Assembly: GCA_010909165.1 (NCBI GenBank)
Contig: VJWM01000118.1
Location: 682,001-746,000, forward strand
Length of the DNA stretch: 64,000 bases
Direction of reading: 5' to 3'
From: Anthoceros angustus
Lineage: Eukaryota > Plantae > Anthocerotophyta
The notes beneath the pieces were generated by a model that did not search any database, was not told the DNA's origin, and was given only the letters and a program-made list of their open reading frames with translations. Below are positions 1 through 64,000 of the stretch, piece by piece. The number at the start of each line of letters is the position of its first letter. The first letter of the stretch is position 1. The translations under genes were made by a program, and so were the position numbers.

Positions 1-763
1 TGGCAAAACACCGTGAAAAGAGTTACAGGAACCGGATAAGTACATGCTCCTCGCTATAGACTAATGGACCAAGAAGACCGAGATTCCACACTTTCTGCGT
101 TGGCCAAAGAATCTTGATGAGGACGTGTATCTGCACGTAGTGGGTTGCATGATCCACAATTATACGACGCAGCAAGAGTGTTTTTGCACTATGCCAATTT
201 GAGGAGATCACGAATCGACAATCGGATTATTCAAGATGTTATTCTTAATTATAAAGGAGTGCTACCCAAAGTGCTCTATTTGCAGCTTGACAACACTTGC
301 CGGGAAAACAAGAACCAGCTGTTGTTTGCGTATTTGAACATGCTAGTTGATATGGGAACTTTTCAAGGTGAAGGTTGGGTTCCTCCTTGTTGGGCACACT
401 CACGACCAAATCGACCAAATGTTCTCTTGCTTTTCCAAAAGCTTGAAGCACAAGGAGGCACACACTCTTCCGCGTTGGCGACATCTTGGTTCATGCATAC
501 ACGCCTACACCGGAGATCAAAGTTTTGCGGAGGTCCGGACTTCCGGTCATATGTATGGCCGATTAGACAAGGCGATGGTCGCCAGCATATTCATCGGTGG
601 TGAGAAAATTGAACAACTTATCTTTCCAGCACGCTTTAAAATCACCAGAGAAGACAAACCGCACTGTGGGTGACGAATTAGGAGCAAGCAATATTCGACA
701 TCGATGTATTGGGAAACCGGCCGGGTTGGAGTTTTTGAAATTTGTCCCTCCAACGACATAACA
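1..763 (+). mobile_element. Partial, frameshifted copy of a DUF7869/Sola-like transposase catalytic region; runs off the window start
   Basis: Translates to YLQLDNTCRENKNQLLFAYLNMLVDMG and KVKVGFLLVGHTHDQIDQMFSCFSK. Near-identical to 1752-2503. Confidence 0.6.
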
Positions 764-3303
764 ACGGTACATCGGGACCCGAGTCAAACTAACAAAGAAA
801 GAGTTTTACGCATGTTATGGGATCGGTTCCTCCGCTACTGCTATGCGTGAAGAGTATATATTGTATGGGGCACAATGACGAGGAAAAAGGGAGGGTCATG
901 AGGAATGCCCTGGGATAGTGTTCGAACCAACCCAATTCATAAGTCCCGTCATGCACTTGGTGCTCTAGCGTGGATGGATAATGCTTTTCGCTTCATGGTG
1001 AAAAGACTTCAACGCAGTGTATAACACGACACCTATACAAATGGAGATATGGTCATTGTACAAACGGCAAAGTGTCAAAGCTCGTCTGCAGCGACGACGC
1101 GTGGTTTTGAAGTTATGGAAATCTAACTTCAGAGTGAAGATTCCCAAATCCAACAGTTCTCGACCGCTCAATATGTGGTTAAAGACCACCATTCGAATAC
1201 AACTGGTTGATCAAGGTAGATATCACTCTACCACTAGTACAACCCATCCGGTGGGAGGAGTTTTTCGTGTTCATCCCATAGTTCGCCGAATGAGTGTATG
1301 GTATGCGGATGGTTCGAAAACACGGAGGCGCCGGCGCCCACCCTCGGATGACCGACTGCTGCATGAAGTTGCTCGAGTACCATGTTTGAAACTCGTTCCT
1401 TGTTCATGTATGGCCCCGGGTTGTAGGTTTGATTGGTCGAGTTGCCGGCGCCGGCCGCCGGCGCCTGGCCCCATCCACCTTCAAACTCGCCAACCATAAT
1501 ATATGACCTAGAAGGTGGACGTTTTGAACATTTTAGATTGGGGAAGATGGTAAATGTATGTGTGAAGAGGTGATAGTCCACGACATTTTGTTGTATGCAA
1601 TGGGTTTCATGGATCTTGTGGTGTGGAAGAAGCGTGTTTGTATGTGAAATTGGGGAACGTGAAAAACTTGGAAGGATGTGACACTTGGAACGTGTTTGTG
1701 CGTAAAAATATCAGCCGTTAGAGGCACACCGCGTGGGAGGAGCGGGAAAAATGGCAAAACACCGTGAAAAGAGTTACAGGAACCGGATAAGTACATGCTC
1801 CTCGCTATAGACGGAATGGACCAAGAAGACCGAGATTCCACACTTTCTGCGTTGGCCAAAGAATCTTGATGAGGATGCCGTGTATCTGCGTAGAGGTTGC
1901 ATGATCCACAATTATACGACGCAAAGAGTGTTTTTGCACTATGCCAATTTGAGGAACGATGCGAATCGACAATCGTGATTATTCAAGATGTTATTCTTAA
2001 TTATAAAGGAGTGCTACCCAAAGTGCTCTATTTGCACTTGACAACACTTGCCGGAAAACAAGAACCAGCTGTTGTTTGCGATTTGAACATGCTAGTTGAT
2101 ATGGGAACTTTTCAAAAGGTGAAGGTTGGGTTCCTCCTTGTTGGGCACACTCACGACCAAATCGACCAAATGTTCTCTTGCTTTTCCAAAAGCTTGAAGC
2201 ACAAGGAGGCACACACTCTTCCGCGTTGGCGACATCGGTTCATGCATACACGCCTACACCGGAGATCAAAGTTTTGGAGGTCCGGACTTCCATATGTATG
2301 GCCGATTAGACAAGGCGATGGTCGCCAGCATATTCATCGTGAGAAAATTGAACAACTTATCTTTCCAGCACGCTTTAAAATCACCAGAAGACAAACCGCA
2401 CTGTAATGGTGATGAATTAGGAGCAAGCAATATTCGACATCGATGTATTGGGAAACCAAGCCGGGTTGGAGTTTTTGAAATTTGTCCCTCCAACGACATA
2501 ACAGACGCCGGCCTCCGGCTCGAGACAAGAAAGGGACGTCGGGGTTATCTCCGGAAGGAGTGGCACATTTGAGAGCGGTCCGGCTGCGCCATATGTGAGG
2601 ACGAATATGGATGGTGGGAAGCATTTGGGTGGACCAAGAAGAAATCGCAATAATCGTGGAGAACAACATTGGGCTCGCACTAGAAGTGCCGTGGAAATGG
2701 TTCTCTCGAATCGGAAGAAACAGCGCAACCACTCCAAGTTCCCGATGAAGCTATCCTAGAGGAGGCGCTAAGAGAACTCCCCACGGATATGTACTTGGGG
2801 CCTTACCGGTTGGGAAGGCGGCGGCAGAAATGGCACGCTTGCATGGAGATGTAAAAGACATAAAGGAAGGATGTTCATCGCAGACCTTGTACCGATACGC
2901 ATAATCGGCCTTTGGATTGGGAAAGTTAATCGTGAGGTTGGATGTGGAAGAGCCTCATTTCACAGTTCCAGTACGAGCACAGATGCATATGAAGGCGGTC
3001 GTGGAAGAATATGTGATTCGGACTTCCACCGAGACTGGGATTGGAAGGAAAAAGGGTGGGAAGGCAAATTTCAAGAATGTTCAAGAAGTCTTCATCAATA
3101 AAACCGTCATCTTGTATTATGGGTTCAGTTTGAATTCCCGTAAACATCTCTATTCCATTGACAAAAAAGCGATCAGGGATAAGTTGAATGAATTGCGGGG
3201 CTTCATCGAGCCAGCCAGCCAAAGTGCACCAGAAGATAGTGACGAAGACGGTGAGGACATCGGGCCCTTGGACATGGAAGGTGTCAATTCGGGAGATGAG
3301 TGA
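764..3303 (+). mobile_element. Degenerate DUF7869/Sola-like DNA transposase gene
   Basis: Fragments in the expected order across frames: AWMDNAFRF, KLWKSNFRVKIPK, IDGMDQ, a QLDN-equivalent, VGHTHDQID, then an acidic C-terminus ending at 3303. The family name comes from motif recall, not a search. Confidence 0.55.
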
Positions 3304-4099
3304 AAAGATGTATGAAGTGGAGGCAAACATCGGTGGACATCGGTAGACAAGAGGGTTTACTCTCGGTCAGTGTCGCCAAGTGTTAGGCTCAAAGTGGGAG
3401 CTCGCGTTAGTGATAGGGAATCACCGTGCTATCATTCGGTGTTGGAAGTTGAAGAAGTTGGAGTCACTTCCCACGTGTGGGTTGCGAGCGACAGGACAAA
3501 TGGCGCGGTGGCGCCATGCCATTTTTCACCATCCTTTAGTAGCATGGAAACCGCTTTTCCGCATCCATGTATTGTACATTTTGTTCGCAAATATATAACC
3601 CATCCGACGCATGCCTAAATCCTAAATCGTGGAAACCCGATAGCTCGGGCGCCGGCCACGCCTCTTGCCAAAACAAAAGACTATGGGTTCGGGCGGACGG
3701 TTCGGAAAGAAGCACCATTCTTTACCAATGATGATGAAGATTGCCGCAATGTCTTCAAAAGACCTTGTTTATTTAGGCGTGCCTCAACAACCCGTTCCCT
3801 TTTAGTCCTTCCGGTACTTATGGTAAGCAAGCATGGGTCGAATATGCCAAATTCGATGGCGAACTACGCCTAACCCTTTGTGTGATGGAGACACTCGGAC
3901 GTCAATTTCATCCCTTATCGACCCTTATTTTCAGGCTCTTGGACCGATGTTGCCCAGCGGCAGAATCGACCCATCCCAAACCCCCTTCCGACGATATTTG
4001 GTTGAAAACCCCCTTACTGTATATTAACCCCCTTCCAAGATTAGCATGTTTAATCCAGAAAGCGTCCTATCCTAAGAGGTACACACTTACTTTGCGTCC

Positions 4100-5100
4100 C
4101 CGGGGCAGGCGACTGCTCCCCATTCGCGAAAGTGACAAACCCTAGCTTTCTTGTGTCCAAATTGGTGCTTGGGCAAACCGTGTTGACATGAAATTACAAC
4201 TTGCTCCACACCACGAGGATGGCACAAACACGGCCATCCACACTGCATAACGTAAGAGACCTGCACTTCGCCTTGGATGGGGCTAATCTCTAAACAAAGC
4301 AGGCTGGCTTCCCCTCGATGGCCATGCCTGCTGTCCGCCTTTGGGTCTCCACCGCCATAGCTACTATCTCATTCAACCGTGCTCCTCGCCGTAGTGGTAT
4401 TGCCGCCTGTGGCCTTGCCTCCCGAGCCCCTGCCCTAGCACGGAGGCACACACTAGCTCAGTGCCCCCATTCGTTACAATTAAAACATCGGCCTCGAAAT
4501 TTTGAATCCGCCCAAGCTCCATAGGCACCGCTTCGAACTAGGGCTAGAAGTCCGTCCTCCACGTAGCCTCGGTCCCATCCCTTATCCTCGTGACGCGTAG
4601 TAACATCCTGGTGTCGCTAGTGTCATTGCATCCCGCAATGTCTCAGTCCCGTAGTTTCACCTCTTGCGAATCAGAACTTCAATCCTCGAGTGTAGCGGTC
4701 TCGTGTTTACGCTTCACTCATATCGGGTATGGCCATCACCAGCTCCAAAAACTCACGATTGTATTCAACAACACTCTTCCTCGCACCGGCCACTAATTTA
4801 TCTCTCAAGACCTGGACCTCCGTGGAACAAACGTGGTTTGAGGGCTATCAAAACTCATCTAAATCTGTGAAGTCGGCAAGCTCCCTTGCGTGCACTCGAT
4901 TCTCAAGCGTCAGAGCCACCAAGTAGACGCCTGCCCCGCAAAAATCCGGCTGCGGATCTACTGCAGGTGGGGCACCAGTAGGCATATACCTTTTCACTTG
5001 ATCAATCCAGCTATCCACCGCCTCGGCTCCTCTTTCCCATCAAGTTCTCCGCCTTGATCCCTTTACCTTTCCATACCTTGAAGCCGTGACATAGGGTCCT
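4100..5100 (-). mobile_element. Ty3/gypsy gag-protease remnant
   Basis: Minus strand gives VDSWIDQVKRY and SVVEYNREFLELVMAIPDMSE (retrotransposon gag), then GASCNFMSTRFA (aspartic protease region). Many stops and frameshifts. Confidence 0.6.
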
Positions 5101-8100
5101 CATGGATTTGCAAGGCCGCTCAGCTTGCTCAAGGTGAGCAATCCGCTCACCGATGCCCGCTCCAACTGGGCAATCCTTTCATTTGAGGCACCGTTGTGCG
5201 GCCGCCGAGCATCCACGCCAAGCTCCCCATGGTCGCTCAAATTCCTATTGTCAAGCGTGTCGGACACCCTGACCAACTCCTTCGCCTCGCAACCACGCGT
5301 CCCGAACGCGTTGACGAGGCTCGATACCGCCTTAAGCTCGGGCGGTGAAGAGTACCAAAAACTTTGCCTTACAGTACACTGCTCGTCGTTGTGTTCTCCA
5401 TTTATATCCATGCCATGGCGTGGCTAAATGCGACATCGATCGGGCAAGGTATACATATGTGTCCGTATGTTGCCTAACACTCGTATATCGCCTAACAAGC
5501 ATGCAAATTCTCGGCAATCTGACTTCATCACTCACAACACTTACCCCACCAAATTGACGACTGGCAAAGCCACGGTCTCTGGTGGAGACCTGCTTTCCAC
5601 CACTCCCCCTTACCGTCAGATCATATGGAAACTTGATCACAATCAAAATTCGACGTGCAACCAATTTCTCTTCTCGATCAACGTTCCAACATTCCTACGA
5701 TGAGCGCTAGCGCATCGATATCGCGAGGAGTGCTAGGCGCAAATTTAAAGCTGCCAACCCGGCCCAAGGAAGATTGTTCTCACGAGACGACGAGGCAAGG
5801 GCGCCTTACCTACAAATTAGTACAACAAACAAATATTGGTACGACAAATTCGTGAGCCGTCTCAGCCTTTGCCGTAGAAATGCTTCACTTAAGTTCCAGC
5901 TATAGGCCTCCGGGACTCCTGAAATCCAATTACACATGTATCAATGTCCTCCATGGACAGGACCCACACGAACTCCCTCGTGCGAGCAGACCGGATTCCC
6001 ATAATCGTAATCGATGACTGGTAGTAGCGTAAATCTGACTAGTAGCTCAGCTGCCGGCCCAATCTTTGCAGTCCACACCAGGAACCCGCAAGAAGAGGGC
6101 AAGTGTTGCTAAGCCAAAAGACAAGGAAGGATGTGGCCGCGTGTTTGCTGGTCGAGATGGCCGCACTGGGTGCAAAACCACGGCAAGGTGAAGATTACGA
6201 AAACCACGGCCAAAAATCACGTAACCTCGGCAAGATGTAGATTTTGAGACCGCAAGTTCAGATTTAAAGCGCATATGCTGGACGTGCTTGAAGGTAAGGG
6301 TGTCCGGACCCGTATATAAATGTTTGCATGCGCATATGGTTATAGAATTGTAAGCCTTGGCAGCATGCAGTCTGGATCGATATCGCTCTCGTATGCATTC
6401 TTCTAAAGCTCGGCTGAAATATTTTTGTAAATCGTTGAGATGAGCTGGCCAGACGCACGTTGAGTCCTAGCGCCTTCGAGACTGTTACACAATTAGAAAA
6501 GTCATGGCGGAGGCTCAAAGAATGGTTATACCTTGTAGCCAAGGTCAGGGCTTTATTCCAGAGGGCCCACAGGCTCAAGGTGGGTGGCAACTGTGCTTTC
6601 GCTTCGCACCAGATGGTTGCTATTTGGTTGGGCTGATGTATCCATGCCTTCTGCATAATGTTCACTGCAGCACCGATCTTGTTCAAACAGGCACAGGTCT
6701 CCGGGCATGTGCTCATCATGTCTTGCACCACCAAAGAGAGAGCTGTGCCCGGGCCCCTAGCCTGGCCTAACCGATCGACAAGGCTTACATTTTTCATTAT
6801 TGTTGATTACTGATCCGGTTGTAAACTTGGAGCACAGGATCCAGAGGCGCGAATTGGAGCCAAGACCTGGTTTCCCTTTGTTGTTTCAGACTTTTCACAT
6901 GACGAGGAAGTGTTCCAGTAAGATGGATCTACATCAGTGGGTGGTCCTACATCTTGGCGCGACGCAGGTTCGGCGTGCGGCGAGATGTGGGTCACCCACT
7001 GCTGAGATCCATCCCACTGGAAGTCTTCTCATCTGAATAGTTTGAAACCACAACCAGAAACCACGTCCATTGCTCAAATTCCACCCCTGGGTCCTCTGAT
7101 ACAGATCCATACATATGTCTGCAGACAACAATGAAAATCTGGAAATCTGGTCCTGGCCTTCCACCTCCTGTCGGCTTCCTCCTGATTTTGATCCTACAGG
7201 CGAGCACTCAGCAGGATCTATGCATAAAACATGAAGTCCAGCCAACGTCCTGCCCACAGTAGGTTCCCTTATGCCACACACGTACACCAGCTCCATCAAA
7301 ATATCATCTTTGGAAGCCAGCTCGGCACCTCCGTCACCAACTGAGCGTACTTGCCATACTGCTGCAACATCTCCCTATAACAAGTCTGTATCTTTATCTT
7401 CATAACGCTGTCACCACCTACAGTGACAACTTAACAACATCCGCTGGATGAGCTTGCAAAAGGCTCCTTCACCGCGACTCCACCCCCTTGAGAAAGTTCA
7501 CCACTGCATTGCTGCACATGCAAAAGGCTACAGCGCATTGTACACCACCGAAGAAACAACGTCGCCAGCCTGTTCTTCCAACCCAACACCGCGAGAAGAC
7601 TTGGTCATGACGAACGCATGTTCGATAAGCCTCCCGCGCAGCCCACGACCCTCGTGCTTCTCCCCCTCCTTACCGAGCTCACTGCATCACTGACCACCAC
7701 AGCCTTGAGATTGGCCGCAAAACGATTCACACGACTTAGGGTTTGCAATGCAATACCCTAGGAATTGGGGTGCACATACACCAGATACCTGCAGGGCGCT
7801 TAACTGTGGAATTTTAGGTCATCTGGTGTATCTGATGGGGAACCATTCTTCCACAATCTTTTTTTCTCTCTCCACCTTTCAGCCGGGTTGGGTAAATATT
7901 AAAAGTCCTAGATTAGAGTCGAAATCGCCCCTGTTCACCTCGGCGCGCTGGCCTCCCTTGTGTGTGGTCTCTGCCCGAGACCACCCCTACTGTTACATAT
8001 ACGGACGAGGAGCTGTACATCCGCAAGGCTCTCAAGATTACAGCCATACCTGATGAGGATTGGGTCCAGTGAGTCTGGCCAGATCTTGGATGACTTGTTT

Positions 8101-9404
8101 CGTTAATGTAATGCTCGTGATATGTTGCTCATCCAAATTTGACCTCCGCCATGCCTCCGCATTGGCCTCCTATGCGGTTTGGCCCGGCCTTGACCTCCAG
8201 TGGCGTTCCCTTCTTGTTGTGGCTCTCATCACCGCCACCAATTTACACCCACCCACCACTTGCAATGAATCGTATTCTGTTCTCGGATCCCACAATCACA
8301 TTACAAAATCTCCAATCGTAATTCAACATTCACAACACGCATCTCGGTCTAATCACATCTGGACGCATGGCTGCGATTTACCGCTTTTGGAGTGGTGCCT
8401 CTTTCCGCCAGGTCGGCGTGGACAAATCGGGATCAACGAGCCTTTTTCCTGGCCGGATGGCGACTCTAAGATCTTGCATCCACCATGTCCCATTCCGCCT
8501 TCCCCGAGCTAGTACCGCCACTGTAGATGTGGCCTCCCTTGTGTGTGTGGTCTCCGCCGAGACCACCCCTCATATATACGACGAGGAGTCAGACATCCGC
8601 AAGGCTCTCAAGATTCTGACCATACCGATGAGGATTGGGTCCAGTCGAGGTCAGCTGTAGATCTTGGATGACTTGTTTCGTTAATGTATTACGTGATATG
8701 TTGCTCATCCACTGACATTACCTCCGCCATTGCCATGCCTCGGCATTGGCCTCCTATGCGGTTTGGCCCGGCCTTGACCTCCATGCGCGTTCCCTTCTTT
8801 GTGGCTCTCATCAACACCGCCACCAATTTACACCCACCCACCACTTGCAATGAATCGTATTCCTGTTCTCGGATCCCACAATCACAGCCCACAAAATCTC
8901 CACAATCAGAATTCAACATTCACAACACGCATCTCGGTCTAATCACATCTGGACGCATGGCTGCGATTTCTGCTTCTTTGGCGGAGTGGTGCCTCTTTCC
9001 GCCAGGGGTCAGCGTGGACAACTGGACTGAACGAGCCTTTTTCCGGTCAGATGGCAGCTCTCGGCATCTTGCATCCACCATGTCCCATTCCGTCTTCCTG
9101 AGCTAGTACCGCCGCCTGTAGATGGCCTCCTAGCTGGTCAGGTTAATCCGGAATGTGGTCACGTCGCAGCGCTTGAGGTCCTTATGGAGAATGTGAAGCA
9201 GTCCCGGTACTCAAGTAGCAGAGCTTGAATGCGCGCCATCTTCTGCTCATCCGCGAGCTTGGGTCCCATAGTCCACAGGAAGTTGTCAGCTGTGACCTTG
9301 GGTTTTGTTGGACCTGGGTCCACATGGAGATGCAAATCTGTTGTCGGCTGTGACCTTAGTCAGAAGCAGAAAAAGCAGTTTTGCATCTCCATATGACCTG
9401 CTCT

Positions 9405-9516
9405 ATATAACCATATGCGCATATAACCATATGCACACAATATATAACTATATGCGCATATAACCATATGCACACAATATATAACCATATGCGCATATAA
9501 CCATATGCACACAAAC
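9405..9516. repeat. ATAACCATATGCGCAT / ATAACCATATGCACACAATAT alternating minisatellite, copy 1
   Basis: A 16+21 bp dimer repeated about three times. The same array occurs at 10271-10376 and 11256-11368. Confidence 0.9.
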
Positions 9517-10270
9517 ATGACCATTTGACTGCCAAGATGAGCAAAAGATTACACCATACTTGAGGATTGGGTCCAGTCGGGACGGTCTGCAGATGAATCT
9601 TGGATGACTTGTTTCGTTAATGTCTTGATACGTGATATGTTGCTCATCCATTACTCCGCTTGCCATGCCTCGGCATTGGCCTCCTATGCGGTTTGGCCCG
9701 GCCTTGACCTCCATGCGTTCCCTTCCTTTGTTGTGGCTCTCATCACATCACTTACCAATTTACACCCACCCACCACTTGCAAGATTCTGTTCTCGGATCC
9801 CACAATCACATTACAAAATTTAGTAATTCAACATTCACAACACGCATCTCGGTCTAATCACATCCGACGCATGGCTGCGATTTACCGCTTTTGGAGTGGT
9901 GCCTCTTTCCGCCAGGTCGGCGTGGACAAGGGCAACGAGCCTTTTTCCGGCCGGATGGTAAGATCTCTGCATCACCATGTCCCATTCCGCCTTCCCCGAG
10001 CTCGTAGATGGCCTCCTGGCTGGTCGTTAATCCGGAATGTGGTCACGTCATGACGCTTGAGGTCCTTATGGAGAATGTGAAGCGCCCATTTGACTCAAGT
10101 AGCGAGCTTGAATGCGCCATCTTCGCTCATCCATGAGCTTGGGTCCCATAGTCCACGTGAAGTTGTCACCGTGACCTTGGGTTTTGTTGGACACAGGTCC
10201 ATGGAGATGCAATCTGGTCATGACCTTAGTCGAGCGTAAAAGCGTTTGCATCTCCATATGACTCGCTCTA

Positions 10271-10376
10271 TATAACCATATGCATATAACCATATGCACA
10301 CAATATATAACTATATGCATATAACCATATGCACAATATATAACCATATGCGCATATAACCATATGCACACAAACA
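10271..10376. repeat. Same alternating minisatellite, copy 2
   Basis: Direct sequence comparison with 9405-9516. Confidence 0.85.
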
Positions 10377-10404
10377 TGACCATTGACATGACTGAAAGCA
10401 AGAT

Positions 10405-10840
10405 GAGCAGTGACGTGACGATACATGATATAGGGCCTAGTCCAATTAGCCAAATAGAGGAGACAACCCACACAAGCAGCACAAGGGATAGTACGCATAT
10501 CCTCACGCTCAGCATCAGATTGTGGGCAATCCTCAGAAGATAACCGAATACCAACTGCCCTTGGAGTAGATATAGGCCTAGCTGTTTGCATATTAAAACG
10601 GGTTAAGATTTCTCTTACATATTTTTGTTGATGCATAAATATTCGGCCATTAGGTTGATCTCGAAGAATCTGAATCCCGAGACACCATCGAAGAACCCCA
10701 ATATCCTTCATGTCAAATTAGGCCCGAAACATATCCTTAACAAAGTTAATTAACTTTATACTAGTGCCAAACATACATATGTCATCAACATATAAAGCTA
10801 AAATGATAAAGTTGGAGCCGCACTAGATAATAAACATTAC
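10405..10840 (-). mobile_element. Duplicated fragment of the Copia reverse transcriptase
   Basis: FDMKDIGVLRWCLGIQILRDQPNGRIFMHQQKYVREILTRFNMQ...YLANWTRPYIMY; near-identical to ~11410-11835. Confidence 0.85.
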
Positions 10841-11255
10841 TATCGGCATGGCTGCGATTTCTGCTTCTTTGGCGGAGTGGTGCCTCTTTCCGCCAGGTCG
10901 GCGTGGACAAATCGGGATCAACGAGCCTTTTTCCGGTCAGATGGCAGCTCTCGGCATCTTGCATCCACCATGTCCCATTCCGTCTTCCCGAGCTAGTACC
11001 GTAGATGGCCTCCTAGCCGGTCGTTAATCCGGAATGTGGTCACGCCATCAGCTTGAGGTCCTTATGGAGAATGTGAAGGCGCCCAGACTCAAGTAGCGAG
11101 CGCGCCATCTTACGCTCATCCGCGAGCTTGGGTCCCATAGTCCATGTGAAGTTGTCACCGTGACCTTGGGTTTTGTTGGACTGGTCATGGAGATGCAAAT
11201 CTGTCGTGACCTTAGTCGAGCGTAAAAGCGTTTGCATCTCCATATGACCTGCTCT

Positions 11256-11368
11256 ATATAACCATATGCGCATATAACCATATGCACACAATATATAACT
11301 ATATGCGCATATAACCATATGCACACAATATATAACCATATGCGCATATAACCATATGCACACAAACA
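11256..11368. repeat. Same alternating minisatellite, copy 3, abutting the Copia RT breakpoint
   Basis: Direct sequence comparison with 9405-9516. Confidence 0.9.
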
Positions 11369-11389
11369 TGACCATTTGACACTGTCAAG

Positions 11390-14300
11390 CAGTATTGAGC
11401 AGCAGCATTAACAGCATACATGATATAGGGCCTAGTCCAATTAGCCAAATAGAGGAGACAACCCACACAAGCAGCACAAGGGATAGTACGCATATCCTCA
11501 CGCCAAGACGATTGTGGGCAATCCTCGAAGATAACCGAATACCAACCGCCTTGAGATATAGGCCTAATTTGTTTGCATATTAAAACGGGTTAAGATTTCT
11601 CTTACATATTTTTGTTGATGCATAAATATTCGGCCATTAGGTTGATCTCGAAGAATCTGAATCCCGAGACACCATCGAAGAACCCCAATATCCTTCATGT
11701 CAAATTAGGCCCGAAACATATCCTTAACAAAGTTAATTAACTTTATACTAGTGCCAAACATACATATGTCATCAACATATAAAGCTAAAATGACAAAGTT
11801 GGAGCCGTCAGCTAGATAATAAACATTACTATCAGCATGTCTTTGAGTAAAGCCAATAAACTTAAGACGACCATCACACTTATAAAATCATTTGTTAGCA
11901 CTTTGTTTTAAACCATAAAGGCACTTTAGCAGCTTACAAACTAACTCCGCATTAACATCTTCATAACCCTCAGGTTGCCGCATATATATTTCCTCCTCGA
12001 GTTCTCCATACAAGAATGCGGTACAAACATCCATTTAATGGATTTCTAAGTTCAACTATGCGGCTAAAGCTAAAAAGACCCTTAAGGATTGGGTCTTAAC
12101 TACCGGCGAGAAAGTCTCCTGGTAATCCAAGCCAGCTACCTGGCTATAGCCCTTAGCAACTAGCCTAGCTTTATAACGTTCAATAGAACCATCAGCATTT
12201 AATTTGGTCTTAAAGACCCACTTGCAAAGTATGGGTTTACGACCAGGAGGAAGTGGAACTAAATCCCATGTATGATTTTTAAGCAAAGAATTATACTCAC
12301 TTTCTATTGCCTCTTTCCACGCAGCACCATTAGGTCCATCCAAGGCCTCTCGATAGGTAGTAGGTTCACCATCAACTGTCAGAAGAGCATATGCAAGGAG
12401 AGCCCTAGGATCAGTTGAAGGTGAATTAGTGAAAGCAGAAAAATCAGCATGAATAGAATTATCTTCTATATTTGCTTCCACTATTTCTGCATTATCGGGC
12501 ATATTTCCAGCATTAGTATTAGCTAAAATATCCGTAAGTGCCCGTGTACGTGTACGTGGTCTAGATACGGGAGGTTCTGGTGACCAGCGGACGGGAGCCC
12601 TACGCTCCCGTGTAGATGAGCGACGGGGAGGCACCGGCCCAACCACATCTTCAGCCCGCGCTTCATCTCGCGCTCCAAGTTCCACATTATCTCGTTCACC
12701 CGCTTTTCCATGTGCCCCTGCTCGTTCACTCGCGCCACCACTTGCACCCGGGATGCCGTAATCCGATCGAATCGGTGGCGCACCACCTTGAGTGGCATGG
12801 CGGTAGGAGTGAGCCGAGCCTTGCGGGCTGCCTCGGGGATCGCGCCCTCGCCTCAATCCCGCCTAAAGGAAGCATCTCAAGCAATCCTCCGGCGATACAT
12901 GTTCCTTGATTGAGAGCCTGCAGAAGGACGCAGCCTTCTGCAGCCATCCGGCCATGGTCGACTCCACCGATTGCGATGCGGTCTTGTCCTGCACGGGAGC
13001 ATGGGGCAAATGTGGCCATCTTGCAATGTGTCTTGACTCCTCCTCACCGTCTGCGCTCTGCATTGGCAGGGGTATAGGCCCATGTTGCGATGTCACAGGT
13101 CACGTGTGATCAATGTCGAGTTGGAAACGAGAACACTCGAGTTGGCGTTGAAAACCAACATTGGGATCAGGAGGGTCGTCCTCATCATTATCGTCATCTG
13201 GGTATGTGTGTGAACTACCATCTCCAAAGTCAATTCCTGTGTGAACTGTCACCTCCAAAATCTGGATTTTCGTCATAGTTGATTCTGAGGCTGATCGGTG
13301 TCTCCATGTCCGAGACTGCTCCCTTGCCCGCTCAATGATGAGCTTCGTTGAAGACAACACTCCTGCATATGTCGGTTGGCGGGTGGAGGTGAATCTGATC
13401 TATAAGCCGATCTCCATAAGCAAGCGAATATATGTCGGGTTGCCCTGTCGCTAGCTTAGGCCGCCACGGGGAACAAGGGCCCTGGACATCCAAAGACTCG
13501 AGGTGTGCCACCCGTGTTTTCTCTTGTACCATAACTCGAATGGTGTTGTTCGTGACGATATGGTGATGTGTGCATCTTGTTCATCGTAGGTGGTCATGGG
13601 ACTCGGCCCGATGGGGCTTTGGAAGATTGGAGGCATGGAGCATCGTCCTTGCAGCACTTGCTATGTCCCCAATTTTCTTCTCGTCTACCCCATTCTGTTG
13701 GGATGTGTAAGGTACATTGTATTGACGCATAATCCCTAGAGCCTTACACCAGTCCTTGAATTCATTTGAACTGAACTCTCCCCCGTTGTCTGTCCGCAAG
13801 TAGCGAACCTTGGACCCTGTCTGAGATTCAGCCATTATTTTATAGTCTTGGAAGGTACTGAATGCATCACTTTTCCTCTTCAGTGGACACGTGTGTGTGA
13901 ACCTGCTGTAGTCATCAACAATGACCAGGTAATATAGTGCTCCACCAAGGGAGGGTACACTTAATGGCCCACATATATCTGCATGCAGCAATTCTAACAA
14001 ACTGGTTGCCCGTGTAGGGTTGGTGTTAGTGAAGGGTAGCTGCTTGTGCTTTCCCATGACACAAGCCTTACAAACTTGCAGCTTTTTCCCTAGTTTAGGG
14101 AGTCCTTCACCTGTTTCTAAAATAATCAGCCTGTGTGTGACGCAGAAGTTCAGGGAGATTCATGTGGCCAAAACGCAAATGCCACAAGAGAGTTCTTGAA
14201 GAGATAGAGTCTGCCACGCAAGCAACCCTACTTCCACTCGGCTAAGCTGATGAAGAGCCTACAGGTAAGAGCTCTAGAACATACAGGTCATCCTGCTGCT

Positions 14301-15558
14301 TCCCTATGCATCACTTCGTCCGAATAACTGCAGCCCTTTCGTGAGCAGAAAGTGACATTGTTATTAGTGGTAAGGGCCGTCACTGAAACCAGATTCTTAG
14401 TCATACAGGGTACATAAAGGACATCTCTCAAGTGTACATCTGTTCCTACAGAAGTGTGCAAGATCACAGTCCCTTTGCCTTTCACGGCGACTGATCGGTC
14501 ATCAGCCACAACAACAACTTGCCTTAAGGAATCAGCAGCAAATGTTGTGAAGCAACTCCTATTGTTGCATATGTGCGCAGATGCTCGTGAGTCCAAGTAC
14601 CACAAGGAAGGTGATGTAGGAGTGGAAAGGAAGCAGACTGTCATGATTGAAGGTACAGTCCTGCTTGTCGATTCAGCAACATGTGTCTCATGAGGCTTGG
14701 TTTTGCGGGGTTCGCCTGCCTTTTTCTTACGGCAGTCCCGCTCCTTATGCCCTTCAAGTTGACACCAGTTACAAGCTCCCTTCCTTTTCTTCTTATCACC
14801 TTTGTTGTAGCTACTGCTGGCAGGCTTGCCCTGCCCTCCTTTCTTATTCCATCTTGGCTTCTTTTCTGCCATGAGAACCTTGTCGGAATCTGCAGTAGAA
14901 GATGATGCTATATATGTTCACTCTTCTCCTGGTCTCTTCTTGCAGCATTGAAGCAGAGAGAGCTACAACTATGAGTGTTGAAGCTCCACCAGTTGCAACT
15001 GCAGCCGAAGCTGTCTGGAGGGGCCCGTTTTGTTGTGAAGCAAAACTCTCCCAGGTTTGAGGGAGACTGGCTAGCAATTGTGTGACTGCATCCAACTCGG
15101 TCATCTTAGATCCAAGGAGTGATATCTGTGAACGAAGATACCTGAATTTGCCTAGGTAAGCCGAAACACGCTCTTTTTCTTTCAATCGCAAGGACTGAAA
15201 ATTCATCCCTGCTTCTACAAGGGTCATGACGTTTTGTACTTGATAGAGATTAGCCAGGCCATCCCAGATTTCCCGGCATGTGTCATAACCTGCAGCATGA
15301 TCCATCATGCTCTCTTCTAGGGCATTGATGATCAGATGCTTGTTTATCTCCACGGTTCCATTTGTCAACATCGACGAGTGGCGGTGGTGTATTACTTGTA
15401 TGCAGAACTATGGGAAGAGGCAATGTCCCATCCACGTACCGCCATACCTCTTTAAACTCAAGTGCAGTCTTCATTCTTATTCTCCAGATGTTATATTTAG
15501 TTCCGTTGAATCGATCTCTATAATCGACTCCTGATATGTTGGCTGTGTTAGTAGCCAT
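11390..15558 (-). mobile_element. Ty1/Copia retrotransposon gag-pol, frameshifted and truncated within RT
   Basis: In order: gag (FNGTKYNIWRIRMKTAL), zinc knuckle CNWCQLEGHKERDC, protease WYLDSRASAHI, WHLRFGH, integrase (LHADICGP, LRTDNGGEF), RT (CKWVFKTKLNADGSIERYKARLVAKGYSQ, LYVDD). No RNase H or LTR pair was found. Confidence 0.92.
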
Positions 15559-18500
15559 TGCAGCGGAAGAAGTGTGTTAATACCTGCCCTGTTGTGCCTG
15601 TAGGTGGACTGTGGGAATTATGATCCTCACAGCACCGGCTACAGCAACAACCTTCTAGGTATTTTGGCACCACTTAGTTAGTTATTTAGTAACCTGCATG
15701 GTTATCAAGCTTCACATGAAGCCAATTCACCACCAACAGACGTGACCTTCTCTGGCAGGTGTGTCTTGTGGCTCCAAACGATGCAGCGTTTAAGTTTTAC
15801 CGTTTCAGTTTTCGGGTGGTGGAGGTGTCTGTGGCCTCCGAACATTTAGGGTTTCCTCTCTTGGTTGTTGCAGGCTCTCAAGCATAGAGATTACAGCATC
15901 GATCCTTTAATTGATCTCATTGAAGCAATGAACCATTACTCTGGGATTGATATAGGGAGGCGCATCTCCTTGCCTGGGCAAGGTAAGGCCATGTTGTTCC
16001 CGTGCTGCAATTTGGTTGTTAGGATTCTCCCAACGCAGAAACTGTCTCCTTTCACTAAGAATTTCAGAGAGACCTGTCATGCCCTGTTCCCTAGCACGGG
16101 GTACCCAATTTCGATGGGTAGTGACCCTCCATTGATCATGCTGTGAAGGCGCCCAATTCCTGTGAGAATTGTTATGGGATTGTTCCCTTGGCACCTGTGA
16201 AATGGGAGGGGCCAATATCTAATCGGAGGGGCAGATGTAGGACGAAGCCAATCCCCTTGCTGACGTATAAGCAAAAGGCTAAGACTTGTGAGCAATTGTT
16301 TGTCGTCTCAGGGTAGGCGAAGTCTTCAAACTTCTGTTTCTTTAAGCCCTGGCTGAGGATCACGAGAGAAGGACAGAAGTAGGGCAGCTGAAAGTCCTCC
16401 CGGGTGAGTTGGTTGCCAAATGGACATCTGCACTGTAATTGCAGCTCTTAAGCAGGCATAGGCTTCAGCAGTCATCTACATTATGTAATATTGTTATGAG
16501 ATGAAGCAGTGTTTAGGGTTAGCAGTGTTTAGGTGCATAGATTTTGCGGAGGGTTGGAGCCGGGAATTGGAGAGTAAAGATCAGTCAAATGGCACAACTT
16601 AGCCTGACAACCCACACAGTCGCAATTTGAATTTATTGAATACTTAATTAATGTCTAATATATTCAAAATATAATTAAATAAAAAAGTGCCCTAGGCTCT
16701 ATCCTATGGAATACCGCTCTGGTCACGCGGCATCCACACTTTTTTAGGGTTGTGGACAGAAAGAAATAGTCCCGCCACATACGGCGGAACTATTTCGGTA
16801 TGTCACGCATGACCACATCGGTCGGGGCTGCGGCCACCCGATGTCCCGATGTCGTCAACCTACCCCATGATGCACGAAAAGATTTCACGGTAAACAGAAA
16901 CTTTTCTTCTCTCAGGTTTAGGGTTGCGTTTAGGTCATTTGCATTGTCGCGCCATTGTGGCACGGGGCTCCATATATGTCAGTGGTTGCATTAGCATTGC
17001 GCTCACAGTTTGCAATTGGGTTTGCGCTGCACTCATGGTCTGTGTTTGCAGCGCGGCTGAGTGCATTTGCCCTTACGTGCAAGGCTGTGGTGTTTGGCAC
17101 TAGCTGCATACAGGGTTGCAACGTTTCCGAGGCCTCACTCAAGCTCTCAATGTTTAATCTGTAATTTCGTTCAGTCAATTGGAAAAACTCTGTTGACAAT
17201 GTCGGAGGCTCGAAGGACTGGCCATGGCCGAGTCCATAATTTCTCAGCACGGACACTGCCAACATTCGAGGTGTCCGGTGAATTCCTCGACACCAAGTGG
17301 AATGTGACCACCGAGGTTTGAAACTTTGAGTTGGTACAAGGAAAGGCAGTTTGTCTTTGGACATAGCGAGCGAGTGATCTAAGAAGCACCTACGGCGCCG
17401 ATGGGACCTCAGGGCGGTGGAGCTATCAAGCGGGAGGAAGAGGCGATGGCGGGGATGGTACCTACCAAAGTTCCTACTCGGTAGGAAGGCTGAGGAGGAG
17501 GAGGTGACCCGGAAGGAAGGTACCTCGGTCTGAAACCAGTGTGAGGAAGGTACCCCATAGCGAGATCGAAACGTGGTAGGAGGCAGACCGCCTACCAAGA
17601 AGGCGAGGGCGATGGGGAGGAACCTACTAAGGACGAGCAGGTAGGAATGGAACCTCCTACTACAGTGGAGGACCTACCGGTGGGGCGTGTGGCTGCTAGG
17701 CGGGTCTGGTGAAGACTCGGAGGTGGGCAAGGCTAAGCGACCCATCGAAGGGAAGACATTGAAGGCGAGGCGAACAAAAGCGTGACGTGGGATGTCAGTA
17801 GGACCTTTTCAGTAGGACGTTTTGTCCCAAGTGGTGCACACCTTGGGAAGTGTGAGTATTTAAGAGTGGCGGCAGTACAGACAGATAGGATATTCCGATC
17901 AAGGTGAGCTGGACTGAGTTGAGAGGATGAACCGCAAGGGGGCTGACAAGGATCCTATTGTTGGACTTGGCAAGTCGCCCTAGCATTAAACTAGCACGAG
18001 TGACCAGTCGACTCCCCCACCTATAAAAGGGAGGGTGGAAGGATGAATAAACACCAGACCTTGCTTTGCCATGCATTCTTCGTCTCTCCGGTGCATCCCT
18101 TTGTGTGTGTGTCTTGTGATTGTGTCAAGCGGCGAAAGCGAAGGGTGGGTTCGGTCGGAGGCCCCTCGCGGTGGGGTTCGCTCATGAGCTCCTCCTCTCG
18201 TGAAAGATTGTTGTTGGATGTACTTTGTGTTCTGTTGGATGGCCTCTGCGGTGGTGGCGCTCGACTACGCTCGCGTCGGTGTTCGTGTGACAATCGGCGA
18301 GAGAAATACCAGCCGTCACCCCAGGCAGTTGTGCCGCAAGGGAGGCGTGCAAATTGGCGAACGTTACGAGTAGAGTTAGATTTGGGGATCGAATGAAGTG
18401 AGTTTGTATGTGGTTGTCTGTGAACTATGTTTCTTTTGAGAATGGTGAAGAGGTTGGTTATGGGTGTGTCGTTGTAGAGTGAATTGATCGTTGTAGTTGG

Positions 18501-20215
18501 CATAGGAAAGTGTTGAGGTGGATAAGAAGTAGGGAATCCTGGAAGGCGTGGAGGCGGCGTGGGCGACCGAGCGCACGCACGGTTTGTTGCCCTGCGAGGA
18601 CAAGTAGGCAAGGCGGGATGATGAGGCGAGAGTGAGGAGGAGCGACTGCAAACAATCCGAACCAAATCTCTTGGGATCGAACCTACGTATTCAACGACCG
18701 TGGGATAAGTGTGGCCACCGAGGCGAGCTCCGGGTGACCGAGGCAAACCTACCTTAACTCCGTTATACTTGGTGTTTTACTAACAAATTTTCATTAGAAG
18801 GTTTGAATGGTGTATCGGGTTATCAAGCTAGCCTTACACAATAGAAGTCGTGGTTGCCGTGTTCAAACAAACGCTTTTCTCGAGCTGTACACTATTCTTT
18901 TTGCCCATGACAACTCAACTCTTCTTTTCCCCAACCATGATGGCTTTGTAAAAGTTACTAAAGCAAGGTCTCATGGGCTGACTTAGGAACAAAGCATGAT
19001 ACCAAAATACCAAATTTTAAAGGAAAAAAGAAAAAAAATGCAAAAAGGGGGGTCTCAAGCCATCACTGAATTTCCCTGAATTTTTTTCCACGCTCAAATC
19101 TTGCAAAACTCGATTGAAAACCAAGTTGGAGGAGGCGTAGAAAATATAAATAAATGCCTTTGGGGCTGAACTTGCAAGTGAGCACATATCAGAAATATAG
19201 GGTAAATGATGTGAACTAGTCCTACTTTCTGCCAACATTAGATAATTTCTTTTCCCTTAAATCCATGTTATACAAAATGCCAGCAAACTCATTAATTTAA
19301 GTCAATAGCTCGAAGTTTAAAAAGTCGATATCAAAACAAAATAACCCAAAACACCAAAAAAACTACAGCATCACGAAGCCTGTTCCAATGCCACGGGACA
19401 GCCAGTGGCATTGAAACGGGCCTTTGCCGGTCACCATGTATTTTAGCCCTTGAACGTGCAAAATTTCTAAATGGGGACTTTTATCACCTCTCCAGTAGAT
19501 TGCAATCAATTATGAAATTGAAAATTTTGGAAAAATTTATGGGTGTGCTTGGCGCTGAAAGCGCTCTCTTCCCATCTCATGAACTCAAAAAACAGATCAG
19601 GATTCATCCAAAGGGGAAACGAAGACCCAAAGAATTGATGAGAGATTGCATAAGAATCCCCACAACTGCTTCTCTCACCCTCTCCACAGATTGCGATAAC
19701 TTCATGCCGCACTTGTGGGGCAAGCTAGCCAATGGGGCAGGGGCATGTGGCAGCGGACTTCGACCATGACAAGCGGGTTGTGCTTATGTCCAGGGGCTTG
19801 CTAACACGTGTTTTGTTTTCTCTCTCAATTCAAGTATGGGAAGTTTCATTCAGTTTGTTAAGCATGATTGTGTGCATTCAGGACTCCTGGAATCCAAGTT
19901 TTTGAGCATTTTCGTGTGTAATTTTTGCATGGAACACTTGCATTGGTGTAGGCTTTCTAGTGATATGCTTTTAGCCTATTTGGTTCTGCCAATTGCACAA
20001 ATATTATCTAACTCTAATTCCAAAAACAAATATCCCACAATTTGGCGAAGAAGCTCTTCAGAATCTCAACGAGGTATGCCTTGGACGGAATACAAGTGCT
20101 ATGGATTGAGGAACGGCCATGGGCATTCTCGTGAGGGTACTTCTATCTCGTTTGCAAAAATTAATAATTACCTTCCTGTTATCTTCCTTTGAAAATGCCC
20201 TGGATGACCGACCGT

Positions 20216-20450
20216 TCAGGGGTTAAACAAGGGTTGCGGGCGAATGACAGCCGATGGCATTGCTTGTGCCCGCGTGCAAACTGGTATCAATTGTTTAGGG
20301 GTTAAACAAGGGGTGCTGGTGAATGATAGCCAACGGCATTGCCCGCCCTTGCGTGCAAACTAGCATTGATCATTTAGGGGAAACTAGAGGTGTAGGTGAA
20401 TGACAGCCGGCGGCATTGCCCACCTCCGCATGCAAATTAGCATCAATACA
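20216..20450. repeat. ~80 bp tandem repeat, 3 diverged copies
   Basis: Each unit carries AGGGG..AAAC, GAATGA(C/T)AGCC..GGCATTGC and GTGCAAA(C/T)T-like cores. Confidence 0.75.
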
Positions 20451-20595
20451 CAAAGGCCATACAAAGTAACAATACAGGCACTATATATGTATGTATGTTA
20501 GGATGAGGAAGATGGTTCCCCATCCCAGCATTGATATGCCCCGTAGGTTGCTTATGTGTGGAGTTTCTATGTCATATGGTGTATGTATACCCCAT

Positions 20596-20680
20596 CAACA
20601 ACAACAACAACTTTATTTATGTCCACTAAGGATCTACTAGTGATGATGTGATAGGTCCATTCGACATTCTCTTTAGACAA
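20596..20680 (-). mobile_element. Possible 3' tail of a 5'-truncated RTE-type LINE or SINE
   Basis: Minus strand reads GATCCTTAGTGGACATAAATAAAG followed by (TTG)n, resembling plant RTE/Au-SINE 3' ends. Short, so weak evidence. Confidence 0.3.
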
Positions 20681-20879
20681 ACGGGTCAAAAGAGTATGTA
20701 GAAATAACTAAAAGAACGTTATTTTGAAATAATTTTTGATATTTTATGTGGAGACATATGTCCAAAGAGAGTTGATTCAAAACGAAGATGTCGAAAGAAT
20801 AAAGGGTTGATTCGCCATTCGGAAATTGCCGTAGGGCATACCCAGCTATCAGGGCAGTCCGTGTTCATGCTGGCAAAAG

Positions 20880-21760
20880 CCTGTCGGGCGTCTTCCAGAT
20901 CACCGTTTTTTTTTTTTTGAGTTCACCGCATTTTGTATACGTGTCCACGAGGCAGTTGTCCACTACCAGGAGACCTCTTTCCACAATATGTGAGTGCAGC
21001 TGCCTGCCCTTCTGTAAGGCAACAATGCTTGCAGAGGCCCTCAGAAGGCAAGCAAAAGTAACATGGTTAGCCAAACTGAGGGCTTCTTGCGTCATCTGCC
21101 CATACACAACAAGCGCCTCTTGGCTGAGTCCTTGCTCTGCATACCCAGCAATCAGGCCATTCCACGTCACCACATTCTTCCTGTTCAAGCTGTCAAAAAC
21201 CTGGCGCGCATGTTTCAGTTCACCACATGTTGCATACCCAACGATCAGGGTATTTCATGTCACCACATCCTTTGTGGCCATGCTGTCAAAACCCCGCCGT
21301 GCATCTTTCAGCTCACCACATTTTGCATACATGTTCACCAGGCAGGTGAGCACCAGTATGTCCTCCAGGAGTCCCTCTTTCAACAATCAATGAGTGCAGC
21401 TGCCTACCCTTCTGTATGGAACCAGTGCTTGCAAAGCCTTGAGAATGCAGGCCAAAGAAACATGATTACACAAAATCAGCCCTGCTGCTCCGTTAGTCCA
21501 TACAGAAACAAAGTGCCTCATGTCCGAGCCCTTGCTCGGCATACCCCCGTGCCTCATGTCCGAGCCCTTGCTATCAGTGCATTTCAGGCCACCACATTCT
21601 GTGTTCATGCTGTCAAAAGTCTGGCGTGCATATGCATGTTTCAGTTCACCACAATTTACTTACCCAGATATCAGAGCATTGTCACCACATCCTTCGTCAA
21701 AAACCTGGCCTGCATCTTCAGCTTGCCACATTTTGCATACATGTCCACCAGGTAAGTGCC
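20880..21760 (-). pseudogene. PLS-class pentatricopeptide repeat (PPR) pseudogene fragment
   Basis: LVNMYAKCGELKDARRGFDSMATKDVVT and ARQVFDSLNRKNVVTWNGLIAGYAEQGLSQEAL motifs, internal scrambling, and a poly-A run at the 3' end. Confidence 0.85.
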
Positions 21761-22029
21761 AACAAACAAGTTTCAAAGAATGTACTTTTCTGCCAGATTC
21801 CAAGTCGGCGACAAAGGCACAGGCTTGAAGGGCAGCTACAAAGACGTGAGCATCTGACTTCTCTCTTCACCTACGCATCTCATGGCACAGCTGTATGGCC
21901 TCGCTGGGCCTTCCGTGCTTAGCATCAACCCAAGCTGGCTAAGACAGGTTGTTAAACCACGGGACCTCACCGGACCCCTTATGCGGGAAGTAAGGCAAAC
22001 GGGAGCTCTTCTTATTTCATCTGTTGTCC

Positions 22030-22490
22030 ACCACATCGTAGGGTCCAGAGCAAACTGTTGCCACACGTGATCCTGCTCCTGGCGGCAACCATCGCTGGAA
22101 AACCCTCCCCGTCCACACAGTTTCTCGGAAGTGGAAGTGCGGGCTCCTTACGCTGCTGCACCCGGAGCCCATTTCCGCTCCAGCACGACTGCCAGGCTCA
22201 GGCTTACCCGGAGAGCTCCACTCGGATGCAGAAGCACCATGACCCATTTGTAGAATCTGGTCTGTTGTCCCACCATCTGGTAGGGTCCAGAAAAAATTGC
22301 TGCCACAGAAGCTCCTGCTCCTGGCGACGACCAGCGCTGGAAATCCGTCCCCGCCCACACATTTTCTCAGAGGTGGCACTACTGGGCTCGTTACCCTGCT
22401 GCACCTGGAGCCCATTCCCGATCCTGCGCATGGTTCAGGCTTATCCGGAGACTTCGACTTGGAAGGGGACGCACCATGACCCATCGGCAT
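22030..22490. repeat. ~240 bp diverged tandem duplication
   Basis: GTAGGGTCCAGA...CCTGCTCCTGGCG...CTGCTGCACC...TCAGGCTTA...GCACCATGACCCAT occurs twice. Confidence 0.75.
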
Positions 22491-22549
22491 GCCCAAGGAA
22501 ACGGGCTGCTCCTCAACCCAAGCAGATGAAGCAGACATGCTGTCTTAAC

Positions 22550-22691
22550 ACAGGACCTCGCCAGACCCAAGCGGACTTGTTGTTCTAACCCCGGGACCTT
22601 GCCAGACCCAAGCCCACATGCTGTTTTCACCACAGGACCTCACCAGTCCCAAGCACCCTTGCTGTTCTAACTTCGAACCACAGGACCTTGG
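22550..22691. repeat. ~41 bp tandem repeat, about 3.3 copies
   Basis: Core (A/C)C(A/G)GGACCT..CCAG.CCCAAGC...TG.TGTT.T.AC. Confidence 0.7.
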
Positions 22692-23348
22692 AGTTCTTAT
22701 GTCATCTGGTGTATGTGCACCCCATCATGATCCCCCGATAAAGTGTGAAGCTTTGGGATGAGTACGTAATGGGTGTGGAGCTTGCACCGGATCCACAGGG
22801 ATGGAACCAAAACAAACATGGGGGTTGCTGCAGGTCTCCACGTTCCAACGTGCAAAGTCTCACGATCGCTAGGGCCGAGCTAAATAGAGGGAAGTCGCAG
22901 ACGGCGCTTTGCAGAGAAGCCTTTTTAAACGGGGCAAGAAGTCTTGAAAGGCTTGCGAGCGAGGCGATACTACAACTCGACCGTAGCGTCCCTACCTGCA
23001 AGTTCACAAGCGAAACATTGTTCCTGCTGGCTACGGGATCCTTTCATAAATCTCTCATGCACACGTACCACAGTCTACTACGACTCATCCCAATGGGGAC
23101 ATCACGAGAAGCATATCCAGTCAAGGCACAAGACACAAGGCGGCTCCTTCACCAAGGTCGTACTTCCCATGGAGCTCTAGAGCGAGAGACTCCAGCAGTA
23201 GAGAAGGCTGTACGAATCGAATACTCCGCCTCAGTGTGTCAAGATGTCCCGCCTTCTCTTACCATACACTCGTCGCTATAAAACTCTTCACTTGTCCCAT
23301 AAAATGCAGCAAGAGCCACGAGTCGTCTACGCTGCATCACACATTGCA

Positions 23349-23831
23349 ATGGCGATCAGGAGGACCGCGATTGTGGGCGCCGTGGTGTTGTGGGCAGCCA
23401 TGGCCCTGCCCTGGGCCGCGCAAGGCTACGACCGGTTCCTGGCCAGCCCGTTCCTGCACAGAGTCGCCGACGGCGTGGTCCTGAGCAGCAAGGACCCCGA
23501 CGGCAGCACCTACACCCTGCAGCTCCAGTCCGACTGCAATCTGTGCGCCACCAAGAGCTCGGACGGGAGCACGCCCTACTGGTGCTGGACGTTCTCTCAG
23601 TCTGCCATCCTGAAACCCTGCGGCGGCCTCTTCTTCACCACCGACGGCAACCTGAAAGTGGTGTACGAGGATGGGTCCGTGGCATGGACCACGGGGTCTG
23701 CGCAGCCCGGTCGAGAACAGCCCTGGATCTTCAGGCTGGTTCCCAGCGGCGCCTTCGGGATCTACTCGCTCATGGACTCGTCTGCTGTGTGGAGCCGCAA
23801 GTATCAGGGCCCTGGCGCAAGTTCTGGCTGA
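23349..23831 (+). CDS. Secreted bulb-type (GNA/curculin-like) lectin-domain protein, 160 aa, intronless
   Basis: Signal-peptide-like start MAIRRTAIVGAVVLWAAMALPWAAQG, then LQLQSDCNL, TTDGNLKVVY and GSVAWTT, typical of B-lectin subdomains. Uninterrupted ORF with strong G/C third positions. Confidence 0.75.
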   Translation: MAIRRTAIVGAVVLWAAMALPWAAQGYDRFLASPFLHRVADGVVLSSKDPDGSTYTLQLQSDCNLCATKSSDGSTPYWCWTFSQSAILKPCGGLFFTTDGNLKVVYEDGSVAWTTGSAQPGREQPWIFRLVPSGAFGIYSLMDSSAVWSRKYQGPGASSG

Positions 23832-24199
23832 TTTTGTCCCGGTTTGAGTAGTTAAAATAATTTAAGTGGTCCGACCACTTAGCATCGTGCATGTTCTAAT
23901 TAGCACACACCCTTAAAATAATATAAGCGGTTTAAAACTTTCTATGGTCCACCTTGACCACTTACTATCGGCCGCGTTCTCTATTTTGATTAGCACATAC
24001 ATCAAAATAAAATGAGTGGTTGATGAAATCTTGGTGGTTATTACATTCTTATCACTCATAGTTCTCTTTGTTTCCATTTGATAAAAAAAATATAAGTTAT
24101 CACCATCCACCACATTCTCTCTTTTGATTGGCGCATACTAAAATAATTTAAGTGGTATGAGAATTCTAAAGTCAGTTCAGCCCGTATTCTAACGTGACT

Positions 24200-24321
24200 T
24201 TTGCTGGATGTGGCAAGAACTTTTCCTTGGAGGTGCCTAGCAGTGTTGGTCGGTGTATACTTTGCTGGATGTGGCAAGAACTTTTCCTTGGAGGTGCCTA
24301 GCAGTGTTGGTCGGTGTATAC
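24200..24321. repeat. Perfect 61 bp tandem duplication
   Basis: TTTGCTGGATGTGGCAAGAAC...GGTCGGTGTATAC at 24200-24260 and 24261-24321. Confidence 0.95.
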
Positions 24322-24395
24322 GTAGTGAGGAAATGAGGTGCTAAGAAGTTTTGGTGGTCTTGAAATGAAATAGATGCCTAGGGAATTAGAAGCTT

Positions 24396-24985
24396 GGGTT
24401 TCCTTTAAGGCAAAGCATCCAATGTGTGTGTCATGTGAGTTGCGTAGCTGCAGCAACGGGGGGTTTAAAGGTAGAGCATTCCTTCCGTACACCAAGAGAG
24501 TTGTGCAACAAGGCTTTCCTTTAAGGCAGAGCATTCAATGAGCGTGTAGTGAGAGTTGTAAAACAAAGGTTTTCTTTAAGGCAAAGCATTTAGTGTACAC
24601 CAAGAGGGTTGTGCAACAAGGCTTTCCTTTAAGGGAGAGCATTCAATGAGCGTGTAGTGATTGTTGTAAAACAAAGGTTTCCTTTAAGGCACAGCATTCA
24701 AGTGTGAGGGTAGTGTAACAAGGTTTGCTTTAAGGCAGAAGATTCAATGCATGTGTAGTGAAGGTTGTGCAACAAGGGGTTCCTTTAAGGCAAAGCATGT
24801 CATGATAATTGTGCAACGAGGGTAACCTGTGAGACAAAACGTTCAATGCGTAGGTTTCCTTGGTAAGCCAGAGCATTCCATGTGTAATGAGAGTTGTGGA
24901 ACGAGGCTTTCCTAGGTAAGCCAGACCATTTCCTGTGTAGTGAGAGTTTTGTAACGAGGGTTTCCTTGGTAAGACAGAGCCTTTC
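24396..24985. repeat. ~50 bp minisatellite, about 12 diverged units
   Basis: Core GG(T/C)TTCCTTTAAGGCA.AGCATT...GTTGT(G/A)(C/A)AAC(A/G)A recurs. Units 2-3 and 4-5 form a repeated dimer. Confidence 0.85.
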
Positions 24986-25312
24986 CGTGTGTCACAGCCT
25001 GCTACAGTCCTAGGGAACCACCCGGAATACCAACGACGTGGCGAAATCTCCTCATCACCGGCTTTTTTTAATCCGGACAGTGTGGCAGTCCCTTACATAT
25101 TTTTCTTCCTCCTCCAGGCCCGGGTTGCGGCCAAAAGTCTGCCACACTGTGCACTTCTCGGAGTGGGCCGAGCATATCGCGATACTCTGATATTCAATCC
25201 AAAATTAGGATCAGATTCCCCACCCCTGCAGCTGCAGAGATGGCATTGCGTTGGGAGAGTGCACTTGTCATGTTGTTTTAAATTGTAAATTGGACTGCAT
25301 GGTTATCAACTT

Positions 25313-25386
25313 GTCTGGATGGTGTAGTTGGTTATCACGCTAGTCTCACACACTAGAGGTCCCCAGTTCGAACCTGGGTTCAGACA
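25313..25386 (+). tRNA. tRNA-Val-CAC: tRNA-Val (anticodon CAC), nuclear plant type
   Basis: Cloverleaf: acceptor GTCTGGA/TTCAGAC, anticodon arm CTAGT-CTCACAC-ACTAG, T arm CCCAG-TTCGAAC-CTGGG. CAA lies just upstream and T-runs downstream. Confidence 0.96.
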
Positions 25387-25393
25387 TTTAAGG

Positions 25394-25408
25394 TTTTTAA
25401 AATTTTTT
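25394..25408 (+). terminator. Pol III oligo-T terminator of tRNA-Val
   Basis: T5 at 25394-25398 and T6 at 25403-25408. Confidence 0.7.
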
Positions 25409-26251
25409 AGTTTTCTCCTGCGATGCAAAGAGGTCAAACTGGAAAATCCATATCCATTTCTGCTATCCAGGCGATATACTCGAACGTGTTCGGCCGTTGC
25501 TGGGTCGCATATTTTCCTACTTCACGGGAGTGGGGCTCTCGATCACGCCACCATCGAGCCAGAAGGGGAAGGTATGGATCGGAGACCCCGTTGGCATCTA
25601 CGATAAAAACTGGTCATCGGCTGATGAGACCTCCTTTCGTATCAATATAGATAAATTTACAAAAATTTCTTGCAAGAGGCAAGGGTCTATGAACTAGTGC
25701 GTTCATGAGCAAGTGGCTCCAAGGATTGCATGAAAAGCAGATACTCATGGCTAAGAACTGCCCTTGCTCGTGGAGGAGCTCTGGAGGAGTCCTCTTCCAA
25801 ATAAAACTCATCCGTGGCATCGTGCACATATCCTTTCCTGGTCAAGGCGAAGTACAGAACTCTCAAAATTGCTCAGCAGCACGAGGCGAGGCACCCGGAC
25901 GGCCACAATCATCCATTTGCTTCCAAGGAATCAAGACGAATACTTCAACGTTGATCAGCTATGAGGCAATACACACTGTTCCCCCGTCACATCCTGTTGA
26001 CAGACGAGATCACAGGAAGAACGGCCTCCCCCGCCCGCATAATCCCATCTGTCGATCAAGGCCTCAATATGAAGCCGTTCTAATCAATAAGCCCTAACGC
26101 TAAGGACAGGGAAACCACCCCTCCAAGATAGTTTCCACCGGCCGCCCTGTCCTTATGTGGTGGAAAGGCTCAGCTTGCGTCTTCTCGTCTCCCCATGATC
26201 CAACGAGGAGGAACAGCAAGAATCAGCACGAGGGACAACAATTGAGGTCAG

Positions 26252-28338
26252 CTAGAAGATTTTCTGGAAAAATCTTTTAACAGCTCGCCAATAAGGTCGT
26301 ATCCAGTCACTGTAATCCTCGTACTTGATCGTGGCCCACTCCAGGAGTTCTCCAGACTTGGTTTCTACAAACACTTTGGAATCTGTAGCTGCCTGGCCAC
26401 TTCTGACGTATAGTTGGAGGTCACCCGTCTTACTCTGAGCAAGATCCTTGAGCCCTTTGAGCTCTTCGACTCTTGACCGTGCATAGACAGTGACTTTTGT
26501 GGGAAGTTCCCCACTCCTAGCATCTCGGTACAGCTGCACCCCCAAATAAATCACTGCGCTTGAGTATGGAGAGACTCTTGCAAAAGACCCCTTGACAAGT
26601 CCGACCGCATGGATAGATGCCCTGATGAGTAACCCCGTGCCAACCGGGCCTAATATCCACAGAGGGAGGAGATCCCGTGAAACCACAACGCCAAAGACGA
26701 GGGTAATAAGCAAATATAGAGGGAAGCTGCAGAAAATAATACAACCACACATTAGGAACAGCAACATTCATCGGCAGGGGGATACAGATTAATCCGAGAC
26801 CATAAACATCAGGAAGGACAGCAATGAAAGGCACTCGAAACTACTACAGCCAGACAATACTCCAGGTTGTTAACACAGGCGAATGAGCTATATGACTGCA
26901 CACTCAGAAGCATACTACTCTCATTCTCTGGCAATAAATAGGCACGGTCCCCAGAGGTAGCTTACAATATTGCAATGGGCCATTTCACCCACGGCTCACT
27001 TGACTGCCACAACGCTGCTCCATCAGATACCAGAGTAGATTGCTCAAGCTGCAATACCACCTCTTTGACATCCAGCTTTTCAGCTCTCTCCTTCGTCTCC
27101 TGCAACAAATCCTTGGTGATTTGCAAAAGACCCCGCTCCTTCAAACTGCTGAGACCTTCTTGGAAAGAATGTTTTGTAACCGACAATAACTGTCTCAAAT
27201 CATCCCTTCCCCGCCACCGAGGTGCGAACTCTATCGACTGCATAGACGGCCCAGCTGCCTCGCTATTCTCAGAATCATTATCTGCAGTCACAGTCTGGAA
27301 ACACAACGCCTGGCAAGCCTCGAAGCTCCTACCACAACCAGACCCACATTTGACAGGACCACGCCTGCAACCAAGAGCACAACCAGTCGGTCAGACCTTC
27401 CATCACCTACCATCCCAACCACCTTCTCATCATCATCACCATCACCAACGTACCTCAACCGTGCAAACCTCCAGTGCCACGGTCTTAACCTCAAGCAACT
27501 CGCATACGACTGCCCAACGCATACAGACCCTTTCTCGGCGGGCCCCCGAGTACAAGATCCATGGCCGCACTGTAGCCAACCAGCACAAACCACAACACTC
27601 TATCAAATTCCACACTCCAGCAGCAGCAACCCTAGGAACACGAAACCCGCCATCCTCACCACAGTCTGAAGAGCTGAAGCCGTCATCTTCACCCACCAGC
27701 AGTTGCGACCGCTTCACAGGTCATCCATCACCTGCAAAACCGGCACATCCTCCAATCTCAAATTCCACCACAAACCCCCCAAACCCAACACCCCGCGACG
27801 CTCCCCACACGCGCAACACCACGAACCTCAAACACCGCCCGAGCTCCGCTCCGCTCCGCCTCAGTCACCATACACAGCCACAAATCTCCGGCATGCCTCC
27901 TCCCTTCCTCCCGCAATTCCCAAACCCCAAACCCTACCCGGGAATCCGATTCCAGCCCCGAGATCGGATCCCTGTGCCCCCACCCGGACCTCGAAATCCA
28001 CACCGCTCCCCTCAAGCCTCCGGCAACGCGCCAGCTCCCGGATGCCGAGGCCAGTGCACCGGCGAGACACGAATCACACCCAGCTTCTCCCGCCCGTTTC
28101 TCGGGGTCCCAGAGCACAGCGCCTTCGGAGACGGAGCAGATCCAGGCCACGCCACGGGAACTCAGCTTCACACTGGAGAGAGGAATCGGCGCCGCGATGG
28201 GTCAGGGAAATTGCGTGAAGCAGAGCACGCAGATAGGCAGGCGCAGGACACACGTCCAGCGTGGGCGGCAACCAGGCTGCTGCCACCGCTCCTCTACCTG
28301 CTGCCGAAGCCGCAAGCGCCGGCGTGGATGCCTTCCAT
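26252..28338 (-). CDS. EMB2759: EMB2759-like conserved plant membrane protein, multi-exon; the 5' exons are tentative
   Basis: FPLYLLITLVFGVVVSRDLLPLWILGP and ELLEWATIKYEDYSDWIRPYWRAVKRF match the family C-terminal motifs as I recall them. The proposed ATG at 28338 splices in frame (MEGIHAGACGFGSS-VKLSSRG). Confidence 0.65.
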
Positions 28339-29422
28339 TGGGGCCTGCCCGAGAACGGGATAATACTGCCACCGGCGATGCCCGGTTGCCGGTCACTCTG
28401 GCTGAGGCGTAATGCACAGTAGTGGAATCAAGAGGCGAGGAATCGCGCTACTACGTACCCTCTCGAGCGAGTCCCGCCATACAGATTCCAGATCCTGGTG
28501 AAACGGAATACGCTGCTCTCGACTGTGGACTGTGCCGGTGTAGGCTGTGCGGATTTTCCCTTATCTTCCAGGACACAACCAAGCAGGAGCTTGGTTGTGC
28601 TTGGACGCAGCAGGAATACATTCGCGAAACTAGGAATACATTCGCGAACAAGCGACTTGCATTTCTTCATAAGCAAAACCAGTATGCGATCAACGTCTGG
28701 CCGACGCAAGAAACCATATCGGAGCAAGAGATGGGAAACGTGATCTGGAGAGGCGAATTCAAAATCTGATCCAGCCGAATTCCGACACTTTCTACATACT
28801 CTCCTCGGTTCTTGCGCTCCTCTTTGACTCATTCTTTGAAGAAGGCCTAACATCGAGATGACGACAAGATAAATGCAATTCTACTAAACAATATCTGGTA
28901 TCCAAATGCGGCTGATCACCATCGGATCCTCACAGACATGAGTTTGCCCTTGGCAAGACGGTCATCTGCGTCACCACGCGCCAGGAGGTACTAGCCCAGA
29001 CTTCGGTCGTCAAGTCCTGGCGCAAGAAATGCATCACATTTTCAGTGTCTAGGATCGCCCTATTTAACAGTTCCATCGCTCCAGTACTGCCGCATTCGAC
29101 CACACCAAACGTGAGTACCCTGCCAGGGGGAACAACTTGACCGAAAACAAACCCCTGAGTTTGCATCAGGAACGACTTACCAGAAGGGAGGTCGCGCAAT
29201 GCTTTGCCTCCTACGTCTGCACAGTGAGGAGGTGAAAGAATTATAATTCCGAGAGTGGCTTGAATCTGCAAATAAGACTGCAAGTCATGAGTCTTCTGGT
29301 TAAGAGAGAGAGCACAATAATACAATGGCAGTCTGGAATATTAGTTTACCTTGTAAGGTGGTTTTGAACGGAACAGTGCAATGCAATTGGACCTTCGCAG
29401 TCTGGATCGATCTTCAGCTGAA

Positions 29423-36312
<6,890 letters not shown>

Positions 36313-36833
36313 CGCAGCTCGTTTTCTGCCCCGCTTGCTTCCAGCTCGCGTAAGGTCCTTAGACAAGTCTGATCAAGCTCCGCCTCATTCATACATTCCT
36401 CTGAAATCCCCTTCACAAATATGTAGATTTGCGGCAGTTAGCGAGCCACAGAGTTCCGTTGTTTGAGCAAACTTTGTAAATTTATAGCTGTTCATCCTTC
36501 CTTTCCGGGTACCTAGTTCGCTCAAGGGTGGCGACAGTTGAAAACATAATAAAACATATATATTAAAAAAATTATGCCTCACCAACTCAAAATGGGGGAT
36601 TTGTTCTTCTAGGGTTAATCTTCTTCTCTGCTTACATCATATTTTTTCGGAGGGCTTGGTATTTGTGTCGTTACAAAGGGACGACAAATACACGTCGAAA
36701 CCGGGGTTCGAGAGAAAAATTAGACTGCGCGACAGGTCTAATGCTGGATCTACATGAATTCAAACGCAGATGGCGAAGACCTTGGCGATATCACGATGGG
36801 CTATAGACCGATGTTGATACCATTATCGTAACG

Positions 36834-37200
36834 TGTAATAGACAGAATATATGTGTTACATATATAGATGTTATGTTGTGGATAAAGCTTAGTTAGTTAG
36901 GGTTACTGAAAGCTCGTTAGGGGTATATGTATAAAGAGAACTCATAACTCAATTTTGTATCCAACCATTATTATTGCAAATTCTTCTAAGTAGTACGCTC
37001 CTCGCTAAATGAACATGGTATCAGAGTAGGAATTGGTTGTTTTCAAGACATCGTGACCATGCCAAGACAGGGCCGTCCTAGTAGAGGTCCTCATCAAAGC
37101 AGCGGAAGCGGGGGAAGGGGAGGACAACCTCCGCCCTTACCCCAATACTTGTTTGTTGAAACAATTTTTTATTTCTATGAAGAGGATTACCCCTATCCCT
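36834..37200 (+). mobile_element. LTR end, primer-binding site and start of gag from a truncated LTR retrotransposon
   Basis: ...GAACA is followed immediately by TGGTATCAGAG (tRNA-iMet PBS, 37016-37026), then a short ORF MPRQGRPSRG. The LTR start is uncertain. Confidence 0.55.
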
Positions 37201-38139
37201 ATCTCTAGGTAGGGAATTTTTCGGACAAGCCCCGGGATTAGCAAAGTTCAAGATGTCATTTGCATCCCTGTCCTCATCATGCCCGCCTGATACCTCTTCA
37301 TCCGAGTGACCTAGCACGTCTGTATTTGGTCCATCTTACTTATCTAATGGTCCAAGTTCACTATCTGCATGCTGCTTCCGAGGGCAGCAGGATGCAGAAA
37401 GTGAACTTGGGGCATCATCTTGATCTTTGTGAAGCTAGTCTCTCACTCACCTCAAAGACATTTCTCACGTATGTTGCACAACAAACTCCATAACGTTTAC
37501 ACATATAAACCTTATCAGTGCTTACCCTACTTGAGGTGGCTAGAAAAGAACCAACATGAGTCGAACCACATATGTTAGTTGATTAAAAATAGAAACAAGA
37601 TGAGCCTGGAATTTCCAAGTGCAAGACCCGTAGTGCTTGCAGTCGGCTGCCGCATAGCTTCCTGGAATATCTCAATAAAACCTGGAGGACCACATTTTTT
37701 CCAATGCTAAGCTCATATGCTTTATACATTTCTGAGTCTTGGATCACAGCGTCAAACTCTTGAGGCCTTGTTGTGCAAAATACACGGAACACAGGATCTA
37801 CTTCCTCCATATTGAGAGTGGCCCAAATCACCCAGCCAGCCCTTGTTCTTTGGTTAGGCTGTGGCCCCCTAAAACCCATGATTCATAGTTTCAACAGTGG
37901 TGTCCAGAACATGTTTCCATCATCTGTCTCTACATCCTGTGTAAGCATCCTGTCTTTTTCCAGCACAACAATAGGATGCAGCTAACCATTCAGACGTTAG
38001 ATGATCACATTCTCCTCGTAGGTGAAGGGTGAAGAAATTGGCATTGCCACTGACTGCTTTTTGAGTTTCACTGCCTTTTCCACTCCTACTCCCTCTCTAT
38101 CCATTCTTGTGCTAGCCTTGGTCGACATCAAGCTACCCC

Positions 38140-38680
38140 CACTACAAGAATAGAGGTGCATTTACAAGCTTCAAAACCAAGCCATAGGCTCAAATTGGGC
38201 CGAAACAAGTTTTACAACGGGCTCATGTGGAATTGTTTTGGCTAAAAACCCCAAACGACTATTATAACTCGGCTATACCTTGTTACAACGATGACTATAT
38301 CCTTTGAGAGGTTCAGTTTTTGTTTTGTTATATTATTCCTATATTCCGTTGTACTTTTGTGTTGTTATTGCTCTTCGGGGTGTCTGTTGTTATGGTTGAA
38401 GCCCATTTTACCACAAGATTGTTTTCCAGCCTTGTACCCAGTGCTGTAAATCACGTTTGTTGTAAGTACGTGCACATAATTTATAATGACTTTTTCTACA
38501 AAAGTAAATTACCGGAAAAATACTTTGTACATCTCGTTGTAAATGCTCAAGTCCGGTCCGCTGTTGTAAACCATGCATATTATTTTACAGCCAAAATTCA
38601 AGGAATATATTTTCAACATAAATACCCTACATTGTAAGCGGGATGGTGCTGTAAAAACTATGGGCTGACTTATTGTAGTT
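38140..38680. mobile_element. Degenerate non-autonomous CACTA (En/Spm) element
   Basis: Left end CACTACAAGAA; right end TTATTGTAGTT has 2 mismatches to the inverse. TTTACAA-type and TTGTAAA-type subterminal repeats occur in both orientations. No intact 3 bp TSD. Confidence 0.5.
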
Positions 38681-39116
38681 TTTTTTAGAATAAATAATTA
38701 GATATAAATGGGTTTTAACTGGATTTGCTTTGAATATGCCATAGGTCTACTTGTAAGTAAGGATTAACATTTGACAAGTGATTTTTCGTTGTTCGTTTAG
38801 GTCATACATGGTTAGCCTAACTACCTAGTCTGTTGGTCACCTACCTAAGCATGCCCTAAGTTGCTAGGGTTATGTCTTTATCCTTTAACCCGTCTGCTCT
38901 ACGGGTCTTGTGGCTCAGAATGTCCATCGACCCACCATGGTCGCCTCGTCCTTCACGATTGCTCGCTGTAAAATAGTCTATAATAGCTTGATTAAAAATA
39001 GAAGTTAGGTTTTACAGAGTGAATGTATGTGTGCCAGCAGATGCTGAATATTGTGACAATGGCACAAGAGGATATGGGGAGAAGTGTAGCCAAGTTATCT
39101 TGCAATGTAGATTTCT

Positions 39117-39168
39117 AAATATGTTAGAAGTAGTGTGGTGCAAAATATGTTAGAAGTAGTGTGGTGCA
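39117..39168. repeat. Perfect 26 bp tandem duplication
   Basis: AAATATGTTAGAAGTAGTGTGGTGCA twice. Confidence 0.9.
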
Positions 39169-41681
39169 GGTTTGTCTTATTGTGATTCAAAGTGCTGATG
39201 TGTTGTTATAATGGTGTGATAATTTTAAGCAAAAGAGGAGTCATGACCCTACTTCTCCCTATCAGTGTTGTTATCTTGTTTATTGTCAGTAGCAGCGTTG
39301 GGTGGGCCAATCACTTATGAGTGGTCGTTTCATCTAATTGTGTTGTATAAGAAGGTGTGAAAAAGTAGATATATATGTTCTCTTGTTCCTTGAGTATGTA
39401 ATGAAGGCTGTTCATCAACTATCCTCAGCATCCGTATACCTTATGAGTCTCTACCCCAAAATATGGGTTGTGAACTCGTTGTTGAATTGAGAAAGGAAGA
39501 TGAGCTTGACGATCTCACGTGTTCGTGAAAGTGTGATCGTATTTCGTTGAACAAGTTTGTAAGTAAAAATCGCATCCTATTGATCAATTGATTGAAGAAT
39601 TTTCAAAGTTTGAAGAATTTATTTTATACTGCAGCTCCAAGGTGTCCCCTGGAAATGGAGCAAATAATAATCACTACATCACCGAAGTCGATAGGAAGAA
39701 GAAGAAGAATTTTATTTAAGTCCACTAAGGACGGATTTCCGTCATGGGACTTGGTACTTAACAACTTGTACCATGGTGTGCCTAAGCTACTTGCACCAAG
39801 GGCACCCACTCCCTTTAGGCACCCCATCTAAGTATCGATCTAAGCTGAGGATGCTTAATCATAGCGTTCTTATAAATGTGTGTCCATTTGGCCTAAGGGA
39901 TAGAGATCTGCTCGATAAAGAGTTCATTTGTAACTACTAAAAATAATAAGACCCCGGGATTTTATCTCGAGCTTGAGACCACTCCACATACATACACTCT
40001 TCAACATACAAGTTTGGGCTTTTCTTCTTTAGTATTTTTTGATGACGGCGACCCGGGTACGAGGCCTGTGCGAAACCATCTGTGACGAGACGGTGGCATT
40101 TTCGCTAATATTGGTAAAACGTGTGGGATACATTATGGATTGGTTTCGAGGGGATGGAAGGTATCCCCCGCATTGCCCCGTACTGTAGTGTTATAGCAGC
40201 GGAGAAATAGGGCCAACAGTGAAACGTGGGTCCGGCTGGCCAGCCTTGGCCTCCACCTGGCGAAACAGGGCGCAACAGCCATGTACGGCGGCGCGAACCG
40301 ACGCAAAAAAGGATTCCCTCCTGACCGTTGGGCGAAACCGGCGATACTCGCTTCCCTTCCCGCCCGACGCGTTCATTTGTATTCCGAACGAGCGACGAAG
40401 TAGCACAGCGTCATGCGCAGATCTGTCGGATGCTAAAATTGGAGATGGTGGCCGCGCTGGTGCGCAGACGCTCTTGATTTTGGCGCCATCGGATTCGTCG
40501 GCTCGATGCGATTCCAGCGGTATGTTGATGTGTGCGCATGGGGATCGCATCCGGGCTGTGGTGGAGAATGCATTTCCGTCAGAGCTCTAGCTGGAGATCA
40601 GCTGCTGGAGCGGCGCCCGGCTGCGTGCTTCCCGCAATAGGGCCTGGCAGGTGCAGGGCATCACTGAAATAGCTTGCATGCGGTGCAGGGGAGCGGAATG
40701 TCACCAGATCTGGGTTGTGGGACGCGTTGGGAGAGGAGGCTGATCGGGGCGCACATGTGGGGCGCGGGAAGCAGGGTTTTGCATGCGCCCTGGTGCCGGA
40801 TGACTGGCTCAGGGAGGGGATCAGGAGGGAGTTGAGGTGGCCGCAAATGCCGCATGCCTGCTTGTGACATTGTTGGCGGGAGGGGTTGCCTTTGGCGCTG
40901 GCAGGAGCCGAGGCCGAGGCCGAGGCCGAGGCCAATCCTCTTGGTTTGTGACCTAACCGCGGGGCGGATTGGGGAGAGGGGAGCTGTCGGCTGCCCCTGC
41001 TACAGTGCAGCACTGTTGCTTCGAGCCCCGCTCTGTTCGCTGGCGAAAAACTGTGGCGATGCATATTCAGCAGGTGAAGGTCTGGATCTCGTAATTGGCA
41101 GTGGCGTGCAAGAGCGGTTCAGTGGATCACTGCCGCACAATTTTGTCAAGTTTAGGGGAGGAGGCCCCAGCTTGGTGTGCTGAGACGTTGCAATTCTGAG
41201 ATCCGGCCTACGTGACTGTGTTATCCCACTGTTTGGCCACTGGAAGCGCATACCGTCCTCACCCAGTCTGCCGGCGTCCTGGAACGCTGATGTCGTGGAG
41301 CTGAATTGACCAAATCCTTGACCGAAAAGCATCAGTTGGAGAACGCGGACTGTTTGTGGTGCTGTTCTGCGGGATTTTGTGTTCGCTTCAGCCTAAGTGC
41401 TGCTGCTGGATCGCGCAGGTCCACTTCTGCTTTTCTCGCATCCAGGTTGCTCGCTGGTCGCTGCCAAAGTGCGGTTCTAGCCTGTGGAACATCGGAGCTT
41501 GATAATACATTCCTTGTTGATTTGCTCATCGAATTCAGACGGACCTCCGGAGTATGTAGTCAGGGCTTTTCAGTTCGAAACGCATTGGACTCTTCTCCGT
41601 CTCCTTCTCTTTTGGCAGGACGTTTGAGATGTTCATCTGAAGTATGGACCTGCCCCTTTCGGATTCCCAGACCTTTGTGCA

Positions 41682-44600
41682 ATGGATTATCTCTCCCATG
41701 TCGTGAAGATGGATCACAGGCGAACTCCCTTGAAGCATTTGCCCATGAATTCGGCTATTTCGACATCCCCAATGAAGTCTGAAGAGAGGCTGTACATGGA
41801 CGCCTCCCTTTGGATTGAGGATAGAACGGGGGTGGATATTCTTCCTGATTCACGTCATTTTGCAGAGGTGGGTTGTGAATGTATGCAACCAGTGTCAAGG
41901 CTATGCCGTGTCCTCGTGTGATATACTCCCGGAGATTAGTCTTGCTTTTATGGTGCTCATTATCATTCTGTACTACCCTTCTGTGCAAGAAACCTCAATC
42001 CAATAACCTCATCGCACTGCAGGTCCTCCAGGATGGAGAACTTTTGCTTAAGATAGCAGAAAGTGTGGCACCTGATGTAGCAGCAGAGATGAAGGCTGTT
42101 CACACTAAAGAGAGCTGGTATGAAGGTTGGAACGAGGTTGGAATGGCAAAAGCAGTGGAGAATATCCATATATTTCTGAGCATTTGCCGAGCGGTTGGTG
42201 TCAGTGAGCAATACCATTTTAGTGCGTCGGATTTGATCAAGGTAAGGTTTTGAGTCTGGCTCGAACTTGCTCATCGAAGCCACGCTGACCAGGAGCAATT
42301 CAGTGCCAAGCTGGTTTCTGCTCTTTCTTTCTTTCTTTGCCATTCCCATCAAGCCCTGTTAACCCTGATTGGCACTGGTTGGAAATGCAGGGCCGTGAAA
42401 TTAAACGAGTGGTTGAATGCCTTATGCTTTTCCGAACGATTGTAACTCCGCAACCCTCTTATATGGAGACACCACAGGCTGTGCAGGAACTCGGTGCTGA
42501 ACAAGCCCAACCACCTGAATACAGTAGCCCGAAGACAGTCGTACCTGCCAGCAAGGCTGGCAACGATACTAGCTCTCAAGGCAACGCCCATGAAACTTAT
42601 GATTCCGTATCTGAAAAAAGCATTTGGTACAGTGCTCTTGCAGATGCATACAACAATGTCGTGGAAATGTCCCCATCCCCTGGTAAGCGGGAGATATTTT
42701 CAAAAAAGGAATTGCCTACAAGGAAATTGCAGTTCCCGTTCAGTTTGGGTTCATCTGCAGACACAAGTGACGGGTCCTATCAAGCTGAGATTGCAGAGAT
42801 GATTGAAAAGGTGGCGAACATTGGGGACCACAGTCCAGAAAGTGCAAAGTCACTTCTCCTTGCGCAGTCACCTAGTGTACTCCAGAAGCGAATCTGCACG
42901 ACAGACGATGTATTCATTGTTAAGAAGTTTGCCATGAGGCTTGCTGCCAAAGAGCGGGTAGTCAAGGTGTGTTTTGATCTGTCTCTTCTGGTGATAGGGC
43001 TTATGGCCAGAGATCTGTGTCAAAGATAAGTCTCATTGGTCTATGTCCTGAATCTGTCAGGAGCTAGTCGCAGAGCTGTCTACTGCTCTTCGAAGGGAGG
43101 AAGCATTGCAGACTAAGGTATTGATGCGTTTTCTTCATGCTTGTTGCCCTCTTACAATGATGTTCCATGGCCTGTTATATCATGTTCATGACTTCTCATT
43201 TCAGGTCACGCTTTTGGAGAGAGGCACAGCAGGGTCAGCTAGGGATCAAGGGCCAAATAAAGGTGATTTGGGTCTCGGCGAAAGTGCGGCTTTGGATTCT
43301 AGGGATGTAGACTTTCTCAGAATAGATCAGGTATGTAGTAGGTTCCGTACCTGAGTGTTGATACCTTTTGACCAGTTGCAACTAGTTCTGATTCTGAATT
43401 CTCTGGTCAGGGGTCGAAGCAGGAATCAAAGGAAATGTTGGACAATCTGAGAAAGGATTTGGAGACTTCTCAGGCTGAAAGTGCATCACTGAAAGAACGC
43501 CTATCCGCAGCTCAAGCCTTAACAGGAAAACTTGAACTGCATTATGACAGTGCACTTCGAGTAAGTGTGTGTGGATCAAAGCCCTTTATAGGCTGAGAAA
43601 CTCTCTCTCTGCTCCATTGTTCCTGCCTGAATCCCTTGCTGAGTTATTTTAAGGTTTGGGGTTGCAGGGACTGAAAGGAGACCTGGATAGGTTGAAAGAA
43701 GAGTTTCTGCAAGCTCAGGCTGCAAATGTCGAATTGCTCCTGCATACTGGTAGGAAACAAGATTATGCCCACAATTGTTATGAAGCTTTTCCCTGATGGA
43801 TTTCTCCTTTATGCCTTTCCTTCTGGATACTCAGGGTCCGATTTTAACTGGATAACCAAGGATTATATGAAACTGAAGTCAGAAAACAAGCATCTCCGAA
43901 ATGAGCTCCAGGATCTGAAAGGTTATTCTATTTGTATATACCCTATCATCATTACTTTGTTCATGCTTCTCCATTGCCCATTCTGCTGCATCTTGTATTG
44001 CCGATCCTGATTGCCTTTCTTTACATCCGTACATCAGGAAATATAAGAGTATTTTGCAGAGTACGTCCTATGCCTTCAGAAACTGAAAGCTCAGGTCAAG
44101 GCGTTTTCTGTCCTGGTGAGGAGGTTGTAATTGTAGAGAATCAGAAGAACTCATCCACGAACTTCGTCTATGATAAGGTGTACGGCCCTCCAGCTACACA
44201 GGGTATAAACCTCTGGCAGTCGTTTTTCTCCTTGGGTTGGGAGAGGACATTTGTAGGTTTGCATCTGTTGCAGATTTTTTGACGCTGATAGTAGGTATAG
44301 TCGCGTGTTTTCTGTTCTAAGCTGTTCCATGGATTGTTCTTGATGTTATTTTGATGAAATGGCAGAGCACGTATTCATGGATGTGCTACCCCTTGTAAGA
44401 TCAGTGATGGAAGGTTACAATGTCTGCATATTTGCGTACGGGCAGACTGGAAGTGGTAAAACTTACACGATGGTAAGCATAAAAGCTCCATTTCTCAGCT
44501 CAACATTCCATCTATGATTTTGTATGCTATTTTTTGGTTCAAACTGTTGTGTCATCAAGCTAGGACGTAATCAGACTTCCTTCTGATGGTTGGAAACAGA

Positions 44601-46938
44601 TGGGACCAAGCGCAACAGAGCATGGAGCTGGTGTTATTCACCGATCTATTGACCTCTTGTTCAATTTGAAGAAGGATACTCTTCAAGATTGGGAGTTCAA
44701 GATATCAGCAGAGATAATCGAGGTGGCGTTTGTGATTTGGAGGTTTATGTAATTATAACTGGCCATTGAACTTCAGCTTCGAAAGTTTAGTGCAATGCAC
44801 TCATTTGCGTGGTGTCTTCCAGATTTACAATGAGACCGTTCGGGATCTTCTGGCTGGGCTAAATAAGAACTTCACAAGATATCCTTTTGCCGCTCTCTTC
44901 GTGTTTGATGTGCATTGTTTCAAGTTCGCTGTTTCTTCGGCAGTCTATGGTTGCAGAATTCTTGACCATATAGCACAGTCGAGCAGAGACGGTTGGATAA
45001 TTCGATACGAGGATCAGATTCTGTGCAAGTGAAGGTTGAGTCTACTCACGAGGTCATTCAGCTCATGGAGATCGGTGCACGAAATCGTGCAGTAGGAGCC
45101 ACCAGTATGAATGAACGTAGCAGCAGATCTCACTGGTGGGTAGGGTGATTCTTGTGTTTCTCCGTTGAAGATGAAGGTTCCAAATCTCCCTTCAGAGTTG
45201 CGTGTTCTGACTCTGTATGCATATTTTGGCAGCATTGTCATTCTGAGGGTGGAGGGTGTGCATAGACTTACTGGTGAGAAGATCTTCAGCTCTCTCAATC
45301 TGATAGATCTCGCAGGGTCAGAGCGCGTCTCTCGCTCTGAGGCCACTGGTGATCGTCTGAAGTGAGTGGTCAACTCAGCTAAATCCAGTTTTTTATCTTC
45401 TGTCTGTTGCGCTGTGCGATGCCTCATCTGACGGTCAGGGGCCCTCTGAATTGGTCAGGGAAACGCAGCATATCAACAAGTCTCTGGCAGCCTTAGGAGA
45501 TGTGATGCAGGCCTTGCTTGAGAAACGATCGCATATTCCCTTCCGCAATTCTAAGCTGACACAACTGCTTCAAGATTCTTTAGGTCAGTTGTTTTCACCC
45601 CATGGGACTCAGGATGGGTGTTTTCACGTTCAGAATGGTCAGTTAACCAGAAAATTGTTGACACAGGTGGCAATTCCAAAGTGGTCATGCTGGCACATGT
45701 CGCCCCTGAAAGAGAATCTGTGAGTGAATCTATCAGTACGCTTAAGTTTGCTTCAAGGCTGCTCAACGTGGAGCTGGGCATGGCTGGGAAGAACAAAGGC
45801 GGTTTCCGACAATTGCAAGCTATGGTAATATCGTATGATTAGCCTGTTTCAGCGTTTTCTCGCATAAGACTGGCTTTGGATAAATTGATGCTTGCTACCT
45901 GGAGCTCTCAATGGCATGGAACGAGTTTCCGACTCTCGTTCCTGCTTTGAGAATTTCGATTTGGCGCTGAGCAGGTCTCGGACAAAGATAAGGAGGTGGA
46001 GGATGTAAAGCGGCAGTTAGATGAAAGTCAAAAACTTGCAGCTTACAAAATTGAGGGTTGTAAAAAGGAGCTGGTGTCAAAGAACGCTGAGGTATGTGTG
46101 CTAGAATGGAACTTGATGCACTTCAGTGACATATTGTAGAGTCATCGGCTTATGATATTGCTTTATCAATTTTGCAGGCGAAGGCTCTTGCTGCCAGAGT
46201 TGCTATGCTTGAACAGAAAAATAGAGATTTGGAACAACGTCTGGAACAAGGTTCTACGTTTGAGAGCACAATGTCCAACTTGCAGCGCCAGTCTGCTTCT
46301 TTGAACTCATCTTTAAGCTCTGAGATCATCCGAAGCGGTAAAGTCCGACACCCGTCCGCGAATGATCTGTATCATCGGAAGTTTTGAGATTCTCGTGGCT
46401 GAATATCTTGAACTCTGGGCCTGTGCAGACGCAGTTGCGAGAGGACGGTTGCCGCGCTATCCAGAAAGTAGATCCTTGTCAAGAGCCCCCAGCACATGTA
46501 GTACACTGGGAGACGCGAGTGAAGTTTCCAGCCCGGAGCTCCAACCGTCGAGAGAACCGGATCTTGGCTTAGCGGACAACTCGCCTGAGCAACTTTCGTC
46601 CTCCGAAACTGAATTGTAAGTATCTCGACCGTAACTTCTTCTCCTCTGGGATAAGTAAGGAAGAAAGTCGCTGAAAGCCTTAGGATTGTACGTGTTAATG
46701 CAGGGCTTGTGTTCCTCCACGAAAGTTACAGCCACGAGAACCACTGTCTAGATCGAAAGATTTCGGGCATAATGTACAGCATGGTAGGAAGTTAAGGATA
46801 CCAAGGTATGAAGCTGGTTTCCGTCGAATTCCCAGTACCCAATTCTTCTAGTGGTCGCCCCCGAACTCTTTGGCTAACGTGTTTCGTTTCCATGTCGTTG
46901 CAGCGTTTCGTTGTCGACAAACGGGCACCCTGCGTTAA
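41682..46938 (+). CDS. Kinesin-14 with N-terminal calponin-homology domain (KCH type), multi-exon; start codon approximate
   Basis: CH-like [10 protein letters not shown]...[11 protein letters not shown], coiled coil, [12 protein letters not shown]-loop [45 protein letters not shown], then a C-terminal coiled coil. Confidence 0.93.
44879..44976 (+). other. U12-type AT-AC intron in the kinesin motor domain
   Basis: Donor ATATCCTTT, branch site TTCTTGAC at 44959-44966, acceptor AC. Removal keeps the frame ([14 protein letters not shown]...[11 protein letters not shown]). Confidence 0.9.
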
Positions 46939-47765
46939 GAGAATCAATTATATCAACAGGGATGCTCCCCGTTGGTAGAGTACAAAAGTACATGTCGAAA
47001 AGGTGGATGTAATGGATTATCACTACTTGCTGATGCTAACTAAAACCACTATAGCGATTGTTCTTGTACTCACCCTGACAACGCCGCTGGCATGACATTC
47101 ATATGTTGCGATTGTTTGTTACTTTAGGGTTACTCCAGAACCATCTCGGAGAGAGGTCTATTCTAATTTGCCAAGCTATGAGCGCAAGGCGGTTGCTCAG
47201 GTTGTAAATTCTAACGGTGTGCAAGTTTTTGTCAACGCTGATCACTAACAGAAACGCCCTTGGAAGGCAGTTGCACAGAATAGTGGGGCGAATGTCATGT
47301 ATCATACAGAAGAGAGAGGAGAGGTAGATTAGGAATTTGAGGGAAAGTGAAGCTTTGAGCTTATACCATCACATTGTAACGGTGATCTGGAGAATCGATA
47401 CTTCACGATTGAAATTTCTCTACAAAACGTCATCGTTTGCTTGGTGTGGTGAAATATCTTACAGAAATGTCTTACAGAAAGGCAGTAAACAGGAAACTGC
47501 TCAAGTTTGCCGAAAACAGAGGTTGCACTTTCAGGACGCCTGCCTTACCGACAGTGGTACAATTAGTTGTACTCGCAGATAGTCACCTTGCCTTCACAAC
47601 GGCAAATTGCTCATCAGAGTACAGGTGACTCTTCATTCACGCAGCTGATAGCAAGGAAACTAACTCCTCCTGTGGAAAGTGGTCAAGTCACCAGCATTCA
47701 CTGCCTTCGTAGAACCTTTTTGCACCTAAAATATTCACAGAGGCCTGTCTTCTGTGCTGATGACT

Positions 47766-49478
47766 CTAGCTCGTATCTCTTTGCTTTTTCTTCTTCTTAG
47801 CTCTCGTTCTTTTCCGCTTAGATTTCTGCTGCACATCTGAGGCGGAACTTCCTGCTGTAGCAGATCGGGCTCTGCCACCCTCCACGACTTCCCAACTGTT
47901 GCTGGAGGACGATTGGTGTTTGACTCTGCCATTCATGTCTCCATTACCAACAGACGGGCGCTGTGTTCTTTTTTTCCCCGCATCTCCACTAGTGGTGTTC
48001 CCTGACCTGCTTCCCCCACCACTGTTGCTGGAAGATACTTGACCCCCTCTTGACCTGGGCGGTGGCATGAGGATACTGGCAGACTTTTGTCTCTGTAAGG
48101 GCCACAGTTACTATCAGGTGCCCACAGTTTCACCTACATGTCTTCCATATCTTCATGGCAGCCTTACACCTAAACCCTAAGTTCTAAGGCCTCGAAGCAA
48201 GAACATTACCTGATCTTTCGAGGAGTGCTTAGATGCCTTTCCACTATCCTCAAACACCCGTTGCCTTTTAGTGGCAGGCTGGTTCCTGGCCTCCCTCACC
48301 AGACTAAGTGGTACAACCTCTCGGGATGTATCATCCTTCTCCTCACCCACCCTTCAAGACAAACACACAGTCACCAAGCATACCTGAACAAGAACCTGTA
48401 AAGCATAGAGCACTTTTTCACAAAATGACGATTGACGCAAGTCATGATACTTACCTTGGGCTTCTGTCTGTCCACTCATCATCTGCATCTGCCTCATCGC
48501 TTGAAGATCCAGCAACGAAGAAATCATCCTCACTCATATCCGTTGCTCCATCATCTTCACTTCCAGTCTCTGATGAGAGCCCACAAAATTTCAAGTTGCA
48601 AACAACAATCTCCTGCTTAACGACCAAAGAAGAATTCCACTAGCACTTACCCTCAAGGTCCACCCCTGCAGCCGCAGCAGCAATACGGTTGGCTTTGATC
48701 TTCTCCCTCAGCTCATTCCTCCGAGCCACAACCTGCTCATCATCGCCTGAAAACAGGGACACATACTTCTCCGTCTTGGGAAAAAACTGCACAGAACCAA
48801 TCCATCAGAAACTCATCTCACCAACCCGATGCCACAACTTTTCATCCTATAGTCTCAGCTACGAAGTTTACCCTAACATACTCCAAGTCCTCCTTCAGCT
48901 GAGCAAGCTCCTGGCTAATCTCAGCGGCCTTGTTATCGCCATCATTCTCCGAACTAGCTCTCTGCTGCTTCTCAAGTCTCCGTATTCTTCTCTCGATCTT
49001 CCTCCTCTCTGCAAAGTCACAGCTTTCAAAACAGCAGCTCCAAAATGCAATCCTCTCACCACACAACCTCCAACTAAGCCGAAACCCTCACCGAAAAATT
49101 TCACTTTCCGGTACCGAAGAGCCATCTTCCTCTCAAGCTCACAGCGAGCATGCAAGTCCGCCTGCTTCTTCAGCTCGTCCAGTCTCTTCTGCTGCGCATC
49201 CTTCATCTCCACAGACAGGGCCTGCACTTCACCCCAGCGCTAATCAGTCCTGCCACTCACAAAAATCCGGAATCCGAACAACCCCAAGAGACAGGAACGC
49301 GGCTCACCTTCTTCAGCAGCCTCTCAATTGACCGAATTTGGTTCTTAATCGACACGATCTTGGTCTTCTTGTCGGGATCCTTGCGCACTCCCGTGGCCCT
49401 GGCCCGGGCCTTCCCCAACCCGGAAGCCACTGACGGCCGGCCCGCCACCCTCCTCTTCCCATAACCTCCGTGCGCCAT
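47766..49478 (-). CDS. EFG1: rRNA-processing protein EFG1-like, multi-exon
   Basis: MAHGGYGKRR, SIKNQIRSIERLL, KVKFF-ERRKIERRIRRLEK, FFPKTEKYVSLF, an acidic stretch and a basic KRKR..KKKK tail. Confidence 0.9.
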
Positions 49479-50584
49479 GCTGCGAAATCCTCCTCACACA
49501 ACAACCATCGATGCCTAGCTTCCCACTCCCAATTCCTGCCCCTGCTCCCACCTGGAACCAGCTGCCAGGAGAGTCCGATTCACACCAGATTCCCGCCCCC
49601 CGGTTTCATACCAGCTCATTCTCCAGTCTCGATGCAAAAAAGCTTCCGTGCCATTCAAGCCCCGGAATCTTGCAACCACCAGGTGTTGTGCCTTCCATTT
49701 ATGATGAAGCCACCAGCACTGAGCTCCACATGGATCCCGCAAAAGCCGTTGCAAACCAGGGCCTTTCCAGCCGCTGTCACAGTTCGCAATGCGCCTTGCA
49801 CATGTACACCGAGCTCACCCGTCGTAACCCTCGGGTTGAGTTCGAACCAAACCAACGTCAACACAAAAACATCAAACTTACAGGTAATGCGTATTGGAGT
49901 TGTAACTGTGGGCCTAAGTATGGCTGTATACAAGCCCACTCTATAGCCCTATACCTAACATATATAGCCTGATTTATTTCAAGAATGCTAACTCGGGCAC
50001 TTCGCACTTCGCGATACATATGACATGCCTACATCCATGAAACTTCCATATATGTATGTTAGGCCGTTAAGACTCTAGATATGAATGGTTTTTCATGTAT
50101 GTTGCTGCCACCTTGCTGATCTGACTGCGCCGTGGATCCATTCTGGTAAGAGCTGGCTGTTTGCTGCGCACTCATGGACTTTGTTATTGTTCAGGAGGAG
50201 CATGTAATTCTGCGTGGTTCAGATGGCTTGGCGAGTTTGCATAGCTTCTGATGTCTTTATGTACAGGTGATGAGGAGAAGGGTTTGCACCTCCGTTTGAG
50301 GGTTTTGCAGGCATTCCCGTGAAGGGATGGCAAAAACGACAGGTAAGGTGAGGAGTGGCTGTAGGCACTGATAGCTCTGGGAAACTGGTGTGGTTGTGGC
50401 TATGTGCAAGGCCGCCTTGGCAGAGGATGGTTTCGAGGGTTTACAGCGCAGGAGCACAACAGACTGACGCAGAGTTTTGATTGCGAAATGAAGTTATGAT
50501 GGGGATCTGTAGCAAAATGTTGCACAACTTGTTTTGTTTCCGAGACGTGGGGATTGTGGTGACTTTTGATGCATGGTGCTGTAG

Positions 50585-51223
50585 GTGCCCAGGAAGGGGG
50601 ACGGTCCGAAAATCGACTCGGAATCGGCTGAGGTTATCTTCGTCTCTGATTGGGAGGTCTCAAGCCTGTCGTAGAACTGTTGGCACCTAAGCTTTGGCTT
50701 TGTTGTGTTCTGTGTGAGTTGGTCCAGGCAGAAGCAGCATTACGGAGTGAGCGTGACGCTCTAGCGGATGAGGCCATCGAGTGTGAGTGCCTCGACGGGT
50801 TGAAAACTGGTCCTTGTGGGGAGGAGTTTAAGGAGGCCTTCCTTTGTTTCTTAAAGAGTGGCCATCCCGAGAAGGTCAGTGATCCTCTGCCCGGTTTACC
50901 TGGATCATCTCAGTGGCAGTTGATACGGATGGCAGCCTTGGTCTATTTGAAAAGCGTGGTGGTACTTCGATCTTCAGGGGACAGACTGCATAGAGCCCTA
51001 TTTTACAGCCCTGAAGACTTGCATAAATCAGAATGAGCAGGCCCTCCTGGATCTTGTACCTGAAGACGACCCAGCGAGGTATACAGGGGCCGCTTTACCA
51101 GCAGTTGACGCCTCGAGCGTCAGGCTTCCTAAGTTTTACAGTGATAAGAAATGGAAACAAGGGGATCCAGAGCCACTCAGCAAGGACGATGACGGGGACA
51201 CGGAGATCGGAGACGCAGACTAG
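50585..51223 (+). CDS. MIA40: MIA40/CHCHD4-like oxidoreductase, divergent; first exon not located
   Basis: AEAA...AIECECLDGLKTGPCGEEFKEAFLCFLKSGHPEK spliced to GTDCIEPYFTALKTCINQN resembles plant MIA40 (LDCPCIADL..G.CG..F.EAFLCFLKS..EEKGSDC). Confidence 0.78.
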
Positions 51224-51292
51224 CTTGATGGCACCTTGAACTGGCTTGTAGCTATAAAGAGCCCATCCAACCTTTGGATAGGCTGCTTGGGG

Positions 51293-51400
51293 GAAATGAG
51301 TGCGATTGAAGATGAGGAATGTTTGTCGGACATACAATACCTTGAAGAAATGTGTGCGATGCAAGATGAGAAATGTTTGTTGTACATGCAAAACCTTGTG
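51293..51400. repeat. 54 bp diverged tandem duplication between converging 3' ends
   Basis: GAAATG.GTGCGAT..AAGATGAG.AATGTTTGT...ACAT.CAA.ACCTTG twice. Confidence 0.6.
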
Positions 51401-51517
51401 AGAAAGTTGCGTGTCGGACACGCATGCAGGTCTGTCTAATCATATATGCAAACAAAGGCAAGACAGATGCACATTGTATCTGTAGCATGGGGAAAGAAAG
51501 CTCAACCCTGGTTGATC

Positions 51518-54500
51518 TCACATGAGGGATGTGACATTGCATCGCAGACTCCCAGCGAGCTCTTCAAAGCTCTTTGATAGCTGCACTTCGTCTAAAGTCC
51601 GTTTGAAGGTGCCCTGCGCGGCCCTAGCCATGTTCTCCAGTAGGTCTGTGCGTTTGTCGTTACCAAACAGGATGGTGTGGAGTACCAGCTTTGGCGCCAG
51701 CTTCTTCATACCTTTTATGAGAGTGATAGGATCCCCAGTTCCAAAATTTCCACCATCACTAAGAAAGATAAGCACGGGAGACCTTGCGGACTTGTCCTTC
51801 TCAGCCGCCCTCAGCAGACCATCAGCTGGCTGTAGGCCGCTGCAATAATCTGTCCATCCACCTGGGTGAAAAGAGAGGAGCTTGTCAACTGCAAACCTTT
51901 TGATGGGCTGCCTCTGCACCACAGTTGCACCAACATTATTGAACAGGATGACCGAAACCAACTCAGGCTCCCTGGTTGTCAGCTTCCCTCGAGCTTTGAC
52001 GAAGCGAACAATTGCTTCATAGACGCATCCCAGTCTGTTGTTGTGCTTCTTAGCTATTTTGGAGAGAGTGGGTTGGATATCCTGCTCAGACATCGATGCT
52101 GACCTGTCTATGATGAAGATGATGTGGTTGGCAGTGTCCCTGACATGGCTACAGGAAAAGGAGTGGCCATCATCTGTTACATATCCAGTGGTGGGCAGAG
52201 CAGAGGATTCCGTGTTTGAAACAGGCTGATGCCACAACTTCTCCCTGCAGTAGCTTCTGGCCCTGTTGGAATCATGGTCGTCTGACCTGCAGAAATGGTT
52301 GCAGAGCTCGAATTCCACGCGATCCTCCTCTTGGCAGGGGTGCTTGAACCTCATGTGGTTCCAGTACGCACTGCATGTGAATTCATCCTTTGGCTCATCA
52401 AGGTTGGGGCCAAACTTCCTGGTTTCATGTCTTACACCCTTGAGGGTGGTCTCTCCACAGACCCCAGACGCTTCATGCCCTGGACACCTCACAAGATGAA
52501 TGTGGCCCCTGCCCTGTGCCTTGCAGTACATGCTGCAGATCTCAGCCATTCCAGACTCTCCCCATGCGTACCTGCGGTCCTGGATATCGATTGCCTCTGC
52601 CTCAGCCACAAAGCTAACACCACGCATGTTACCATGCACTGTGTCGTGCAAGCCTGCATGGCCCATCGCAAGGTGGCAAAAGTACCCACATGCTGGGCAT
52701 CGTTCGCTGCAGAAGTGCACAGCGTCCTCCCGTGTTGTGTGACGATGGGGCCCTTCGTGCCTGTCTGCTCCTGGAGGGATTGCAATGCAGCAACGCTCTC
52801 TCACACCATTCTGCTCGGTAACATCCTCGTACTCGAAAACTGACCTCTTCCCTGCGAAGGTCATGGGGTGCTTGGCCAGCTCCGTCACGATCCGACATGT
52901 CCCAGGAGCCTCACATGCAGCATGGCAGCTGTGCTCGTACCCACAGATGTGCCTGCTATCAGGATGCAACTCATGGAAGTGATCCAAGGCGCCACACTTC
53001 CTGTTGCACCCTGGAAATGTACAGCTAAGAGGGCACGCCTGCTCACTGCATGCGTGCCTCTCATGGTGCCCAAGTTCCAGACGTAACGTACAGGAGTTTC
53101 TGCACGAGGACATAGAACATGTCTCCGCACACAAATGGTGGCTGGTGTTGCACTTGTGCTCTCCCGAATGATGCCGATCCAGAGCACAAAACCGGTTACA
53201 GTTGGAGGACTTGTCAGAAAACGTGCATTCCTGACCACAGGCATGATTCCGTTCCTTGCAGTCATGCGGACCATCGTGGCCATTCAAGTCACCACACTCA
53301 TTCGCCGAATGCTTGGTTGCTGGGTCTGCAGTACAGAAGGTGCAAGGACTGGCACAACCATGAGAGCTTTCCAAACAATCATGCCCATGCGGATGGCCTC
53401 TCTCAAGAGCACAAAGCAGAAAGCAAGTTTGGCACTTGCTGCTACACAGCGACAGTTTCTGTTTCAGCTCTGCCAGCATTGCAAGTGCTTGCGAGCGGAA
53501 GTTTTCAACCTCGCCATCACTCTGGAAGTCCACTGTATTGCAACGCACCCACTCCAACACCCTCCGTCGGCGTCTCTCTACTAAAGCAGCCAAGAAAGCT
53601 TCGAACTCGGCATGCCAGGTAGCATCATCCGCCCCCGTCCTCTGAACCACCTCCACGAATGTACCCTTCAAAGACCGCAGAATGCTTCCAATCACTTGAC
53701 TGTCCTGGGAGGGAAACAGCTGCAAACCTGTGTCCCACTCTCTGAAGCTGTACTTATCCAGCTCAAGAGCATCATCAGCAACGGGCTCCAAAGTGTCAAG
53801 ACTCACCAGCAAATTGTCATGCTCTCCTTGAAGCCTTCCAGAACTAACAGCTGTTTTCAAGTCCTTCCTGAGAGCATCAAGCCGCAGGGTGACTCTTTTA
53901 GTGGCAATTGGAGACCAGTCCTTAGCACTGATCTGGGCTATCATCAGCTTTAAATCAGTTGCCAGGTTGCTTCCGCCCGTATGAACTTCCTTCAACTCCT
54001 CCTCCACTGTCACCGCTAGTTCAACCACGCTCTTATGAAATTCTGGTAGCTGGAAAGGATGCATGGTAGCTATCACTATGTTGCCTCCGTACATCTTGCT
54101 GAGAAAATTCTCTTCTGACCTGCGGCACATCTGCATCATTTTCTTATGAAATTCGCGCCCCAGGGCTTCCACGTCTTCTGCATCCACATCCTTAATAGCC
54201 AGGTAGAAGAGCCCTTGGAACAACCGAGGATCCTGCTTAACCAAGCTGATGCCGTTTTGAAAACGTTGGAACACAGCATCTGTCTCTTTGTCCAGATGGA
54301 AATCCTGGCAGCCAGAAACAAAAACGAAGAGTGGTCATCTCAAATCAATTGTAAGCAAACCAGAGGGCTACCATTTCTCTACCAGAAAAAAGCAGCAAAC
54401 CAGAGGGCTAACCTTCTTGTTGAAGATTGTGATATTGCTCAATGCTGCATTGAGAAGGGACAAGAGCATATCTTCTTGCTCACTTCGCTCGAAGCTCCCC

Positions 54501-57500
54501 AAGCCTTCAAAATCCAGAAGCACGTACAAGCACTTGTCGGTAACTCGTACAGTCATCCAGACGCCGTCTGTGCAACGCCCACCCGCCACATCCAGCAAGG
54601 AACCGCTCAGGTGATTGAGCAGGTAGGATTTCCCACTGCTCTGTTTGCCCATGGATGAGATGACCTTGACAGTGCCGTGCCAGTGACCGAGCACAGCATC
54701 GTACAAGCCGAAGTGGATGCCGTTGGCTAGAGAGACTGCATCAGCGTACTCCAAGTGTGCTGGAAGCTGGAGTCCATTGCTGAGCGGACGCAGGCTGTTG
54801 TTCTCTGCTCGTGCTATCTGTATTGGCACTAAGCATATTAGCTCCCTGATCCATGCCCCAACACCTACTGGAGAACTGGGCTTCCTCCCAAGACGCTTCC
54901 CATAGGATCGGCACCCAGCTAGGGTGTCTGACCTCAGGTGTATGTGCAGATTGGACAGATCTTTGCCTCTCTCTCGTCCCACCCTCTTCAGCGAACTCTC
55001 AACATAGCGAACGTACTGCTTCCCGAGTTCCTTGCTTGGGTCTGACAGTGATCTTCCTCCTAGCACGATGTATACGTAGATGTTTCTCATCTTGTTTACC
55101 AGAGGTGGACTTGTGGAGAACTTTTCGAAGATCATGGAAATGTAGTCCAGAGCAGGGCAAGTCATGGATACAAGGCCTGGCTGCCTGGCTTTCCCTCCCA
55201 TTCCTCTCTTCCCGTGCCTAGCCTCCTGCAGCTGGGAGCCTTGTGGAAGGCTGTCTATCACTTTGGAGCAAATGCCTCTGGAGGGGTTTGATGTGTCCAG
55301 AAGGAGAAGGTGCATCTGGGACTCAAACTTGATGACTGCAGCCTCCAGACTAGCAGGGTCTTCCACCGGAAAGTCTACCTGGACAGTTTTCAAATGGACA
55401 ATTGCGTCCTCCAGACTGAATATCTGCAGCTCGAGAAAACCATGAAGCCTGCCATCCTGCTTGTGCACAAGCTCATCAGTTACCTGCCCTCCAGGCTCAT
55501 TTGCTCCAGAAGCACCGGATGAAGGCGACTGAGCCGAGCTTCCTCCTGCTGTGTAAATCGTGATGAGGCAGGACCCATCACTGGAAACACACGCCTTGAT
55601 TGGGAGGCCTGGAAGAGACGCAGTTCTTGGTTTGATCATGCCAGACTGGCTTATCTCAAATACTCGGACTCTGCAATCAGCGTCGATAAGAAGCAGCTCC
55701 TTCTTCCCTGGAATGAAGAGGATGGCAGTTAACTCTTTACTGCCGGAATAATCGAGCAGAGGCAAGTTGATATCGCACAATTCGATGCGACGTGACAGCT
55801 CATCGTAGCGATAGATTCCGACTTTGCTCAATAACCGATCATACAGAGCCATGTACTTGGAGACCTCGTCGAAGGCGAACAGATCAAACCGTTTGAAGGT
55901 TCGGATGGGTTTGGCATTTGACAGGTTGGAACCCACTTTGGGACACAGGTACACCCTCAGCGATGTGTTCTCAACATCGTGCACGAAGATGAACAACTCT
56001 CCAGACCTTAAAGCAATGACTCGGCACAGCCTGTCTGAGATCAAGTCCAGGTCCATCAGCTTGAGGTACGAAGATGACTGTGGAACGATGACGTGGGCTG
56101 GATCCCGAACCGATTCATCCACATCCTGCTTTGTTGGTGCAAGCTCGGCTAAGCTCCATGTGACTATTGCTGGCTCTGTCACTTCTTCGGAAAACTGGAG
56201 TCCAACCCTTTCCTCCAGCTCCACGTCCTCGAACCTCGTGTTGCCTCTGTTGGTGTTGGAGAGCTGCCCTTCCGTCTTCCTGGTGGAGAGAAGGGAACAC
56301 CTGGAAATGGACAAGCTGGACAGCCCATGCATGTTCTCGGTGGCTTGACTCCTATGTCCCTTCAGGAACTCGGACTCTTCGGATATGAATGACTGCTCAA
56401 GCAACCTGCTATGGCCTTCCAGTTGAAGACGTCTCTGGTCCCTCAGCAATGTCATCACCTTCCTCTTTACCAGCCTTTCCAGCTTGGAAGAAAGATTGTT
56501 ACAGTCCTCTCGATAAACAGCCCTGCAAGCTTCTATCACTTCAGTGACATACGTAGCGCCAGGCAGTTGAAGTGACAAGTACTCCAAGGTCGACTTCCCA
56601 AGCATCTCGCCAACCTTCTGGTTTGAAAACTGGGAGCGAAAATAAGTGGAGGGGGAGGAAGACATTACCGCTTCCTTGACTGAGGTCAGTGTAGCTTGAC
56701 TAACGTCAGCTCCATAGTCCTCAGGGCATTCACATACGCAGCTCAGCCCATCTGCCCTGAAACGCTGAGGCATAACACTTTCTTTCCCATACATGTCCAT
56801 CCACCTCAACATCCCTTCTGCTCCCTGGTCCATCACCTTAACTTGCACTGTGTTAGGCAATTTGAGCAAAGGAAAATCACCCTCGCCCAGAAACACCACC
56901 CTTTCAATGCTCGCGGATGCTATAATGGGTCCTTCAGCACATTCACCTTCATTTGGGAGCAATTGCAGCTTGCAAAAATGTTCATCAGGACCATCTTGCT
57001 TCAACCTTGCTACAAACTCATGAGGGAACAATATAGGTCCCGCCCACTTTGAAGTGACGTTCTTCACACTCTCAACAACAGCTGGACCCAGAATGAGCTC
57101 ATTTGAAGCAGTGTTGACTAGATGAAATTCCGACCCCACAAACAGAAAAGACATGTCATTGCTTGCCTCAGTGACACCCATCCAGATCCTGCAAAGCTCT
57201 CGTTCCACTTCTCGAAGCATGGACCTCTCAACTTCAGCTGGGCCCAATGGAGGGAGATCATCCATATCAGGATCTTCAATTGCCAAATGCATCTCCTCCC
57301 AGCTGAAACAAATACTCCGGTACAGTTTCAGCGCCCTCCTGAACAGACCCAGCAGAACCTTTTCCTCTTCTTTCAGACTGTCCTCCAGCTTGTAAAATTT
57401 CTGCTTGTGCTCGTCTCTCCTTCGATCGAAGCTGTCGATGAGCGACGTATAAGCTTTCCCCACTCCCTCTTTCAGCACACCACAGCGTAGCAGCGTCACA

Positions 57501-58408
57501 AAATCGTCATCGGGAAGCTCAGAAAAGCTAAGCTCGTGAAGTTGGGACCATTCTTGAACAAGCTGTGGGAGCTCCCGGACCTTCACTGTCTTCTCTTGTG
57601 TGATGCGCGCCGTCTTCGGAGGATGCACAGTGGGAAAGAGCAGGGCCAGGCGATGGAGACTTTCACACAGCATAAACCTGAGCTCGCCACTCACAAACAC
57701 ATCCTGATTCTGTACAAAGCATGTGAACCAGTGGGTACCTCTGGACAAGCGGGGCAAGCGGGGAAGATCAATTTGGAAACCGGTGCGCAACTGGAAATCA
57801 CTTCTCAGAGCTATAGGAGGAATGATGATCTTCTGGGTCCTCCTAGCATGCGCAGAAGCAGATTTGGAGTTGGAAGTGGTGTGCACAGTAGTAGTGGGTG
57901 CGATCACAGTGGACTCATCCGCATCATCCAGGCACACATAGACTGTGTCACACAAGTCCACAACATATCTGATAAAATTGCAGGATACATCCTTTCTGGA
58001 GGCTTCTCCCAACCTCTCCCCAGGATGCCAGTAGAAAATGTACAAGACATCTTCAGACAAGACGCCGTAAATCCCAGACTCCAGCTGAATCCTCGGAGAA
58101 ACTAGCTTCAGACCCACAAGAAGATTCATAACCACGTTCTTGCTTCCATAGAGCCCAAGAACATGTACCTTGCTCCTATCTAGAAAGTCGAAATCTAAAA
58201 CAATCTTTCCATGTCTCCAATTTGCTGAGCCCGCAGCCGCCTCATTGCATAGACTGATCACGTTCTCTCTCACAACCATCACCTTGTCCACAATTGTCAA
58301 GTCCAGCTGATCAGGTTGCAAATGTACCAACTTGTGAACTCCTGGCTCCTTCTTCCCACCCACAATCACCCGGTCCCCATTGCTTGCCAGGGGACCCGGT
58401 GCATCCAT
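51518..58408 (-). CDS. Giant (~2260 aa) GBP/VLIG-type GTPase with Cys/His-rich array and C-terminal VWA domain (paralogue A); 2 exons, 58408-54413 and 54304-51518
   Basis: G1 GKQSSGKS (54626-54649), G2 GRCTDG, G3 DFEG, G4-like IKDV. A phase-0 GT-AG intron (54305-54412) joins NKK to DFH. About 44 Cys in imperfect repeats. VWA MIDAS DRSAS (52094-52108) with later T and LSDG. Confidence 0.9.
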
Positions 58409-59130
58409 CCTGCTCTCGGATGCTAGAAGCTATGGTTACGGCCTGGTTCCCAATGGGTTGGTGCTCTGCATAAATCTATCATGTACGTCAAGGGTACACC
58501 ATAGAAGCACGAATTCTTCAAACAAGTCCGGATCCGGGTCCGAAGGGGATTCGTGTGTCAACAGGCCTAGGCCAGTTCAACACAGCCCTGAACCACCCTT
58601 GGAGAAGCTGTCAGCCCAGAGGAATAATCTCCATAACATGACTCTGGCCTGACTGTAAAAAGTTTCCGCGTGGCTGGAAGCCTTCCGTTCGAAGGCAGCA
58701 TCTGAGCCCATCCTGTCAGCGTGAAAAGGTCAACAACCTCGCAAGCAGTGCGTGGACTATCAATGTTCTTCAACATGGGAGCTCGGATATGCTTAGAAGA
58801 TGCTGCTCTCCTTAGCACTGCAATCAGCCGTCATCCACAAGCCTTCCACGGTCCCAAACTGCAGAACTTCAAACTGTGTCAACCCGTTCCTTCGCTTTGA
58901 AGTGACCTTGGAAAGTTGCGTGGGGCCCAAGTTGCCCAACTGGTGCTGCCAAACGCGCTTGAATGAGTCCAGAGCTGCAAACACATGAATGGGTCTGGAC
59001 GTGAGAGCAGCGTCAGTGCTCTCGGATGCAACCAGCATTCTCATCACAGGGGACAAGAGCCAAGGTTACTGAACTTACTGAGTGGCAATTCTAAGGAACT
59101 AGAGGAGATAGGAAGGAGGGAATTGTGGAG
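58409..59130. promoter_or_regulatory. Putative shared bidirectional promoter of the two giant GTPase genes
   Basis: 722 bp between divergent ATGs; contains a repeated TGCTCTCGGATGC motif. Function is inferred from geometry only. Confidence 0.45.
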
Positions 59131-62100
59131 ATGGGGGCTTTGGATCCCGGCGATGCATATCATGTGCTGGAGTTGTCCGAACAGTTTCTGCTTGGCAACG
59201 ACAGTGAGTCCGGATGTGAATCTGGGATCATTCCAAAGAGGAGATTGCTGAATCGGGAGGACTCATCTGAGCATCAAGAAGAAGAAGGGAAGGGGCAGAA
59301 GGAGGTACCTGCGCTGCATAAGCTGATACATCTCAAGGCTGATCAGCTGGATTTGAGCTTTGTGGAGAAGGTGGTCGTCTCCCAGAGTGGCATCATTGAT
59401 TTGTGCAACCTGCTGTTGCCGGGATCAGCCCATTGTATGAAGGATGAGATACTCTTGGATGTCAAGTCCTTGAACATCAACTTGGAGCCGTTGCATGCTG
59501 TGGGCCTGTATGGGAGCAAAGAGGTCTTGGGGCTACTTCTCCAGAGGGTGGGGGTCATGCCATTGGGTCAAGAGTGTCTGGATAGCATGGAGGCAGGGAT
59601 CTATGGAATTCTCTCACACGACTTGATTTATCTCGTCTACTGCCATCCTGGAGGGCGTATGGCAGAGGCCTCCAGAAAGGACGTCTCTTGCAACTTCATT
59701 CGCTACCTAATGGATTTGTGTGGAACCGTTTATGTGTGCTTAGATGCAGAGGATGTGAAGCCCTTCTTGGTGGCCGCAACCACTGGCTCCAGACTTGGTA
59801 GATCCAGAGTGGTAAATCGAACCCAGAGGCTTCAAATCTCTCAGCCCAACACCTCCGAGAATGACTTCGAGCTGCAAAGTGGGTTCCATGTGTTTCCACC
59901 CGGCCTATCGGCTGACATAGCTCCAAGTTCCGTGACGTCTTCCGCCGTTTCTGCATTTGATCTCACGTCCAGGTTCTCCGAAGGTCTGCATCGTTGTACT
60001 GTCCTCACCCCAGTTGTTTGCCCGCCCAGCAAAAGGTATCTAGAACATGAAAAGAATCTTGAGCAGCAGGAGCTACCAGCAATTGTGCAAGACTGGTCTG
60101 CGGCTTACAACCTTGATCTGGAGAAGCTTCCTGATAAGGATCTGTTGCTGCTTCTTCAGTGTGGAAAACTGCAAGCCCACCAAGCATACTTGTCACTGCG
60201 TCGTTCGTTTGAGCTCGGGATAGAGGACAACAAGAACAAGTTCTACGGCCTGGAGGAAACTCTGCGACAGGACCTTAAAAGTCTGCAGTTCATTTTCCAA
60301 GATATTCTCAAGGCTTACCGCAAACTAGTGTACAGATCAGAAGAAGCAGTGTTGGGAAGCAATGCAGATACTCTGAAGGCGAACCGGACTGATGCATCTT
60401 CAAACCAATCTGCTGAGATGATTTACCTGGAGAGGAAGCTCTGCGAGTTCTGGACTGGCAATGAGACCGCTCCGGCTAGTCCACACAGTGCACCATCCCT
60501 GTTGTTTGTTGGTTCCGAGTTCTATTTGGTTGGGACAGACAACAAAGTGATCCCCCTTTCAAGAGACCTTGGGTTCATGTTTGTGGTACAGAGCGTTAGG
60601 CTGTCAGAATCAGCGGCTGGGCCACTCCAACTTCAGCAAGAACTTGTTGCAAGGTCGGTTTCCAAAGACGGCTCTTCGGCTTCGTTTTCTTTCACCGTTC
60701 ACTCTCTTGAGGGTGACTGCCCGAAAGGGCCTATCGTGACTTCCCAGCGGGTCCAAGTCTCTGGTAGGTTTGCATCACCAGCTCACAGGAACGAACAAGA
60801 ATTTTCTTGTACTGTGCAGATCAAATTGAAGGAGCCTTCGTCTGCGGGCATGCTGACCTGGATGCAGTCGTATGATAGAGGGTCCATAGGTTGCCAGGGA
60901 ACAGGCACCCTGCCAAGTGCTGGCACACGATCTGTCTCAGAATATCAAGATGTCTGTAGGAGCCATTCTGCAAAGGTTGAAAGCATGATAAAACGGGAGC
61001 TATGGCCTCTGGTGAGAGAATCCAGACGCTTTGAGATAAATTCGCAGGGAAGCTTGCTCAAGCAATTATTCCAGCAGGAGGAGTCTGTCTTTATGAATAA
61101 CCTTAGGGGACAGCTTAGCAATGCAAGGCCGGATCATCCCAGTCTGTCAATCACCGGATGTCACCTTGTCTCCAGCAATGAGACGAGGTCGTCGTCAGCA
61201 AAGGCGCCTCAAGATGCTGATGACAAACTCGTAGTACGATATGTCTCTGAAGAAATAGAGCAGGCACGCATTAGGTGGAAGGTTGCTGAGCTTGCACCCA
61301 TGAAGACAGATGTGGAGAGAGCAATCACGGACAGAACTCATGTCATTGTCCCTCGCTGTTCAGATGCTCACACGTTGATTGAACTGGACCATAACGTGGA
61401 AAGGCTGACGAAGGTGGTGGCCATCAGGTCTGGAGAGGTGCTGGTGTTTGTGGAAAATGCCAAAGATGTATCCACAAGCGTGTACCTTTGCCCAAAACTT
61501 GGAACAGATGTGACATGCGCAAGTCCACTGAAGGTGTTTCCTAGGCTCTTTCACCTCATTGCTGTCGATGAAACTTCCAAGTTTGTGGCGCTGTATGCAC
61601 GAGAATTCAGCAAGATTAGCATGTACAAGTTTGATGAGGCCTTTCGGAACATGGATAGAAGTAACACTGAGCTCCAGCTCTCGGATTACATTGGAAGTGA
61701 CTTGACTTCCATGATGTTCATCCCTGGGAAGAGGGAAATGGTGCTCATAGACAGCGAAAGTCGAGTAAGCATCTTCCAGATAAGCCAGGGTATGATCAAG
61801 CCTCGAAGTGTTGTGTTGCCTGGACCTCCAGCAAAGGCCCTTGTTACGACTGATGGATCCTGTCTTCTAGCTCTGTATCATGATGGACGGGACATTGATG
61901 AAGATGCCCAGATTCGTCCTGTTGCGGATTCTTCGGCTAGCCTTCTGGAAATACATGTGTATGTGCTGGATGACGCACTGACATACATGAAAACCGTTCA
62001 GGTGGACTCCAAAGAGCTATGTGACAGCAAGAGAATGGAGTCCAGCATTGTGAGCTTCGAGTCACAAATGCACCTCCTGGCTCTCAATGCTGGCAATGCT

Positions 62101-64000
62101 GAGGAGGGAATCCGGTCCAAAAGATTGGACATCACCACCAGTTCCGGGGGTTGCCAACTGAGGGAGGTAAGGAAGGCGAAAACGGAGCCAGGGGATGGAT
62201 CACAGAAAGCTACGACTTGTCCTGCCTTGGACTACATAGGTCAGGTCTTCGAGAAGTACGCAACCAGCCCACCTCTTCAGGAAACCAAGAAGGATCTTTC
62301 CATTCAGCTGGTTCTGGGAGCAGGAATCCAAGAGCAAGCCAAGCAGCCGTGCATAAACTACGTTGACAGTTCGCTGACAACCATCGAACGACACCGAGGC
62401 AAGGATTTCTCAGACCTTGACATCGACATCCGCGCCGACGCGTTTAATGACTGCTTTGATGACGAAGGCCAGCTTGAAGGAAGCAGAGACGATAGAAACC
62501 TCAGAGCCGTGGGAGATTTCACTCAGACCCTTGTATGCTTGATCCCGATACAGATAGCTCGTGCCGAGAAGAACACCTTGCGACCCTTGAGTGATGGCCT
62601 GCAGCTCCCGCCTAACATCGACTACACCGACGCTGTGTCTCTGGCCACTGTCATCCGGTTCGGGTTCTATGACGCAGTGCTAGCGCAGTGGCAGGGACCC
62701 ATCAAAGTCATCTCATCCATGGGAAAACAGAGCAGTGGAAAATCTTACCTTCTCAACCATCTGAGCGGGTCCTTGCTTGATGTGGCTGGAGGACGTTGCA
62801 CCGATGGTGTGTGGATGACCCTGAGGCCAACCCAGAATTGTATGTATGTGCTGCTAGACTTCGAGGGCCTAGGAAGCTTCGAAAGGAGTGAACAAGAAGA
62901 CATGCTGCTTTCCATCCTGAATGCTGCTGTGAGCAACATCACCATCTTCAACAAGAAGGTAACTAGGCCGCTGCATTTGGACAAATTACTGGAATCTCTG
63001 CTTGCATCTTGCTTGAATGGATCCCTGCAAAGGACGAAGGGGCTCCTGTGACAATCTGAAACTTTCTCATCTGCCTTGACGTTGTTCTTGAACCAGGACT
63101 TCCACCTTGATAAGGAGACAGAGGCCGTGTTTCAAAGATTTCAGAGTGGAGTACGCTTGGTGAAGCAGGACACTAAGCTCTTCAAAGGCATGTTCTACAT
63201 GGCTATCAAGGATGTGGACACGGATGATGTGGAAGATCTCAAGGTCGAGTTTGTTAAGAAAATCCGGCACATGTGCAGCAAGTCGGAGGAGAACTTCCTG
63301 GCCAAAATGTATGGAGGCCACGTCGAGATTGCTGCCATGCCTCCTTCCAGAAACAAGAGTTTCATGACAGCATCTGTGCAATCCAAGCAACTGTGGAGGA
63401 CTTGGTAGCAGTTCAGCACAACGGGGGAAATCTAGCAACCGACCTGAAGCTGGTGATGGCTCAGATCTGTGCCAAAGACTGGTCCCCTATTGACACAAAG
63501 CGAGCGGCTCTGAAGGCTGATCTGCTCCGCAAGCACTTCCGCACAGCCATCGCTCTTGGAAGACTGCAGGGGAAGGACGGAGACCCCCTGGTAGACTTCG
63601 ACAGGCAGGAGGCCATACCCGAGCTCCCGGTCCAGCTCCATGGCCAGAGCTTCGAAGTACCAGACACGGACCTGGAGCTCTCTCCTTACCAGGACAGCCA
63701 GGTGGTTGGCAACATACTTGAGATGATGAGGCACAAGTTTGAGCTTGTTTTCCCCAGGTCAGGAACCGATGACGAGGTTTGGCATTCCAACTGAGAAATT
63801 CTTGCTTGCTCTGGCAGACAGACGCCGCATCAGAGTGCTGGACTGGCTGGATCGCAACACATCAGAGTTCCAAAAGAATGCAGACGTGCAAACCCTGCGC
63901 ATGAAGGCTGTTGCAATGCTTGCAGAGCTGAAGCAAACCCTGTCTCTTTGCAGCTGCAAATGCCAGATCTGCTTCCTTCGCTGTGTTCTTGAAAAGTCTC
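59131..64000 (+). CDS. Paralogue B of the giant GTPase gene; exon 1 59131-62958, exon 2 from 63097; two apparent frameshifts; runs off the window end
   Basis: Collinear with A (EASRKDVSCNFIRY, SLLFVGSEF, LVCLIPIQIARAE, GKQSSGKSYLLNHLSGSLLDVAGGRCTDGVWM). Same NKK/DFH intron. Reaches the first Cys repeat (CSCKCQICFLRC) at the window edge. Confidence 0.85.

Follow-up and report, generated by a model that had tools for sequence, protein, structure and literature searches.

Two giant GTPase genes, here called A and B, stand head to head towards the end of the 64,000-nt stretch of Anthoceros angustus DNA that we analysed (the window; contig VJWM01000118.1, positions 682,001 to 746,000, forward strand). 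Are they the two parts of one system, or neighbouring copies of a larger family? An earlier note on this DNA, made from the letters alone, had proposed a co-regulated, possibly hetero-oligomeric pair acting as a non-NLR defence module. Our analysis favours another answer. The pair probably arose long ago, within this lineage, by inverted duplication of a single member of a family of giant multidomain GTPases that is itself ancient and spread across eukaryotes; A and B are truly paired, but their arrangement looks like that of an ordinary inverted duplication.

Gene models and integrity of the pair

Open reading frames were found at 54368..58408 and 51518..54274 on the minus strand and at 59125..63051 on the plus strand, as the earlier note had placed them, and together with the gene models in Table 1 they bear out its picture of divergent paralogues with 722 nt between the two ATGs. 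Gene A runs on the minus strand from 58408 to 51518 and encodes a product of 2260 aa with a single terminal stop. Its first exon encodes an N-terminal alpha/beta domain, helical regions, a beta-propeller and the first half of the G domain, and its second encodes the remainder of the G domain, a further helical region, a Cys/His array, a VWA domain and the stop codon. Gene B, on the plus strand, begins at the ATG at 59131 and extends beyond the window end. In both copies exon 1 stays open for about 1300 codons, as had been claimed, and the common intron position was also upheld, both introns being in phase 0 and following the same codons (..IFNKK / DFHLDKE..). The intron of B is skipped in the RNA contigs of runs X1 and X19, which represent two species, so that splicing occurs as predicted; the intron of A was placed by homology to this RNA-confirmed intron and by its GT-AG ends.

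Table 1. Positions in the window of the genes, their exons and introns, the domains of protein A and the region between the genes.
Feature	Position	Strand	Details
Gene A exon 1	54413..58408	-	1332 codons; ORF, translation, splice donor
Gene A intron	54305..54412	-	108 nt, GT-AG, phase 0
Gene A exon 2	51518..54304	-	aligns end to end with 2100-2600-aa homologues
A N-terminal alpha/beta domain	57524..58351	-	residues 20-295; AF2 models; weakly G-domain-like fold
A beta-propeller	55253..56320	-	residues about 697-1052; AF2, Foldseek
A G domain	54041..54691	-	residues about 1240-1420; intron-split; P-loop GKQSSGKS, G3 DFEG
A Cys/His-rich array	52205..53452	-	~415 residues; translation; presumably zinc-binding
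A C-terminal VWA domain	51578..52123	-	DRSAS (DxSxS) motif
Intergenic region	58409..59130	.	722 nt; both 5' UTRs and presumed shared bidirectional promoter
Gene B exon 1	59131..62958	+	1276 codons; 0 differences from same-organism RNA contig
Gene B intron	62959..63096	+	138 nt, GT-AG, phase 0
Gene B exon 2, first 904 nt	63097..64000	+	continues past the window; window lacks three letters

In the window sequence the frame of B exon 2 shifts after 63342 and again after 63792, and translation from exon 1 would end soon after the first break. We aligned four public runs to positions 58001-64000; the same organism supplied both RNA and DNA, and two related species supplied DNA and RNA. All four carried an extra C after 63342 and an extra TC after 63792. 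When these letters are counted, B has an uninterrupted frame of 1578 codons up to the end of the window and can be aligned with A residue by residue. The RNA contig of run X1 showed otherwise 0 differences from the window stretch, and it extends 2,099 nt beyond the window end, which suffices for the ~620 codons that B should still have if A is taken as the guide. Within the B coding sequence the listed between-species indels (-3, +3, +3 and -3) are all multiples of three. The idea that B is a decaying pseudogene, which the two frame breaks would suggest and for which the earlier note had allowed, is contradicted by the reads and was rejected as extremely improbable, the breaks being absent from every run, of the same organism and of its relatives alike, and the intron being spliced in RNA. 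Gene B is intact, transcribed and spliced, and it is not a pseudogene. The practical result is a correction: the window sequence is three letters short within this gene.

A short promoter region between the two genes appears to serve both of them, each being transcribed away from it. In a related species (X19), RNA contigs extend to about 58761 from the A side and to about 58939 from the B side, leaving a gap of ~180 nt that no contig bridges; in X1 the contigs merge. The five between-species indels listed for the intergenic region all lie within 58492-58575 (-9, -5, +1, -2 and -3), and in contrast to the coding indels of B only two are multiples of three (9 and 3) while three are not (5, 1 and 2). 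Because orthologous intergenic sequence is joined to each gene in X19, two related species, about 5% diverged, have probably retained the adjacency of A and B. The X19 RNA library contains contigs of both genes, at similar k-mer depths (38.7 versus 30.6-48.1 for the A and B contigs), which weakly hints at co-expression.

Domain architecture of the encoded proteins

Its motifs and profile matches place the intron-split G domain in the dynamin superfamily, on the GBP/Sey1/VLIG branch. Both A and B contain GKQSSGKS, RCTDG and DFEG, and a 15-sequence alignment of the family shows no variation at the key G-motif residues, among them the P-loop GKS. The G domain of A matched the Pfam models URGCP_GTPase, GBP and RHD3_GTPase, and the family profile matched structures of GBP5, GBP2, GBP1 and Sey1 at E values from 7e-12 to about 1e-8. 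The earlier description of a GBP/VLIG-type GTPase is thus supported by the G1, switch-I and G3 motifs, by a Pfam GBP score above cut-off and by the GBP and Sey1 structures matched. NKKD at the exon junction was considered as a canonical G4 motif and dropped, as it is not conserved in the family consensus.

Upstream of the G domain, residues 20-295 of A contain no canonical P-loop, and their Foldseek matches were all GTPases, at weak E values of 0.004 to 0.03. The propeller was modelled with AF2 pLDDT values of 80-92 over most of the region, with a low-confidence loop at 956-989, and its Foldseek matches, at E about 1e-6, were propellers of the WD40 and NHL types. Downstream, the 15-sequence alignment shows conserved C and H columns in the Cys/His array; the array had no Pfam match even at E values up to 10. 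Neither the array nor the N-terminal 1200 residues gave a significant match in sequence searches of Pfam, NCBIfam and PDB, and the ESM Atlas returned only sub-threshold leads for the N-terminal 1240 residues (0.77), among them SMG8 and VLIG/URGCP clusters.

A VWA domain, to which the earlier note had alluded, was recovered at the C terminus. In A a conserved Thr and Asp come after the MIDAS motif DxSxS; the VWA domain of B would lie beyond the window. By score A is borderline (VWA_2 26.9 bits against a 27-bit cut-off, VWA 22.2 against 23.8), and homologues pass the VWA_2 cut-off at 33-37 bits. As far as the window reaches, A and B have the same domain order, and their G1 and G3 motifs are identical.

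Divergence and age of the two copies

A and B are 40.5% identical overall. In 50-residue segments of A, identity to B was 20-66% up to residue 1250, 90-92% at 1251-1350 and 38-69% thereafter. The contrast that the earlier note had drawn between a nearly identical GTPase core and more diverged N-terminal and middle regions was therefore accurate (about 91% versus 20-66% upstream). The proportion of synonymous differences was ~0.75, ranging from 0.59 to 0.83 across all regions including the core, which amounts to saturation, while that of nonsynonymous differences in the core was only 0.06. Saturation of the synonymous sites indicates that the duplication and inversion are old, in agreement with the earlier note. 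Gene conversion as the source of the near-identical core was rejected, since saturation at synonymous sites is no lower there than in the other regions.

The same 100 residues of the core are 86-90% identical to homologues from Cryptomeria, Taxus, Ginkgo, Ceratodon and Selaginella. Given this equal conservation in conifers, Ginkgo, a moss and a lycophyte, and the saturated synonymous sites, the core identity reflects a family-wide constraint and not a signal specific to the pair. The note had further expected diversifying flanks from dN/dS per domain. Between A and B, dS was saturated or infinite and the ratio uninformative, so the pair lends that expectation no support, and diversifying selection on the flanks is undemonstrable from it.

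On the tree A and B are sisters (support 99/96), with Ceratodon as their next relative and land plants as one clade, which places them as sister copies from a lineage-specific duplication. Their branch lengths are mildly asymmetric (0.41 for A, 0.23 for B). A Logan protein, P0040, which is 50% identical to A exon 2, was tested as a candidate B orthologue and rejected. That the pair has stayed adjacent since a duplication with saturated dS would fit selection favouring linkage or co-regulation.

The family in other lineages

At E<1e-30 the family comprised 343 clusters, with members in gymnosperms, ferns, a lycophyte, a moss, a liverwort, Mesostigma, oomycetes, dinoflagellates, fungi, a sponge, an amphipod, an amoebozoan and a malawimonad; none of the matches came from a flowering plant. 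Copy number varies widely between lineages, and the family is expanded in Cryptomeria. Its proteins are 2000-2600 aa long and share a weakly G-like N-terminal domain, a beta-propeller, the G domain, the Cys/His array and a VWA domain. The loci that we read in Selaginella, Ceratodon, Riccia and Saprolegnia each hold a single copy with no head-to-head layout, and that in Auriscalpium holds a same-strand tandem pair. The conserved head-to-head synteny expected by the earlier note was consequently absent at all five loci inspected outside the genus.

We found no paper on this family, and hence no biochemical or genetic datum for any member. It is, as far as we found, large, ancient and unstudied, and it unites a GBP/Sey1/VLIG-type G domain with a propeller, a zinc-type array and a VWA domain.

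Comparison with known systems

Like VLIG-1/GVIN1 and URGCP, A and B are giant proteins with the G domain deep inside, and databases label their relatives 'VLIG-type G domain-containing protein'. A QSSGKS-type P-loop is common to vertebrate VLIG/URGCP proteins and the A/B family. URGCP_GTPase was the best Pfam match, but A, B and three intact homologues reached 31-44 bits with it against a gathering cut-off of 55 bits, and it spans only ~90 residues, around the P-loop to G3. The VLIG/URGCP accessory domains (URGCP, URGCP_N and GVIN1) gave no match, whereas the A/B family adds the propeller, the Cys/His array and the VWA domain; the interferon induction of VLIG is without a plant counterpart. 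On these profile scores we file the family as related to, but separate from, the VLIG/URGCP family (Pfam PF25683).

The closest solved structures by sequence profile are GBP1, GBP2 and GBP5 (E 7e-12 to 3.3e-9). The Pfam GBP model was barely passed, at 22-26 bits against a cut-off of 21.1 bits, and GTP-dependent dimerisation of the G domain would be expected by analogy. Within the G domain the alignment to GBPs is nevertheless confined to the first 90-115 residues, and the A/B protein is four times longer, with other domains. Resemblance to RHD3, Sey1 and atlastin is of a similar kind, with matches to RHD3_GTPase and to the Sey1 structure 5ca8 (E 1.2e-8 over 160 residues), although the 24-30 bits scored are under the 42.4-bit RHD3 cut-off and the remaining architecture is unrelated.

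Two paired immune systems invite comparison by arrangement. Head-to-head NLR sensor/helper pairs such as RGA4/RGA5 and RRS1/RPS4 consist of distantly related NLRs, one of which carries an integrated domain. With them A and B share the divergent orientation, a short common upstream region and an NTPase-containing multidomain product. In other respects the likeness to sensor/helper NLRs drawn by the earlier note does not hold: A and B lack NB-ARC, are sister paralogues with one domain order, have no integrated decoy and show no asymmetry in their P-loops, both of which are intact; nor did the five loci inspected outside the genus show such head-to-head pairing. In the mouse IRG system, paralogous immune GTPases (GMS regulators and GKS effectors) regulate each other through G-domain contacts. 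This offers a precedent for mutual regulation between such paralogues, but both A and B have the canonical GKS P-loop, so that neither has a regulator-type signature, and the family is a different one.

Function of the family and of the pair

By analogy with the solved GBP and Sey1 relatives, we lean slightly towards each protein being a GTP-gated assembly machine. GTP binding would cause the G domain to dimerise, the beta-propeller and the metal-site VWA domain would bind partners or targets, and the Cys/His array would act as a rigid, zinc-stabilised spacer. Since A and B differ chiefly in their N-terminal, helical and propeller parts, we read the two as diverged paralogues with different binding specificity rather than as halves that depend on each other. 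Their G domains could bring them together as a heterodimer, but the same would hold for any other family copy, since land plants in general have conserved the G-domain surface. An immune role is a plausible hypothesis, and we tentatively entertain a function of the family in defence or conflict, with the odds somewhat against it. If the family does act in cell-autonomous defence, it would provide a link between plant and animal GTPase immunity.

A housekeeping function in membrane or organelle dynamics, like that of RHD3/Sey1 and atlastin, would leave A and B partly redundant and their adjacency a relic of duplication. It would fit a family that covers most eukaryotic supergroups, whose land-plant members form one clade consistent with vertical descent, which is single copy at the Selaginella, Ceratodon and Riccia loci, and in which the core is under strong purifying selection and matches to the RHD3_GTPase model and to Sey1 structures cover the P-loop region. 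The absence of flowering plants from the matches would, however, be odd for an essential function, copy number is far from constant, and the propeller and VWA domains suggest protein binding. We regard this explanation as rather unlikely.

The obligate, co-regulated hetero-oligomeric defence module, in which the diverged N-terminal and propeller regions sense and the common GTPase core executes, we consider improbable. It would account for two intact genes only 722 nt apart that are found together in the RNA library of a relative and have kept their arrangement since an old duplication, for nearly identical G domains that could pair, and for the expansion in Cryptomeria, of a sort often seen in immune families. 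Against it, the core identity belongs to the whole family, both sister copies retain the same architecture with an intact P-loop and G3 and neither is visibly an integrated or degenerate partner, and no pairing was seen at the Selaginella, Ceratodon, Riccia and Saprolegnia loci, while that in Auriscalpium is a same-strand tandem. More doubtful still is the specific form in which A and B are two halves of a non-NLR module under one bidirectional promoter, their propeller and N-terminal surfaces recognising different cues and G-domain heterodimerisation triggering VWA-mediated assembly or cell death. Were it true, it would be a GTPase-based analogue of paired NLRs kept in non-flowering plants. 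To the significance of the family the pair contributes little beyond a compact locus with two intact, expressed copies and one presumed promoter region.

Structure of the divergent gene pair

The three long open reading frames (ORFs) found at the expected coordinates translate into two paralogous genes on opposite strands, A and B, whose splice sites were set by homology and GT-AG ends. The two ATGs are 722 nt apart, and both introns are in phase 0 and follow identical codons, so that the earlier description of divergent paralogues with a common intron position is borne out by the ORFs and the splice placement. The gene A product has 2260 aa, and the intron of gene A is predicted. No third copy of the gene was found within the window.

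Coordinates of gene features and modelled domains
Feature	Position	Strand	Basis or remark
Gene A exon 1	58408..54413	minus	ORF and homology
Gene A intron, 108 nt	between 54413 and 54304	minus	homology and GT-AG ends
Gene A exon 2	54304..51518	minus	homology
Gene B exon 1	ATG 59131 to 62958	plus	ORF and homology
Gene B intron, 138 nt	62959 to 63096	plus	GT-AG ends, skipped in RNA
Gene B exon 2	from 63097, past window end	plus	homology; C-terminal part outside window
Alpha/beta domain	A residues 20-295; window 57524-58351		AlphaFold model
Helical and beta regions	between the alpha/beta domain and the long helical stretch		AlphaFold model
Long helical stretch	A residues 530-690		AlphaFold model
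Beta-propeller	A residues ~697-1052		AlphaFold model

Judged by eye, a plus-strand ORF (50650-51036) convergent with the 3' end of A carries a CHCH/Mia40-like Cys motif, and another plus-strand ORF further upstream (43932-44282) has a kinesin-motor-like start. Both of these ORFs downstream of A look like ordinary housekeeping neighbours, and among the downstream ORFs no further partner gene for the pair was obvious.

Integrity and transcription of gene B

As given in the window, exon 2 of gene B shifts frame after 63342 and regains the original frame after 63792. We aligned four public sequencing runs to window 58001-64000: X1, an RNA-type run from the same organism as the window; X2, a DNA-type run from the same sample; X3, DNA from a second species; and X19, RNA from a third. 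An additional C behind 63342 and an additional TC behind 63792 were present in all four, and X1 showed no other difference from the window, which therefore most likely contains two small assembly errors that make an intact B appear frameshifted. With the C and TC restored, B is open for 1578 codons, up to the window end, and aligns with A residue for residue at both sites. Transcription and splicing of B are shown by the X1 and X19 contigs, in each of which the predicted intron, 138 nt with GT..AG ends, is missing. The earlier note had allowed that B might be a true pseudogene; the open frame and the agreement of the four runs rule this out. X1 extends 2,099 nt past the window end, which suffices for the ~620 codons still expected from comparison with A. 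Among the between-species indels listed (there are 27 further ones), those inside the B coding sequence measure -3, +3, +3 and -3 and those between the ATGs -9, -5, +1, -2 and -3, lengths that agree with the proposed coding limits.

In X2, the stretch around the B start codon (59090-59163) has 2-3 times the neighbouring depth and several short contigs, part of which have a one-letter deletion at 59133. A heterozygous indel could account for this, or the short sequence may recur at other sites in the genome.

One X19 contig spans the 5' coding part of A and continues upstream to ~58761, and a separate contig begins at ~58939 and enters B; the untranscribed gap in that species is therefore at most ~180 nt. 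In X1, one unbroken spliced contig extends from ~57930, inside A exon 1, across the entire intergenic region into B. It could represent overlapping divergent 5' ends joined by a strand-blind assembler, or a long B leader. Given the contig layout in both runs, a common bidirectional promoter can reasonably be inferred. Word depths of the A and B contigs in X19 were similar (38.7 versus 30.6-48.1), contig depth being a poor measure of expression. That A and B are adjacent in related species we infer from RNA contigs rather than from a bridging DNA contig.

Domains and family

Pfam matches around the P-loop were URGCP_GTPase, GBP and RHD3_GTPase, with a VWA domain at the C terminus; the result was the same for intact homologues, and of these models GBP and VWA_2 alone reached their cut-offs. 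A Cys/His array had no Pfam match. Against solved structures, the G-region profile matched the large-GTPase domains of GBP5, GBP2 and GBP1 (E 7e-12 to 3.3e-9) and Sey1 (E 1.2e-8), and the key residues of the P-loop, switch-I Thr and DFEG were invariant in a 15-sequence family alignment. The N-terminal 1200 residues were modelled with AlphaFold (mean pLDDT 74), and Foldseek matched this model to WD40 and NHL propellers (E ~1e-6). In a separate model of A residues 1-420 (pLDDT 67), the alpha/beta domain gave weak fold matches (E 0.004 to 0.03), all to G domains (GBP1, GBP5, Sey1, EngB, Der and a small GTPase), and a conserved GxxGxK-like stretch stands in place of a canonical P-loop. A possible reading, offered as a lead, is a second G-like domain that has degenerated.

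At E<1e-30 the family comprises 343 clusters, and many of these are 2000-2600 aa long and align end to end. Members occur in gymnosperms, ferns, a lycophyte, a moss, a liverwort and Mesostigma; in dinoflagellates, oomycetes, a sponge, an amphipod, an amoebozoan and a malawimonad; and in chytrid, glomeromycete and basidiomycete fungi. The family search matches included no flowering-plant homologue, and we found no paper on the family.

Age of the duplication and conservation of the core

Overall identity between A and B is 40.5%; it rises to 90-92% over A residues 1251-1350 (the core, part of the G domain) and is 20-69% elsewhere. The proportion of synonymous differences was 0.59-0.83 in every region, core included, and that of nonsynonymous differences in the core was 0.06. 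This combination points to an old duplication and to purifying selection maintaining the core, as had been proposed; diversifying selection on the flanks, proposed with them, cannot be shown from a pair with saturated dS. Gene conversion as the source of the near-identical core is ruled out, core synonymous sites being as diverged as those of other regions.

In a tree built on the G domain together with the helical region behind it, A (terminal branch 0.41) and B (0.23) were sisters (99/96), Ceratodon was their next relative (95/66), and all land-plant sequences formed one clade (100/100). The pair therefore goes back to a lineage-specific duplication, apparently in a bryophyte lineage. The 100-residue core of A is 86-90% identical to Cryptomeria, Taxus, Ginkgo, Ceratodon and Selaginella homologues, and its identity to family members from amoebozoans, oomycetes, fungi and animals is still 47-71%. 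Its conservation is thus family-wide, not a property of the pair, and the argument from an identical core to an A/B hetero-oligomer applies equally to every land-plant member.

Function of the pair

In our reading, the locus holds two functional, diverged paralogues of what would be a GTP-gated assembly protein, with an upstream region common to both. By comparison with relatives of solved structure, binding of GTP would make the G domains dimerise, and the propeller and VWA metal site would bind partners or targets; A-B heterodimerisation is possible. Sensor/helper NLR pairs, to which A and B had been likened, are defined by distinct clades, an integrated domain, one partner with a degenerate motif, and pairing kept across species. 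Unlike these, A and B do not come from distinct clades, show neither an integrated domain nor a degenerate motif as far as the window reaches, and have no paired counterpart at the five loci read outside the genus; the arrangement probably persists in two related species at ~5% divergence. A defence role for the family is plausible because of its copy-number variation, the lack of flowering-plant matches and the kinship of its G domain with immune GTPases; a housekeeping membrane role is possible.

Arrangement at other loci

Conserved head-to-head synteny was not found within 10 kb at any of five loci. By annotation and tblastn with A, Selaginella, Ceratodon and Riccia each had a single copy without a divergent paralogue; Saprolegnia had a single copy, and Auriscalpium a same-strand tandem pair. 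The tandem members in Auriscalpium vulgare (L004, 10001-29117) are 2254 and 2171 aa long and 1.5 kb apart. In Riccia fluitans (L003, 10001-17860), a single family member has been annotated as two genes (1611 aa and 758 aa), one for each half, and gene A aligns continuously over both. One chromosome record of Cryptomeria japonica (862,687,481 bases) holds at least 12 paralogues with neighbouring locus tags; the gene model of its family protein P0007 covers 44.7 kb, and its 3' end overlaps another 2260-aa model.

Follow-up and report, generated by a model that had tools for sequence, protein, structure and literature searches.

The minus strand of the window (the whole 64,000-nucleotide stretch of DNA analyzed here) carries one intact, transcribed gene at 51518..58408, whose two exons encode a giant GTPase of 2260 codons and end in a stop codon at 51518-51520. 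By its motifs and profile matches, the product is a GTP switch within the GBP/Sey1-RHD3/VLIG class of the dynamin superfamily, and its hydropathy indicates a soluble protein. Structural models predict the domain order, with a split degenerate G fold that harbors a propeller insertion, a catalytic G domain, a stalk, a Cys/His block and a VWA domain. We regard the gene structure and the fold assignment as very probably correct. The whole is best explained, with a likelihood slightly better than even, as a GBP/VLIG-class GTP switch that acts as an oligomerizing scaffold, possibly in cell-autonomous defense.

A single transcribed gene of two exons

Two long open reading frames are found here on the minus strand, at 54368-58408 and 51518-54274. 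On the same strand, exon 1 runs over 54413-58408 and encodes 1332 aa, and exon 2 runs over 51518-54304 and encodes 928 aa followed by the stop. The sole intron (54305..54412, minus strand, GT..AG, phase 0) is 108 nt long, contains an in-frame stop, and cuts the G domain just past ...ITIFNKK. The figure of 2260 aa is the sum of exon 1 (1332) and exon 2 (928), which were searched separately; analyses of the whole G domain used natural full-length homologs, with the two pieces from the window entered as separate rows (alignment A3).

Homologs and transcripts both join the exons. On Cryptomeria protein P0002, the alignment of exon 1 stops at aa 1416 and that of exon 2 picks up at aa 1417. Contigs from four runs (X1, X2, X9 and X18), representing three related species, have exactly the 108-nt intron removed, and the intron joint reads CT..AC on the plus strand. 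In run X18, a single 7801-nt contig extends across 52500-58491, with the 108-nt joint as its only gap. Colinearity with single homologs and the intron-less contigs from three species rule out two separate genes, a possibility that had been raised in the initial annotation. The length of the reading frames and their conservation over 59 homologs are far beyond chance.

The gene could also be a decaying paralog of an expanded family, transcribed but with no function of its own. In favor of this, the family is multicopy in this genome, and the indels of a sister-species contig in run X9 add up to −14 nt; one of them, a +1 at 55399, would break the reading frame. In the window, however, the exons of 1332 and 928 codons are uninterrupted, and the catalytic, zinc-ligand and MIDAS positions are all intact. 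Indels in species B are all multiples of 3, keeping the frame, and splicing is seen in all runs. Within the Cys/His array, 27 of the 38 listed differences to a sister species are synonymous and 11 are not, and this 27:11 excess argues for purifying selection. We consider decay very improbable. For the copy in the window, open exons, conserved positions and the synonymous excess rule out a pseudogene. Being intact and expressed, the gene is accessible to cloning and direct testing.

The catalytic G domain and a candidate second G fold

The catalytic large G domain lies at 53990..54691 (minus strand), and comprises exon-1 aa 1240-1332 and exon-2 aa 1-105, with the intron between them. All four motifs listed in the initial annotation are present in the translations, on the minus strand: G1 GKQSSGKS (54626-54649, exon-1 aa 1254-1261), G2 GRCT (54569-54580, exon-1 aa 1277), G3 DFEG (54503-54514, exon-1 aa 1299) and the G4-like (A)IKD (54188-54196, exon-2 aa 37-39). 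The P-loop conforms to GxxxxGK[ST], and residues G, Q, G, K and S of GKQSSGKS are nearly invariant (56 rows). Also nearly invariant in the family alignment are R, C, T, D, G and W of RCTDGVW, as well as DFEG. For G4, K38 is kept in 45/59 rows and D39 in 57/59.

The top-scoring Pfam G-domain family is URGCP_GTPase (PF25683), which matches the exon-1 piece with 36.7 bits, below the gathering score of 55, and over model positions 188-285 of 396. Full-length homologs give 31–37 bits with this model. RHD3 (24, cut-off 42.4) also falls below its threshold, and GBP (22.8 bits, cut-off 21.1) barely exceeds it. The E-values are 2.7e-9, 2.9e-5 and 5.8e-5 for URGCP_GTPase, RHD3 and GBP, respectively. Across the 56 family rows, matches are seen to RHD3 in 53/56, to URGCP in 52/56 and to GBP in 48/56, and the family profile identifies GBP5 (2.6e-14) and Sey1 (2.4e-11) in the PDB. 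Together, the Pfam matches and the profile hits to GBP5 and Sey1 bear out the earlier placement of the P-loop in the GBP/atlastin/VLIG branch.

Upstream of this domain, two segments of exon 1 together seem to make up a degenerate second G fold, as seen in a single AF2 model (pLDDT 78) with range-only alignments. The first half spans aa 24-170 (57899..58339, minus strand) and is modeled with a pLDDT of about 90; the second, an alpha/beta segment in AF2, spans aa 1085-1198 (54815..55156, minus strand). Within the first half, GLYGSKN (exon-1 aa 85-91) represents a shortened P-loop-like segment, for which the family consensus is GxxGxK and not Walker A. VIA matches over model residues 19/23..1198 include Sey1p (Z 16.2), GBP1 (Z 14.6), atlastin-1 (Z 14.3) and SMG9 (Z 14.2). 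GBP2 is matched too (Z 14–16, residues 19-1199), and the G-domain structural matches stop at model residues 1195-1199. Look-alikes identified by a protein language model in the atlas belong solely to GBP/RHD3/SMG9/URGCP-type clusters, with scores of 0.81–0.87 (all <0.9). Comparison of the two pseudo-G pieces with the true G domain by hhalign was not significant (E 0.28 and 0.075). Still, these two short local matches run in the order that a duplication would give.

The propeller appears to sit inside this degenerate G fold, within an insertion of ~900 residues. Its main body (55253..56320, minus strand, exon-1 aa 697-1052) has about 28 strands, with pLDDT >90 in AF2. A propeller-like region had been proposed from three beta-rich strings; these are present at exon-1 aa 842, 895 and 939, inside the propeller, and the proposal gains support from the AF2 model, Foldseek (E 1e-6, WD40 and NHL) and VIA (Z 17). 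The Foldseek matches include the Vps11 WD40 domain (E 9.7e-7) and the Brat NHL domain (TMt 0.53, in a range of 0.45–0.53), while VIA returns the NHL domain of Mei-P26 (Z 17.1, 258 aligned), Brat (Z 17.0) and Sec12 (Z 15.5). At the sequence level, the family profile matches the Prp19 WD40 domain weakly (E 0.002). Pfam searches at E up to 10 gave no match to WD40 or NHL repeats, and nothing useful for exon-1 aa 1-700 or aa 701-1233.

Preceding the main body are divergent insert modules (56339..57799, minus strand, exon-1 aa 204-690, by AF2 secondary structure), which contain propeller-joining strands (204-294), long helices (300-410 and 531-690) and a beta module (420-530). Structural alignments to propellers begin at about exon-1 aa 204. 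These modules are the least conserved part of the protein, with mean identities of 14–20% to homologs and 34–38% to the neighboring paralog. The initial annotation had overlooked the N-terminal second G fold with its inserted propeller. A propeller within a degenerate second G fold would, if the model holds, be a new feature; we found no description of one.

Stalk, Cys/His block and VWA domain

Three elements that the initial annotation placed after the GTPase, a helical stalk, a Cys/His array and a terminal VWA with intact MIDAS, are all upheld: the first by the exon-2 AF2 model (928 residues, pLDDT 88), the second by counts and conservation across homologs, and the third by structure, profile and conserved ligands. 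The stalk or middle region occupies 53456..53989 (minus strand, exon-2 aa 106-283) and is helical from about aa 87, with helices at exon-2 aa 111-127, 133-155, 205-217, 224-256 and 264-283 (pLDDT about 85–95).

The Cys/His array follows at 52145..53452 (minus strand, exon-2 aa 285-720) and is ~440 residues long. Between exon-2 aa 287 and 718 there are 85 Cys and His residues, and ~70 of those in the array are kept in at least 80% of 56 homologs. These ~70 conserved residues could make ~17 four-ligand zinc sites. Units of H-x-C-x3-C recur along the array, with pLDDT about 90. No Pfam model matches the array at E up to 10, zf-NF-X1 and other zinc-finger models included. A PDB sequence search gave nothing with exon 2 alone and, with the A1 profile, matches to the VWA but none to the array, and a feature search of the ESM atlas with the zinc block gave no usable match. 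The match lists of Foldseek and VIA for the whole 928-residue exon-2 model were taken up by the VWA. The array appears to be a very large, conserved, putative zinc-binding block with no matching Pfam family, and we found no description of it.

The C-terminal VWA domain (51545..52135, minus strand, exon-2 aa 724-920) has a complete MIDAS, with DRSASMS at 52088-52108 (minus strand, exon-2 aa 733). The MIDAS ligands D733-x-S735-x-S737, T818 and D850 are kept in about 45/46 homologs that have the VWA. With the single sequence, Pfam VWA_2 matches at E 8.2e-6, its 26.8 bits lying just below the cut-off of 27. The profile search of the PDB gives E 7.3e-17 for the VWA, and structural matches are found by Foldseek (E 3.6e-10) and VIA (4fx5, Z 23.3, 176 aligned, rmsd 1.9; TFIIH p44, Z 23.0). 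The only NCBIfam match, to a cobaltochelatase VWA, is at noise level.

The zinc block might instead bind RNA or DNA, like NFX1/ZNFX1-type arrays, with the GTPase serving as a regulated clamp. Such a nucleic-acid or chromatin factor could sense foreign nucleic acid or take part in RNA surveillance. NFX1-type fingers have the consensus C-x(1-6)-H-x-C-x3-C-[HC]-x(3-4)-[HC]-x(1-10)-C, and the half-repeat spacing here, C-x4-H-x-C-x3-C, recalls them; in addition, the candidate second G fold has a likeness to SMG9, which belongs to the SMG8-SMG9 surveillance complex, and TFIIH p44 is among the VWA matches. However, zf-NF-X1 and all other zinc-finger Pfam models fail at E up to 10, the block has no PDB or atlas match, and the similarities to SMG9 and p44 are generic fold matches. 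We judge this alternative improbable. Membership among NFX1-type fingers was rejected, as Pfam zf-NF-X1 fails and only the first half-pattern recurs.

A Kyte-Doolittle scan revealed no transmembrane-like segment: the maximum 19-residue mean, 1.55, belongs to an exon-1 strand that is buried, and the maximum for exon 2 is 0.91. This agrees with the earlier remark that no C-terminal transmembrane pair is evident, and an atlastin/RHD3-like membrane anchor is ruled out by hydropathy. As a structural summary, the initial annotation's picture of a soluble, GTP-driven machine whose tip binds ligands through a metal is fair, with GTP hydrolysis and ligand binding as putative activities.

Family distribution, proposed role and known systems

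Homologs occur in non-flowering land plants, streptophyte algae, amoebozoans, oomycetes, dinoflagellates, a euglenozoan, fungi and sponges; none were seen among flowering plants. The profile of the zinc array (A4) matches 1134 cluster representatives (50% identity), 405 of them at E 1e-30 or better. Hence the architecture, which the initial annotation called unusual, is neither rare nor lineage-specific; it is the standard of an old, large family that spans most eukaryotic supergroups. Literature searches on VLIG in plants, on VLIG/GBP evolution, and on vWA together with GBP/dynamin-like and zinc found no paper on this family, and Kaur/Aravind 2021 mentions GBP merely in passing.

A paralog adjoins the gene head-to-head. 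Its exon 1 (59125..63051, plus strand) begins about 720 bp from the ATG of the giant GTPase gene, is 40% identical across the entire exon 1 and has the same end, ...FNKK (BLASTP). The intron is in the same position, and run X1 contains an 8035-nt contig over the 5' side of this paralog. The family has multiple copies in non-flowering plants; in Cryptomeria, >15 paralogs lie on one chromosome-scale record. Relatives carry add-on domains, namely CARD (the sponge Sycon), three AAA domains (Mesostigma), a kinase-like domain, ART (Entosiphon) and RING/TRIM.

The age of the family and the purifying selection on its core could point to a housekeeping remodeler of membranes or organelles, in which GTP-dependent dimerization of G domains tethers or shapes membranes, as in RHD3/Sey1/atlastin. 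The VWA and zinc block would then be an adaptor to a membrane protein, replacing the transmembrane anchor. The P-loop and switch motifs fit Sey1/RHD3 and GBP about equally well (Sey1 2.4e-11; RHD3 53/56), and Sey1p is the top structural match for the candidate second G fold. On the other hand, the C-terminal segment is neither transmembrane nor amphipathic, and absence from the flowering plants searched, with a patchy distribution in eukaryotes, would be unusual for an essential remodeler. Nor does such a role fit well with gene clusters that are multicopy and lineage-specific, or with add-on domains that vary. A remodeling role therefore strikes us as unlikely.

We favor the GBP/VLIG-class scaffold. 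In our proposal, GTP binding by the catalytic G domain would drive G–G pairing, either with the internal pseudo-G domain or with another molecule in trans, as GBPs do and GVIN1 is predicted to do. The stalk would relay the change in the G domain and thereby control assembly of a large oligomer. The propeller and variable inserts may recognize a partner or target, while the rigid zinc block would display the VWA, whose MIDAS metal could clamp an acidic residue on a ligand protein. That the protein is a GTP-driven oligomerizing scaffold seems fairly probable. Its most likely biological role, at somewhat less than an even chance, is in cell-autonomous defense or the sensing of conflict, where it would build scaffolds comparable to the coats of animal GBP/GVIN1. 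Purifying selection and the deeply conserved core are compatible with a housekeeping function no less than with immunity.

As to hints of defense, the head-to-head paralog, the Cryptomeria copies and the immune/conflict-type add-on domains are circumstantial. To our knowledge, flowering plants, with their NLRs and receptor kinases, account for almost all that is understood of plant cell-autonomous immunity. The coating of bacteria by giant GBP/VLIG GTPases of animals is a very recent finding. A bolder and rather doubtful reading makes the family a non-animal counterpart of VLIG/GVIN1, a tandem-G immune sensor and scaffold of the non-NLR kind, as old as LECA and lost from angiosperms as a system. 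The propeller in the dead G domain would be the recognition module, and the zinc block and MIDAS VWA the output, in hosts that include non-flowering plants, fungi, oomycetes, amoebae and sponges. If the defense reading is true, the family would add a new branch to the immunity of plants and protists and tie it in evolution to the interferon-induced GTPases of animals. If it is false, the putative zinc block and the predicted pseudo-G fold split by a propeller would still be new structural biology.

Comparison with known systems places these modules in context. Intracellular MIDAS VWAs (TFIIH p44/Ssl1, Rpn10, integrin I domains) share the fold (Z 20–23) and the DxSxS...T...D ligands, but none of the MIDAS VWA proteins found joins the VWA to a GBP-class GTPase and a putative zinc block of ~17 sites. 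Similarity to RHD3/Sey1/atlastin lies in the family-profile match to Sey1 and in Sey1p as top structural match for the candidate second G fold, whereas their defining C-terminal transmembrane pair is absent here. With GBP1/2/5 and the plant GBP-like proteins, the protein shares the T-x-G-V-W switch I and DxEG, with [A/T]-x-[K/R]-D replacing NKxD, and, as in GBPs, a helical region lies behind the G domain. It differs from GBPs in having Ser (GKQSSGKS) at the arginine finger position of the GBP1 P-loop motif. It is also four times larger than GBPs, is without a CaaX box, and adds the propeller, the predicted pseudo-G fold, the putative zinc block and the VWA.

The immune GTPases of the GBP and GVIN1 types are the nearest characterized relatives of this family (bioRxiv 10.1101/2025.03.24.645074). 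GVIN1 coats Burkholderia, and in an AlphaFold3 model of the human protein, with the order N-terminal domain, LG, linker, LG, C-terminal domain, dimerization is predicted to occur through the two LG domains (Guo et al. 2025, bioRxiv 10.1101/2025.03.24.645074). Like VLIG/GVIN1/URGCP, the present protein is giant, soluble and encoded by a nearly intron-less gene, and the genes are multicopy and clustered. With the candidate pseudo-G fold and the G domain, the chain may also have two large-G folds with other modules between them, as the GVIN1 model does. In contrast to VLIG/GVIN1/URGCP, the first G fold appears degenerate, with the propeller inserted, and the chain continues into a putative zinc block and a VWA, neither of which is known from GVIN1 or URGCP.

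One gene in two exons

The gene interval (51518–58408, minus strand) holds two long minus-strand open reading frames, 54368–58408 and 51518–54274. Exon 1 (54413–58408; 1332 codons, ending ITIFNKK) and exon 2 (51518–54304; 928 codons plus stop, beginning DFHLDKET) are separated by a phase-0 GT..AG intron of 108 nt (54305–54412, minus strand) with an in-frame stop inside it. The exon codons sum to a predicted product of 2260 aa, in agreement with the size of ∼2260 aa given in the initial annotation. Residues are numbered separately within each exon here.

Two independent lines of evidence establish that the two exons form one gene. First, in a BLASTP comparison with a Cryptomeria homologue, P0002 (2299 aa), exon 1 ends at residue 1416 and exon 2 begins at residue 1417, so that the two alignments abut exactly. 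Second, we compared public contigs of four sequencing runs with the window over 52500–58499, and an exact 108-nt skip is present in contigs of all four. Run X1 derives from the same species (0 mismatches), X2 and X18 from a second species (∼95% identity), and X9 from a third (∼94%). A 7801-nt contig from X18 covers the whole compared stretch, with the 108-nt skip as its sole joint. That these runs are RNA is our guess; the contigs resemble spliced mRNA, because a GT..AG intron is removed precisely in three species. Transcripts thus fail to show two separate genes, the outcome that the initial annotation had named as telling against its model, and show the joint in every run.

Relative to the second species, indels are multiples of three throughout, and 27 of the 38 substitutions listed in 52574–53420 are synonymous (11 are not). 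Together with the contig joints, these patterns indicate that the gene is expressed and under purifying selection.

The X9 contig of the third species carries a 1-nt insertion at 55399 (exon-1 codon ∼1004, within the propeller), and its indels total −14 nt, which would shift the frame inside the propeller. Either this is an assembly error or the orthologue is decaying in that species. Both sister-species contigs also extend past 58491, by 77 nt in X9 and by at least 255 nt in X18 (364 from contig size), with letters dissimilar to the window; the extension reflects either divergence of the 5′ UTR or splicing of a 5′ UTR intron that lies upstream of the start codon at 58408.

Domains of the predicted protein

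Every string quoted in the initial annotation was found where expected: the G1 (GKQSSGKS), G2 (GRCT) and G3 (DFEG) motifs at exon-1 residues 1254, 1277 and 1299, G4 (AIKD) at exon-2 residues 36–39, three beta-rich strings at exon-1 residues 842, 895 and 939, and the metal ion-dependent adhesion site (MIDAS; DRSASMS) at exon-2 residue 733. In homology searches each exon was used singly, with natural full-length homologues wherever the whole G domain was required. Exon-1 residues 1246–1330 matched the Pfam families URGCP_GTPase (2.7e-9), RHD3 (2.9e-5) and GBP (5.8e-5), of which GBP alone passed the curated cut-off, and narrowly. A G-domain profile of 56 rows, 54 of them natural homologues and two the pieces from the window, matched GBP5 (2.6e-14), GBP2, GBP1 and Sey1p (2.4e-11) in the PDB, with no other convincing match there. 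Nearly all of its rows match Pfam RHD3 (53/56), URGCP (52/56) or GBP (48/56), and the nucleotide-binding motifs are close to invariant across homologues. These matches bear out the earlier assignment to the GBP/atlastin/VLIG branch, and sequence comparison places the G domain in a separate subfamily of the GB1/RHD3-type class. No stretch has the hydrophobicity expected of a membrane helix (maximum 19-residue mean hydropathy, 1.55), consistent with the reported lack of a C-terminal transmembrane pair. A housekeeping role at membranes seems improbable to us.

An AlphaFold2 model of exon 2 (59-row alignment, mean pLDDT 88.3) assigns residues ∼1–283 to the rest of the G domain plus a helical region, where a stalk following the GTPase had been proposed. 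Next come the Cys/His block (residues 285–720), confidently placed and chiefly non-regular, and a Rossmann-like VWA domain (residues 726–919). The VWA was recovered by Foldseek (3.6e-10), by profile search (7.3e-17) and by VIA-align (4fx5, Z 23.3; TFIIH p44, Z 23.0). Its MIDAS, described earlier as intact, has all five ligands (D733, S735, S737, T818 and D850), which are kept in ∼45 of 46 homologues with a VWA.

The block itself, the Cys/His array noted previously, contains 85 Cys/His, and H-x-C-x3-C units recur in it. In a set of 56 sequences that spans several supergroups of eukaryotes, ∼70 of these residues are conserved in at least 80%, enough for ∼17 putative four-ligand zinc sites. Even with E values up to 10 allowed, the block had no Pfam match, and it matched no PDB sequence and no named cluster in the atlas; the lists from fold searches with the exon-2 model (Foldseek and VIA-align) were both taken up by VWA matches. 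We give a function linked to nucleic acids only a slim chance, much as we do a membrane role.

Exon 1 was modelled over residues 1–1200 (AlphaFold2, 48 rows, mean pLDDT 78.3). Residues 697–1052 form ∼28 strands with pLDDT >90. With this model, Foldseek returned WD40 and NHL propellers (Vps11, 9.7e-7; Brat NHL, TMt 0.53), VIA-align returned NHL propellers at Z 17 over ∼258 aligned residues, and the family profile weakly matched the Prp19 WD40 domain (E 0.002). The region called propeller-like from sequence is therefore also a propeller in predicted structure. Since the propeller alignments start near residue 204, strands in 204–294 probably contribute to it. If so, the helical and beta modules at residues 300–690, which are strongly divergent (14–20% identity to homologues), would be an insert within the propeller.

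VIA-align of the same model also matched large-G-domain structures, over a range of ∼20 to ∼1198: Sey1p (Z 16.2, 227 residues aligned, rmsd 3.6), GBP1 (Z 14.6, 208 residues), Atlastin-1 (Z 14.3, 220 residues), the GBP2 G domain (Z 14.2, 219 residues) and SMG9 (Z 14.2, 202 residues). Residues 24–170 and 1085–1198 are alpha/beta, with a combined size and strand–helix order about right for one large-G domain. A protein-language-model search with residues 15–175 returned only GBP, RHD3, MMR_HSR1, SMG9 and URGCP clusters, at 0.81–0.87, below the reliability line and hence a lead only. The sequence at the P-loop position is GLYGSKN; the consensus of the family, GxxGxK, is a Walker A motif minus two residues, and its Lys is not conserved beyond land plants. 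Comparison of these pieces with the true G domain by hhalign gave no significant match; two short, non-significant local matches (VYVCLDDAD with LYVLLDFEG; ISMIFEKFSTSPPLV with AVFQRFQNGISLV) fall in an order colinear with an old duplication. We consider it reasonably probable that the exon-1 N-terminus is part of a degenerate second G fold into which the propeller is inserted. The domains named in the initial annotation hold, and what its architecture missed is this candidate fold around the propeller.

Relatives and genomic neighbourhood

Word searches were run with exon 1, its most conserved 163 residues and the zinc block, which together span lengths of 510–2331 aa. The same architecture was found in land plants (Ginkgo, Cryptomeria, Taxus, ferns, Selaginella, a moss and liverworts), streptophyte algae (Klebsormidium, Mesostigma), Amoebozoa (Pelomyxa, Stereomyxa), oomycetes, dinoflagellates, Chromera, the sponge Oscarella and the fungi Paraglomus and Phellinidium. 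None was found in flowering plants with any of the three queries. Exon 2 aligns end to end (residues 1–928) with proteins of most of these groups. An exhaustive search with the zinc-block profile gave 1134 cluster representatives (E ≤ 1e-30 for 405), with the block nearly always at residues ∼1400–2400 of proteins 2000–3000 aa long. In a quick tree, the window protein falls within a land-plant clade that has full support, where its nearest neighbours are sequences from moss, liverwort and lycophyte. The gene belongs to an ancient family, and the layout first described as unusual is unique neither to this locus nor to this organism.

Some relatives differ in domain content. Two sponge proteins, P0093 (Sycon ciliatum, 3777 aa, with an N-terminal CARD and repeated zinc blocks) and P0171, have a CARD (24.8 bits; Pfam cut-off 23.9), and the zinc-block profile matches them in as many as nine stretches, with no GTPase among their Pfam matches; the block can thus exist without a G domain, in a death-fold context. 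In P0098 (Mesostigma viride, 3438 aa), three AAA ATPase modules with AAA_lid_6 come after the GTPase–zinc–VWA core. Other relatives carry a kinase-like tail or RING/TRIM domains, and one from Entosiphon an ADP-ribosyltransferase domain (precomputed Pfam list).

Within the window, a paralogue lies head to head with the gene (59125–63051 and on to the window end, plus strand). It shows 40% identity across all of exon 1 (BLASTP) and shares the intron position. Starting upstream on the opposite strand, it has its ATG ∼720 bp from that of the giant GTPase, close enough that one bidirectional promoter may serve both; the paralogue too is transcribed (8035-nt contig, run X1). That the giant GTPase gene is simply redundant seems very unlikely to us. 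In Cryptomeria, a single chromosome-scale record carries more than 15 paralogues. Elsewhere in the window lie a Ty1/copia-type reverse transcriptase ORF fragment (12056–12856, minus strand; RVT_2, 3.7e-22) and an exon-sized ORF with a match to RNA polymerase Rpb1 domain 5 (31077–31718, minus strand; 3.3e-17). The latter belongs to an intron-rich gene, whereas the giant GTPase genes are nearly intron-less.

Possible function and known giant GTPases

The gene at this locus is intact and expressed. It codes for a soluble giant GTPase that falls in the GBP/Sey1/VLIG class and combines a propeller, a stalk, a large block of conserved Cys/His and a VWA domain with a MIDAS. How it works we infer from these parts. 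GTP would control G–G pairing, either internally with the putative pseudo-G fold or in trans, and this pairing would drive assembly. Target recognition would fall to the propeller with its inserts, and the zinc block together with the VWA would bind a protein ligand via the MIDAS metal. The initial annotation is confirmed in what it observed and partly supported in its interpretation, a soluble GTP-driven machine with a metal-dependent ligand-binding tip. A role in defence or conflict is our best guess, a tentative one that we hold at somewhat less than even chances. It draws on kinship with immune GTPases, on the clustering of family genes in multiple copies, on the extra domains that relatives carry and on a distribution that is patchy.

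Full-text literature searches found no paper describing a giant GTPase–zinc block–VWA family. The closest characterized protein is human GVIN1, for which an AlphaFold3 model has two LG domains with a helical linker between them and predicted LG dimerization (Guo et al., bioRxiv 10.1101/2025.03.24.645074). A likeness may lie in the pair: two LG domains in the published model, and here a G domain plus a putative pseudo-G fold. The giant GTPase falls among the known giant GTPases of the GBP/VLIG class as a variant.
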